Shown here: positions 1-64,000 of the stretch, piece by piece
Position numbering within the stretch: position 1 is the stretch's first letter
How the letters are laid out: every line of letters begins with the position of its first letter
Assembly (NCBI GenBank): GCA_029953675.1
Contig: JAMWBK010000003.1
Coordinates: forward strand, 1,178,001-1,242,000
DNA length: 64,000 nt
DNA from: Rhodosorus marinus CCMP1338
Taxonomy: Eukaryota > Plantae > Rhodophyta
Direction of reading: 5' to 3'
Translations under genes and position numbers: made by a program
The notes under the pieces: generated by a model
The model's database searches: none
What the model saw: the letters and a program-made list of their open reading frames with translations, nothing else
What the model was told of the DNA's origin: nothing

Positions 1-982
1 GAACAACCTCTCACAACGTGTAAGAAAATAAACTATCCTATTGCCCAGCAGATCTTTGGGAATATGCCTAGCTTTTGTGTAAACTGAACAAACCCCGGCC
101 GCGTCCCATTCAGAGCTTTACAATGTTGAAATCCCCCCTTTTGCCCAACGTGATTTTCAAACAGGCCTAATTAGTAATGATATTTAAGAATATATTACAA
201 ACAAATTGGGAGTCATCCCCCCCGGTGTCAATTCGCACAGTTTTCCCTGCGAAAAGCTGACTCGATATGTGCGAGCGCTGACTGCCGGCCATCGGGGGAA
301 GCAAGCAATGATTGATATAAAAACCAGCACCGTAGTAGCTAATCAGAGAGCGGAGATGCACAGACCAGCGCAAAATCAGCAAAGAATTTACAGAACAGCA
401 CGCGCAATGGAAAGCCGTCCCAACCCAATTGTCCGTAAAACCATGGCAACTGATCCACATCAATCAAGTGGCAGAGTATCTTGCAACTACTTAGCAGAGC
501 AAATACCCAGACCGATTGACTTTCCATATCAATGAACTTACCCCGATCTTTATCAGAAGCGTCGAAATGAGAATGTTGTCCCAATACCAGCACGCAACAC
601 CCACCCCACCTCCCCCCTCGCTCGTCACCGTTGGGATCGGTGGGTAGCACCGTTCGGGAGGGTCAATAGAATCCTATTGGATGAAATATTTTCTCATTGG
701 GGGGCCCAATGGGAATACTTTCGTTGAACGTCAATGAGTTAGGGAGGGTTTTCAAGGACTTATTAGTAGAAGGATGAAGTGAAAGAGGGTGAGGAGAGGA
801 AGGGCGGTGAGTGCTGATGAGGATTGAAATATCAGCTAGGAGGACAAAACCTGGATTGTGGTAATTAGGGGTTCTTGGATGCGTAGGAGGTTTTATTGGG
901 CGTGGGGAGGGGCAGGATTGCGAGGTTTGACACGAGTCGGGAGGAGTTGAGTTGATTTATTTACTTTTGTGTGTTTATTTCG

Positions 983-3417
983 ATGGAGCAGGATAGCGAT
1001 TTGATGAGCGCGATTTATGCTCATCTTAGACGAGCAGGATTGGATCGAGCCTGTACAGTTTTGAGGAAGGCTGGTGTTAAGGTGCGGTTCTTACAAGTTT
1101 GATTTTGTCTGGATGATCTGATGATACTTGGGGTTCGCCTTACTGAAGTTTGCTCTGCTCCTTGGCTTTTCTTTTTGTTCCGTAGGAGCCGACAGAAGAT
1201 GGAGAATCATTGCTCGAGATGTGGAGGAAGCGAAAGCTGAGTACTGACGAAGGGGAGAGACCGGGGAAGAAGGTGAAGAAGAGTGAGAGTGAGGACGACA
1301 GTGAAATGTCTGACTCTGAGGATAGTAGTGCATCCGATAGCGATGATGAGGAGAGCGGCGAGGGCGAGGCTACGACTGGAGATATCTCTAGAAAGCGGGG
1401 CCGAGACGAAGAAGAAAGCGATGAAGACGGCAGCAGCGAAGATGGAAGCGACGAAGAGGAGAGCAGTGAAGAAGGTAGCGATGAGGATGAAAGTGACGAT
1501 GATAGCAGTAAGGAAGAAAGCAGCAATGAAAGCGATGAATCCAGCGTGGAGGAGAAGGGCAAGAGGAAGCAGGAAAATGCCAAGGAAGAAGAATCCAGTA
1601 GCGAGGAGGAGAGTAGCGACGCAGATGATGAAAGCGATGCGGAAGAGAGCGAGGAAGAGAGTGGAAAAGATATAAGCGATGAGGAAGAAAGTAGTGATGA
1701 CAGCGGCAGTGGCGATGAGGAAGAAGATGGGGACGAGGATAGCAGCAGTGATGACGAGGAAGAAGATAAGCACAAGGATAGCAGCACTAGTGATGAGGAA
1801 GAAGACAAGGACGCGGATAGCAGCAGCAGTGGTGAGGCAGAAGATGGGGACGAGGATAGCAGCAGTAGTAATGAGGAAGAGGATAAGGACGAGGATAGCA
1901 GTAGTAGTGATGAGGAAGAAGACAAGGACGAGGATAGCAGCAGTAGTAATGAGGAAGAGGATAAGGACGAGGATAGCAGTAGTAATGATGAGGAAGAAGA
2001 CAAGGACGAGGATAGCAGCAGTAGTGATTTGGAAGAAGATAAGGACGAGGATAGCAGCAGTAGCGATGAGGACGAAGATGGGAAGGAGGATAGCAGCAGT
2101 AGTGGTGAGGAAGAAGACAAGGACGAGGACAGCAGCGGTAGTGATGAGGAAGAAGATGGGGACGAGGATAGCAGCAGTAGTGGTGAGGAAGAAGATGGGG
2201 ACGAGGATAGCGGCAGTGATGACGAGGAAGAAGATAAGGACGAGGATAGCAGCAGTAGTAATGAGGAAGAGGATAAGGACGAGGATAGCAGTAGTAGTGA
2301 TGAGGAAGAAGACAAGGACGAGGATAGCAGCAGTAGTACTGAGGAAGAAGATAAGGACGAGGATAGCAGCAGTAGTGCTGAGGAAGAAGATAAGGACGAG
2401 GATAGCAGCAGTAGTGATGAGGAAGAACATAAGGACGAGGATAGCAGTAGTAGTGATGAGGAAGAAGATAAGGACGAGGATAGCAGTAGTAGTGATGAGG
2501 AAGAAGATAAGGACGAGGATAGCAGCAGTAGTGATGAGGAAGAAGCTGCCGACAAAGACAGCAGCAGCGAGGATGACGATGACGATGATGACAAAGAGAG
2601 CAGCAGCGAGGACGAGGATGGCGATGAGGACAAGGATAGCAGCGACGAGGATGACGATGACGATGATGACAATGAGAGCAGCAGCGAGGATGAGAATGAC
2701 GCTGATGACAACGACAACGAAGACGATAGCGATGGAAAAGACAATGGCTCCAGTGAGAGTGGCGATGACGATGGTAACGACGATGATGACGAAGGTAGCG
2801 AAGGGAGTAAGGACAGTGAAGAAAAGGCAGAAAGTGACGGTGCCGAGGATGAGGACGACGATTCCGAGAGTGGTAGGGCTGGTTCTTCCGAGTGATGAGT
2901 TTATTCTTGAACCGTTCCACGGTCCATTGTCGGTTTAGAATCGATTCGCTGAACGTCATAGTTGTTGACCTGTCATAGGAGGTCCTGCGGGTGATGATGG
3001 CGACGAGAACATGAAAGAGGTAAGGACGATACAGGCATAACAACTTGTTTACACGTACTCATTTGCTCTTTGCTGTGTTCAAATCGCTGCTATTCTCAGA
3101 TCAAGTCTGCTCCAGCCACACCCACAACTAAACCCCGTAGCCCGTCCAATGGAAGAATGAAGGGAGTAAGTACGGAGCCGAGACAAAGGTTTCAGCGAGT
3201 GAAGGCCGAGGATGTGGAACTGGACGATGATAGACTGAATGACAACACTTACACAAGCAAAGGAGGTGAGACGTTCGGGTTGAAAGCCTGGAATACTCTG
3301 AAGCAGGTTCGTGGGAAAGATTTCAGGCGGGAAAAGACGAAGAAAAAACGAAATACGTTCTTCGGTGGTGGCGGGATCTCAATGGGATCGAACTCCATTA
3401 AATTCGATTCGGAATAG
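983..3417 (+). CDS. SRP40: Nucleolar phosphoprotein Srp40/Nopp140-like (LisH-like N-terminus, acidic Ser-rich repeats, SRP40_C domain)
   Basis: Phase-consistent exons 983-1081, 1186-2872, 2979-3019, 3100-3417 with GT-AG introns. N-terminus MEQDSDLMSAIYAHLRRAGLDRACTVL is LisH-like, followed by a long D/E/S tract. C-terminus RQRFQRVK...GLKAWNTLKQVRGKDFRREKTKKKRNTFFGGG.ISMGSNSIKFD is the SRP40_C signature. Confidence 0.92.
1720..2545 (+). repeat. Coding minisatellite, 39-bp unit (about 20 copies) encoding DEDSSSSDEEEDK
   Basis: GACGAGGATAGCAGCAGTAGTGATGAGGAAGAAGATAAG and close variants recur in tandem within the SRP40 exon. Confidence 0.95.
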
Positions 3418-3562
3418 ACGACCCCGAGTTCCCACACACTGTTCCTAAAAAGCAGCGGCGGGCTCTGCGAAGTTTTGACGTTCACGAGGGATGCATTGTT
3501 GCACCGATTTTGCCTCTGGATGGATGAGACAAGCACGTTTCTGGTGATACTTCTGTTTCTTG

Positions 3563-4293
3563 TTAATTTTTTTTGTTCCCCACTAACATTGGGTCATTAC
3601 CTGCGGCGCAAGGTTGTACTATTGTAAATGTATCGAATACGCTTTGAACGCCAGCAAACTCTTTCGCAAGTCGAATGGCCCCCTCTTCTCTGTTGCTGTC
3701 AAGAAGCCCGCTGATAAGAAGATTCGTCGGAGGTCTGTGCGGAGAATCGAGGCCACGGAGACGGCAACATCCCGTAGACATTCCTCGTGCGATGCTTGTT
3801 CTTTGGCCTACTTCGCGTCCTGAATCTGACACAACTCGAGAAGAGAGCAGCCGCCAGAGCCCGTGATATCAATCTCGCCCTAGCAGAGCAAAAGTAGACT
3901 TGACTTAACTTAATTTCCAAGGGAAATTGTAGAATCATGGTCCATCTGATCGCAGTAGTCAGAGATAATCCACGGAACCTGATCCAATTCCAGTCCCAGG
4001 AGCAGAAAAGGACACCACCATTCTTGACATGTCCTGGAAGAATCAGGCTTCAGAACATGGACGTGATTGGCATGAGGGAGAATCCATGGTCCGTCTAAAA
4101 GCACACAGTAAAGGCAATACCTTGTGAGGAAAAAAGCTGTAGGATACATCCTTCGAGGATAAGATGAGGATACGGCCGTTACGAAAATCAGTCCGGACTC
4201 ACGCTCAATCTCTATTTCAGTCAATATAAGACAATTTTTCTGTTGAATAATAGTCGATGGGAAAATTATTCTGGAATACGGAGAAGAATCCAT
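3563..4293 (-). CDS. Possible multi-exon hypothetical protein
   Basis: Adjacent minus-strand ORFs 3910-4293 and 3563-3832 with plausible GT/AG sites. No family recognised and exon structure unresolved. Confidence 0.3.
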
Positions 4294-4585
4294 TTTAAAA
4301 TTTAAAAGTAGACGAACGCCAGTATGTATTTTTATTATTAAACGATCGCTTCACCGGATTTGCAGTAAAAAAAAATCCAGTTCCTGGCATCTGGCACGGA
4401 AGCGCACCGATTGCGAAGAGGATCAGCAGACGCGTAGGCTCGCGTGGAGAAGGTGGAAAGGAGAATGATTTGACTGGTGTTTAGCAGTAGTATAGTCCGA
4501 TCGGCGGGAGAGACGCGCATCTTGAGTTTTGGTTTGTGGAACGCGTTTGTCTTAATGGTATGCCGATACGGGCTGTGACGATTGA

Positions 4586-6187
4586 ATGGATTTGAGAAAT
4601 TCGGTGGAGGACAATGCGGTTGACGACGAAGAGGTTACCTTTAAACCCCGAGGGGACAGAATTCGGGAGTTTCGAAGAAGGCGAAACGAAGCGAAGAAAA
4701 GCGACGTAGCTGCGCTGAGCGAGCAGAGCGGAAAGGAGAACGTAGAGAACCATGAGCAAATCCGGCTCGACCAACCAAAGCTCAAAGATATTTCGGGCCG
4801 GGAGAAAGAAGTGGTGACTTCCATAGACAAGGCTATTCGGGAGTCTCATTCGCGACAGTCACCCATATATTCGTCAAGAGATTCGAATACTATCACTGCT
4901 ATGGAGCTCGCAACTCCCATCCTTGAGAAAAATGCTGTCGTCAAGATGGATTTGGCCACTGTTGCGAAGCACACAGCAACCAAGCGACTGGATTTCAGCG
5001 ACGCGAACGACCTAATCCTCTCTAGTGGAAAGCGCGTAGAAACTCTGACCAGTTCTCAGCAAAAAAGAGAAGCGGACAGTCGCAGTGGACAGCAACACGC
5101 TGGCGATGTAAGAGGAGATTCAACTGCCGTAGAGCCAGCAAACTCCGAGAGACAGCTTGTAACCTTCCACCTAGAGGATCAGAAGCTGGAATCGGAGGAG
5201 ATAAATGAGTCTACAGAAAAAGAACATAACTCACTGGAAGCTAGTTCCGACGGAGAAGGAACCGTTCCCAAGGACTCCGTGCACAACGATACTCACGCTG
5301 AAGATTCTGTACCTAAAGACGGAGATGATTGCTCAACAGCCAAGGACAAATGGATCGAAGAGAAGACCGGACAGGAGACGGCTATCGCTGAAGTGAACTC
5401 GTCGCTTGACGCTGAGCTGGAATCCATGCGCCTCGAGCTCGAGAAAAGGAGCAACGAGCTCACTCAGGTTAAGAATGATTTCACGGCCACTGTGCACAAA
5501 TTGACAATAGAGAGCGAACAAACGGCAGCGGAGGAGCAGTCTCTTCTAAAATCTGAGAATGAAAAGTTACAAGAGGAGCTGCGCTCAAACTCCGCGGCGT
5601 TCTCAAGCTTGAAGCAGCGATATGGCAAGTTCAAGGACGCCATCATAAAGTATGACGCTCAGGAAAAGGAGCTGATATCTCAGATACGGACGCTCAAGAA
5701 GACGCTCTTGGAACTTGAGAAATGGAACAAGGACTTCAAGCAACACGCCGAGAAGAAACTTGAAGAGGCGTTCGAGCAGGCGTGTGCATACAGAAATCAA
5801 GCGAAGGAGAAGAGCGCCGAGGCGGATAAGTTAATAGCAGAAGGGATAGATCTAAAGGATAGCTTGGATGCCGTCCAGAAAGCCAAACAGGAGCTTGAGG
5901 TTAAGGTCCAGTCCCTTGCGGCTGAAGTGGCGGAACTTCGTCAGACTGTACATAGACTAAATAGATCCGGACAGAGCCTGAGCGAAAGCAAACAGATTGA
6001 GGACCGATTGACGGCATGCGAAGAAGAAAATAAGGCGCTTAAAGTGAAAATGTTCGATTCCATGCAGCTAATGGAGGCTCTGAGGAAGGAGCGCGACGAT
6101 GAGCGGACTGCGAAAACTGCGCTTGAAAAGCAAAACAATGAGCTCCAAACTCTGTGCGATGAGCTCTTCTTAAAGCTCGAAGTGTAG
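4586..6187 (+). CDS. TACC: TACC-domain coiled-coil protein
   Basis: 533-aa ORF with a disordered N-half. The C-terminal coiled coil LKQRYGKFKDAIIKY...FKQHAEKKLEEA...KQNNELQTLCDELFLKLEV matches the TACC-domain pattern (RYEKLK.VI.GY...LK.HAEEKL...ENEELTRICDDLI.K). Confidence 0.75.
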   Translation: MDLRNSVEDNAVDDEEVTFKPRGDRIREFRRRRNEAKKSDVAALSEQSGKENVENHEQIRLDQPKLKDISGREKEVVTSIDKAIRESHSRQSPIYSSRDSNTITAMELATPILEKNAVVKMDLATVAKHTATKRLDFSDANDLILSSGKRVETLTSSQQKREADSRSGQQHAGDVRGDSTAVEPANSERQLVTFHLEDQKLESEEINESTEKEHNSLEASSDGEGTVPKDSVHNDTHAEDSVPKDGDDCSTAKDKWIEEKTGQETAIAEVNSSLDAELESMRLELEKRSNELTQVKNDFTATVHKLTIESEQTAAEEQSLLKSENEKLQEELRSNSAAFSSLKQRYGKFKDAIIKYDAQEKELISQIRTLKKTLLELEKWNKDFKQHAEKKLEEAFEQACAYRNQAKEKSAEADKLIAEGIDLKDSLDAVQKAKQELEVKVQSLAAEVAELRQTVHRLNRSGQSLSESKQIEDRLTACEEENKALKVKMFDSMQLMEALRKERDDERTAKTALEKQNNELQTLCDELFLKLEV

Positions 6188-7268
6188 TTGAATAATCCAA
6201 AACCCCTAGCAAATTAGAAACAACAAAAGAAGACGTTCTTCCGTTCGCCACTGTGCACATCATCTCCTCAAACGTCTTCCACCCTGGTATCCACCGCAGA
6301 AACCAAAAGTCTGCGTTCATGTTATCAAAATGAATGCGTTGAGATGAAAACCACATGTTTTGCAGCAGAACGCTATGGAGCATAGGCGACTGGACCTTCT
6401 AATTATGGAGCATATAGAGCACCTATGCTCAATAGTAGAGGCCTTCGCATGGGAAAGCGTACTTCATCACTGCCAGGTAAAACGAGGTGAGCCGGATAAA
6501 CAGGCTGCAGAAAACCCCCATAGAGGTTTAGCAATGATATCTGCAGTATTATCCTGGGCTTGCTTGGTGCAAATGTCCACAGAGGTCTGGATATTCGCCT
6601 ACTTCGTCAAGAAGCTCCCTGTTGGCGTCGAGCATAACCCTGAAGACTAGTGCTCCTCGACGTGACCTACTGATCTCCCAAGTTGATCGGTAGTTGTTGA
6701 GTTCAGATTAGAACGCTGCAGTATAGCTCTCTAGCAAAAAAGGAGGAGAAAAACTCGCTAGACACCGCATTTTGCGTAGAGCGTTTGCCAAAGGCATCGA
6801 TGTCGATCCCAATCTAAGCATAGTCACAAGTTTCTCGTGTTTCCTCGACAGCGTCGTGGGAGCGTGTGTGGACTGGACCGAAATGGTGTTGAGGACGTTT
6901 TCAACAGAAAAAACTATTCGAAGCTTCAATTGAGAACCAATCGCCATCATGTCCGTGAGCTTTATCTCATCCTCTAATATTGGATCGGATACTCATGTAC
7001 AGAACAAGCTTCAACGAGACAAGAGGCAATCTGAATCGTTTGAGATTCGATCAACTCGGCGGAAACCGATCTCACGTGTTGATACAGTGAGGATGTCTCT
7101 GCAAACAGGTGAGCGGATTCACTCCAGATGTTTTCACCTACATCGAGCGTAGAGCTTTCTTCTGGTATTGGTTTTGGCGGAGTTTGGGAAATCTATTGAA
7201 TCGCAGCCTGACAGAATCATACTGTGTTAGTCTTTGGGCGCGCGGCTGTTGTAGAGGGACAGAATAAG

Positions 7269-8294
7269 ATGGCAACGAAAATTGGATTCATTGGTGGTGG
7301 GATGATGGCCATGGCCATCGCCGAAGGGCTCGTGCAGCAGGGGAAGTTCTCGAAGGATCAGATTCTGATTTCTGAGACCTACCCGCCGAGGCGTGAGTAC
7401 CTACTTGAGAATGGATGGGAGCTGGTGGAGTCGAGGAAGCTTGTAGAGGAATCTGAGCTTGCTTTTTTGGCAGTGAAGCCGTACGATGTTAGCAAGGTGA
7501 GCAATCGATGTCTGTCTCTGATTGAGCTTGTCCAATTACCATCGAGAGTCTCTATATATTCGGTGCTCTGAATCTTTGGTGTTGTGCCAGGTTCTGGGAG
7601 CGCTTAGCAACATTGCTGGTTCAAGAGCTACGATTGTATCAATTGCCGCAGGAGTGAGTCTCGAAACTATGCAGAGTTATAACCCAGATTTCACGTACGT
7701 AAGAGTGATGCCGAATACTCCTTGTCTCGTCAATTATGGTGCCTCGGCGGTCAGTTCAACTTCCCCTGAGCTGGCGGAAAAAGTACGAGATATTATGTCT
7801 GCCGTCGGAATCGCGGTGATAGTGCCTGAATCCCAGATCGATGCGGTGACCTGTATCAGCGGTAGTGGTCCCGCATACGGATATGTGTTCATTGAGACGT
7901 TGGCGGATGCAGGTACCAAAAATCTCTCCATCCGGTTCTCGAAATCCCAAATGGCGTCGACTTATCTCCGAAGCTCTTTGTAGGTGTAATGAAAGGCTTA
8001 TCTAGAGAAACGGCGAAAGCTCTTGCAATCCAAACGGTTCTTGGAGCGGCGCAAATGGTTAAACAAACAGAGGGTCATCCTGCCCAACTGCGCAACAATG
8101 TCGAGTCCCCTGGCGGGACTACCATCGCTGCGGTAAGTATTTGACCCGCTTGGGTGGAAACTGGACTATGTCAGAATTTCTAAATGAAGAGCTTCGGTTA
8201 GGTTCGCGCCCTGGAAAAGAGCGGTTTCCGTGACGCAGTTTATTCTGCTGTCGAAGCGTGCCATGACCGGCTGAAGGAAATGGGAAATATGTGA
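7269..8294 (+). CDS. P5CR: Pyrroline-5-carboxylate reductase (canonical)
   Basis: Exons 7269-7496, 7591-7912, 7984-8132, 8202-8294. Motifs IGFIGGGMMA, LAVKP, SIAAGV, RVMPNTP, SGSGPAY and VESPGGTT are all intact. Confidence 0.96.
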
Positions 8295-9280
8295 TTTCAG
8301 GTGGGATAAACTCGTGGCGCTGCGGGCATTGAATGATGAAGCTCTGTAGTTCGGCTATTCAAAAGTGAAACTTTAGGCGATAGCTACTAACTGCAAGGCG
8401 AGTCCCCTGGAACCGATTGTTTCCGGAGAGTACTAAGCTGAAGGACCTGTTTTCGTTGACCTCGCCCGTTGTTTGGGAACAACAGGAACAGAGAAGAAAG
8501 GAGTTCTTTGCCATAGCTTGTCTTTCGTTGATGTTTAAAGCGCGAGACGAGAGGAACTTGTTCACGGGCCTTTGATTGCTTTGGTGGTGTCTGCTTCTAG
8601 GCTATCGTTAGGGTGTATTCGAGCATGGCGAACAGACCCGTGTCTGTTCTGAAAACAACAAAGGGACGATGAACTTAAAGATGCTTGCCTCAGTTTTGCC
8701 TATAGCCCCTTTGAGGTTTTCTTTCAGTTTTATTGCTTCTCGGGTTGTTGACTTGTTGATGACTTTGTGGCTAACATTTTGACGCGGCTACCTATACGGT
8801 CCACGTTTCCAGCACTGCTGTGAAATTGTTCTTGTTCCCCTCGCTTCGATCTCGAACACAATCGGAGCACCAAATAGTTTAGCCACCCACTTGAAAACAT
8901 ACTCATAACTACCAACCGCCAAGTCAGCTCGACCTCGCCAAACCACTGTAAGCCCCCGCTAAGCAACCTCATCGTAACGGAAAGAAAAGAACAATATTGT
9001 CCTAAAACACCTTTTGATACATCCAAAACAAATCATTCCTAAAACATTAACTAAAAGAAATTTTGCCAACAAATTCTAGTAAATAATTAAATATATCTAA
9101 GTAGAAGTATAACTAAATTATGATATTTTTAGGTACGTTGGTCCCAGTTAGTGGGCTATCCCCAAGTTCGTTGACAGATGTGAAAAATCGATTTGGGTTT
9201 TAATTCTTGTGTGATTGCGTGTGTGCTGGTGGACTCCTTTTTTTTTCCTTTTTTCTTTCGTCCAGGTTTATTTATTCCAA

Positions 9281-9853
9281 GCCCTTGTAATCCTCTAAAA
9301 CCCTATGGAATAATCGGTCGGCGTCCACACGTAAAACCCATTTTATCAATCTGGGTGTACCGTTTTCGGTATTAAATACCGGTTATCCTAAATTGTTTCG
9401 ATACTATTGTTGGAAGGGGTTATTACTTCTATTGCACACCCCTACTGTAGAGTGATGGGGCATGATAACGAGCATGGAGTCGACTATCAATATCTATGGA
9501 GGTTGCCACTGGATTTGTCCATGACGAGTAAAGGGAGAAGGTTCAGGGAGTTGTTTCTATTCTACCCAGCGAAATAGTCCTATTGGGCTCTATGAAGCAG
9601 TGGTCCAAAACGGAAGTCATTGAATCTCTCTCCATTGGATATACGAGCTCAACTTATTCGGGGCTCGTGCCAACGGTTGGGTACTAAACAGCTTCACCCT
9701 TTCAGCCTCTGCCAACACGGCCATCAGGCGGGTAAGGAATTCATTAGTGCTACCCCTATACTGCAGCGGCCCTTGTAATCCTCTAATATACCCTATCGGA
9801 TCACCCCCCTCCAATGTCCTAATCTGGACGTACCGACTACAGTAGTTATCCTA
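9281..9853. repeat. Degenerate direct repeat pair (9281-9390 and 9769-9853)
   Basis: Both copies share GCCCTTGTAATCCTCTAA...CCCTAT.GGA, then AATCTGG..GTACCG, then GTTATCCTA in the same order. Confidence 0.6.
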
Positions 9854-10331
9854 TACGTATAAGCGATACCAATTCAACTACTTCATACCCTTAGCTGGAA
9901 GTTTGATGCTGAAACCACATCCCGTCAAACACATGTGGGAGGGGGGGAGGGCTGTTGGGGCTATCCATGGGAATCGTAAGCAAGGTTGGAGAGATGGATT
10001 GAGATATTCTTCTTTTTTTTTTTGCAAATTTGTTGAGAGAGTACTAGATGTGTCGAGCATGGATTAGTGGGTTGCCCTGTCTTGAGGGATAATGAAAAGG
10101 TTTGCTATTTGAATTTCTGGGTTGAGTGAATGGGGCAATCGAGAGATCGCATGCGCGTATTGATGTTGATGATGTAGCTTCAGTGAGGAGGTTGGGTGCG
10201 CGGCTATAAAGATATCGAGTATGGACTGGTTTGACGATGTCTTGGTAGGTTAGTCGCTGGAATAGTCTATTACGAGTTTGAACTTGAAGCTGTTGTGAGA
10301 TGCGCTTGTTAAGATTGGTTGAGTTTTGAGC

Positions 10332-11331
10332 ATGGACGTTCGTCGGGTTGGGTTCATTGGAGGGGGTGTGATTGCAGAGGCGGTTGCTACAGGTTTGGTT
10401 GAGAAAGCAGGTATCAAAAAGGACGATATTATGATTTCTGACCAGTCGCCATCTCGACGGGAGTATTTGGCGAAGGGGGACTGGAAAGTGACCAGCGAGA
10501 ACAAGGACACTGCTGAATTTGACATAATTTTCATCTCGCTGAACCAAGATGAAGTTACTCAGGTACGCAAATCTTCGTTTATGCTCTCTACCGATAGTGG
10601 GTCGCACGTATCTTAGACTTACTCAATTGCGCTTGCCCTCTTCAGGAGCTCAAGAAGCTTGGAAACTCAACTTCAATTCTCGTCTCCCTAGTTGCGGGGG
10701 TTACTCTTAGGACCCTGGATCTGAACAGTCAGTGGAAGTTAGTACGAGCTATTACTAACGTAAACGCTCAAAACGGGAGCGCCGTGACCGCCATCTGCTC
10801 CAACGCGATCAAGTCAAACGTTAAAGCGGCAGAACTTGTAAAAGAGCTCATGTCAAAGCTCGGAAAGGCACTTGTTGTTAAAGAGGATGAAATGAACGCA
10901 ATCACCGCCGTAATTGGAAGCGGTGTGGCCTATTCCCTCATGTTCATTGAGGCACTGGCTGAAGAAGGTCAGTCTCTGCTTCCTACGTGACGAGCTTATG
11001 GATGCCCCGTTGTCTCCAAGATGAGCTAACTCTCCTATGCTGAATTATATTTCCTGCCTTACCAGGAATTCTGCAGGGGTTGTCGAGAGATGTCGCAAAG
11101 ATGGTTGCCGAGCAGACCGTTCTTGGCGCGGCCCAGTTAATGCAGGATAGCGACGATCACCCAGCAAAGCTCCGGGACGACGTTGAGGTTGGAAAAGGAA
11201 GTACTCTAGCTGGTGTTCGGACACTAGAATGCAAAGGGTTGAGAGAAGCGCTGCACGCCGCTGTCGAGGCTTCTGATGAGCAGCTCCACGGCAAGCCAGA
11301 ACCGCAAAATCGATCTGGGTACAGATACTAG
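10332..11331 (+). CDS. Divergent pyrroline-5-carboxylate reductase paralog
   Basis: Exons 10332-10562, 10646-10967, 11066-11331. Keeps VGFIGGGVIA, SLVAGV, GSGVAYSLMFIEALAEEG, GLSR and EQTVLGAAQL. Its two introns sit at the same positions as introns 1-2 of the 7269 gene. Confidence 0.88.
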
Positions 11332-12820
11332 GACTGACCCTGTAAATATCAGCACCTGGAGAGATCAACGAAAAGATACCCGGTTTTTAACTGATCGCAA
11401 CGTACGTGGACAGCCTCGGACTTAAAAACATTTTTCACTGACTGAGTGCCATCTAGAATCGAAAAACACGAAACGCACAAACTTGATCGCAACAGCAAAT
11501 CCATTCCACCTTTTCAGAGCATAAGAAGTCTACCAGACAGAAATCTAGTCTATCCTACTCGAAAGTTCAGGCAGTATCCCTAGGTCAGCTCGACCCCCGA
11601 CACGAAACTCAAGCAACCCTCACCACAGTCGATCAATACGTCAAACCAGATATTGATTGACTCAATCAAAAAATTTCCTCCTTTTCTAAGTTTCTTGTTT
11701 ATCCATAAAACCACCCTCACTCAATCCATACCTTGACTCTGGTTGGACAGAATAGGAGTTGAATCCTGTTGAGGGTTTTCATGAAATACTTTTACCCGGT
11801 AGATATTTTAGTTGATGTTGAGTCCCTTCGGGGATATATAGCCGATAAAAGTAGAGTAAAACATGATTCATAATGCATTGCGATGTAGGAAAATCTATTC
11901 CCTCCCCCTATGGACGATCGTACAGTAATTTTGATGAGGCCAGTGGGATATTATTTAGTTTGTTTTTTTATGTTACGAAAAGGGGGGTGGTGGTGTAGAC
12001 ATGTTAGGGATTTCAAGTGGGAAATCTAGCAAGCTATATTTCCGATGGGATGCTTCTGTGATATTTGCAAAAATAAATAATCTTCTTATCCAATAAAAGC
12101 AAAATATATATCTACATCCAATAATATACTCCGAAGATATCTATATTCACCAATACGATTCTAATATTTACCGAATTTATGACATTTATTGGTATTTAGT
12201 ATTATTATTTATGATACGAGGCGCGTAGATGTATTCCCCCCCCCCTTCTCCCTTCCCCCACACTTCTCCACTTTCCCTTTTTAGGGGTTGATTGGTTTCC
12301 TTGATTGGAAAACTTGGGTTGACTCTTGGTAGGAAAGCGGTGAATGAATGGTATTTAGGATGGTGGTGAGGAAGGGGGAATGTGGAATTGAGATACAGTT
12401 GAAGGTGTTAGAACGGGGTGGGTCTGAGTGAGAGGGGAACAGTGGGAGAGAGAGAGTAGAGGTGGGGGGGAGGGGGAGAGGAGGGGGAGGGGGAGGGAAA
12501 GGTAGAGAGCTTGTTTGTGTGGGTTAAGGTGTTAAAATGGATTTGAAGGGAGGAATGAGGTCGGGAAACTGCTGTTGAGTGAAGTTTTTTAATGAGCTCT
12601 GATTTTCTGGAATTGATATTTGGGTATTGCTTTTGTTTTGGTCCTCGTGGACTCTTGGTGTTTGGGATTGTGTGCGATGGAGTGCGCCTGAAGGTGTTTT
12701 AGTTGGGTTTTTTGGCAGGGGGGTTTTTGAGACGATTTGGGTTTGGTTCGGGTTTTTGGACAGGGGAGGGAGAAGGGTGGGCTGGATTCTTTCCGATAGT
12801 AATCCAAGCGGGGGGTTGCA

Positions 12821-14385
12821 ATGGTGCAGTTGCGGTTTGCTGCGTTTCAGCACACTCTCTCCGGGGAGACGCTGGTTGTAGTTGGATCTGATGTGAGCCT
12901 TGGAGATTGGCAACCAGCACGTGCCCATCCAATGGTGAAACAGCAGGACGGGTATACTCACAAGGTGGGTGCCGGACTTTCTTATTGCGTTTGCACCATT
13001 TTGTGTACTTTCGGCTTTGCTAGCAGCGGCGTGGCAAAGATGGCTTCTGCATGCTGTGCATGTATTCGTTAGCTGCGCATCTGCTTCGGCTTTGTTCTCA
13101 GACGCGATTTTTTTTTTGGCATGTTTACTTAGTGTGAACTGACGGTGTACACGGACAAGGATCAGGTAGAGTACAAGTATTTGTTAATAGATCAGAACAT
13201 TCCCGGGCATGTAAAGTGGGAGAATGGCATGAATCGTGTTATCCACTTATCGGATCCAGGAGCCCACGATCGTAGCGATTATTCCTTTGAGCACGGGGAT
13301 AGCGGTTGGGTCCCTTATGAAGAGGGGCTCGAGTTTCTTATTGTGGACGACTCTGAGGACGAGATGGGGCTCAGCGCTAACGAGTGAGTACAGCGGTCAT
13401 CAATCAATCTTTGGCTAAGATGTCGAGCTTTGAAAAGGCGGCGCAAGAGCAGCATAGCTCGGCCCTGAATGCAAACCGTGGAAACCCCTCCGAGAAGCCT
13501 GATCACAAAGCGTTTTCCATCTGTTTGCGTATGTCAATCCAGCTACGAGAATGCTGATCAGAACATGAATGGAGAACTAGCGAACGACGGTAACACACAA
13601 GAAACACTGACTAATGAAACAAGGGGCGCCACTGAGAACATGACGGGACCGAACTCCGTGGTAGACGACGGTGGAATATCCCACGACAAATCTGACACCG
13701 GAACGGAGCAAGGTCAGGGTAACCATCATTCGAAAGAGAACGGACGCCCGTTCTGGATGTACTGGAATCGGGAAGGTACGAATTGCGTGCGGAGAGAAAC
13801 TAAGCCGTTTGCAAGCTGGCGAAACGAACCCACTTTTGCTAAGCTGGAAAACCGTCTCTCCCCGGCAGAAACAACCGGAAAGCCCCCTGATCGAGTCGAA
13901 TCAGACAGTAGACTGAAACAGAATGCAGCAGGGAAGGAGGCTGCGCCAGACATGTTTATACAGGTAAAACAGTTCGAACAGCTCTCCCTCTAAATTTTTG
14001 CCCTGCTTGGATCCCGCTCCTGGCGCTAAGGTCAGTATTTTGTTGATGGCCCTAGGATGAGGGGTCGAAGGTCCCGCTGATGAACGTTGCGCAGGGAAAT
14101 GAAAAAGTTATTCGTAGGGCAAGCGAGGTGAACCTACAGGATGGTCAGCAACTGTACAGAACTCGCGCTCTTCCGATGTGGTTGTTGTGGAGACAGGAAA
14201 ACCAAAACGAAGCATCCACAAGCCCGGGGAAAAGCCCTCAATCAAGAAGCCCGTTAACTATCAGCCCCGAACCCGGGGTAAATCTTACGAACTCTGAACC
14301 GGTTGCTCTACCTTCTGAAGTGCGTGAATGTAAGGCTAACGAGAAGCGAACGAGTGGAAGAGCACCATTTTGGATGTTGATATGA
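12821..14385 (+). CDS. CBM20 (starch-binding domain) protein with low-complexity tail
   Basis: Phase-consistent exons 12821-12964, 13133-13383, 13543-13963, 14056-14385. GETLVVVGSDVSLGDWQP.RA.PM, VEYKYLL and VKWENGMNRVI are CBM20 hallmarks. Confidence 0.78.
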
Positions 14386-14641
14386 TGTGTATAGCGCGAT
14401 AGAGGCCAAGGAGTTGACAAAGCCTATTGGTTGGGAGACACACCTTCTCTCTTCGGCCAGCTGGTTTTTGCGTGTACCTTGCTATTTATTAAATCCTATG
14501 CAACCGGAACAAGATCGCGATTGCTTGTAATCGGAAGTCATAGCCTCTGTGCCCAATCGGATTGTAGTTGAGGAAGGGAGCCAAGGGGAGACAAATGGGG
14601 AAACACATGGATTGACCGGCTCGACCCGTCCTTTCCTGAGC

Positions 14642-17600
14642 CTAGGGCGGTGCTCCGAATGCGCCACCTCCGGGAGTGCAAATTCGAATAGCATCGCCAG
14701 GCTGCAAAACAGCGGTGTTCTTCCCGCCGAAGAAAATTTCTCTTCCGTCCTTCCTCACAATGTAATTCTCCCCACAAGCTCCGGCTCCACCGCCGTTTAA
14801 ACCCCAAGGTCTGTGCACACGGCGCTCCGACAGGATCGAGACGGTCAGAGGGGACGTAACCTGCGCAAGGAAGTGAAGAAATCAGAAAACAGCTAACGAA
14901 CACGCCAAGCGAATGCTGAGAATCTCAAAACCTACCTCGATCTCCCGCTCAACACCTTCACCACCAGGATGGAGACCTACACCACCTGATCCCTTACGCA
15001 GCAGGAACTTTCGGAGCAGAACCGGATACCGCTGTTCGAGAATCTCTGGGTCGGTGATCCTTGTGTTGGTCATATGGGTATGTACACCGGAAGCTCCGTC
15101 CCAGTCTGGTCCCGCTCCACTTCCTCCAGCAATTGTTTCATAGTAGCCGATGTTCTTGTCCCCCATGGTGAAGTTGTTCATGCAACCTTGACTCGCCGCT
15201 GCTGCTCCAAACGCCATGAGGACAACATCCGTAACCCTCTGTGAAACTAGGACATTCCCTCCAACCACACCAGCGTTCTCAGAAGGGCTTAGCATAGACC
15301 CCTTTGGTAGGAGGATGCTGACAGGGTCTAAGCAGCCCTGGTTCAACGGGATATCAGTATCCACCAGCGATCGCAGCGTATAAATGACCGCCGAAGTAAC
15401 AACCGATCTGGGAGCATTCAAGTTCCCATAAACCTGCAAAACCCCGAAACGATGTGAGCACCGGAGGGACAAGGCAAGCCCTGCTCTGTTGAGGAGGCGA
15501 GGAATATTAAGTAGTCGCTTACCTCTGCGGAAGTTCCAGCAAAATCAAACTCGGCTGTCCCAATATCTCTATCAATTGTAAGCTTAAGCTTGATTTTGAG
15601 ACCGTTGTCCATAAAGTCTTCAGCGAAGAGACTATCCTTCGGCTTCAGCCCTCTGTCGATAGATATTCTTCTCAGCATGTCCTGCACCGAAACCGCTGCG
15701 GTGTTCTGTATTTGCTTCATATACTTTTGCACCCGGGCAGCCCCTTCGGACGACATGAGATCCTCCATAAGCGCAATTCCCTTGTTGTTCGCAGCCACCT
15801 AAAAGTTGTTGTCAAGATGAAGCTGGATTGGCTTAGTGCAAGAGCTTTTCAAACTGAGCGGCTTGGACCGAAACAAGAAAACCAAGGTTGTACACGTACC
15901 TGCGCTCGGATGTCCGAGATCACATCCTTTACCTGCCGACTACCAGCCTCTTCGAGCATTGAACGCAACTCCTTCTCGCGGAACAAGTCGTTCTCAACAA
16001 GCTTGAAAGACTCTACTGCCATTCTGGCTCGAGGATAACACATTGCGGGAACGAAATCAGTTTCGGAAATCAAATCGCGCGAAAGAAGAAATCATGGTCC
16101 TCACCCTTCCTCATCGAGGTTGACTGAAAACGGAGGCATTGAACCCGGCGTCAAGCCTCCTATGTCCGCCTCGTGGCCTCTGGAAGCGACAAAAAAGGTT
16201 GGTTTGCCAGATTCATAAACTGGTGTTATTATCGTTACATCTGGTAGATGACTTCCCCCAGCAATAGGGTGGTTCGTCATGATGACTTCTCCTTCCAACC
16301 AAGAATCTTTCAACTTCCGGATTTGGTACCTAACCGCATCCTGCATCGAGCCAAGATGTACTGGTACATGCGGTGCGTTGGCTACCAATCCTCCCGTTTG
16401 GTCGAACAGTGCGCAGGAGAAATCGAGTCTCTCCTTGATGTTTGTAGAAATCGCCGTTCGCTGAAGCGTTCGTCCCATCTGCTCGGCTATTCCCATGAAG
16501 CGATGGCCAAGCAGAGAGAGTTTTACTGGGTCAACAAAATCCTCGCTTTCTGTTGAGAGGAGAGCAGAGGACAATATGATTCAGTAAGACAACAGGCACA
16601 CTACGCAAAAAACGTTACCATCCAGCAGGCACCGGCCATACCCTTGTCAGGAGAAGCATTAGTGCGATTCTCCACATGTATTTCCAAATCGAGGTCCTCC
16701 GTAACCGTTGCTGTGCAGTTAGGCTCGATGACAATGGTGACACCCGCCGTGGAATCGATTACAATTGATGGTCGCGAAATAATCATCCCAGGACTGAGAG
16801 GCATATTGTATATGTCGACATCCGTAAATCCAACGTCCTCAAAATATGTCTGAGATTTAGAGACCGGCCCGGTGGGCTTATGTTGTCCTCCCTGCTTGAA
16901 CTTGCTACCAGACCCCGTAGAGGCCACTGCGATCAGGCGGACTCTGGTCTGGTCAATAATCACACGCCGATTTGGTATGGTAAAACCATGCTCTCTCTGA
17001 TAGTCAGCGATAAAGCGGCCCTTGAAATCACCATCTTCTGGCTCCTGCACCATCAGCCCATAGTCCGTCCCATCGTACCTCAAGTTCAAGAATTTCTGGA
17101 GAATCGAAAGTCGTCTGAGACCATGCACATTCTTCAAGGACTTGTTCAATAAGATCATACCTCAGCACGTGTGCTAACGTATGAAACTCCTTGAGACTCC
17201 AAATTCTTCGTCGCCTGCTGTTCCAATCGCTCCAAGCTCCCCAAAGCGTCTTGTAAAGCATTCGTGTTGTCGTAGTCCACAAGTCTCTGCCATGTACAAT
17301 GAAGACAAGACTTTGTTCAGCTGCGGCTTGTTCTTTTGTTTCTTCTCAAACGCATGTGAGCCTTGGATTGAGGTGGTTTGCTCACCGATTCCTGGACTTC
17401 CACCACCGTGTCTGCAATACCAATTCCATATGCTGAGAGCACACCGCAATACTTGTGTACAAGCACCGTGTCAATTCCGAGCGATCTTGCCACAGAACAG
17501 GCATGCTGGCCACCGGCTCCACCAAAGCAGGAGAGAACGTGAGTTCGAACATCAAACCTAAGCGATCGCGAGAAACGTTTCCAAGCGGGAATTTTTGGTT

Positions 17601-19277
17601 TCCTCAGTTCGGGATAGTCGTCTTTGAAAATTTTGGAGTTGAAGAACAATACCCTTTGGCCTCTGTCAGAGAACGAATTGGCCGACACATCGTTTCATTG
17701 GCAACCTGGACAAAGCCAATCGCGACCTGCTCTGGTGTGAAGTGCCTGGCTACATAGCCCTTTCGAGTCTCTTGTTGGAGCATCTCAAACGCGTTCACCT
17801 CCTTGGTGAGTTTGTCAAACGCCACCTTGGTCGCCTCAACGTCAAGTGGCTCATTCGCATCGGGCCCAAAGATTTTGGGAAACATGGACGGTACAATTCT
17901 TCCTAGCAGGAGGTTGGCGTCCGTAACCGCTAGCTCACCTCCCTTCCTGTAGCAGGCCGGTCCCGGATGTGCGCCGACAGACTCCGGGCCAACAACGAAT
18001 AAGCCCGAGCGGAAGAACAGCCTGGATCCCCCACCTGCGGCGACCGTATTAATATCCAGCTGTGGTGCTTGGATCGTTACCCCGGAGGTTTCGGACTCAA
18101 AGACGAGCTCCAAATGGCCAGCGTAGCGTGAGACGTCCGTTGAAGTACCGCCCATATCGAAACCAATCACCGAGCGTGGAGGTTTCCCGTCCTCGCTTTC
18201 CTTGTACGCCGTGCGAGAGAACCTGTAATTGTGTACGTGTAGAGGCCAAACATCTGGTGCTTCAGCCTCGAGCGTTGAGGAAACGTCAATTGCCGGGAGG
18301 ATTCTCACCCAATGACTCCACCGGCTGGCCCAGACAGCAGCCCACGATAGCCCGTGAAGGTGTCGATGCTGCATAAGCCTCCATCGCTTTGCATGAACTC
18401 GACAGAGACGTCCTTGAGGTTGTTCTGGAAGCCTTGGCTGAAGCCGGTGAGGTAGTCTGTGATTTTAGGAGTCAGATACGCATCCACACATGCCGTATAT
18501 CCGCGAGGGGTCAGCTTTGACATTGGTGTTAAACGACTGCTTAGAGACACGTGGGTGAACCCTAAAGAACGGGCAAGCTTTTCAACGGCCTCCTCATGCT
18601 CTCTGTAGATGTACGAGTGCAGCAACGCGACAGCCAAGGAGCGGATGCCCAATTCATCTCGAATGCGGATGAGGTCCTGTTCCAACGTGGCAAGATCCGG
18701 TTCCTTCAGAACCTCCACACGAAGTCCCTTCGCGCTCTCTCCGTCCCGGATGATTGCCACCCGCTCATCAAACTCAACGGCTGTACTGTAGAGAACATCC
18801 GCTCGCTTCACACGTAGATCAAAAATGTCTGGCCGTGACTTTCCAAAATCAAATGAAGAGGACTCACTTAGATTATTGGTTTCGTGGTTTCAAAGCTCCG
18901 TTCAAGGTTCTCTGTTATGGCTTTCATTTTACCTGGTTGCCAATCTTCAGAACGTCGCGCATGCCTTTCGTGACGACGAACGCAAACTTTTCCCCCTGAC
19001 GCTCCAGTAGAGCGTTGGTAGCGACCGTTGTGCCCATTCTGATCCAGTCAATCCTGGAGGTGTCAACCGGTTCACCTCTCTGGTGAGGAATACCAGTTTT
19101 TTCCTCGAGAATCCTTCTGATGCCTTCTGTGGGCGCATCTTTATAGTTGGCCGGGTCTACAGACAGAAGCTTGTGTACTTCACCTTTGGTTACCCCATCT
19201 CTCGTCTCTTCCACGTAAATATCAGTGAAAGTTCCTCCACGATCGACGGCAAACTTAAAACGGGGTTGCTCCTCCAT
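14642..19277 (-). CDS. OXP1: ATP-dependent 5-oxoprolinase (fused hydantoinase A/B type), about 11 exons
   Basis: Motifs [144 protein letters not shown] and the last exon [11 protein letters not shown] are joined by phase-consistent GT-AG introns. Confidence 0.97.
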
Positions 19278-19872
19278 TCTCAATTCGGTGGAAAACTAGC
19301 ACTGAAACAGCAGGTAAATTGTATCTTCCTCAGTGAGAGTTGGTATAATCAAGTCCCCTAAGTTGATCGTTTTTGACTCTCTCTATCGATCCATCTTTCC
19401 AAACCCCGCCGGGTCCCCGCCAATGATATAATCTAGGGTTCCCTCGAACACCGGTGGAATCACTTGAGTCACATCTCCAATCGCGCCTCAATATTGACTG
19501 TATTTCATTAGAAAACAAAAAGAAACAACATAATGATCCAATTAAAACTCATCTTCGATTGACGTTGAGATTCATGCCAATCAAGTAGCTTTATAAAAAA
19601 GGATCAAAGTTTAATTGGCAATCCATAGTAATGTAAAGCGAATTGTTTCAAAATAGTCGTTTCAGTAATGATTGAGTATCCGCGGAATTGGTTTTTTCAT
19701 TCGTTTGTCATATAGGCACAAGCCAATAATAAGGCGCGAAGAATTTTATGGGATGTTTATTTGTTGTTGTGAATTTGAATTCTATAGTTTTTACTAAGTT
19801 TTAGTTGTCCGCTGATTATGGAGGGAGACCTTAAGGTACTGATGGTGTCAGCAGCAGAGCCCTGGGCAGCAT

Positions 19873-20738
19873 CTACTTCTGCTTTGCTGTCAGATCTATT
19901 CTTGAGTAGGAGGGCTTTCTATAGTTCTGCGCGTAGAAAAGGGAAAACAGAGCTAGAAACGAGAGATTGACAGCAACAGAAAACAGGGCAGATAATCCGT
20001 TTCCACTGCACGGTTCCTCACGCGTGAACTTCAAGTAGTAAAACGTGACAACGAAAACGGTCCCGGATATGAACTGGACGATCTGACAAGCTGTCAAGTA
20101 CTTTTTCCACCAAACCCTTATCTTCAATGTTGCCTACACTCGTGCAGAGGAAAGGTGCTTTAGAAGACAAGACACGAATGTGGTTTCATTTGACAAGGCT
20201 TCGGCGACCCCCATACCAGAAAGTAGTATGAATACATCGCGACGTGAACCAGGGAGTTGATGAAGGCACAATACCAGGCACCCTCTAGCCATGGAAAAGC
20301 AAACCAAGTCCATCCGACCAAAGGCATAATCATGTGGTGATAGACGTGCAGAGGGAGCAAGGTTTTCTTCTTCAAGGTCAGCATTATGGTATCAAAAAGT
20401 TCGTAGTATTTCGTGAGGTAGAACACATAAGACCAGTACCCGATCCGGCCATCCCACATCGCCTCCGGAGCCCGAGCAGAACAAACCAATCCATACCACC
20501 CATCCTCAGAAGACCTTATCAAAGCTCCGCTAGCAACTCCAACAGCAGTAACGGCTGAAATAACTACAAGCAGAGCATTGTGGACGATATCAACATGCTT
20601 CGTATCGATCGCGTTGCCCTTTCTCGTCGACAACCCCCAAATCAACAATAAGTACAAGCCCATGGCCGCAGCAGGGTACTCCAGACGGGACAAGAGCGTC
20701 CCATCCTGCACAAACTTAAAGTTGTCTACCACTTCCAT
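19873..20738 (-). CDS. ELO-family fatty acid elongase
   Basis: Exons 20738-20217 and 20133-19873. Motifs FYLTKYYELFDT, KKK, LHVYHH (His box), NSLVHVAMYSYY and WWKKYLT.CQIVQF. Confidence 0.95.
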
Positions 20739-21613
20739 TCTAGTTCTATTTAACGATCACTACAGACTTGGACGTAATCGGTAACATCCCAAACCCTCCC
20801 CCTCCGCTCTCTCCTCGGTACTCAAACCCCCAAAATTTGTGTACAGCTCTACCACCATACAATGCCCAAAGTCACCAAATCAATCTATTCCGTGAACGAA
20901 AGACGATGGCTTGTTGAGTCCCTCTTCCAGCCGCAAACGGATCATCCGCAGCAGGAAATTTCCGGCGCAATATTAAAGGGGGAAACAAACCCCCATCAGG
21001 GGCGAGCAGAGCTTCCAATCTAACGTCGTCCACCATTAAACGGACTGGTTTTTCCTCTTACTGTATTGTAGCATAAGAAATATTCATTTTACAATGAAAA
21101 TAGACACAAATTGAAAGAGGTGAAAACGGCGTTTCTTATGAAATTTCTACCTATGACTGGTTTTGCGAAAAAAATGCATGTATCGTGTTTTGTTTAGAAA
21201 CATACGTTATACTGTTATTTCGTCAATAAAAATCGTGCTCAATTCAATCCACTCAATTTTTGAATTGGACTCTGGCGGTGAACCTTTTTCGAAGAAGAAA
21301 TATATTTATTTTTGAAACAGTAGTTTTAAACAAAATTCTTCTGAGGAAGACGTAGTCTGACGTTTATTTTAGGTGTCAAGTGAGAGCCAAAATTATGATC
21401 CTAGTATTTTAGCAGTTTTTAGATGTAATTGAGGTTGGGTAGCATTTCTCGTGCAAAATATATAGCAAGGGATGTGGCGGATCATGTTCAGAAATGTCTG
21501 ACATGCGCACCAGAGCGTCTAGAGAGAAGTCGACGAGGATAATCCGCTACATACCTTGACATACTAGCTTCGCGCACACTTTATCATTCGGAAATGGAAA
21601 AGTGCGGTCCTCC

Positions 21614-21821
21614 TTTGCTACCACAAAGAGGGTTTTGCACTAGCCACCACTCGTTTAGCACGTTTCTTGATCTGTTCATCCGGTCACGGCTCTTTTCTCG
21701 GCTTTGCTGATCGTGCACAACTCTTTTCGTTTCCGTCGGATCGTTTACGCCCTCTTTTCGTCCCTCCAAGGACCGCTGTGGCACGTTTCTGACCTAGGAG
21801 CCCTCCTGAACGTTCTTCCCC
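21614..21821. repeat. Dispersed repeat copy 1 (copy 2 at 33126-33311), probably retroelement-derived
   Basis: Shares an exact 21-mer CACGTTTCTGACCTAGGAGCC (21782-21802 = 33273-33293), plus TTTGCTACCAC and CTGTTCA.CCG.TCA.GG.TCTTTTCTCG. Confidence 0.75.
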
Positions 21822-22809
21822 AGACGTATCCAGGTGACAAGGCAGCTTCCCACTTTGTGGGTTTGCAACGTCTTTCGATTGATAGTTGCGGGTGATTCGT
21901 TCGAACCACCACCAAGTCGTTGGGAATACAAAGTCAGCGCGGACATAGGACATGTATGGCTAGGTTAAACTGAGAGAACAGGCGTCTAAAACTAACGCGG
22001 AAGCGGAACGTCAGAGATAGAACTCAGCGAAGCGAGGAAACGCGTGTGGGTTCTCATCACGATCGCGAAGACAGTCACGAAACCATGTACCCCTGATTTC
22101 TCAGTGGAGCTGTCGGCAGTGCGCTGTCAAGTGTTTGGCACTAGCCTCTTCGTTTTAATACGGAGGATAGCAATAACCATGCCAAAGGAGATCCTGTAAG
22201 AATTCTTTGGTTTGAAGGGGAATAACCGTTCAGAGATGGTACGAAAGAAAGTGCTTCGGACCAGTTTTGCATGACCAACCTTGGAGGATTCGGGGGGGTC
22301 GAGAGGCAGTGATAAGTAGCAAGGATACTTATCGTTTAGTGTGTCCACCTACACACTATGCCTTTAGAAGCTGAATACATTCCCGCTCGGTGAATGGATA
22401 GAGAGCATCGGGTATGCAAGGATACACTCGTGCTCGGCTAGTGAAACACCAGGGCGCTTTTGACGACTCGTCGAAGCGCCGTGATTTTTTTTCGTGATCG
22501 TGAGACTCTGTAAAACCAGAAACGCCTTTCTAAAGAAAAAAAACGCACAACTGCCACTCAGTGGTCTAGAAAACGCAAAGGACCACATAACTGACGCGAA
22601 GACACCGACAAGCAAGCACCATCGCCACGCCAGAGAGTCAGTGACAGCTCCGTGAGGAGACTGCCAAGATGACGCGGGGCATGGCGAAGAACACGAGCTA
22701 TCGTCAAGGCTACTGACAGTGCACGTTCCAATCCGTACTGTCCCAACCAATCTAAATGTATGCATTAAAGGAAAACATCTGAAATTTTTTCCCATCCTAC
22801 GCTGGGGCC

Positions 22810-23290
22810 TTCTAAATCAGATCGAATGGGAAGGGCTTCCCCGTTGTTCTCGCCTTGTGAATACTTTTAGATGGAGTTTCCATTAAAGACGTTGGATCGA
22901 TCTTTCTAGCTCCGCCTTCTGAATCAGATCGAATGGGAAAGGGTTTCTCCGTTGCTTTCGCTTCGTGAATATTTTTAGATGCAGTTTCCATTAAGCACGT
23001 TGGATGTATCTTCTTAGGGTAGCCTTGGGAAAGGGTTTCCTCCGATACTTTCGCTTAGTGAATATTTTTAGATGCAGTTTCCATTAAGTAAGTTGGATGT
23101 ACCTTTTTAGGGTGGGCTTGGGAAAGGGTTTCCACCGTTACTTTCGCTTAGTGAATATTTTTAGATGCAGTTTCCCCGTAAGCTCGATGGATCGAAATCA
23201 TTTTAAGGCGGTCTTCTAAATCAGATCGAATAGGAAAGGGTTTCTTCATTGTTTTCGCTTAGTGAATATTTTTAGATGCAGTTTCCTTGA
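22810..23290. repeat. Tandem array of five 92-112 bp units
   Basis: Core GGGAAAGGGTTTC...TTTCGCTTAGTGAATATTTTTAGATGCAGTTTCC starts at 22828, 22935, 23027, 23120 and 23232 (periods 107, 92, 93, 112). Confidence 0.93.
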
Positions 23291-23595
23291 AGTATTTTCT
23301 TTCGATCTTTTTATTCAACTCATCGCTTGATTTTCATTTGGCGATGATGACGCTGACGGTCCGTTGGGAATTAATGAGTAATAATTACGGTTTTTCTAGT
23401 ATATTGAGGAAACGGGGGATTCTCGATGAAGACGACGAAGCGATGAGTTGAAGAGCTGTGTTTGGTTTCATTGGGGTTGGAATCGGTTTTGTAAGTGGAG
23501 TGGGTTGGATACAAAGTAGCTACGATGCGTATTGGATTTTTGTGGAATTGTTTTTTGGAAGGATTTCTGTCTTGATTCTTGTTTGTTTGGTTAAG

Positions 23596-25197
23596 ATGAA
23601 GAAGGTAGAGGTTGACGATGGGATTGCGAGGTTTCTTCAGGCGTTTGAATCGATGAGCAAGCCATTTCCTGATGGATTGACGCTTGGGGAGCATCTGGTT
23701 GCGGGTAGGTCTCCTCTCCTTGGTTTCTTCGGGAGCTGTTTGTCCACGTTTTGGTGCTTGCTCCGAATTGCATTTGAGTTGATTTTTGGCATTTTGATTT
23801 CTCGAATTTGGTTGAAACGCTGCAGGTGCAGTCGCTACTGGGGCCTCAGTCTTTGCCATGCATCCTATGGACACAATCAAGACGTTCATTCAAAAGACTC
23901 GAGTATCGGATGGGGTTGAGGTCGTAAAGAAACTGAACATTTTCAGCGCTTCTGGACAGCTAATCAAGGAGAGCGGTACGATTTCAACATTCTGATATAC
24001 AAATTCTTAATACAAATCTGGCAAAGAACTTCTTCAAAATCTTCGCTGCGTTCCTGACGCTGAGTGGCCTAAGACTCCCTTCACAGGTCCTCTCGGTTTC
24101 TACAAAGGCGTGGGTCCGAACGTTTTCGGTCAAGCACCCGCTGGAGCTGTGAAGTTTGCCGCCTTTGAAGGCCTGAGCATTTGGGCCGACCGGAAACTGT
24201 TCGAAACAAAGAAGCTTGGGACAAATCTGAAACCCTTGGTGGATCTTGGATGCGCTGCTATCGCTTTTTGTGTATGCAGCGTTGTCCTGGTTCCAGGAGA
24301 GGTACCGAGAGGGACAACAAAAAAAAGCAGGAGTTGCCAAGAAACATCCTAAGCCGTTTGCATTACTTTGCATTACTCTGCGTTACTCGGTCGCTTCAGG
24401 TAGTCAAACAGAGACTCCAAGCTGGTATTTATTCAGGCTCCAGAGAAGCCCTAAGATCTATCTGGACCGCGGAAGGTGCGCGTGGATTCTATACAGGGTT
24501 TTCTGCGACTCTAGCGAGGGATGTACCCTATACGATGCTTGAGTTTGGTCTTTACCATCAGTTCAAGAGGTAAGCGTACGCGATCAAGGTTCTCCCTTAA
24601 CTGATTGGCTGATGATGAATGTCGATTCGCGTGACTTTTTTAGAGTTCTAAGGTGGATCATTAGCAAGGACAAACTTTCAAGTCAAGAAGAGCTGATGAT
24701 GGGTGGTCTGGCGGGAGGATTTACTGGATTTGTGACGACGCCATTGGATGTAGCGAAGACGAGAATCATGACTCAAGCTGTGGGTTCTAGTCATAGGTAG
24801 GTTATGGATGGTTGATACCCCACTAGCTGGGGGAGTTTCGTGTGGACTATTGTTTGACGTGTTCCTGTTGAATGGCATAGGTATAAGAACTTTCTTGAAG
24901 CCATGGTTGATATAACAAGAAAAGAAGGACTCGCGGCAAACTTTAGGGGTGGTACTGCGAGAGTTTTGTGGCTGGTTCCGTTCACTGCGATATATTTTGG
25001 AGTTCATGAGAAGAGCAAGAGGATGTTGCTCAAGCGGTGCGGTTCAACCTCTTCTCAATGAATCATATTACTTGCTTTTCAGATCTAAAGGTATTGCTTT
25101 TGCTTGCCGTGTTACCGCTCGTCTCACTCGTAGGAAAGGGCACGTGATCAGTCATCAAATGGTTCGTTCGAAGAGGATGCAACAGGCCAATTGCTAG
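23596..25197 (+). CDS. Mitochondrial carrier family protein, S-adenosylmethionine-carrier-like
   Basis: About seven exons with three carrier signatures (HPMDTIK, VPGE|VVKQRLQ, TPLDVAKTRIM), plus FYKGVG, GFYTGFSATLARDVPYTMLEFGLY and FRGGTARVLWLVPFTAIYFGVHE. Start codon is tentative. Confidence 0.9.
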
Positions 25198-25853
25198 TTG
25201 GCTTTTCTTCTTAGAACCCTTGGCGTCGCTGTCATAGGCGCAATCTCCTGTGGACGGCCCTCGCCTAGATGCTCGTGAGCGACCTTGGAGTGGCATCCAA
25301 CTCGAGGCCTAGGTTCTCGTCTCAGTCCGAAATTGATTCTCTTGATTGCGCTCGGTACTGAGGACTTTTGTACCTGCATCAACCCATGATAATTTTTTTG
25401 TATGTCCTCCCTGGCTCTGGTCGTACAGGAAACGGATCCAGGGAGACTCTGTAAAACGAAGCAACAACTTTTTACTTCTTCCCATCCTAGGTTGTTGCAC
25501 ATCAACATCGACAAACCGCAGGCGCAAGAGCGGCTTGCAGCGTTCAGTAGAGACAAAGTGAAACGCTCAGGGGAGTGATTTCTTCTTAAGAGGCTTCTCA
25601 AGTTATAGATCTCAAACCCATTTGTGATTAATGGATTTCCTCAACTCATTCCTTCTATCTACAAAGTTCGAGTTTGGATGAGGGGCGGCGATGCCAAATA
25701 CTTTTTTTTTAAGTCACATTTCATAGATAAGCATCGTGCACTCCTCATAGAGCGGACTCACGAATTTTCGGTAATTTTGCAGACGGACGTAGCGACTTCT
25801 TATGTGTCTCCTGTTCAATCAGTCCAAACAAGACTGGAGCAACTAGTCCGGTC

Positions 25854-27157
25854 TCATTTGTCTGTTCTGGTCCTTTGATTTCTGATTTGCTTATTGTGCT
25901 TCCTGAGAAGCTCTGTTAGTTCACTGTGTGCATCAGCTTTGCGTTTTCGTGGTGGTACATGTGCCGTTCTTGATGACGTAAATTCAACCTGCGTGGGATT
26001 GGAGCAAAATTCGTCAGCCTTGTTCCACCGGAGTAGCAGGGCACTTCCACCGTCAAGGCCATACACAAGAAAATGAACCGATGGCCACGTACCCTTGATT
26101 TGTGTCTTGTTTGAGCCACTTGCTGTACTTTAGAGGGCCTACTAGAGAGATTCTCCTTATCAGCTTCGTCGGGTCTTTCTGCCTTTACCCTAAGCGATGT
26201 CTTCTCTGATTCCCTCGTTCGAACCTGTTCAGGACCAGCGGTGACCGAAGCAGAGGCCGCAGGCGGAGCATTTGCCATGGTTCTTGTTCTTGTTCTTAGG
26301 TTTTCGGGGTTACTGTTGTTCGATTGACAACTGTTTGGCGCAGATACTTGATGCAACTGGTTTTGTGACCTCCGGCGCTTCCTCGCTTCTCGAACTTTTC
26401 TGTTGTGTTCTTCCAGCATCTTTTGAAGACCAGACTCTTCGTTGTCATTTAAATATGCAACAGGATGACCTTTGTTTGGTTCATCGACTGCGTTCATCCG
26501 CGGCGGTGACACGGTCACGGACGGCTCTGCATTTGGTACACTACGTTGTCTTGCCTGGACTTTGGTTAGCCTTTCCTCACGCTTTCGCGCTTCCAGCTCG
26601 CGGTTGTGCTTCCTCAATAAAAGTTCTACCTCCCGTGCCTGTCTTTCCTCTCTCATTGGATGGACAACCGGATCCCGCCTCCTCTTTCGTGCTGGAGCTG
26701 GTTCCTCATCTTCCCCATCATCGAATTTCAGGACACGCCTGGTCTTGTCCTCTTCAAACACCGTCTCCACCGGGGGAGAACCTTTTCTCCTCACCCGTCT
26801 CGCTGAACCAGATAATGGTGTCTTTAGAAGAGACCTCGAAGTTCTCGAGTCTAGATCAGGGCTCTTGAGAATCCCTGAGTTGTCTTTGTTCGGGCTTGCT
26901 ACTATGGAGTCGACAGCGTTTTGTCGACGAGCTCCTTGTGGTTCTCCCCATTCACTTGGGCTCAGTACCGGTTGAAGAGACGGTCTCTCCTCTGGCTCGT
27001 GAAGCGGATGCTCCCTCTCAAACCAGTCCGATCCTGTTTCCTGATCGACATCCTCATAACGCAGGTCCTGCTCCAGCTCAACAGCCAAGTTGCAGTATCT
27101 CGGAGCTGAGAATTCAAAGGAGGATCCCGGCCTCCCTCGGTCAAAAGTATTCACCAT
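25854..27157 (-). CDS. Protein with TPX2-like N-terminal (Aurora-binding-type) motif
   Basis: Large exon from ATG 27157 to about 26092 plus a last exon ending at 25854. N-terminal FEFSAPRYCNL...SDWFEREHPLHEP resembles the TPX2 F/Y-x-F/Y-D-A-P...D-x-W-F motif. The rest is basic and disordered. Confidence 0.55.
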
Positions 27158-28441
27158 GGCGACCACAAAATAATATCGATCACCTCAACATCAGTCAAAT
27201 CTATTCAAACCCGAAACTAAGTCCTTTCCCAACGAGCAATAGCCTTCTCCCCATAAGCCCACGACTCCAAAAAAAATTCGCGACCTTCCAACCTACCTTA
27301 TTCCTTTGGGACAACAGCTAGTACCACTATCTAAACCTAGAGATATGAACTATACGTGCAATCATCTGGATTGATGTCCCTTAAGAACGATCCGTTAACA
27401 CCACACATCCCTTCGCCCAAACTGTCCAGTCCCTTCTCCAAGCACACCCTAAACCGGCAACCCAGGGTCTCCCAGCGCACGCCGCTGGCTGTGCCTCCAG
27501 TTCCCAATGTGAATCTCTCCCAGTCTGTCCCAATTTGACCCCTTCACTTTTTCCCTTCTCTTCATAGTCATTGACCTGATGCTATCGCAAACACCTACTA
27601 CAACTGCCCCGCCCCAAGACCCTGCCTGCATCCCAGTCCCCCAAAACGGCTCAAACTCACTCCCAGCTCCATGTACCCTCCCAAGATTTAAACAAACAAG
27701 AAACGCCCCCCCTGAATCTAAATCCTCAACAAGTACAATCACTGAAATACGTACTATTTGTTGACTTTGTTTCAGCTTATCGATGCTCTCACAAGGCCTG
27801 GGAAGGTGAAGATTACTAGCCGTTACATTTGCCAGATATTGATTTTTGTTTATAAAAAGTAGTTTTGAAAAACTCATGTTTTTCGGTATATCCAACACAC
27901 GTACGGAGGGGGTTGAGAAAATTTGAAGACTGAAAAAGATTTGTTTAGATAATTAGTTTGGGGCGGTTGTACTTGGAAACATGAATACAGGGGTAGATGA
28001 ACAATCCAATGGATCCTGTTTATTGATTATTTTATGGGTTCGGAGGTTCGGTGCCAGCTTTGTGGTTGCGATTCTCGTCTTTCATGATGATCACTGGGAT
28101 GCCTCTGGCTGGACTGTTCAGGTAGGATATCTACGCTAGCGACGCAGTCGAAGTGACTACCGTTCAATGCATTGCTGACTCAATGTCGAAAACTGCTTCT
28201 TCACATCACGGAAGCGTGCGGATATAGTCTATCATATGGTTGGCAAAGCCTGCAGTTCAGGAGAGGCGTGGTGTTTGCTTCGGAGCGTGTGAAGCAGCGG
28301 AGAGTGGGGCTTTTCCTGCTCTTCAGCCATACCAGGTTCCGCTTCTTCCGGTTTACTTTGAGCATCCTCGAGAAACTGCGGCTAGATTTGGCTAAGTAAT
28401 GTGTACTTCTACATACATTAGTTCTAATGATAGAGTGTACT

Positions 28442-29896
28442 TTAAATTTTCTTGTTTACGAAAACGTTGTCCACGGTTTTCGCCGTGCCGTTATTTGGGC
28501 TGGGTTCGATTTCGAGCAGCTTACATATTGTGGCGTAAACATCCACCGATTTGAAGTTGTCTATTCTCCGACCATCAGATGGGAAACCGGGGCCGTTCGC
28601 TATAAATATCGCTTGCATGTTCTGTTCATCATTTGCAAAGCCGTGGTCCCCCCAAACGTCCGATTTTTGATCAAGGATGGATTTGTAGAAAAGGCTTACC
28701 CCCGGTTTGCAAAGGCTAACCACTGGAGGTCGAAAAAGAAGTGCATCCTTGTAATGCCAATTGGTCGGTGTATCTTCGACCATCATGACCTGAACACCAC
28801 CTGCGGCTTGAACTGCTTGGAGAGATTGAAAGAGCTGGCTCGAGGATGTACCATTTGTTGGGAAAAACTGTCCAAGAGGACTGGTTGCAGGAGAGATGAA
28901 GTCGTCCGTGCTCACCAAATCGTCGAACACCAAAGCATCAGCTTTTTTCATCTCCTGCATTCCATGATCGCTCACCACCACGACGCTAGTTCGATTGCTG
29001 AACGGCTGAGCGTGAATCTTCTCGATTAGTTCCCCGAGTGCCGCGTCTGCATCTTGGACTGCCTTCCTCACTTGCTCACTGTTTGGGCCGTGCTCATGGC
29101 CATTTCTATCCACATAATTCAAGTACAGCGTCACCAGCCTAGCTTCACGATCACCCGGCATGCCTTTACCTCCCAAGAAATTTATCACCTGGTTTACCCT
29201 CTTTTCATACTTCATCTCAGGATCATAGTCGAGGTAAACGTCTGGGGTAGAGAAACGGTCGGAGACTACTTCCGAGCCTGGCCAAAAGGCTGCCGCAGTA
29301 GTCAACCCAGCTCGCTTTGCTGTGCTCCACAAGGGGTCCCCAAACCACCACTTCGGATTCTTGTGATCAAAAACTGTGAAGAACGTTTCATCCCGAACGT
29401 CGTACATGTTGTTGTCAATGATGCCATGCCACGCTGGGTACAAGCCGGTCACAATGGACCAGTGGTTGGGAAACGTCTTGCTCGGCATTACCGGCTGCAT
29501 ATGAGTTGCTGATACTCCGCTTTCGCGTAGCTTTCGTAAAGTGGGTGCCAATGGCTTTCCCTCATCGTCTTTGAGGTCCAGATAATCCCATCGAAACCCA
29601 TCTATTGAAACCAGCACTACAGATGCCTTACTTATATCCAAGCTCTCATCTGTAGCGGGAACCGTCGCATCAGCATCGATCGAAGGATAGATCGCTCTCA
29701 AGATCACCGTGCCCACCACAAATGCTGCCGAAACAGATATTAAATATAAAATAACACGCTTCCAGAGGCCAGGTCTCGTTCTCCCCGTAATCAGACCGGA
29801 TCGCTCACCCTCAATCACATCATCATCTTCCACGCGAACCGGGAAATCATCCTCCACAGGAATTGGGAAATCTTCTTCATCCTGCTCAATATCCAT
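28442..29896 (-). CDS. Ectonucleotide pyrophosphatase/phosphodiesterase (NPP, alkaline phosphatase superfamily), type II membrane
   Basis: Intronless 484 aa with an N-terminal TM helix. Motifs VLVSIDGFRWDYL, PSKTFPNHWSIVTGLYPAWHGIIDN (catalytic Thr), DRNGHEHGP, VSDHGM and GDHGF. Confidence 0.95.
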   Translation of the reverse strand: MDIEQDEEDFPIPVEDDFPVRVEDDDVIEGERSGLITGRTRPGLWKRVILYLISVSAAFVVGTVILRAIYPSIDADATVPATDESLDISKASVVLVSIDGFRWDYLDLKDDEGKPLAPTLRKLRESGVSATHMQPVMPSKTFPNHWSIVTGLYPAWHGIIDNNMYDVRDETFFTVFDHKNPKWWFGDPLWSTAKRAGLTTAAAFWPGSEVVSDRFSTPDVYLDYDPEMKYEKRVNQVINFLGGKGMPGDREARLVTLYLNYVDRNGHEHGPNSEQVRKAVQDADAALGELIEKIHAQPFSNRTSVVVVSDHGMQEMKKADALVFDDLVSTDDFISPATSPLGQFFPTNGTSSSQLFQSLQAVQAAGGVQVMMVEDTPTNWHYKDALLFRPPVVSLCKPGVSLFYKSILDQKSDVWGDHGFANDEQNMQAIFIANGPGFPSDGRRIDNFKSVDVYATICKLLEIEPSPNNGTAKTVDNVFVNKKI

Positions 29897-31048
29897 CGTT
29901 AACCTTCAACCACGAAAAAAACCCCACTAGCCGCAGACCGCTCGATCCAGCCACTACCTCCAAACATATCCAGAGCTATCAGAAAGTACTAGTCATCATC
30001 TCAAAACCCATCCTAGCAGAAGATAATCCACCTTCCATCCAGCTTCATACTCATCTTCATGCGGTGTCCGTTAACAATGCCGGCGATTGATTTGAAAGAC
30101 TCTCCTGCAAAGCTTGTGGTATCTAAGCCTCGTAAAAAGCCAGCCTGCTGCATGAGGACGAGCTTATCCTTGCTTCAACCTGCCTGAACAGCTAGTGAAA
30201 GAAGTACTTTTTAAGCCGAGAGAGTCCGCTCTCTCATCAACAGCACAGCCAAGTTCCCGGCTGAAGCTTCAAACCAACTCTGCGAAACGTTGTCGTCGTG
30301 TTGGTTTCCATTCAGCCCGTTGTGAGAGAGGTTCACACAAGCACGTTCAGTTTATGTTCCTAAACGGACAGAAATATTTATTTAAAGTAGAGTAGAAACA
30401 GAAACCGCCTTTCTCATCTTCATCTGACGAGAGGCCTTCTGGCTAGAGCTTCGCTCTGTTAGTCGGCTTGTCAGTGCTTTCCAATCGCGAAAGGCTGTGA
30501 GAGGGCAATAAAGTCGTCATGTTGTGCTCTAGAATCAAGTCCACAATCTCTGTTCCAGATTATAGACTCGTCAAAATACAAGAAACATGAAGAGAGTTGT
30601 TTTTTTTCTTATCAAAGGCAAAAACTCGTCGTCCACTCCATACTGGACAAAGTCCAGTATGGAATTCGCCACCAGTCCGTACAAGGACATCGATGTGGCG
30701 AAGCTCGCCAAGAGTACTTTCACCTTTCTAAGACGAGGCTAATGCTGGAGAGGAATCCGATCATTTTTCTATGTTTCTCCCTCAGCATGAGCTGACTAGA
30801 GCGAATTCACTGCTTGAAGCTCCTTAGGTTGTAACCTCTTCGTAATCTCGCGAGGAGGGGACATTTAGATATCAATGGGACAAATATCTCCGGGGAAGAG
30901 GGTGAGTGGTGTTGATGACTGGACATGTTTTTGGGAGTGAAAGCACGTAGTTGAGGCAACGTCTGTTTGCTAAGACTAATTCCTCATCGTTATTTGAAGC
31001 TGTTCGTTGTTATCTTTGCATGGTGCGATCATTGTCTTGTATGTGAGA

Positions 31049-31852
31049 ATGGATTGTTTCGAAATATGCTTTGTGCGAACAGCCAGCTGTTCGTCATTTT
31101 TCGGTTCGAGGATGTCCTGTTGTTCAGGTCGGAGCCCTGGAGGAATATTGGAAAATGGTAGTGGACAGTGGAGGAGGAAATGGCGTGTGGAAATGTGGAC
31201 TCCAGGCGAACTTTTCGAGTTTGTAATGCAGCCGAAAGTTCTGATACCTTCTGTCACGGTTGGTTCATTCGCAATCTCAACTCAATGGTTTGACTATGGA
31301 CCAAGGAAACGGGAGGGCAATAGTCGTCTAAGTGAGCCATTTGTTCTTCGAGTGAAGAACTCAGGGCAAAAGAAGGTAATCGAATTGCCCAACGGCGTTG
31401 GATTCGGTGTCGAGAACGGCGAGACCCTCCTCAGAGCAAGAAATCGTGAGGAATTATTTGCCATCACGAAGACACTAGAACGAACGTTGGAATCTGCGTG
31501 CGCTTACGAAGTATTCCAGTGCACTTCAACCAGTGTCTCGTTCGTACGCTCCTTTCCTGGCAGACCGATAAACGCCTGGCAAGGAGAATTCCCGGATGGC
31601 CAAGTCAGCGATCTAGATGAGGTTTGGAGCAAATACTTTCTGTTATTTCTGGAGGATATAGATCGACAATGGATCAGCTATCGAGATCGGCTTGCTCTTA
31701 TCTCCAAACGAACCGAGGCAGAGTGTCGGCTTTGTGGTGGCTTGGGTAAGGTAAAATGCAGCAGGTGCGGAGGAGCTGGAGGAGAATGCGAGGTCTGCAC
31801 TGGACAGGAGCGGGTCGAATGTAAGTGGTGTCAGGGTAGTGGTGTTGCTTAG
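31049..31852 (+). CDS. DnaJ-type Cys-rich zinc-finger protein without J domain, probable plastid transit peptide
   Basis: C-terminal CRLCGGLG...CSRCGGAG...CEVCTGQE...CKWCQGSG repeats. Ser/Cys/Arg-rich N-terminus from MDCFEICF. Confidence 0.7.
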   Translation: MDCFEICFVRTASCSSFFGSRMSCCSGRSPGGILENGSGQWRRKWRVEMWTPGELFEFVMQPKVLIPSVTVGSFAISTQWFDYGPRKREGNSRLSEPFVLRVKNSGQKKVIELPNGVGFGVENGETLLRARNREELFAITKTLERTLESACAYEVFQCTSTSVSFVRSFPGRPINAWQGEFPDGQVSDLDEVWSKYFLLFLEDIDRQWISYRDRLALISKRTEAECRLCGGLGKVKCSRCGGAGGECEVCTGQERVECKWCQGSGVA

Positions 31853-32067
31853 AAGGGGTTTTAACTGTATTTCGTCATTGAGCCTGATGGCGATGGGAAC
31901 AAATTTGTAGAAGCCTACCGGTTTTGCGTGACTGGTTAGGTCGTTGCGCTCGATGTAGGAACTAGTAATAGAGCTTTGTTGTAACTTTTAGATAATTATA
32001 TGGATTCACAAGGGGCCTGGAAAAGTTTGAGCGATCTCAGCACATGCTCGAGTAGGGCCATATTTAT

Positions 32068-32454
32068 TTAAGCAAAGGCACCATACAGGACTCCCAGAAG
32101 AGCGAAACATACGGCGTGGTAGCCCTGATGAATAAGCTGTAAGGCAATAGGTCGTTTCTCAAAAAGTCCATGCATTAGCTGCGTCGAGAAGAGCAGCAGG
32201 CCAAATAGAATACCCCATCCCAAGCCCAGGAGGGCGGTGTGCGCGTTCGCCACGTCCAGGACGAAGAGAAATATCGGAGTTGAAATAAGAGGTCCGACTA
32301 CTATAGATGCAATAGCCGAAGGGCTGGGTTCCAACTCCTTCGTATTCCCGAACGCGTTCAGCGCGAACGCCTCTTTGAACATCAACTGTTCATACCAGAT
32401 CGCGCCCAAAGCCATCTGCAAGACAACTCCTCCAGCTATCGCCAACGGATGCAT
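32068..32454 (-). CDS. DUF1761-like small membrane protein
   Basis: Intronless 128 aa with four hydrophobic helices. LAIAGGVVLQMALGAIWY..LMF and FEKRP..L.LIHQGYH match the DUF1761 pattern. Confidence 0.75.
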   Translation of the reverse strand: MHPLAIAGGVVLQMALGAIWYEQLMFKEAFALNAFGNTKELEPSPSAIASIVVGPLISTPIFLFVLDVANAHTALLGLGWGILFGLLLFSTQLMHGLFEKRPIALQLIHQGYHAVCFALLGVLYGAFA

Positions 32455-33125
32455 CTTTCACCAGAATCCGACGATTCCAGACAATAACAGTAACCAAAAG
32501 GAAAAGTTCTAAGGCCAACGATCCTCCTCAAACGTTCATCTAAGCTTCAACAGTCCTCTCCCCCCCCCCCAACCCCTTCACCTACTACACAATCCAAATC
32601 CGAAAACTCCAACAAAACGCGCTGCAAGAAGAAGAAACGTAAGAAACATAGAAAGACTAAAACCCTTAAAATAAAAAGATTCCGCTGGAAAGTATCCCGT
32701 GAGATACTTAGTGAGAAAAAAGGGCCCAGCAGAGCAGCATCCCGCGCTTTCTGAGAGCTAATTCTCGTTTTTCCTGGAGGGGTGTGCTTTGCTCGGAAGT
32801 TGATAACTAGCGACGTTGAGTGAGAGGCTTGGTAGCATGTCCACAGACATTTCGATGTCCTAAGTCCGATAGCATCGTTTTTCAAGGAGGATGTTCGGAG
32901 CACGATCGATTCGGATCCTTGCATTTCTGGAGTCGTATATGTTTAAGACCTGCATATCAAATTTGCATGAACACGAGAGAGAGAGTCGGTCTGCTTGAAC
33001 GGGGAGATGGTTACACTATTCTACGCAATTTCTTGCGCGCTTCACATTTCCACTGGGAAATTCGGTCCATCTTTCCTTCCAACCAACCCAAACAGCCAAG
33101 TCTGCGAGCAAGGATTTTATAGCTG

Positions 33126-34133
33126 TTTGCTACCACTTTTGGAAGCACATTCAAGAGGGAATAATGTGGAAAACACGACCATTTCTGGTGTTTTGGGCCC
33201 TTCTCGACCTGTTCAGCCGTTCAAGGATCTTTTCTCGACTTGGTCGATCGTTCACGACTTCTCTTGGTCCCTCACGTTTCTGACCTAGGAGCCTTCCACA
33301 ACGTCTTTCCCTTGCCTCATCGCGGTGGGAAGGAAAGCAAATTGATCGATCTGGGCATCTGTGCCGTTTAGGATGGCTCGTGACGTTGTGATGTGTATTC
33401 ACGTCGACCTCAGTTAGAGCTCGACCTTTTGTTGTCCATGGATGACGATAATGTGTCCAGACGTGGGTCATCTGCACATGCGGTATGACTGTGTGCAAGT
33501 AATCGTCCTAGGTTTCAGTTCTTGGTTAGTAACATCGCGTGGTTTAGGAGTTTGTAGTGTTTCCTTCGAAGCTCGGTCAATGGACAATGGACATTGTTGA
33601 TGTAACCAGGGCGGGTGGTCCCCTGCATATGCTAGCTCAAATGGGCCTCTAAACTTAGACATTAGGTAGAAGGATTTAAATTCCTCATAGGAGACTGTGA
33701 TGATCCAATTTATCCAATCTTCGACTCGCACGACGAAGTGCAGTTTCGGCGTCGGATTGTCCATCATAAGTTAAAGCGTCGAGGCGGCACTATGCCCAAA
33801 ACCTGGAGCGCCAGTATGCGTAAGATGGATCTTACAGTCACAAGCTGAAGACCACCTTGTGGAGAAACCAGATCGCGAAGCATCTATCTACGAGCTAGAG
33901 ATGATCACCCAATTACTGGTCTCCAGCATCAGGCGCACTCCGTCGCTTAAAGTAGCCGCGACACGGCAGACCCCACGCTGGCGTTGAAGAAGCTAGATGC
34001 CGCTACGAGAAACGCGATGTTTCAGCTAAATTCGCACTTTTGCGACAACCTGAGGCTTTGACTTGTGATGGACAGTCCGACGCCGATACTTCGCTTCAAC
34101 TTGCGAATCGCAGATTGGATAAATTGGATCATC
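33126..34133. mobile_element. Decayed repeat/retroelement region: dispersed repeat copy 2 plus a head-to-head inverted pair
   Basis: 33126-33311 matches 21614-21821. 33699-33766 is the reverse complement of 34066-34133. Minus-strand VSYEEFKSFYLMSKF is gag-like. Confidence 0.5.
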
Positions 34134-35046
34134 TCAAAAGTCTTCCCCTCCCCCTCCCCCCCAAGCACTTGTCCAAATTTAATGGCTCCATTGAATCAGC
34201 TATAGTCTCGCTGTTGTACAGCGCAAATTTGCGGTGCGCAGTAGGAAAGGTTCGCGCTGTCAATCCTTTGCGGACGTGATCCTCCCCATTGTTTGCAAGA
34301 GCACAAATCAAGTTCAATCCTTGCCACAGCTTAGGGTCTCGGCCTCCCGATACGGTGCGGTAGGAGAACAAACCACCGTAGCACTACATTCGACGGCTGC
34401 TATCGAGGCGCTTGGGAGCTCTTGGAGCACAACGCCTTCCATAATGGGATATTTTCACGCTTTGACTTCCTACGCATGACTTCTCTCGAAGCAGTTCTTC
34501 TCAGGGCCCACGAATGGCCATAGATCACTGCCTAAGCCGCCTGTTGATAACTTGTAGTCCACAACGGCGTCTGACAGAGCACATGTCACTCATCTGACGA
34601 CGTTCAATCAAGTCGAACATCCTTCGCCAGCCCGGCAGTCAAGATAAAGCACTGACCATCCTCGTCATTGTGCACTTCCACTTCCTCAGCCTGAGGTAAG
34701 CCTCACCTACCTTTGAAGGTGCTGAGTAGCAAAACAAAAATGCTGATGTACAAGGATAGAGGCATCGTCTTCCAATGTATAGACAATTCACACCGTGATT
34801 CTCACACATCCTTTGGACACGAGACTGGAAGCACATTGGAAGGCGAATCTCCCAACTCGCTGGTTCGGTGGACAGAAACGACTGTCCACGGCGGGGTTTG
34901 CATTGATCGTATCTCGTCGCTCGGGAATTGGTAGGGTATTGGACTTTCGGCTGAGACTACGGGGTCTGGTTTGAGATTGGTAGATGCTGTTTCTTCGTGT
35001 TTAGGACTTAGTATAGGAATTGGAGCGATAGGAATTACAGGATTGA

Positions 35047-36297
<1,251 letters not shown>

Positions 36298-36570
36298 GAA
36301 GCTGATTTCTCGGATGGACAAATACAGAACTAGAGTAGAGACGTTCGCGGCCCGCGAACACGAGGCTTCGAACGGAGGATGACATTCTACAGACATCCAC
36401 TTGCATTCCTATCCGCAGTACCTTTTGGCGCTTTCGTTAAGAGGGGGCGGGGCGGGAGCTTAATCCTCAGTAGCCTGCGAAAATATAAAAGATTATTTAC
36501 GATAGTCTTTCTTCTATTTGATTCTCCAAAAATGTAAACATCCAAAGCTGCGGGCAACTAGCCGACCACG

Positions 36571-38170
36571 TCAGACTGTGTCGCTCGGCACAACGGAAGA
36601 CGCGAGAACTTCGGTGTCCTGGACGAGCTGCTGAAGCAGGTCGCGTTCCTTTTTTTGGCCCGCGACTCTCGCGCCATCAGCCGATTCCGCACTTGCATTC
36701 TGCTCTGTGGCAGTCCGTGTTCGTAGCCGATGCAGCTCCAGAATATTGCTAAAATTATCACGAAGCATTATATCCACATCCTTTTCCAGTAAGCTATTGT
36801 CTTTCGAACCTGTCGCAGTGCAAGAAAGAACAATACGGGATTTCTGGAATCAGGAACACCGCAGCTGCCACAATCCATCCCTGTCGATAATGTGGCCAGG
36901 TCGCCTTACCATAATAATTGTACACGTCAGCAAACACCGACTTCAATGCCCGGATAGTCTTCTCCGGGACTTTACCTGTCTCGGACAGACTACGAAGGAA
37001 GGCGTCCGATTCGTTCTTTGGAGGCATCTTCTTGGCTGTGACCGCCTTCACCTTTGCCAACGTTTGGGAATCCAGTGCCCTTTCGAGAAGTTTGTCTGAA
37101 ACCTGCTGTGGCGAGTCGCCACGAGAGTTCAACAACAGCTTCTGCATAAGCGAGTTCGATTCAAGACCTCCAGCGCCGATTATTGTTCCAATACTGTCCG
37201 AACCGGTATTCGCAACTTCTCTGCGTGGAACATCAGGGGATGACATTGTCTGACGACCTGTGTGCACAACTGAGTTCGCACTGTTTGGTTCTGCTGTTCC
37301 CAACGACCTATTTGCACTTGCATGGACCAAACCCTTGGTATCTCGCGCCGAGCTTTCCCGCGAAGCTGGATCATCCTTTGAGGGAGAAGACACCAACGCA
37401 ACTTCGATCAGCACGGGGTCTCCTGAACACACTTGGGGACCTCGAGCCCAACCAGTTCCATAAGAGCTTACCTCTAAGCGTTCGGTTTGTTCAGACTGCT
37501 GGGTGCTGTATCCTCCGCTCTGGAGCTCCTGTTGACGGGAAGGAACTATACTGTCCAAGTCTTTCTCCAGGTCACTGACCATAAGCTGCCTTGGTCGGCC
37601 TGGTCGTCCGTGTCCCACCCCTTTTGGACTATTCGGGAATCTTGGACTTGCGTGGCCACCACCCGACTTTCTTCGTTTAGCGCCGGGGCTTGTCGCTGAT
37701 TCTCCAAAATATTTGTCATAGAGTTCGTCCGCAATACCCCTCAGCTTGACCGCTTTCTGGTAGTACTTGGTTTCCGGTGCATTGTACAAACAACAGTTAG
37801 CCCATATTAGGTCAATATCTGCCTTCATCTGCTTGGCGGAAGCATACTGGTTCTCGGACAACTTGCGTCGGATTGATCCGAGATCCATTGGACGCTTAAT
37901 AACCCTTAAATAGTCAGTTACGATGTGAGTTGGAACCGGTTCGAGGAAGAATCCTTGCGTATCCGCTTGAACGAGCTTGTTAGCAATCCGCATTCCATTC
38001 TTTTCCAGAAATTCTTCCTCTTTCTGCTGCGCAGCAAGAGAAATCCTTTTGTGTTTCTTTTCTCTTGGCGAGCTCACGTCCGAATGAACGGGACCTACAT
38101 CTTCTACGTTCTCAGACTTATATCGCGGGGGAACTACCCGAACCCTCAACGCTCTCTCCCCGTCCTTCAT
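36571..38170 (-). CDS. Bromodomain protein, BRD7/BRD9-like
   Basis: Exons 38170-36910 and 36809-36571. Bromodomain DTQGFFLEPV...DYLRVIKRPMDLGSI...IWANCCLYNAPETKYYQKA. C-terminal LELHRLR...LASSVVPSD resembles the BRD7/9 C-terminus. Confidence 0.85.
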
Positions 38171-38403
38171 GAGCCCGCCGCCAAAAGCTAGACCCCCGTT
38201 ACCCCGTTTCCCCTAATAGTACTATGCAAGAAGCTTAGAAAACTTCAAATATCCTCATCACCTCCTCTGATGCAGCTTTGAGCTCCAATTGTTCCTTTCC
38301 TAAACTACAATCTCAAGTTCCGATTCTCTTAGTACACCAGGAGCTCTCGGCTCTCTTCGGCAACGCCAAAGGTCTTTCACTTGTCGTCCACGAATGCTCA
38401 AAA

Positions 38404-38452
38404 TCTACATCCACATCCACTTCCACGTCCACTTCCACATCCACATCCACAT
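38404..38452. repeat. Hexanucleotide microsatellite (CCACAT/CCACTT/CCACGT)n
   Basis: About eight imperfect 6-bp units upstream of the bromodomain gene. Confidence 0.85.
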
Positions 38453-40194
38453 CGGCTTCTCCACGCGCAGCAGTTTACTTCCCGGCCCTTTGGAACGAGA
38501 AAACAGTACATTACGGAGTCTAGCTCTAGCCCTTGAAAGTTTTCCATGTTTGAGAACACATTTCAATCTTTATGAAACTTTGAACCCTATATTCAATATT
38601 TATATGGCACGGCTACCTGCTACAATTTATAGTCTGGGGGGTAGGCTATAAACGTTCAGTCCTCCGATTTTACGTCTGACGGTTTAGGCCATTCCTAGAT
38701 GCTCTGATCGGCCATAGGTTTTCAATTGAATATTCAGACGGGGTATAGAACTCTAGTAAAAAAGGCCACCCCTTTTCGAGGGAAAAACAAGCTCACATGT
38801 TGAGCTTTAGTGATTTAAATAATAGGTATTAGGACTGGAAATTGTTAAAAAAATATTCGCGCGACGCTGGTGGAGAAGTGTTTAGCACCCGTGGGATGAA
38901 TGTACTTATGACCAGGTTTAGAGTTGTTTTCAGATTTTAGCAGGATGTATTCCTAATCTAGCCATCTTAAGCCTGAAACCGAAAGCAAAAAAGGGTTTGT
39001 ATTCATTTGCGTTTTGTTTGGGTTCCAGTTTTAGATTGCTCCGGATTCGCACATCTTGGAGAAATCGGTCGCGGCAAGAATTTAGATTCGGAACCAATGG
39101 AGCTATCCTGGAGTTGCTCGTGTGCGCGTCTAAGCAAGCCGTCGACTAAGCGCGCTACTTCATCAAGCCTACTACTTTCAGTCACACCCTCACTAACAGG
39201 TCTTGATCAATCCTTGCACACAAACCCAGGTTTGTGCACTGTCAGGAATGTGCAAAACTGCCGAGCGTATTTGGTTGAAGCCGCTTTTCCCCTTCAAAGA
39301 CGCAGTGAACAGGCGCATATGTCGCGGCATGCTTGTCGCGGAATTGAGTCTGGAGAAACTCGTAAACAGAAATTTTGGTCCGTCAGAGTGGGTAATTGCA
39401 GTCTTTTGCGCTCAGCGTCGCCTTCGGTCCCTTGGTAGAGCGTTTCCAACTACGTGTTACCGGCTGGACGGTACTGTCCAATCCATGCGCGATCAAAGGA
39501 AGAAAGGGCTGGGCCGGGCCGGTTTCGAATCGTACAAGCAACAAAATTGGAACTGCTATTAGAGTCTGTGGCATAAGAAACCATTGCGCAGGAGGTATTT
39601 AAGACTTGAGCGTTCCCAACAGCCACTTGGTCACACTCCCATTGTCGTTTCAGGACATCTCGCTTACATTTACAAAAAACCAGAAACAGAATTTATTGGA
39701 CAACAAAGATAGTAATCAACCAATCCAACACTCAAAATTCACCCGGCACTCTATTTGCATTGGATACCGCATCTCTAAATGTTTTGCTGATTGGTGCTTT
39801 CAGATTTACTATATTTGTCCACCCCGTGCGTTCACAACCTCCGCCCAATAACCTGAAAATTGTGAAATTTAAGTACATTCTAGAGCCTTCGACGACCGTC
39901 AAAGGGGTTCCTTTCTTATTCCAATGCAGCGCCTAAGAGTGGGCCTTGTACGATGATCGTACATCACCTGGTTGTGTACTAGTGACTGTAGATAATGATG
40001 AGGGAAGAAAGCTTGGATGGGGTGGAGGCGGGGATGGTGGGAAGGCATGTCGTTGTAGATGCGATGGAATTGATGAAGAGGGCAAAGTGAAAAGAGTTAG
40101 CTGTGCTGAGGACCGTTTTGCTTCTATTGAATCTCACGATTGTTTTGAGGTGTATATTTTTTTTTATTTTTTTGGGTGTTGATCAGTAGGCAGT

Positions 40195-41370
40195 ATGACT
40201 GCGGTATTTGAAGCAGCTCCAATTGACAACCAGATTTTCAAATTTGAGAGGGAGAACGAGCTCGATATACAGTTTGTAGAGGATGAGAGTGCTGAAGGAC
40301 AGAGTACAGACTTGTGTAAGAACTTTTTCTCTACAGCTGGATGCTTGAAGGGCGCAAGATGTCAGTATAGGCATGCCCGAAATGATCGGCTCATCGTGTG
40401 CAAGCACTGGCTCCGTGGGCTTTGCAAGAAGGGAGAATACTGTGAGTATCTCCATGAATTTGACAAGTCTAAGATGCCTGAGTGCTATTTCTTCTCCAAG
40501 TTCGGTGAGTCATATTATCATAGCCTGCTTTGCCAAGCGGAATAAATGCTAACTGCGTTTGTTTATCTCCTAGGAGAGTGCAATAACCCTGAATGTGCAT
40601 ATCGCCATGTTGATCCCGACAAGAAGCGGAATGAGTGCCCCTACTATGCTCGAGGCTTTTGCAAGCACGGACCGAAATGCCGACTTAGACATGTGAAAAG
40701 AGAAGCGTGCAACGACTATCTGTTGGGTTTCTGTAAGAACGGACCGGACTGCGTTTTCGGCCATGCCAGATTTGAGATTCCTCGAGTTGAAGATGACGAG
40801 GATGGACCCGCGGGAATAGATCGGTTCGGATTTGGCAGGCCCAAGGCGGCCGCTGGGCTCGCAAGAGCCAATTCCGGGGACGCTGATGGGTAGGAGCTCT
40901 AGTGCCATGGCCACTGCGCTCTTGTTCAAGATACTGAAGTCACTGACTCATTCCATTTGCTCTCGTTCTGCAGGTCTGCAGATAACGAGCAAGGGGATTC
41001 CAGCACATCGCGTGGGCCTCCCGGGGGTGTGGGAAATGCAAACCAAAGAGGACTACCCGGATCCGGAAACCGACCTCCATTCGGGGGCATGGGAGGCCCC
41101 CCGAACCTGCCAGGAGGATTTATACCTGGGATTGGAATGGAGGGCAACCTGCCGTTCGGAGCTCCGAACCAGGCGATGGGCATGGGGATGAATCCAGTTT
41201 TCGATGGAGGGGACAATAATACGCAGATGTCTGGAATGGGTGGGAACAGGCAAGGGGATGGGGGACGAACGCCTATTGTCTGCCATCATTGCCATCAACC
41301 TGGGCATATTCGACCCAAGTGTCCGCTGCGAGCTGCACAACTAGGGAACAACCCCGGAGGCGCCACCTGA
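40195..41370 (+). CDS. CPSF30: Cleavage and polyadenylation specificity factor 30 kDa subunit (CCCH fingers + C-terminal CCHC knuckle)
   Basis: Exons 40195-40504, 40574-40889, 40974-41370. Motifs VCKHWLRGLCKKGEYCEYLHEFDKSKMPECYFFSKFG|ECNNPECAYRH, CPYYARGFCKHGPKCRLRH and CHHCHQPGHIRPKCP. Confidence 0.96.
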
Positions 41371-41718
41371 AGCACGTACTACCAACCTGACCCACGGTGC
41401 TCGTTTGCCGAAACCGCCCGCGCGTATTTAACATTCTACTTTGATTGCATCATTTATTTTTATACAGTACGAAACTTGTCGATACTTTCACGCTTGCACG
41501 CACCGGCCAGACTTCTTCGACAACCTCTGAAGAAGCGCTCGTCTACCTTGAAGGAGGGCGGGGAAACATAAGAGTTTTGTATAGATAGAGCTTGACCCTC
41601 TGCATATTCCCAGCTTTCCATTAGATTATTACTAGGCGACGAAAACAAAGCAATAAAGCACCAAAGTAAAAAAAAAAAAGGGGTAGGGATCCTTTCTGAA
41701 AATACGTTTGCTTTCAGT

Positions 41719-44213
41719 CTACGTCTGGGCAGCCAGGTCGGCGTCCAACAGACTCTTCACTCGTTCCATTAGCATTGATGCTCGTGATTCCAATGCCCTA
41801 GAGTAAGCTTCCAAAACAGATTTCCCAACGTCCGAATTGTCTTCGATCTTCACCTGTCGATCAGCAGCAACCAGAAGAAAAGACCACACCGACAAGGTCA
41901 GACTTTCTCTTTCCACAGTTCTATTCATGTCTGCGTTAGTCGTGGTGCATACCTCCTCGACCTTTGTGTGAGCCATCTTCGGGAATTTCTCCTTGATTGT
42001 TCGAACAGCGTTCTCAGCACGCTTTTGAGCGCATTGGATTTTTGCTTTGTTGTCCTTTCGAATACGGTCGAAGATAGAGACGGGTTGATTAAGACGCATC
42101 TTCCATATCAGGCTGGTATACTCTATTCGATTTGCCAGTCCCAACGCATCCTTTTCATTCCACACGCCTCGTTCTTTTAAGTACTGTAGCCATCCGGTAG
42201 CAAGATTCAATGAGCTTTTGTTTTCGGTGCGTTCTCAATGACTTAGTGGGTCAGATGGGTAAGTCTACGTACTTGTTCAATGTTGAAGACCCTCCAAGTG
42301 GTCAGGGCATCCACTAGTTCTCTTGAAATCACGTTCCTCGCGTGTTTCGGTAGTCTGTTAATATACTTTGCGGGGATCTCCATGTTGTTCAGGACCTGAC
42401 TATTGATTCTATGACAGTCCTTGTACATAGAAGTGATCTGACAGCAAGAGTTGCGTCGTTAGAATTCAGTAGATCTTGACATTCACGATCGCGGGAGCCC
42501 ATGTAGGCTAATGCCTACCTCCTCATATACGTTGAGCATCTGCGATTTCAACGGTCTCGAAAGTCCACCCGCAGCAACCACAGGCGCATTGATCCACCAT
42601 TTCTGACCGCCATCAACCTCCTCTCTTTTTTTGTATGTAACTTCACCCTTCAGGTCCTTAAATCCGGCGACGATCTGCTGGAGCCTTTCATCATGCTTTT
42701 GCAACGCAGGCAGGTGGGTTTTGATATCCTCTCGTGGGACTTCTCCCATAACTTCAACTGGCCTGCCATTAACGAGCTTAGTCTCCGCAACTCGCACAAC
42801 AATGGTCTGAGCCAGCTTGCGGTACAGACTCATTTCTCGGTTCCAACGGTCAACGGACTCCTTCGGGAGCGGCGCCAGGCATTTCATTTCTCCAAAGGTC
42901 CCAACATTGAGACTTGTAATGTGGTTGTTCATCATAACCGCGGTGGACTTTCCGTTTCCTCTTCCAGTGCTGTCGCCTCCAACAATGATAGATATGATAC
43001 TGAGTCACAACAATGAACAAAATCAAGAGTGCCTGTCAGCTGGGCGGCCAAGGTTTTCGGTGACCATTCAGTAGCTTCTCTTACTTTTCGTCGCTCATGT
43101 AATGGTCTTTTGGAACTGATCTCCTGACAGACCCCCGTGGAGTTCCGCTCGTTCCTGTTTCACCCGTTTCTTGGCTTCGGTTTAAGGTAGCATCCACTTC
43201 CAACGAGTGGTCATGCTAGGGTAGAAAATCAGGACGAAATACGGACAGCAGTTAGCAAAAAGGCTTAGCTTCATCATGGTCGTTGATATGACTTGCTCCT
43301 AAGCGAGTGTGAACTTACGGATGAGTCTAAACGGCTGGATTCGTTTTCCCCCTCTTGAGATCCTACTGGTTGTACTGATCTCCGACTGCTTGCTTGAAGT
43401 GCAACCCGCAGCTCTTCGATACGGCTGATAACTGCTTCGACTGTCTGAGAAAGCTTTTCTCGCTCCTCCTCGGAAGCCTTAGGGATCACCTGGTTTGGAG
43501 TGAGAAGGAAATTTCTCCCTTGCTTCAACATTCTCATCGACAGCGAGCATATGCGTTTCCCGAAACATTCGTATGTTCGATTAACATACCTGCATGAATT
43601 GCCTAACGACCAGTAGATAGAGCTCATGAGCGAGCTCGTAGTCTTCGGCTTCATCTGCGGCTGTGGCCGTCTCAGCATTCGAAAAAGCTTCAGATTTCAG
43701 AGCAAGAAGCCTTTCCTCCTCCGGCGTTTCCGCCGAGGCCGCGATTGGTTTAATCGAGGTGCGCAGGTTTGGCTCTGAGTCTGCACTCTCAAGGGTTTTG
43801 ATTGGCACCGGCGGTGGTGGCATCATAGACCCTTCCAGCATTGGCGGCCCCGTCCTCGGCATATCTGTTCTTGCGTCGAACGTGTCCACTCCATCCTCGA
43901 CATTTGCAATACTTGCTTTGTTTTCGTCAGTCAAGGTCAAATTTTCCTCAAAGCGGTTCACGATCGACGCGACGTTTCCCTTGGCCTCCTCATCTCGCAG
44001 GCGTGACGATATAAATGTGCCTAAAGCGTTGCTCCCCGAATTCCTGCTAGAAACGGATTGCATCGTTTCCATATTCGGAACTGGTGCGAAGCTGCCTTGC
44101 TCTGTACCCAGCTGTCGACCTCCAGTCACCTTCTTGCTGCTTGGAGCGTCCCCTAGCTTCTTTGCATCATTTCCCACGTTCAGCGAATTTTTCTGCTTCT
44201 CAGTATCAGCCAT
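41719..44213 (-). CDS. ROPGEF: PRONE-domain Rop/Rac guanine nucleotide exchange factor with N-terminal MIT-like domain
   Basis: Seven phase-consistent exons: 44213-43590, 43489-43319, 43215-43085, 42999-42519, 42437-42273, 42183-41953, 41853-41719. PRONE motifs IVGGDSTGRGNGKSTAVMMNNHITSL, WNREM, PREDIKTHLPALQKHD, KWWINAP.V..GGLS, INSQVLNNMEIPAKYI..LPK, LANRIE and KIEDNSDVGKSVLEAYSRALESRA. Confidence 0.88.
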
Positions 44214-45922
44214 GACGGACGACCTCCACAGAGCTAAAAGCCCGTTGTCATACACACGCTCAGAGCTCTACTGCGGTCGACCTTTGACCCCTCCTTTTTC
44301 CGCTCCCCGACGAACCCTCCCTGTGCCCCTTGCCGCGGCGCGATTCTCTTCACTACCCTCCAAGATGCAGAGCTCCTAGAGTGCTTACCTTTTTTCTCCG
44401 CATACCGACCTGATCAATGTGACCCGCTCGATCGAAACCCGCATATCGAGGAAGGTCGAACTTCCCGATTTCATGCATCTCAGCCAACGCAGGGTTCAAT
44501 CATTCTCATCTGAATTCATCCACAAAATTGATCCGCGGACTAACGGCTAGGAATTCAAAAAAAATCCTCATTATCTATTTCGAACTAGAATTTTCAACCT
44601 CTCCTTGTTTCAAAATCAATTATCGGGCTCACATACCGTAAAAACCGTTGTATCCAAACTACTCACAAAATATACTATCTGGCTCGTATTCATTTTTTTG
44701 AATTTTCAAGCCCATAAGGTTTGTCTCTTTTTTGTTCTAAATAAAGGAAAATAATCATAAATATATCTTCCAACCGAAGATATCAAGGGGGATATAAATA
44801 TATACAAGATGAATGTGTGCTTGTACAATTGATATTATTTAAGAGGAATGGATAAATACGTCGTGACCCAAAAACGGCCTATCCTCGAACAAATTATGAT
44901 AAATTGGATGTCTACGTTTTCATAGTCAGTTCTAAGCCACAACCGCTCCCGTTGAGGATAAATTATGTATTATTTGTCCTAAAAGAAGGCGTATTGAAGA
45001 ATAGTGGTTGCCGGCCCTCCAGACCCACAGAGGATTTTGTTTTATCCGGTGAAAGCTCTCGTTTGTTACTGAAATATTCAAAAACATTCAAATGTATTTT
45101 TGGAACATTTAGCAGCGATCTATGGATCTACCTAGTCCGGGACTGAAAAACGCTTTTCATGAATTCCAAAGAAAATAGTAGGGGGAAATGAAGATCATGG
45201 TAAAACCTTCAATCAATGAATCAGAATAATGATTGGAGTTCAGTCTTTATTAGGCGTTAAGGACAGCTTGTCCGAAACAAGCTTTGTGGCATGCACTTCG
45301 TATCTGGTTGAAAGCACCCTGAAAAGCACGAAAAGAGAATGGACGACAGGGGAAGAACAGTCAACGGAAAGACAAAGCTCAGAGGGACCACCACCAATGG
45401 ATCTCATTGAAAACGTCTTGCTACAGTTGCCGAAAGCTACGAGGAACCGCATGGCAACGGGTGCGTGTGTGGCTACTGGCCCTGAGGCTTTGCAGTCTAT
45501 GCCCTAGCGATGGATTTGGTTTAGTCAAGTTCCTCCTTGTTCGTTGATGTTGAAGGAGGAACTGAGCTAGGTTCCGATCGACGGCAACGAATTGACAGGT
45601 TACATAGCTGAAAGGCGGTCGATGACAAAAGCGTGGCTAACAGCACTGTTCCTTGTCAATAATCTACATGCGAGGAGCTGGTTTGCTCGTGCTTATGGGC
45701 ATATCCTAACAACTAGAGACGAGCATTGGATTCAGGTCGGGGTCTAAACTGCAGCAAGGACTAAGCAGGCTTTGTGGCTAAAGCAATCGTCAGTTCGCTC
45801 CTAATAAATAGCTGACAAGAAGTCTTGAAGCGCTAGCAGAGCTCTACTCTTACTGAAGCAACCTTCACGTGACCGGCATTGTAGGAGTTCGTTGTTCCGC
45901 GTGTAGTCAAAGTTCTATCAGA

Positions 45923-46696
45923 CTAGAGTTTCGCCGCTAGTCTATCCAGTCGCTGTATTACTTTTCTAGTAGGATGTATTGATACAGACTCAAAGATGCC
46001 ACCCTTGTTGTACGGATCTGTTTCGGCCCATTTCGTCACTTCGTCGAGATTCTGGCCATCCGTGATAATCAGGGTTCCGACCTGCAATTGAAAAGTAGCG
46101 ATATAAGAAGCTTGGCCATGCATTTGCTCCACAGCCGTGGCTTTTCGTACCGCGCCATTCCCATCTTCAGTGGGAAATGGACCGATGAATCCGTTTCTTC
46201 CGGATTTCTCCCACCACGAGAGGTGCTCTGGACGTATTCTCGCGCGTGCGCCTCTCGTATTGTTCTTATCCAAGCAGAGAATGGTGTAAACAATGGAAGC
46301 CATCTCCTTCTTCGGTGAGAAGCCCAGTTTCCACTCGCGAATCTCTACACTCTCGAAGACCCCTTCTTTCGTATAGGGATCGTCGTTAACCCAATTCCTT
46401 ACGTCCTCAAGATCAGTCCCGCTCACGATCACAAACCCTGAAATCTTCAAGTTGGAACGCAAAGCAATCGGAAATGTGCCACTAGGCAACTCATCTCAGT
46501 CACCACATCTGGACAAGTTGATTCTCGATTGCGAAACTCTTACAATTTGTAGCGATTCGTCCAGCAGTGGACCTCCGAAGACCGCCCGGTCATCCCTTCC
46601 GACGTAGCTCAAGTGTTCACTTTTGAAGCGTTCTCGGATTTCACTTACATTCTGGCGATCAGTACGCCTGACCATAAACAGCTTCTTTCCTTCCAT
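45923..46696 (-). CDS. Double YCII-domain protein B
   Basis: Three exons. Domain 1 has KSEHL, FGGPLLD and DDPY; domain 2 has RPEHL, FIGPF, VGTLII and TDPY. The 5' end may be incomplete. Confidence 0.85.
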
Positions 46697-47038
46697 TGTC
46701 AAATCTCCTGTGGGTGCTGATGATATAGGGTCTCCCTCTAACAGAACGTGCAGTCTTCAACCCAAGAGGTTGGATACTGAGCAGATAAGAGTTTCATCAA
46801 AGTCAAGGCAAAACTGGGCCCTCGGACTAGTGTAGCTCAGCCCTCAGGATCGATATCTGATCTATCTAAATCCCTGATAAGCAGAGCTCGGTGGGATAGT
46901 GGACCTGATCTCTTCTGTTGTTTACCCAGTTGCCGTTGCGAGCAGCCTGAATAGCCATGGGGCTAGTTCGACTGTGCTTTCTCCTCTAGAATCGGAAGGT
47001 TGATGAATACCGTAGCATTCCCTGTTTTAGTTTCATGC

Positions 47039-47912
47039 TCAAACCAGCTGCCCGTCGAAGAGCACTGTTGACATCGGGTAGATCTCAACGGACTCAAATA
47101 CTCCTGCAATATTGTACGGGTCGGTTTTTGACCAGTCGCTCACCTCGTCCTCGCTTTTTCCTTCTGTGATTATCATGGAGCCCACCTGCGGAGATAGATG
47201 TTTAGGAGATCAGCAGGAGTCAGAGCTGATCGTGGAAATGAATTTGCGTACGGCACCACTTCCGTCAGCAGCGGGAAACGGTCCGATGAAACCGTTTCGC
47301 CCCGAGCTCTTCCACCATTCTAGATGCTTGGGTCTAACTTCGGCGCGAAGATCTTTTGCGCCATCTCTGTCACTGCAGATAATCACGTAGATCGGGTCAA
47401 CAAGTGGGGTTTGCGGCCGATACACCATTTTCCACTTCCGGAAGGACTCTTTGTCAAACATTCCGGCGGAAGCGTAGGGATCTTGTGCGTTCCATTCCTC
47501 AAGATCTTTCATGTCCTTGGCGTGCGCAATCACGAGAGAACCAATCTGTGTGCAATTCAAGGTAATTCAACTTCATTAGTTTCCGTACGCTCCTACAATT
47601 TGCTTGATTTCAAGGCACTATCGAGATGCCGACATAAAAACACACCGGCACAGAGGCTTTATCGAACATTGGACCCGCGAATAGAGCCCTCTTGGAAGCG
47701 ATGATCCAGTTCAAGTGCTCAGGTCTTGTTTTCGCTCGCAGATCTTGAGTTCCTGGTCGAATATGTCGCACCGCCAGGAAAAGTAGATCACCTCCACTCG
47801 CAGCCGAATTCATCCTCACCGTGGATTTCGTTGTCCTAAACAGACGTGCATGCTTGAACAACGAGCAGCCTGTAGCGAAACCAATGCTAGTTCTTTCAGC
47901 TGACGGGCACAT
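47039..47912 (-). CDS. Double YCII-domain protein A, transit-peptide-like N-terminus
   Basis: Three exons. Domain 1 has RPEHL, FAGPMFD, IGSLVI and QDPY; domain 2 has RPKHL, FIGPF, VGSMII and TDPY. Stop TGA at 47039-47041. Confidence 0.85.
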
Positions 47913-48289
47913 CTCGACAGCTAACAACGCAAACTACAACCGTGATCACAATCATCCGCGTCCGGAACCTTTCTCAGCAACCGAGTAAGCTTGTCGGACG
48001 CGTTTGATCCCGTTCCTGAGGCACAGTCCGCTGCTTACGGTCGGACTTGATCTGTTCGGCATGGCATTAAGCCACCAGCATTATGTACGAAACTAAGGGG
48101 CAGTTGACAACCTTGGCTCTGACGTACCCACTACTTATCAAGAACGGCAATCTAAAAGTAAGCGTATATTCTTCTAAAACTTCTAGAGGGCATGTAAAAT
48201 AAATATTTGAAAACCTTTTCGAATACATTTACCAGAAGTAGGAGATCATGGATCTTAAATATTTTCAATCTTGCGTGGTGATGTGTTTC

Positions 48290-49430
48290 TCTCACTCAAG
48301 AAGGGAATCTATGCTATCCACGCAATCGATCCCTTCTCTTCAAGAGGGGGACGATACTCCCGAAGAGGGTCACCAGGGTGTTAGGCCGCTTCGCACTAAG
48401 GAAACTGACTACCTTTTGCACTGGCAAGTCAACAATCTTTACAGAAACAATCTAAGATACTGTGGGTCGATCAAGACTCTTCGGCTGGAAGTAGATATGG
48501 TACAATCGTCACTAGCAGTCGCATGAGGTCCACAAGACAAATATATACTGGAGATGGGCTTCAATAATATGGTCTCATTGCATCTCTTTGTCCAAACTTT
48601 CGTACTTGTTGGATTCCGTAGTCATCTTCGCCGTCGACCTCCCTGCGCATGACTAATGCGGCAAGTGTTTAGACCTCCACATTTCTCGCCCCTGCCTTGC
48701 AACGTAGGCGCAGCAAGTCACCTACGTTGGTGCGTTCAAGTTTAATATGCGTGGTGCCGCATGTATCATAGCAGTGGGGCACTGTAATCCTAAGGTTGCC
48801 ATCGTGGTGCCCAAATTTGGAACGAGAACTTCCTTGCACTCTCTGAACACGGATGACATCTTCTTAGCATGGGTTCCTCCTTTAATCTGGTGCCTTCTGT
48901 ACTGTGGGGTCTAGAAGATTGCTCCTGTATCAATCAGGGCTTCCACCTCCTGTCCTGCTATTCGTGGAGGGAGCTGTAGCTGCGGAATTGTCTTACTCTG
49001 GAGGTTTTCTGAGTACGCATTATACCCCGAGATCACTGGTGCGATGGCCGCATCTTCCACATTTGCGGAAGAGATGACCGGCACACCGGACACCATGGTA
49101 CTCCTACTACAGATTGTCGCAGTTAACGCTGTGTTCAGAAACGGTAGTTCGAGACCCGTGCCTCGCTCCTCTGGAACCTCCTGGAATTGTCTCCCTTTTT
49201 CGTTCCTTAGGAATGGTAAGCGGTACGTGGATGGCGTCTACGAGAGTATCTGGTCCTATTGAGGCCAAACTAGCTTGGCTTGCGGCGATAACCCTTTCAC
49301 GAATGCCGCAACTATCATGAAGTCCGGATCATACCTCAGGAGTTCGTCGAGGGCTCGTTAGAACGCATTCACGTACTCTTGGATGGTTCGTCCCTCTCGA
49401 TTTTGCATACCCATGATTATGAAGCTATGA
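48290..49430 (-). mobile_element. Degenerate Ty3/Gypsy LTR retrotransposon remnant (gag, protease, start of RT)
   Basis: Minus strand: MQNREGRTIQEYVNAF*RALDELL...AAFVKGLSPQAK (Retrotrans_gag-like, ~49270-49423), IAGQEVEALIDTGA (aspartic protease, ~48911-48990) and LFGSIVPLLKRRDRLR (degenerate RT PFGAPVLFVKKKDG-like, ~48300-48380). Order is gag-PR-RT with stops. Confidence 0.7.
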
Positions 49431-50943
49431 CCCAGCTACAATTTAACAGCATGTTTTTCCCTGACGCCTGTTTGCAGGGGAGTCCCAGTTGTTCCTCTTG
49501 TCATCTTCCAGACGTGAGTACCCGGCAGCCGCTGAATTCTTAAATCCCGGTAGCCACTGGCATTCCCCTTGCCTCGAGAACATCAGAGCTTTTGTCACAT
49601 GATTGACCCATGCTATTCAAACCTCTAAGTCCCAGTTTCTTCACAGGGGAACTCGGGATAACGAACGTGTCTAGACCGGTCTTCTTGAAATAGAAGAGCC
49701 TGGGTCATCCGTTGTGTTGCACTGTTCCTGTCTATCAAGGACTTATCCAATGGCCAGCAGAACCTGAGCTAGTTTAGGGTTCTGCTGTGCATCCCCTCCG
49801 ATGGGTACGTTGCAAATTACTTAACAGCGATGAAACCATACGATTGGAGCCCATTTGAACATATATACGGTATACTCGGTACTTCACATTTAATAACGAT
49901 AAAATATATACCACACAGACCCAACAAAGTCAAATTTATTTCTATTATAAATATCTTACATCGGTTTTCTTATAAAGCGTTCAAAATAAACAGTTAGGTG
50001 ATGTTTTAGTACAAAAAAAAACGCTCCTTTGTTGGTATTGATTAGTACTAGCATACCAATTTTTTTTGGTGGAGGGGAGGGGGAAGCTGCAACTTTGATG
50101 TCAGAATGAATATGAGTCATATATCATGATGATGAAGAAAAAGAAGGAAACCTCACTTTTCTGGGACATATTGAATATGAGGTGGTGGTTTTGATGTTTG
50201 GTGAGGAAATATGAGCGGTATCGCCTCCTCGCTACTTAATTGTTTCATCATCTCCTCCATCTGCTGCTCCAAATTGTGACCCAGCAAAACTCTTTCACCA
50301 AAACAAATCAACAACTTTTCTTTGCTACTGTTTTGCGTTGTTTTTTTTTGTCGTTTCTCGAAACTGCCAGTCACTCTTATCAGTTTCTGGTTGATATTGG
50401 AGTCAGTATTCAGGGGTAGATCTAATTTTTTTTCTTGAATACTCAATCGAAATTTGCTAAGGGTGGAAATATTCTTCAAAAGGTTCGGAATACTCTTAGT
50501 TTTATTATTCTAGAAAGATTGAAAGTTGCTGAAAGGGGGGGTTCCCCAGAAGAATAGATCTTCCTTTCTTCCGGAGTGCAAATTTTTTCTTGGTGGGGGG
50601 GGAGGGTGAGGAAGGGTGGTGTTTCCATGGAGGAAAACTGTTTCGCTTTTGTGTTTTGGAGTCGAAAATGATCAAGTTTTTTATTAGTAAAGGAGGGATG
50701 GGAAGATGGCGGTATTTGTCTCTAGATAAGGGCGGAAGGGAGAATTGGTATCGTTGCTTTTGGGGGAAAGACTTTAGGGTTGGGTTGTGGGGAGTCGTAG
50801 GAGTGGGAAGGGTGGTGGGGGTGGGTGGGTGGGTTTTTGGTGGTTGGGAGGGGAAGGGACGAGATTGTGGCATAGGTGAGAGGGATTTGAGGATGTGAAA
50901 GGAGAAGTTCGGGTGTGAGAGATTCGTTTGAAAATATTTGTAC

Positions 50944-51546
50944 ATGATGAGTGAAGTTTTGACACTAAAGGCGGGGGCCAAACGGACTTTCGAGGCTATG
51001 GACCTAGATAAAGCTCCGGTGACTTGTCCGCAAAGAAGTATTAAGTTTTTGTCGCCCAGGCAAAACGAGAAGAAGCGAACACGGCGCTCGAAAGAAATGA
51101 GAGATGATTCGAATAATACGGTGTTGAAGAGGCTTCGAAGTGAGCCTCTAAGTCAATTGTTTTCGTCCTCGGACGCGAGATTGGGGGGTAAGAATCACTT
51201 CAGAAGATTACGTTTTCGTTCTCCAAAACTTTGGATTCTTTAGCGTGTGAAGCTCATTAGCAGGTCTTGTCTCACAATGGAATTCTCTTTTGTAAACCCA
51301 GTTATTGATAAGCATGTACCGCGAAGACGTGCTCAATCAAACGGGACGGAGAAGTGTTATTCTTTGGATGATGTAAGGGAGCTGCTGAGAAAGGTGTTAA
51401 AGGAGAGGGAGGTGCAGTTGGAGAAGGATTTTGGAAATTTCCTGTGCACCAGCCTGGATGAGCAAGCCGAAGAATTTATTAAGTTTAATGAAGCTTACAT
51501 CGCTAGGCAGTTCAGGAAGAACTCGGAAATGAGCTATGTATCTTGA
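50944..51546 (+). CDS. AKIRIN: Akirin-like protein
   Basis: Exons 50944-51187 and 51302-51546 (phase 1). N-terminal KRTF...SP...KKRTRR. C-terminal YSLDDVRELLRKVLKEREVQLEKDFGNFLCTSLDEQAEEFIKFNEAYIARQF...SYVS* matches akirin FTLRQV..ICERLLKERE..REEY...L..KLAEQYD.FVKF..DQI.RR...SYVS. Confidence 0.85.
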
Positions 51547-52113
51547 AACTCAAAGAGGAAAGCGGGAAACAAAGAGAGTACGCGTTATGGTCGCGTGTGT
51601 ATTGCCGATGACTGTGTTTTGGAGTCTGCACCCTATCTTGAGAACGAGAACTGTAACACCTGGGTGCGTTCCTCAGACAAATATGATTGATACTGGGCTA
51701 AATGCCTATTCTGTTCCCTCCCTTCTTGTACGAAGACGAAATTAAAGCAATATAAACTTACTACAGCGGTGGGTCCGTGGGAAGAACTAGTTCTGAAACA
51801 CTTCGGTGCACATTCAAGAAGATAGAATATGTCGCCTTGCATAGTGGATAGGCTGGTCGTATGTTTTGAATGGTCCTTAACGCGCTCATTAGTTTGAAAG
51901 GACAACGCCTGACAGTAGTTTACAGCCTTCATCGCGGCAAATAGGGCAATCAGCCTCAACCCTATGACTAGCGCAACCCTAGTCTCGTCACGCAATACAT
52001 GGCAACTCTAAGCTTCGAGATTAGAAGCAGTTTTCAACCGGTTGGAGAACAAGCACAAAAGACAGTAACCTCAAGTGCTCCTGAAATTGTTAATTCGAGC
52101 TTCGAGATACTCT

Positions 52114-53644
52114 CTAAGGGGGGGTAGACGAGGTAGAGTTTGAACTCGTCACCGTGGGCGTCAAGTTCGATGAACTGTACACAGTAAAATTCTCTCGGAC
52201 GACCTTATACACTTCATCCGGCGATTGAGTAGCATCTATCCTTTTCACCTTACTTTTCGCGTCATAGTATTCGATCACGGGCAGTGACGTTTCTACGAAA
52301 GTTTTGAACCGCTTTCGAATGCTTTCTGCGTTGTCGTCAACACGACCGCTGGTCTTGCCCCTCTGTAGCAGCCTAGCAAAAGCAAAGTTCGAAATTGTCA
52401 GCAAAGAATGGAAACTTGCTCGTGTACACGGAGCTGGGCCTCTGAACAAAATCCTCACCTCTCCTCCATAGTCTTCTCCGGACAGTCGAAGAAGAGCACA
52501 AACTCAAAGTCGCTAACCTGCGATTCGAAAGCTCCTGCCTGGTCAAGCTTTCTCGGAAAACCATCGATAAGGACTCCTTTTTTGTCCGTTCCGTCAATCG
52601 CTTTTCTGAGCAAGCTGAGTGTGATCTCTCCTGCGACAATTTTCCCGTCCTTGATCATCCCGTCTATCATTGCGCCCTGTGGATTGCGTAAATGACAGGC
52701 ACAGAGACCTGCGTCAGGCTCTTGTCTCGAACTGGTCGACGGGCATAGGCTACATACCTGTTCAGATCCAGAGTTGACCTCAGCGCGAAGAAGGTCTCCA
52801 GCAGAAAAGTGAGCATAGTCGAATTCCTGGACAATTTTATCGCATTGCGTTCCTTTTCCTGTAGCACATGAGCTGGTTTGATCAACAACACTTTCGACCG
52901 TTAATTCAATGAAATCTTGTAAGCGCTGGCATACCAGCTCCTGGACCTCCTAGCACGAAGAAGATCTTTGGTTTCTGGGATTTTGCGGTGCCGTTTGTAC
53001 TTATGTATTCGCTCAGCCACTGCAGGGGATCGGACGGTCTAGGAGACAGCCTGCACATTGTTGTCAGGGCTTTGTTAAGAGTGGGTACCACTGTCATCAT
53101 CAGGTACTCCTTTGCCTCTTCCCCTTGGCTAGTTCTATGGGTCTCCGTCAGATCAAATTCCGGGAAAAAGAACTTGATCTCCCTCTCTGCAGCGCTAGGA
53201 GAGTCCGAACCATGCGCAGCATTTTTTTGTACATCCGTGCCATACCTGGCTCTTATGGAGTCTGGAGCCTCTTCCTCCGCCTGCTTGCTGTTGGTAGGAC
53301 CCAACAGAGAACGCCAATCTACAACAGCATTTTCCTTTTCAAGGACCATTGCAACGATAGTACCGCTTGTAATAAATTCGATCAAACCGCTAAAGAAAGC
53401 TCTATCCTTGTGCTCTCCGTAGAAGCTTTTTGCCTTTGCTGGTGTCAACGTCAGGGACTCCTTTTCCGCGATCTTGAAGTCGGCCCCTTCGATAATCTAA
53501 GGGCATTCGTGAAGAATGTTACCGATTTCAAGCTTCAGGAAACAGTTCACGGCATAGTATAGAGCAAAATATTCATCTCACCTTGCAAATCTCGTCGGCG
53601 TTTTCAAAAGCGTCGGGCTTAATCATTGCAAACGTGTGTTCCAT
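52114..53644 (-). CDS. NDP kinase (NME5-like) - DPY-30 - UMP/CMP kinase fusion
   Basis: Exons 53644-53582, 53496-52935, 52858-52758, 52676-52459, 52372-52114. NDK: [10 protein letters not shown]...SIRARYG...[11 protein letters not shown]-30: [15 protein letters not shown]...[15 protein letters not shown] kinase: FVLGGPGAG|[35 protein letters not shown]. Confidence 0.93.
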
Positions 53645-54655
53645 TTTGTTGTCTCCAGCCGATACCAAAACCCCACCGGCAGAACGCCTCCTCTCACGGG
53701 AATCAGCCCAAGCAATATCCCTCGGCAAATCTCTGGCCCTCTGGATCTAGCCTCCCTGCGAGTAGTACTCGCATGCATCTCTCCCGAGGTGTTCGCGGGT
53801 GCCATGGATTTTTTAAGAAGATGAGTAGACCGTGGGTTGCCTCGCTCTGACAGTAGCCCACCTCCCTCAGCAAAAATTTCGTTCAGTACTTTTTCACCCT
53901 ACCCCTTTTTTTTGTACACCACACGTTTGAACTTCCAATATTTCCATACCCCTCCATTACTCAAGTTCATCATATCATATATTGACTTGTTCAAGTTATA
54001 CTCCAGATAATGTTCCCAGATATACAACCTCTCGGTAGGGGCATTGAGCTCGCCATCGCGTATCACAGGTTGGGAGGGAGGGGTAACTCTGTGTCTGTGC
54101 TATAGTCTCATCGTTTTGATTGACCTTTGTGGAATATCCCTGTTTCTGACGAAGGGGGGTTACTTCCGACCATATAAATCAATGATATTTTGATTGTTTT
54201 ATTTTGAATTATTGAAACAGGGATTGAAAGAACTGCGCGCCCTGTCCCATCAGCTTGCAGACAGAGACTTAGGGGCGCTAGCAAGCTTCTATGCGGTGGC
54301 CAGTCGATTTCAACGGTGATTGGGCCTTATTTGGCCCATCCTTTCAATTTACGAAATTCATTATTCTGAAGACACGTGTATTGTAATAACTGATCCATAA
54401 ACACGTGTCGCAAGTTCACATGCAGATTATTCTTGTTTTTCTAGATTTGTTTCATCTTGGAACTCATTGACTAGGTTTTGACTATCAAAATATCAATCAA
54501 TTCATTGGTGAGGATTATCGGCTACTAACTCCACATCCAGCCGTCTAATCGCAGACTAACCATGAACTTAACCCCCGACGAGCACCCTCCCATTGGCGTT
54601 TTACCAACGGGCATAAAAAAGCGCCAGCAGAGGCCTCAAATTCCGGCTGGCTCGC

Positions 54656-54978
54656 CGATCATGTGCCACCGCTCCCAACTAAACGAAGTCATCAATGCAT
54701 GCACAGCTTGCCTGCTTACGTATCAGTGAAACCATTTTGAAAGTCGATGCAACAGGTTGGTAGCCCTCATAGATTTCATGAGGAATCTTTAGCAAGCATC
54801 GAGCCATGGGGATCCAGGTACGAGGAAGTCATGTGGAGAGCGCACGAAGGACTTCACGTCAAGATACCTTTTTACCAACTTGTTGCATTCGCTGTCAAAA
54901 TGGTTTCACTGATACGTAAGCAAGCAGGCATGCATGCATTGATGACTTCGTTTAGTTGGGAGCGGTGGCACATGATCG
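54656..54978. repeat. Long inverted repeat (arms ~107 bp, loop ~110 bp)
   Basis: 54656-54762 is the reverse complement of 54873-54978. The outer ~45 bp (CGATCATGTGCCACCGCTCCCAACTAAACGAAGTCATCAATGCATGCA) are perfectly paired. Confidence 0.95.
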
Positions 54979-55397
54979 CTCTCTCAATACAGCTTCTACG
55001 CAAAAGTAGAGAAGAGTACGGATGAGTTCAACGGGTTCCGTGGAAGGGCTTCTAGTGGACGTTTTCCGAGGGCTGAGAAGTTGCTGATTGGTTTTTCTCC
55101 AGCGTTTAGTGCGCAGAGAAGTAAAGCGCTGGGGAAATCGCTTTTACGCCGTGCTAGGCCCTTGACTTCGTCGCTTTACGCTCCTTATAGCGTTTTGCGT
55201 TGATTCATGGTGTTTTATCAAAGGACTCTTACAAATCTTCGCCGTCCGATACCCAAAAGACTCCGAAAAGCAAGACCCCCTCAACAAACCTAGTCAAGCC
55301 TGATCTCTCTTGTACCCATAATTCGTTGCTCTACACTTCTTCTACCTTCCCGAGTTCGGCCTAGAGCAAGCTTGTATAGCCCTCCGCGCAACCCAGA

Positions 55398-55534
55398 CAT
55401 AGTCGCAGCTACGATTCAAGCATAGTCGTAGCTACGATTCAAACATAGTCGTAGCTACGATTCAAATATAGTCGTGGCAACCACTCAAACATGTCGTAGC
55501 GGCGATTCAAAACATACTCGTAGCTACTTCTAAG
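55398..55534. repeat. 23-bp minisatellite, six copies, internal palindrome
   Basis: Units CATAGTCGTAGCTACGATTCAAA start at 55398, 55421, 55444, 55467, 55490 and 55513. Confidence 0.93.
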
Positions 55535-55892
55535 TAAATCCAAGTATCTTCAGCGTGATTCGAATCTAGTAGCGGCCATTACTAAGGCCACCATCATTCA
55601 AACATAGTCAACGCCGACGACTGTGCAACCAAAGGGACAGTCGATCCGATCCTACCCCTGGCTCTCCCAAGGGTAAGCCTAAGATCCCAACATTATTGTA
55701 AAGTTTGCCCCGTTGAATCAACGATATGAGGTGGGACTGGTGAAACGGAGTATGCCTCATTGAACGGGGGGCCCTTGATTTTGGGGCACAATATCGCAAT
55801 CGCGGCAGAGGCCCCATAATGAATTTGTTGAGTATATTTGTGAAAAGGTTCCCCCCTTACTGGCTTTGATACAACTCAATACAAGATATCTG

Positions 55893-56088
55893 TAGGGTTG
55901 TCACCTCCGTCCGATAAACATTTATCGGACCTGCATTTGGAAATACTAGAGTACCATGCGTTTGCTGAGGGCTTCCGTCCGATACATGAACATAGAAAAA
56001 CTTAAAAGGCATCGTCCTATAAATGGTCCGATAGCGACCGATTGCCGTCCGCTACTTTAAGCTCTCTAGGAATGTAGTGACAGCTCTC
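55893..56088. mobile_element. Possible degenerate hAT-like MITE
   Basis: Begins TAGGGTTGTCA and ends TGACAGCTCTC (8/11 inverted match), with repeated internal GTCCGATA. No TSD seen. Confidence 0.25.
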
Positions 56089-56497
56089 AAAACGCTAAGT
56101 AATCGTACTTCATGATGATACGAGTTAGAGCTTCAGGTTCAAAGAAGTAATCATAATTCAATAGCTGCGCCGCAGATGATTGATTATTGGACAAACCTTG
56201 ATTGAATATGCAACGTTTTACCGGACTCGTTTATCCGACGGGCAATCAGACCTGTTTTTTTAAAGAATTTCAATTTGAAACCCAGGGCTTTTCGTACCTG
56301 GCCGGGCTGATCGCTCCTCACGTAAGAGCATCTAGCTTGGATGAGAATGAGCATAGCACGTCACTTTGTTTTCGGACAACTGTGGCGGTATCGCTTGACT
56401 CCTACGAAGTCACCTGTGTGTGACTGTCGACGGCTTAATTTCTGATCATTGGGAGATTCGTGTCCGCGCGACCTCACCTAACTCCCCAACGTCTTCC

Positions 56498-57310
56498 CCA
56501 GGCATTCGTGCTTCGGCTCTAGCTCATCGCCTAGTACCTCTGGTCATTGAGTGCTTTGGGTTTATGGATTCTGTTGGTTCTCGTTGGCTGCGGGAATTGT
56601 TCCGCGAACGCCTGACCGTCTTGCTGTGGCGTATGAAGGCTGCTTTGATGTTGGAGGCGCGCGCCCTTCGCCGCGCGTAGTTTTTTTTTTTGTCCCTCGG
56701 GACTTTTTCTTTCTGTCTCCGATTAAACAAGTTCATGGAAGCTCATTCGTCTGATGAAAATAAATTGAATACCCAACTTAGTTCATTTAATAAGGAATTA
56801 TTGAACTGAAATTCATTATAAATATTTGCCGCTGCTTCTAAAGAATAGCGCCAGGTCCAGCCTTGGACAGCTCGATTCCTGCTAAAGAATCCACATGAAA
56901 TCTATCAGGTCTACCAACACGTTGCGTCGGCTTCTCACCGCCCTTCTGCAGCCAACCACAACCCCATCAACATCGACTGAATTTTGTTTACTACGAGACT
57001 GAAAGAAAAAAAAACCGAGTGGAAAAAGAAGTCTAGGCGCTGCGAAGATCCCGCGCCTCCAGCGCCTCCAACATCAAAGCAGCGTTCCTACGCCACAGCA
57101 AGAAACTTAAACGGGTAAACACCGAGGACAGACGGTGAGGGCGGTCGCGGAACAATTCCCGCAGCCAACGAGAACCAAAGGAATCCATAGCAATCAATTA
57201 CCAGAGGTACTAGGCGATGAGCTAGAGCCGAAGCACGAATGCCTGGACGAAGCACCCGCATATTTCAACCCTTTGAGACGTCTCATACTTGCAGCGGCAA
57301 ATCTTATTAA
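56498..57310. mobile_element. Two tail-to-tail 3' fragments of a non-LTR retrotransposon (restriction-like endonuclease C-terminus) forming an inverted repeat
   Basis: 56498-56719 is an imperfect reverse complement of 56995-57246. Translations LVPLVIECFG...RERLTVLLWRMKAALML (plus) and AAASMRRLKGLKY...LVPLVIDCYG...FTRLSFLLWRRNAALML (minus, frameshifted) fit the K..KY / F.P...E..G / RLS..LQR.NA pattern. Confidence 0.55.
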
Positions 57311-57369
57311 ATTGCCCGCATGCATTGTTTGAGCTAAAATAATATATATCAAAGCTCATTCGTAAGCGA

Positions 57370-57603
57370 TGAAGATAAGTTGAGCGCTCCCATCAAGACT
57401 GAATTGTTGAACTGAATAATACACTGCAAAGATTGACCTAGAATCGGTCCTACAAGCTCACTCCCGTTAGCATCCATTTGCCAACTATAGTCGTATACGA
57501 TGAAGAAAGGTTGAACGCCCCAATTAAGAATGAATTATTGAACAGAAATACATTTTGAAGACTGACCTAGAATCGGTTTTCAAGCTCACCTGTAGCCATT
57601 TGC
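57370..57603. repeat. Tandem ~125-bp duplication with further degraded copies at 56753-56817 and 58686-58714
   Basis: GATGAAGA.A.GTTGA.CGC.C.AT.AAGA.TGAATT.TTGAAC...GA.TGACCTAGAATCGGT...CAAGCTCAC occurs at 57370 and 57499. Confidence 0.85.
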
Positions 57604-58280
57604 TTATTATATTCCAAGAAGACGTCGACGGACCCTTCCCGGTCGTATGAACGAATACGTTCAGGTTGGGGTCTTTGCGCGACATGTTCCGCTTTTCGCG
57701 CTCACGTAGAGATGCGTTCACGCTTTTTTAGGTACACCGCAAAGTGGGAGCGCGCCCCTCCAGGATTCACGGGCAGATATAAAATTTTTAATGTTGTTGA
57801 TGTACGCTGGTGAAGAACTTGGTTTTCTGGTTCTAGGAGAGAAGTGAGCAGTCGGCAGACGATCATAAGTTTGCCGATAATCGAGCGGCTGCTGATCTTT
57901 GGAGTCGGGCTATGATAATGCTTATGGGTCGACTATTCCCATAACTCCGCAATCCATGCGCTGGTCTAGTTGAGCTCCGCCTCGTGATCGTCTCCCTACA
58001 GCGCCTAAGAGCCCAATGGAATTGACCAGGGAAAACTACAGCTTTAGTTTAGGGTGTCGGGAGAAAGCGACCCTGCATTGGTAAAGAATGCGAATTATGG
58101 TCAATGCCGCCATGCAGACGGACGGACAGGCTCAACGAGATTTCCTTTTACTCCTCGATAAGTAATCCATGAGCACAGCAGGCAGAAAGGTCTATCACCC
58201 CCGGGAAAAACGTCCCCAAGTACGACGAAGAAAAAAAGGGAACCAAAAAAAAGGGGTGCCGTCGAAGTTGCTGTTGGTCG

Positions 58281-58654
58281 CTAGCTTTGCTGACGGTGCA
58301 TCAGGAAGGCGCTCGAGAATCAGCTCACAAAATACCTGATGAGAAGTCTGTGCAATGTAACCCACAAAAAAAGCATCCCTCTCCCACGCAGTTTCCGAAT
58401 AGCTCAACAGAAACAACAATCAGTTTATTGAGAGCATATCTCTACCCCGAGGAGGGGAAAAAGGCTCCGGGAATGTAAGTACCTCCGCTCTCACACCTCA
58501 GTATTAACGATGATTGATGCATCGGTGAAGTGCGAATACCAGCGCCTCCTGTCTAGCTTTGCTGATGGGCATCAGAAAGGCGCTCGAGAGTCAGCTCACA
58601 AAATATCTGATGAGATTTTGCGCTGTATCCCACACAAATAAGCATCCGTCTCCC
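58281..58654. repeat. Direct repeat pair of ~105 bp (58281-58385, 58553-58654)
   Basis: CTAGCTTTGCTGA.GG.GCATCAG.AAGGCGCTCGAGA.TCAGCTCACAAAATA.CTGATGAGA...AAGCATCC.TCTCCC occurs in both. Confidence 0.9.
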
Positions 58655-61600
58655 GTGCTCTTTCCAAGTGTACCTCAGCTCTCAATAAGCGATGAGACAT
58701 GAATTATTGAACAGGCAAAAACCAATGAAATGGTACAGATTTCAACGGATTTCATGCCCCACCGGCCCCATTGACAAGGCAAATCGACGATTCCAACCGG
58801 TTCGCGAAGATTCTGAGGCCCCAATGCTTGCCCCATTGCAATGCGGGTACAAATGCTTACCCAATGATTGTGTAGGGGTTGGGTTGGTTGCAGAAGGCGA
58901 GGAGCTCGTCTGGCAGTGCCTTGTGAAACTGGTTTTGATGCGTGTGTGTGTGTTTGTTCATGGAAGGGTAAGAAAAATTTTGGTCTTTAAAGAGGTGGCT
59001 GTGCTGTTGCTGACGTGCGAACCTCATCGGAGGTGTACCCTCTCAAAGTGGTAAACAATTTGATGCGATAGGGCTGGAGTTTGGAAGACCGCTCACGTAG
59101 GATGTTGATTAAGGGGGGGAAGGTAGACAGCGGTACAAATGAGACAGTGCTGAGTCGGGAAGAGTGCGATCCCAGATGATGGCAAAACGTTGGAAGAGAA
59201 AAACTTCCACTCCTATTCTCTCATCCGTTTATTCAGATCCTAACTACCCTCAAAAGCTGGAAACAAGTGGATGAAGCGGCGTTCGTTTTTGTGAGTGCTT
59301 CGGGGATCAACTTGATCGTTGGACGCGCTTCCAACCTCGTAGTCTAGCAAGGCAAGTGCATTTATCAGACAAACCCCGTGTCCGCGCTTATCCTTGAGGC
59401 TGGTTCCTTGCGTCGAGCGTAGATATCCCTTCTCGGAGTTATTAGCTCTCGAATGGCGGTCCAGATGACCGCGCTCTTTAGGTTTCCAGGGGGTATTCGG
59501 GTTGCTGATTTCTATTGTGCTCTTCACGATCGACCTGCTCCTTTAGACTGCATCTTTACAACGGATTTCTGTAGAATTATTCAGTAGTAGATGGGGCATT
59601 CCATTTATTTTCGTTATACGAATGAGCCTCAGTATATTGTATTTTAGTTGTATGCTAATAAAGCCATAGTTGTATAGAGCGCGTATGGAGAAGGGCAACT
59701 CTTTAACTCTTTCATGAAAATATAAAGTAAAACTAAACAGCGGCATGCCACATTTCTCGCCGGGCCCCCTGAATCTGGCCCCGTTTTCACTGTTGGCCGC
59801 TCAAAGTTTATCACTATCCAATTGGGGCAAGATCCCTCGAAGGGGGCATGCCCAATTGCCCCATTTCTCGTCTGGCCTAGCTGAACAAACATTGAACAAA
59901 TTCATTCAAAAAACAACCGAGGGCCTTGTGAATGGAAATTTTTATCCAAAAAGATCTATGCTGACTGCAAAAAGACCTATGCTGATTCCAAAACGCCTTC
60001 CAATGGGATGCTGAGGGTTACTAACACAGCCGTGCTTAGTTATGGCTGACGCGGATTTAAAGAAAACATTGTAAGACCTGAGCCTCGACGCGATGTCGCG
60101 GCACCGGCGAGATAGGCGTGGTCCAACGTTGGGAACGGAGCTCTGGTTTTACCCCAGCCCAGATGTGTGCTGATTCCATAACCTTGCAATGAGCTGCTGA
60201 TGAGATTGTGTTTACTACCACAGCCTTATGCCTGGGTATTGCGAGAGCGGATGTAAAGAAAAGTAGGTGGAGAGCTGAGCTATGCAAGCCGATGTCCGGG
60301 TAGCAATGAGATCGCGAGATTCTCCAAGCTCGAGCGGAGGAAGGGCCAAGCTCTCATATTCCGCTCAGGAAAGCTCCCTGCGTTGCAATACGGAAACTTT
60401 CCAAAGAAAAAAATTGTTTTGGAACGACGCAACGTATCTCAAATCTGGAAGCTGACAAAAGCGGTCCTCCCTCGAAATAAATAGTTCGTTTTCTAATAAT
60501 AGGAGTGGTCATTAAATACTTTGCACAAAAAAAAAAGTTCGTTTCAACAGTAGAGAATAAACGAAAACAATTCGAGCGTATTGCCGAAAAAACGAAGCTA
60601 TTCGAAAACAAGTGCCGGGTGGTTGCGTATTGCTTATCAGATTTTTTGAGAATTTTCAGTCAATGGACCCAATTTTATATTGTTATTCAGTGAAGGCTTG
60701 TACTAACATGTGTACTAAGTTTTATTTTTCGGAAAAAAAGGTAGCTCCTCCTTTTCCGCATTTAATCTATAATTCTATTTTAAGCTCCGTCTCGAAACTT
60801 TGTGAAAAACAATATTCCAGCAGAAGGCGGGCTGTAGAATGGAGCAGTATTGATATGGCGAGAGACTATTTGAGCGTAATAAAGTCCAAGCATTCGAAGT
60901 TGTTCTTTTTTTTGAAGATCCTAGCAGACCCTGATTTTATTCGCCATCCGCATCTGTCAGACAACTCCTACTGGGGTCTGACTTGAGCACGCGGGGGCGA
61001 AAAAACGAGCCTTTTTGGCATGGGGCTTACTATTGGATGATTGTCGAACTACACCAAACGACCTGGATATTCTAATTGGACCCTTCCGCAATTGCGAATT
61101 TCGGCAGTGCTCCCCAAGTGGTGGGACCGAGAGGGGGGGTATTTTTTTCATCAAGGAACACTTAGAGCCATCCGCTTTCTTAATACAGCAACTCAAGTGC
61201 CCCTTGGACGAAAAGGGAATGCCAGTGGACCTTGCTCACATGAAACCTCAGGGGCAAGACGCAGGTGGGGGGGGGGGAAACACCCTCTGTAATTTTAATA
61301 AATCAAAACAAAATGAAATGTACTTTTGTGTTTTGGAGGGGTATTAGAATTTTGAAATTCGAACATCAGCTATGGTTTGTAGAAAAGGGGGAGGTAAGAA
61401 AAAGAAAGAAAGGAAGGGACTGGGCTCTAGAGAGCGGACAGGCAATGGTGCTCACCCCCAGCCGTCTACTTCTAAAAACATTTCATTGACAGCTATGGCT
61501 TGTTGGCCAGCAATGTGGTTTGTTTTGCTGAGGGTGAATGGACGCGATATGGGCTGATGGCTTCTTCTCTGGTCTTTTGTAGTTGACTGCTTCGGTGCTA

Positions 61601-61837
61601 TTTCGGGATGTGCAGGTTTCCAGTACTACCGTCCGGCTTCCGGTAGCTGAGATCCTATCGCTTTCTAGGGAAATAGTTGGAAGCTATGGACTGTGAGATC
61701 AGCAACGAAAACTGTAACCCCAGACTCATGCCGAGCAATGCGTTTTTCAGCGAGCTCCTCGCTGAGAGGATTTAAAGGCGCTCCTCCAGTAAAAGCCTGC
61801 CCTGCTGCCGAAGTCTACGTCAGTAGCTGGTAGGTTT

Positions 61838-63244
61838 GTGAATGAGAATAGTACGATGGCATCAGTAGATTCTAAGTTTGGGGAGGAGTGTGCTGTGGAC
61901 ATGCCCGGCGTCACCGGTGAGCCGGTTGATGACTTGAATGATGCGGTCGAGCAGACCAAAGACATCGAGAGCGGAGACACCGTAGATCGGGCCTGCGAGA
62001 ATCTCAGCGTTGGACTTGCGATATTCCTGCTTATCGTGGATATGGTTGGTACGGGAGTGCTGAGCGTGCCCAACTCGTTCGCGACACTAGGATGGATACC
62101 GGGACATCTTACTCTTGCGTTCTGCTGGATAATCTCGATGTTGGCGGGTGTACTGCTGTGGTACCTGCGATACAAGAAGTACGAAGTGCATTCGTACCCG
62201 CAGATGTTCAGCGCTGCCTTCGGGAAGAAGGGGTTGGTGTACGCACGATGCAACATGTACCCGCTCCTGTTCTTGTACACCTCCGCGTTCAGCTACACAC
62301 AGGCTCAAGCATGGAGCGCACTTTTTGCTGGATCCCCCGTATCGCTCAAGGAGTGGATGGTAATCGCTGGGTTCGTCTCTCTTGTTGTGCTGCAACTCAG
62401 GAGCTTCAAGGCAATGGCGCTCACGTCTATGATCGCCATTGTGACTATCATTGTCCCCGTTGGAATTTCCTTCTTCGTGTTTGCGGACATGGTGAAGGAT
62501 CCGGTGGCGTATCCGGTCGGGCCACGCGTGCTGTTTTCGTACTACGGAACATCGGATTGCGTAGTCGCCGCCATGGATATTCTGTACGCTTTTGCCGGTG
62601 CCGTCGTGTTCCTGGAGATTATGAGCACGATGAAATGCGTCAAGAATTTTCCATACGCCTTGATTGTTTCTCAGACCTTCGCGTACCTGTTCTACGTGAC
62701 TGCTGGTTCTGTAGTGTACGGCCTTGCGGGGGATGCGACGTGGCTGAAATCCCCGTTCACGAACTCGCTTCAGCCGGGAGCTGCTTCGATCGTGGCCAAT
62801 GCCTGTATTGTCATTCATGCGTCCATTGCGATCATCGTGACCGGTCAAGTGCTGATTTATGCTTTCCAGAGGGCCGCTGAGCCGTTTGTTAAGCGCATGT
62901 TTCTTGGCAGTGACAACGCTCCATACAAGGTTGCACCACTGACGTGCAACAAACCGGCGGCGTTGATGTGGTGGTTGTTGTGGTCGTTCATTGTAATATT
63001 GTTTGCAACCCTTACGAATATTATAATTCCATCTTTCCAGATCTTTCTGGCTCTAATTTCTTCTCTGATTGGCTCCCAGACCACGCTGCTTTGGCCTGCA
63101 ATCATTGATATTCATGCGTTTGCCAAAGTGAGAACGGGAAAGCAACACCTTCTAACTGCGTTTAGCGCGGTATTAGTCACTCTAGGAATTGTAGCTATTG
63201 TATTGGGGCTGTTTGGTGACATTGTTGTTATTATTCAAGAATAG
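61838..63244 (+). CDS. Amino acid permease (Aa_trans/AAAP family)
   Basis: Intronless 468 aa with about 11 TM helices. Motifs DMVGTGVLSVPNSFATLGWIPG, SYPQM..AAFGKKG, LYAFAGAVVFLEIMSTMK..KNFPYAL and LISSLIG. Confidence 0.93.
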   Translation: MNENSTMASVDSKFGEECAVDMPGVTGEPVDDLNDAVEQTKDIESGDTVDRACENLSVGLAIFLLIVDMVGTGVLSVPNSFATLGWIPGHLTLAFCWIISMLAGVLLWYLRYKKYEVHSYPQMFSAAFGKKGLVYARCNMYPLLFLYTSAFSYTQAQAWSALFAGSPVSLKEWMVIAGFVSLVVLQLRSFKAMALTSMIAIVTIIVPVGISFFVFADMVKDPVAYPVGPRVLFSYYGTSDCVVAAMDILYAFAGAVVFLEIMSTMKCVKNFPYALIVSQTFAYLFYVTAGSVVYGLAGDATWLKSPFTNSLQPGAASIVANACIVIHASIAIIVTGQVLIYAFQRAAEPFVKRMFLGSDNAPYKVAPLTCNKPAALMWWLLWSFIVILFATLTNIIIPSFQIFLALISSLIGSQTTLLWPAIIDIHAFAKVRTGKQHLLTAFSAVLVTLGIVAIVLGLFGDIVVIIQE

Positions 63245-64000
63245 GTGTTCATAGATTTTCAAATAAATAAGATATACTAGGCTATAGACTGTCTAATAAA
63301 TAGGGTTGAGACAAGTGGGTCTCTGGTTTTTCGCTGTTTACCACGCAGAAGCGGGTAAACCCACGAAAACAACGGGGCTCAGGAGGGGCCCAGGGATTAA
63401 GTAAAGTCCAGTCCATATAAGTGGGCAATAGGCGATTCCAGTGCTCCCTCCAAAATTCGGTGGGTGGGTAATGAAAAAGTTCACTCACGACTATCACGGC
63501 TCAAGGGTAGAGGGAGGGTTTTCGATTTTCAGAAACGCCCTTTGAGTCGAGCGCGGCCGAGCACGTCCAACAGCGAGGGAAGCTTGGGCGATTGGAAAAC
63601 GGTCCGTTGATAGGATGGGGAAGCAGTTCTGCGGAGGTGGTGAACTAGAGGATAAGGGATCCACAGAGTATGGGTAGAAGAGCTACTTGAGCTCGACTCG
63701 GGCTTGGGAGCATTCCCCAGATTGCAGATGATTAAGTTTCTTGGAGAAAGTGGAATCATCGTTCTTTTCACAAGAATTGGAATGCCAAGGGAGAGTCATG
63801 AAATCGAAGCGGATGCAATCAAGTCCGAACTTGTGAAAATCAAGCCTTTGTGGACCCTTCTTCCATGGACAAGTTTCTGGAGTTCTTTTCTTTGCCTAGA
63901 AGGTATTTATCATCAGTTTATTCAGGGTATTCAATAAAAGCATGACTCCTTAGCTTGTGTGTTTCAAGTTGCACAAGCTTCGGATGCCTTTCTACGAAGT

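Follow-up and report, generated by a model that had tools for sequence, protein, structure and literature searches.

A single gene on the minus strand of the 64,000-nt window (the whole stretch of DNA that was analysed) encodes a protein of 645 aa in which an N-terminal MIT domain is followed by a complete PRONE domain, as the sequence-only reading had claimed and as the Pfam profiles, the match to RopGEF8 and the AF2 and Foldseek analyses described below bear out. We regard both this architecture and the orthology of the gene as almost certain. Each of these domains is well understood separately, PRONE as an activator of Rho-family switches and MIT as a reader of polymerised ESCRT-III; to our knowledge, no Rho regulator with an MIT domain is known. 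Overall, the best explanation for the protein, to which we give an even chance, is that of a modular Rho-family exchange factor for which the MIT domain would serve as an ESCRT-III-targeting input. The gene and its product are organised as follows, in window coordinates:

41719..44213, minus strand: MIT-PRONE coding region, 7 exons, product of 645 aa
44213-43590, 43489-43319, 43215-43085, 42999-42519, 42437-42273, 42183-41953 and 41853-41719, minus strand: MIT-PRONE exons 1-7
43716..44213, minus strand: N-terminal region, aa 1-166, low-complexity and rich in S/E/A/P/T
43590..43715, minus strand: MIT helices 1 and 2, aa 167-208, in the last part of exon 1 (Pfam MIT, AF2)
43379..43489, minus strand: remainder of MIT helix 2, plus helix 3, aa 209-245, in the first part of exon 2 (AF2, Foldseek)
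43108..43378, minus strand: linker, aa 246-301, Ser/Gly/Glu-rich (rest of exon 2, intron 2 and start of exon 3)
41722..43107, minus strand: predicted PRONE RhoGEF catalytic domain, aa 302-645, spanning exons 3-7 and introns 3-6

The gene model, obtained by three-frame translation and splice-site assembly, runs from window position 44213 to 41719, with the ATG at 44213 and the stop codon at 41721-41719. Its six introns (100, 103, 85, 81, 89 and 99 nt, in order) are all delimited by GT..AG and leave the exons joined in frame, thus confirming with exact coordinates the seven phase-consistent exons that had been proposed. The boundary between exons 1 and 2 corresponds to the junction between VVRQFMQ and VIPKASEEE. 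Other acceptors for introns 3 and 5 were rejected because they resulted in stop codons or in the wrong frame. Independent support for the splicing was provided by the alignment to Arabidopsis RopGEF8, which crosses the exon 3/4 junction without a gap, and by the co-linearity of the spliced model with a transcript-derived ORF of 657 aa from Bangiopsis sp. CCMP1999. A gap of 5 residues with respect to Bangiopsis was detected at this same junction, but since RopGEF8 aligns gap-free there, it is considered a real sequence difference.

A genomic contig from a related species (L002) showed 86% nt identity to the window locus. The exons were 84-92% identical with zero frameshifting indels, compared to 68-80% for the introns, in which indels of 1, 2 and 11 nt were found, and the GT/AG dinucleotides were kept at the four introns covered by this contig. 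In PRONE exons 4-6, 51 synonymous vs. 9 nonsynonymous codon differences were counted, a ratio by which these exons are judged to be under purifying selection. For exon 3, the linker exon, the count was 5 synonymous and 13 nonsynonymous differences with no indel. As read from such comparisons, the linker is fast-evolving yet in frame; it is also flexible.

The same data bear on the possibility that the fusion is an artefact of the gene model, in which case the MIT exons would be part of another gene located upstream and the gene for PRONE would begin at an internal ATG. Such a reading could find support in the way in which a bacterial-style ORF track breaks up the locus. However, introns 1-3 are just 85-103 nt long and therefore leave no space for a terminator and a promoter. 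MIT and PRONE also lie together in a single uninterrupted ORF in each of the contigs that are listed as transcript assemblies of Bangiopsis, Ancoracysta and Agarophyton, and likewise in an intron-free contig of 1.6 kb. In addition, the rapidly changing linker exon keeps its frame in the related species. Therefore, we consider an artefact of this kind extremely improbable.

The protein starts with a low-complexity region, after which come MIT (aa 167-245), the Ser-rich linker and PRONE (aa 302-645). The first 166 aa, to judge from their sequence, are probably disordered. Alignment of the window protein with Bangiopsis P0002 and the florideophyte members revealed in this region several short motifs common to the Bangiopsis orthologue (SNALG..ISSRL, VASIV.R.E, VDTF, P(R/K)TGP.ML and EP.LRT).

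When the profile checks proposed for the spliced protein were run against Pfam, both MIT and PRONE scored above their cut-offs, neither being a match by chance. Pfam MIT (PF04212), for which the cut-off is 30 bits, matched aa 175-236 with 35.4 bits when the full protein was searched and with 41.5 bits when the isolated segment was used. The AF2 model of this segment (pLDDT 91.6) consisted of three helices, comprising model residues 2-23, 27-47 and 50-80, which correspond to aa 167-188, 192-212 and 215-245; the final four residues of helix 2 are thus encoded by exon 2. A Foldseek search with this model gave the MIT structures of VPS4B-IST1, VPS4A, Vps4 and MITD1 as top matches (TM 0.7-0.85), and the first 18 matches were all MIT domains, with rmsd of 0.9-1.4 Å for the crystal structures. 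Finally, when the PDB was searched with a profile built from 13 MIT segments of the family, all matches were MIT domains, that of VPS4B being the best (8.1e-11), and 12 of the 13 segments matched Pfam MIT at E < 0.01. The identity of the MIT domain is therefore backed by three independent lines, namely Pfam, the family profile and AF2/Foldseek.

The structural matches also included the MIT-type domains of katanin p60 (5lb7, 6gzc and 5ow5). These would fit a role in which, as for katanin p60, the MIT domain tethers the exchange factor to microtubules or to a protein associated with them, Rho being activated along the spindle or midzone and not at ESCRT-III. However, the katanin matches fell well below those of VPS4 and MITD1 in both sequence and fold searches, and even the MIT domain of human KATNA1 binds an ESCRT-III protein, CHMP3 (PMC9477494), so that a role of this kind appears improbable.

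Compared with the MIT domains of VPS4A, VPS4B and Vps4, that of the window protein forms the same three-helix bundle (about 1 Å rmsd, 24-29% identity) and shares with VPS4 the A..A..DE..Y..A..LY and R.E.L signature, in addition to a hydrophobic residue at the position of L64 and an acidic one at that of E68. It differs in that the MIT domain of the MIT-PRONE family is joined to a GEF instead of an AAA ATPase, and a Pro after helix 2 is particular to the family. In the alignment, I229, R231 and E233 of the window protein correspond to VPS4A L64, R66 and E68, and A180 to V13, L64 and V13 being residues of the VPS4A grooves for MIM1 and MIM2 respectively (PMC11218997). The window protein shares with the Galdieria, Porphyridium and Ancoracysta members a hydrophobic L64 equivalent (I/L) and an acidic E68 equivalent (E/D), whereas the florideophyte members have Thr or Arg at the L64-equivalent position, and therefore the MIM1-type groove is not uniformly retained across the family. 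In the window protein, I229, A180 and E233 make the putative grooves compatible with MIM binding, although they do not prove it.

Regarding the catalytic half, Pfam PRONE (PF03759) matched aa 308-644 over positions 8-360 of the 361 of the model (E = 3.4e-66, 224 bits against a cut-off of 27), and AtRopGEF8 (2ntx_A) was matched with E = 2.1e-46 between query aa 302-642 and chain residues 10-357. This alignment was full-length, with a single insertion of 8 residues on the RopGEF8 side. Among the columns at least 85% conserved across 60 PRONE domains, the window protein kept 39 of 40, the sole difference being V for L, and L350, W361, L408, Y431, W443, W444 and P491 were invariant in 37 sequences. 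The WW pair formed by W443 and W444, encoded at positions 42599-42594, is reportedly important for catalysis, as said to have been described by Thomas et al. in 2007. The last PRONE helix contains the motif LMERVKSL, considered as a putative intramolecular MIM1 (LxxRLxxL); this candidate was dropped, as the motif forms part of the region matched by the PRONE chain of the solved RopGEF8 structure.

On these grounds the PRONE domain of the window protein is likely to be a Rho-GEF by activity. That it acts on another small GTPase, or serves only as a scaffold, could be argued from the low identity of red-algal PRONE domains to Viridiplantae-type PRONE proteins (about 26-31% in the alignment) and from the limited similarity that the literature gives to non-streptophyte PRONE-like proteins (PMC11194304). 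Nevertheless, the conserved positions including the invariant WW pair, the full-length alignment to RopGEF8 and the fact that red algae encode Rho-pathway components (PMC5499878) make this reading quite improbable.

The same catalytic domain is present at full length in land-plant RopGEFs (PF03759; Arabidopsis RopGEF8, PDB 2ntx/2nty/2wbl), which share with the window protein an LLGxDxSG-like helix at the N-terminus, the WW pair and, at the C-terminal end, the motif LE(A/S)YSRxLES. The two differ outside this domain. Land-plant RopGEFs are reported to be regulated through a variable C-terminal region, whereas in the window protein PRONE ends at the C-terminus of the protein, with 0 residues after it, and the land-plant-type variable or autoinhibitory extension is absent; conversely, there is an N-terminal extension of 300 aa that contains the MIT domain. 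In the members of the MIT-PRONE family, 0-66 residues (192 in one) follow PRONE and 144-660 precede it, compared to mostly 60-130 residues after PRONE in full-length representatives without MIT.

An exhaustive search of 50%-identity cluster representatives with exon 4 recovered 131 relatives, including a fragment with 97% identity. The MIT-PRONE architecture was present in 18 of 132 sequences (the window protein and 17 of the 131 representatives), comprising every red-algal class sampled, Ancoracysta twista and one further transcript. The red-algal members span the Cyanidiophyceae (Galdieria, Cyanidium and Cyanidiococcus), Porphyridium, Bangiopsis and the Florideophyceae (Hildenbrandia and Agarophyton). 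Ancoracysta is a deep-branching heterotroph. The order MIT-linker-PRONE without a C-terminal tail, as in the window protein, was found in the records of Galdieria yellowstonensis (KAK4525271), Cyanidium caldarium (KAK4537327), Cyanidiococcus (KAK4532974) and Porphyridium purpureum (KAA8493410, annotated as 'Rop guanine nucleotide exchange factor 1'), as well as in the Bangiopsis CCMP1999 transcript, Hildenbrandia and Agarophyton. Therefore, MIT-PRONE is the standard red-algal form of PRONE and not a peculiarity of the window gene. In contrast, MIT was absent from the Viridiplantae-type and haptophyte PRONE representatives recovered in the search, in agreement with the earlier statement that land-plant RopGEFs lack this domain.

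In a distance tree, the red-algal MIT-PRONE proteins formed one clade. By neighbour joining, Bangiopsis P0002 was the sister of the window protein, and MIT was present in every full-length member of the clade that contains them. Overall, the window and Bangiopsis proteins share 48% identity. The window is accordingly most likely to derive from a red alga with affinity to Bangiopsis. Orthology of both genes is further supported by conservation of the convergent neighbour:

40195..41370, plus strand: CPSF30/Yth1-like gene with CCCH and CCHC zinc fingers (Pfam zf-CCCH), not part of the GEF

The same convergent pair was found on a Bangiopsis contig (L003), with the CPSF30-like neighbours 53% identical over 344 aa. 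Relative to the named red-algal members, the window protein is a new one, with a best identity of 54% in the most conserved exon. Its MIT domain is among the most canonical of the family and one of the few above the Pfam threshold. Most orthologues fall below this threshold and are therefore listed as PRONE only, in such a way that few carry automatic MIT and PRONE Pfam hits in public databases. As the fusion has been retained over deep time, it can be argued that MIT and PRONE work together.

No paper with both 'PRONE domain' and 'MIT domain' was found in the searchable literature, although the earliest report of a red-algal PRONE, said to be that of Elias in 2008, might still mention an N-terminal domain; likewise, none was found with both 'RopGEF' and 'ESCRT-III'. 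Reviews of ROP and RopGEF evolution present red-algal PRONE only as distant homologues and do not mention the architecture. Thus, the view of MIT-PRONE as undescribed holds in that no paper joins both domains, but the sequences were already public, a few of them with automatic hits to both, and the architecture is widespread in red algae. The presence of PRONE itself in red algae, stated from the start, is known from the literature (PMC5499878; PMC12445832).

With respect to function, PRONE would catalyse GDP/GTP exchange on the Rho/Rac-type GTPase of the organism, as plant RopGEFs do, and MIT would act as a targeting and regulatory input. The latter would dock, through the groove between helices 2 and 3, on the MIM helices that polymerised ESCRT-III proteins of the CHMP1/Did2, CHMP2/Vps2 or IST1 type carry in their C-terminal tails, in such a way that Rho would be switched on locally at sites of ESCRT-III assembly, such as the cytokinetic bridge, endosomes or sites of membrane repair. 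The N-terminal MIT domain would in this manner replace the regulation exerted in land-plant RopGEFs through the variable C-terminal region that the window protein lacks. Recruitment by ESCRT-III is plausible because the MIT domain is VPS4-like and retains the residues of the MIM1 groove, and we give slightly less than an even chance to ESCRT-III being its ligand.

Most human MIT domains bind ESCRT-III tails (PMC9477494). In Cyanidioschyzon merolae, CHMP1, 2, 4-6, ALIX and VPS4 are found at the intercellular bridge and mediate abscission (PMC7169423), and red algae have Rho-pathway components alongside RopGEFs (PMC5499878). On the other hand, C. merolae is reported to be without F-actin and myosin (PMC7169423), so the usual output of Rho would be missing there. 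Within the 64,000-nt window, no ESCRT-III gene was found, nor any Rho or Ras-type GTPase by motif search.

Alternatively, the MIT domain may not bind ESCRT-III, either having another partner or folding back on PRONE or on N-terminal motifs to autoinhibit the GEF, in the role of the variable N- and C-terminal regions of land-plant RopGEFs. The MIT domains of human NRBF2, VPS9D1 and ULK1 bind no ESCRT-III protein (PMC9477494), which is also a counterpoint to the proposed docking, and autoinhibition has been reported for PRONE GEFs (PMC6767298). The missing C-terminal tail of the red-algal proteins, the Thr or Arg at the L64-equivalent position in florideophytes and the conserved short motifs upstream of MIT, as possible intramolecular ligands, point in the same direction. 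Against it, the MIT domain is closest by profile and fold to the ESCRT-III-binding MIT domains of VPS4, MITD1 and calpain-7 and not to that of NRBF2, and the window, Galdieria, Porphyridium and Ancoracysta proteins keep I/L and E/D at the L64 and E68 equivalents. We consider this alternative a real one, albeit rather unlikely.

The logic proposed for the ESCRT-III-targeted exchange factor, in which an N-terminal MIT domain would deliver a catalytic module to ESCRT-III polymers, is the same as in spastin, calpain-7, ULK3, MITD1 and AMSH/USP8 in abscission, none of which is a Rho regulator, unlike the putative activity of MIT-PRONE (PMC9477494, PMC10586806). The term 'GEF' is absent from the main text of the survey of human MIT domains (PMC9477494). 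A closer parallel is human VPS9D1, in which, as in MIT-PRONE, a predicted MIT domain is combined with an exchange factor for small GTPases, its VPS9 domain, and this protein is, as far as we know, the only other case of such a combination. VPS9D1 nevertheless differs in its GEF fold and in the family of its target GTPase, the VPS9 domain being presumably a Rab-GEF domain, and there is no homology outside MIT. Its MIT domain bound no ESCRT-III protein in a human interactome screen (PMC9477494).

That the fusion is conserved from Cyanidiophyceae to Florideophyceae implies that MIT and PRONE have long been functionally linked. This gives a handle on the role of Rho signalling in red algae, and also on the coordination between furrowing and abscission by ESCRT-III in eukaryotes without an actomyosin ring. 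Cyanidioschyzon and Galdieria are genetically tractable red-algal systems in which the hypothesis is directly testable. Only tentatively do we suggest that MIT-PRONE could be ancestral for the PRONE family, having been kept in red algae and in at least one deep-branching heterotroph, Ancoracysta, while MIT was lost in the green lineage, and that it could provide a direct link from the ESCRT-III polymer to Rho activation, for example at the cytokinetic bridge. The account of RopGEF evolution is also altered, in that an N-terminal MIT input may have disappeared from the green lineage, with regulation through the C-terminal variable region reported for land-plant RopGEFs being gained later.

By three-frame translation and splice-site analysis, window 44213-41719 (minus strand) was resolved into seven coding segments joined in frame through six introns (100, 103, 85, 81, 89 and 99 nt), all of them GT..AG, with a spliced MIT-PRONE product of 645 aa.

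Exons of the MIT-PRONE gene (three-frame translation and splice sites)
44213-43590, minus strand, exon 1
43489-43319, minus strand, exon 2
43215-43085, minus strand, exon 3 (linker exon)
42999-42519, minus strand, exon 4
42437-42273, minus strand, exon 5
42183-41953, minus strand, exon 6
41853-41719, minus strand, exon 7

Alternative acceptors for introns 3 and 5 were rejected, as they led to stop codons or to the wrong frame. The sequence-only reading had placed seven phase-consistent exons at 41719-44213, in exact agreement with this reconstruction, and the junction that it quoted (…VVRQFMQ/VIPKASEEE…) corresponds to the boundary between exons 1 and 2.

When Arabidopsis RopGEF8 was aligned to aa 302-642, the alignment was gap-free at junctions 3/4, 4/5, 5/6 and 6/7. 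In the transcriptome of Bangiopsis sp. CCMP1999, a contig carries a 657-aa ORF co-linear with the window gene model, in which a single uninterrupted reading frame spans MIT and PRONE. A 1.3-kb genomic contig from run SRR32518360 (86% nucleotide identity), probably from a congener, was aligned to window 43343-42037 and spans exons 2-6. Its exons were 84-92% identical to those of the window, with one 3-nt gap and no frameshifting indels, and identity fell to 68-80% in its introns, which carry indels of 1, 2 and 11 nt and keep GT..AG in all four cases covered. Codon differences in PRONE exons 4-6 were 51 synonymous and 9 nonsynonymous, and in linker exon 3, fast-changing yet in frame, 5 and 13, respectively. 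The predicted gene model is supported by four independent lines of sequence evidence, and the MIT-PRONE fusion is real and under selection.

The neighbouring gene was also compared between the window and the Bangiopsis contig L003.

40195-41370, plus strand, CPSF30/Yth1-like CCCH and CCHC zinc-finger gene, convergent with the MIT-PRONE gene
L003 2901-3986, minus strand, CPSF30/Yth1-like counterpart in the same convergent pair

In the window, the two stop codons are separated by 348 nt. The convergent pair is a conserved microsynteny, and as both MIT-PRONE loci have the same CPSF30-like neighbour (proteins 53% identical), they are orthologous.

Elsewhere in the window, a 561-aa ORF at 1210-2895 (plus strand) encodes an extremely acidic Ser/Asp/Glu protein and contains, at 1702-2643, a 39-bp unit (SSSSDEEEDKDED) repeated 24 times in tandem; both strands carry long open reading frames here. 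This acidic repeat ORF is the probable cause of the strong purine skew seen in window 1-4000. The product of a 533-aa ORF at 4586-6187 (plus strand) could be a TACC-like spindle protein, judging from a TACC_C match (PF05010, aa 276-411) barely above threshold (34.2 vs. 29.9 bits). The remaining large ORFs resemble ordinary eukaryotic housekeeping genes, and no tRNA genes were found within the 64 kb.

17604-18374, minus strand, hydantoinase/oxoprolinase
28442-29896, minus strand, type I phosphodiesterase/nucleotide pyrophosphatase
35056-35961, plus strand, zinc alcohol dehydrogenase
36794-38170, minus strand, bromodomain protein
61838-63244, plus strand, amino-acid transporter

When the spliced product was scanned with Pfam, PRONE was detected at aa 308-644 (E = 3.4e-66, model positions 8-360 of 361), in line with the complete domain of the sequence-only reading, and the best solved-structure match for this part was the RopGEF8 PRONE domain (E = 2.1e-46). 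An alignment of 60 full-length PRONE domains (plants, algae, protists) has 40 columns with at least 85% identity; 39 of these are retained in the window protein, the sole change (V for L) being conservative, and the invariant Trp-Trp pair is present as W443/W444. MIT was detected at aa 175-236 with 35.4 bits (cut-off 30), and with 41.5 bits when the segment was scanned alone. A profile of 13 homologous MIT segments gave 22 PDB matches, all of them MIT domains, with VPS4B as the best (8.1e-11), followed by calpain-7, VPS4A, MITD1 and yeast Vps4; after these, it also matched archaeal AAA ATPases annotated as Vps4-like or katanin p60. The AlphaFold2 model from the same 13-segment alignment shows three helices (mean pLDDT 91.6), and Foldseek ranked the VPS4B-IST1, VPS4A, Vps4 and MITD1 MIT structures highest (TM 0.7-0.85, rmsd about 1 Å). 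The MIT assignment was upheld by Pfam, profile, AlphaFold2 and Foldseek alike: the MIT-PRONE observation is confirmed, as is its domain assignment, and, by all sequence and fold criteria tested, the window protein is a PRONE plus MIT family member.

aa 1-166 (window 43716-44213), minus strand, low-complexity N-terminus
aa 246-301, minus strand, Ser-rich linker

Comparison of aa 1-166 with the Bangiopsis homologue (P0002), the relative P0012 and Hildenbrandia P0056 revealed short conserved motifs upstream of MIT (VDTF/PDTFC, P-x-T-(G/D)-P and SIV.RFE-like), which could be docking or regulatory motifs. PRONE is the C-terminal end of the protein, with 0 residues beyond it, in contrast to land-plant RopGEFs, whose C-terminal regulatory region, the sole land-plant feature tested, is absent.

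When exon 4 was searched exhaustively with HMMER against 1.84 billion cluster representatives, 131 PRONE relatives were recovered. MIT presence was scored among them by iterated search with the window MIT segment, and taxa were taken from source labels; 18 of 132 sequences, window protein included, have a MIT-like domain N-terminal to PRONE.

Bearers of the MIT-PRONE architecture
Cyanidiophyceae: Galdieria yellowstonensis, Cyanidium caldarium, Cyanidiococcus yangmingshanensis
Porphyridiophyceae: Porphyridium purpureum
Stylonematophyceae: Bangiopsis
Florideophyceae: Hildenbrandia rubra, Agarophyton chilense
Not a red alga (source label): Ancoracysta twista
No group label: intron-free contig of run DRR659772; several unlabelled assemblies

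The florideophyte-type MIT segments (P0012, P0039, P0052, P0056, P0070, P0071, P0078 and P0081) are strongly conserved (AERAVQCDE.EEY..AFELYW.VV.LYYKVIPFL). Among the 132 sequences, MIT was absent from the Viridiplantae members (Cymbomonas, Closterium, Pteridium and many plant-like sequences), in keeping with the earlier statement that land-plant RopGEFs have none, and from the haptophyte clade, where Scyphosphaera (P0016/P0149) has PRONE followed by C-terminal WW domains.

In a PRONE distance tree, crude, without resampling support and used only as a guide, the window protein was sister of the Bangiopsis protein, and the red-algal clade consisted of MIT-bearing proteins with two N-terminally shorter exceptions: P0083, in which PRONE is preceded by only 17 residues, and P0013, possibly a truncated gene model. 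The Ancoracysta protein and the MIT-bearing protein of the DRR659772 contig branched basally to the plant and haptophyte clades. Barring contamination, PRONE would by source label occur outside Archaeplastida in Ancoracysta (P0008, MIT plus PRONE) and in the haptophyte clade with WW domains, with P0014 (run DRR659772) noted alongside them; a 2025 review, in contrast, confined PRONE-GEF to Archaeplastida (PMC12445832). MIT exceeded the Pfam threshold in few members (window protein, Galdieria and DRR659772 contig) and was below it or unmatched in the others scanned, which are therefore listed in databases as PRONE only. MIT-PRONE is the red-algal form of the PRONE family, conserved across red algae, with hints that the fusion predates them.

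In the searchable literature, which does not cover Elias 2008, reportedly the first report of red-algal PRONE, no match was found for 'PRONE domain' with 'MIT domain' or for 'RopGEF' with 'ESCRT-III', and 'MIT domain', 'red algae' and 'Rho' together returned only two papers, both on calpains. The fusion had been put forward as a possibly undescribed module, which agrees with these searches, but this gene is not its only carrier, as the same architecture occurs across red algae. VPS9 domains are Rab exchange factors. In a human MIT survey, Rho regulators are absent from the list, and VPS9D1 combines a VPS9 domain with a predicted MIT, for which no ESCRT-III binding was seen (PMC9477494); the window protein has PRONE plus MIT instead. 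RopGEFs are on record in red algae, as the sequence-only reading had stated, and in the haptophyte Emiliania (PMC5499878), and reviews describe non-streptophyte proteins as merely PRONE-like, with limited similarity (PMC11194304; PMC12445832).

The window protein has a VPS4-type MIT bundle, a flexible linker and an intact PRONE domain. In favour of an ESCRT-III ligand, most human MIT domains bind ESCRT-III (PMC9477494), the window MIT is nearest to the promiscuous VPS4 type (profile search and Foldseek), and I229, A180 and E233 align with VPS4A L64 (MIM1 groove), V13 (MIM2 groove) and E68. The L64 position is also Ile/Leu in the Galdieria, Porphyridium and Ancoracysta members, and abscission in the red alga Cyanidioschyzon merolae is driven by ESCRT-III, ALIX and VPS4, which gather at the intercellular bridge (PMC7169423). 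Against it, the MIT domains of NRBF2, ULK1 and VPS9D1 are exceptions (PMC9477494), and most florideophyte-type members have Thr/Arg at the MIM1-critical L64 position, unlike Hildenbrandia P0056, which has Ile. A further point against is that the Rho output is unclear in C. merolae, because F-actin and myosin are reported absent (PMC7169423). The main rival explanation is that MIT is an autoinhibitory or other-partner module, doing the work of the C-terminal regulatory tail that plant RopGEFs have and this protein lacks. The ESCRT-III-to-Rho link is an attractive and testable, if unproven, hypothesis, by which PRONE would activate the organism's own Rho/Rac, and MIT would deliver or gate this activity through the MIM helices of polymerised ESCRT-III.
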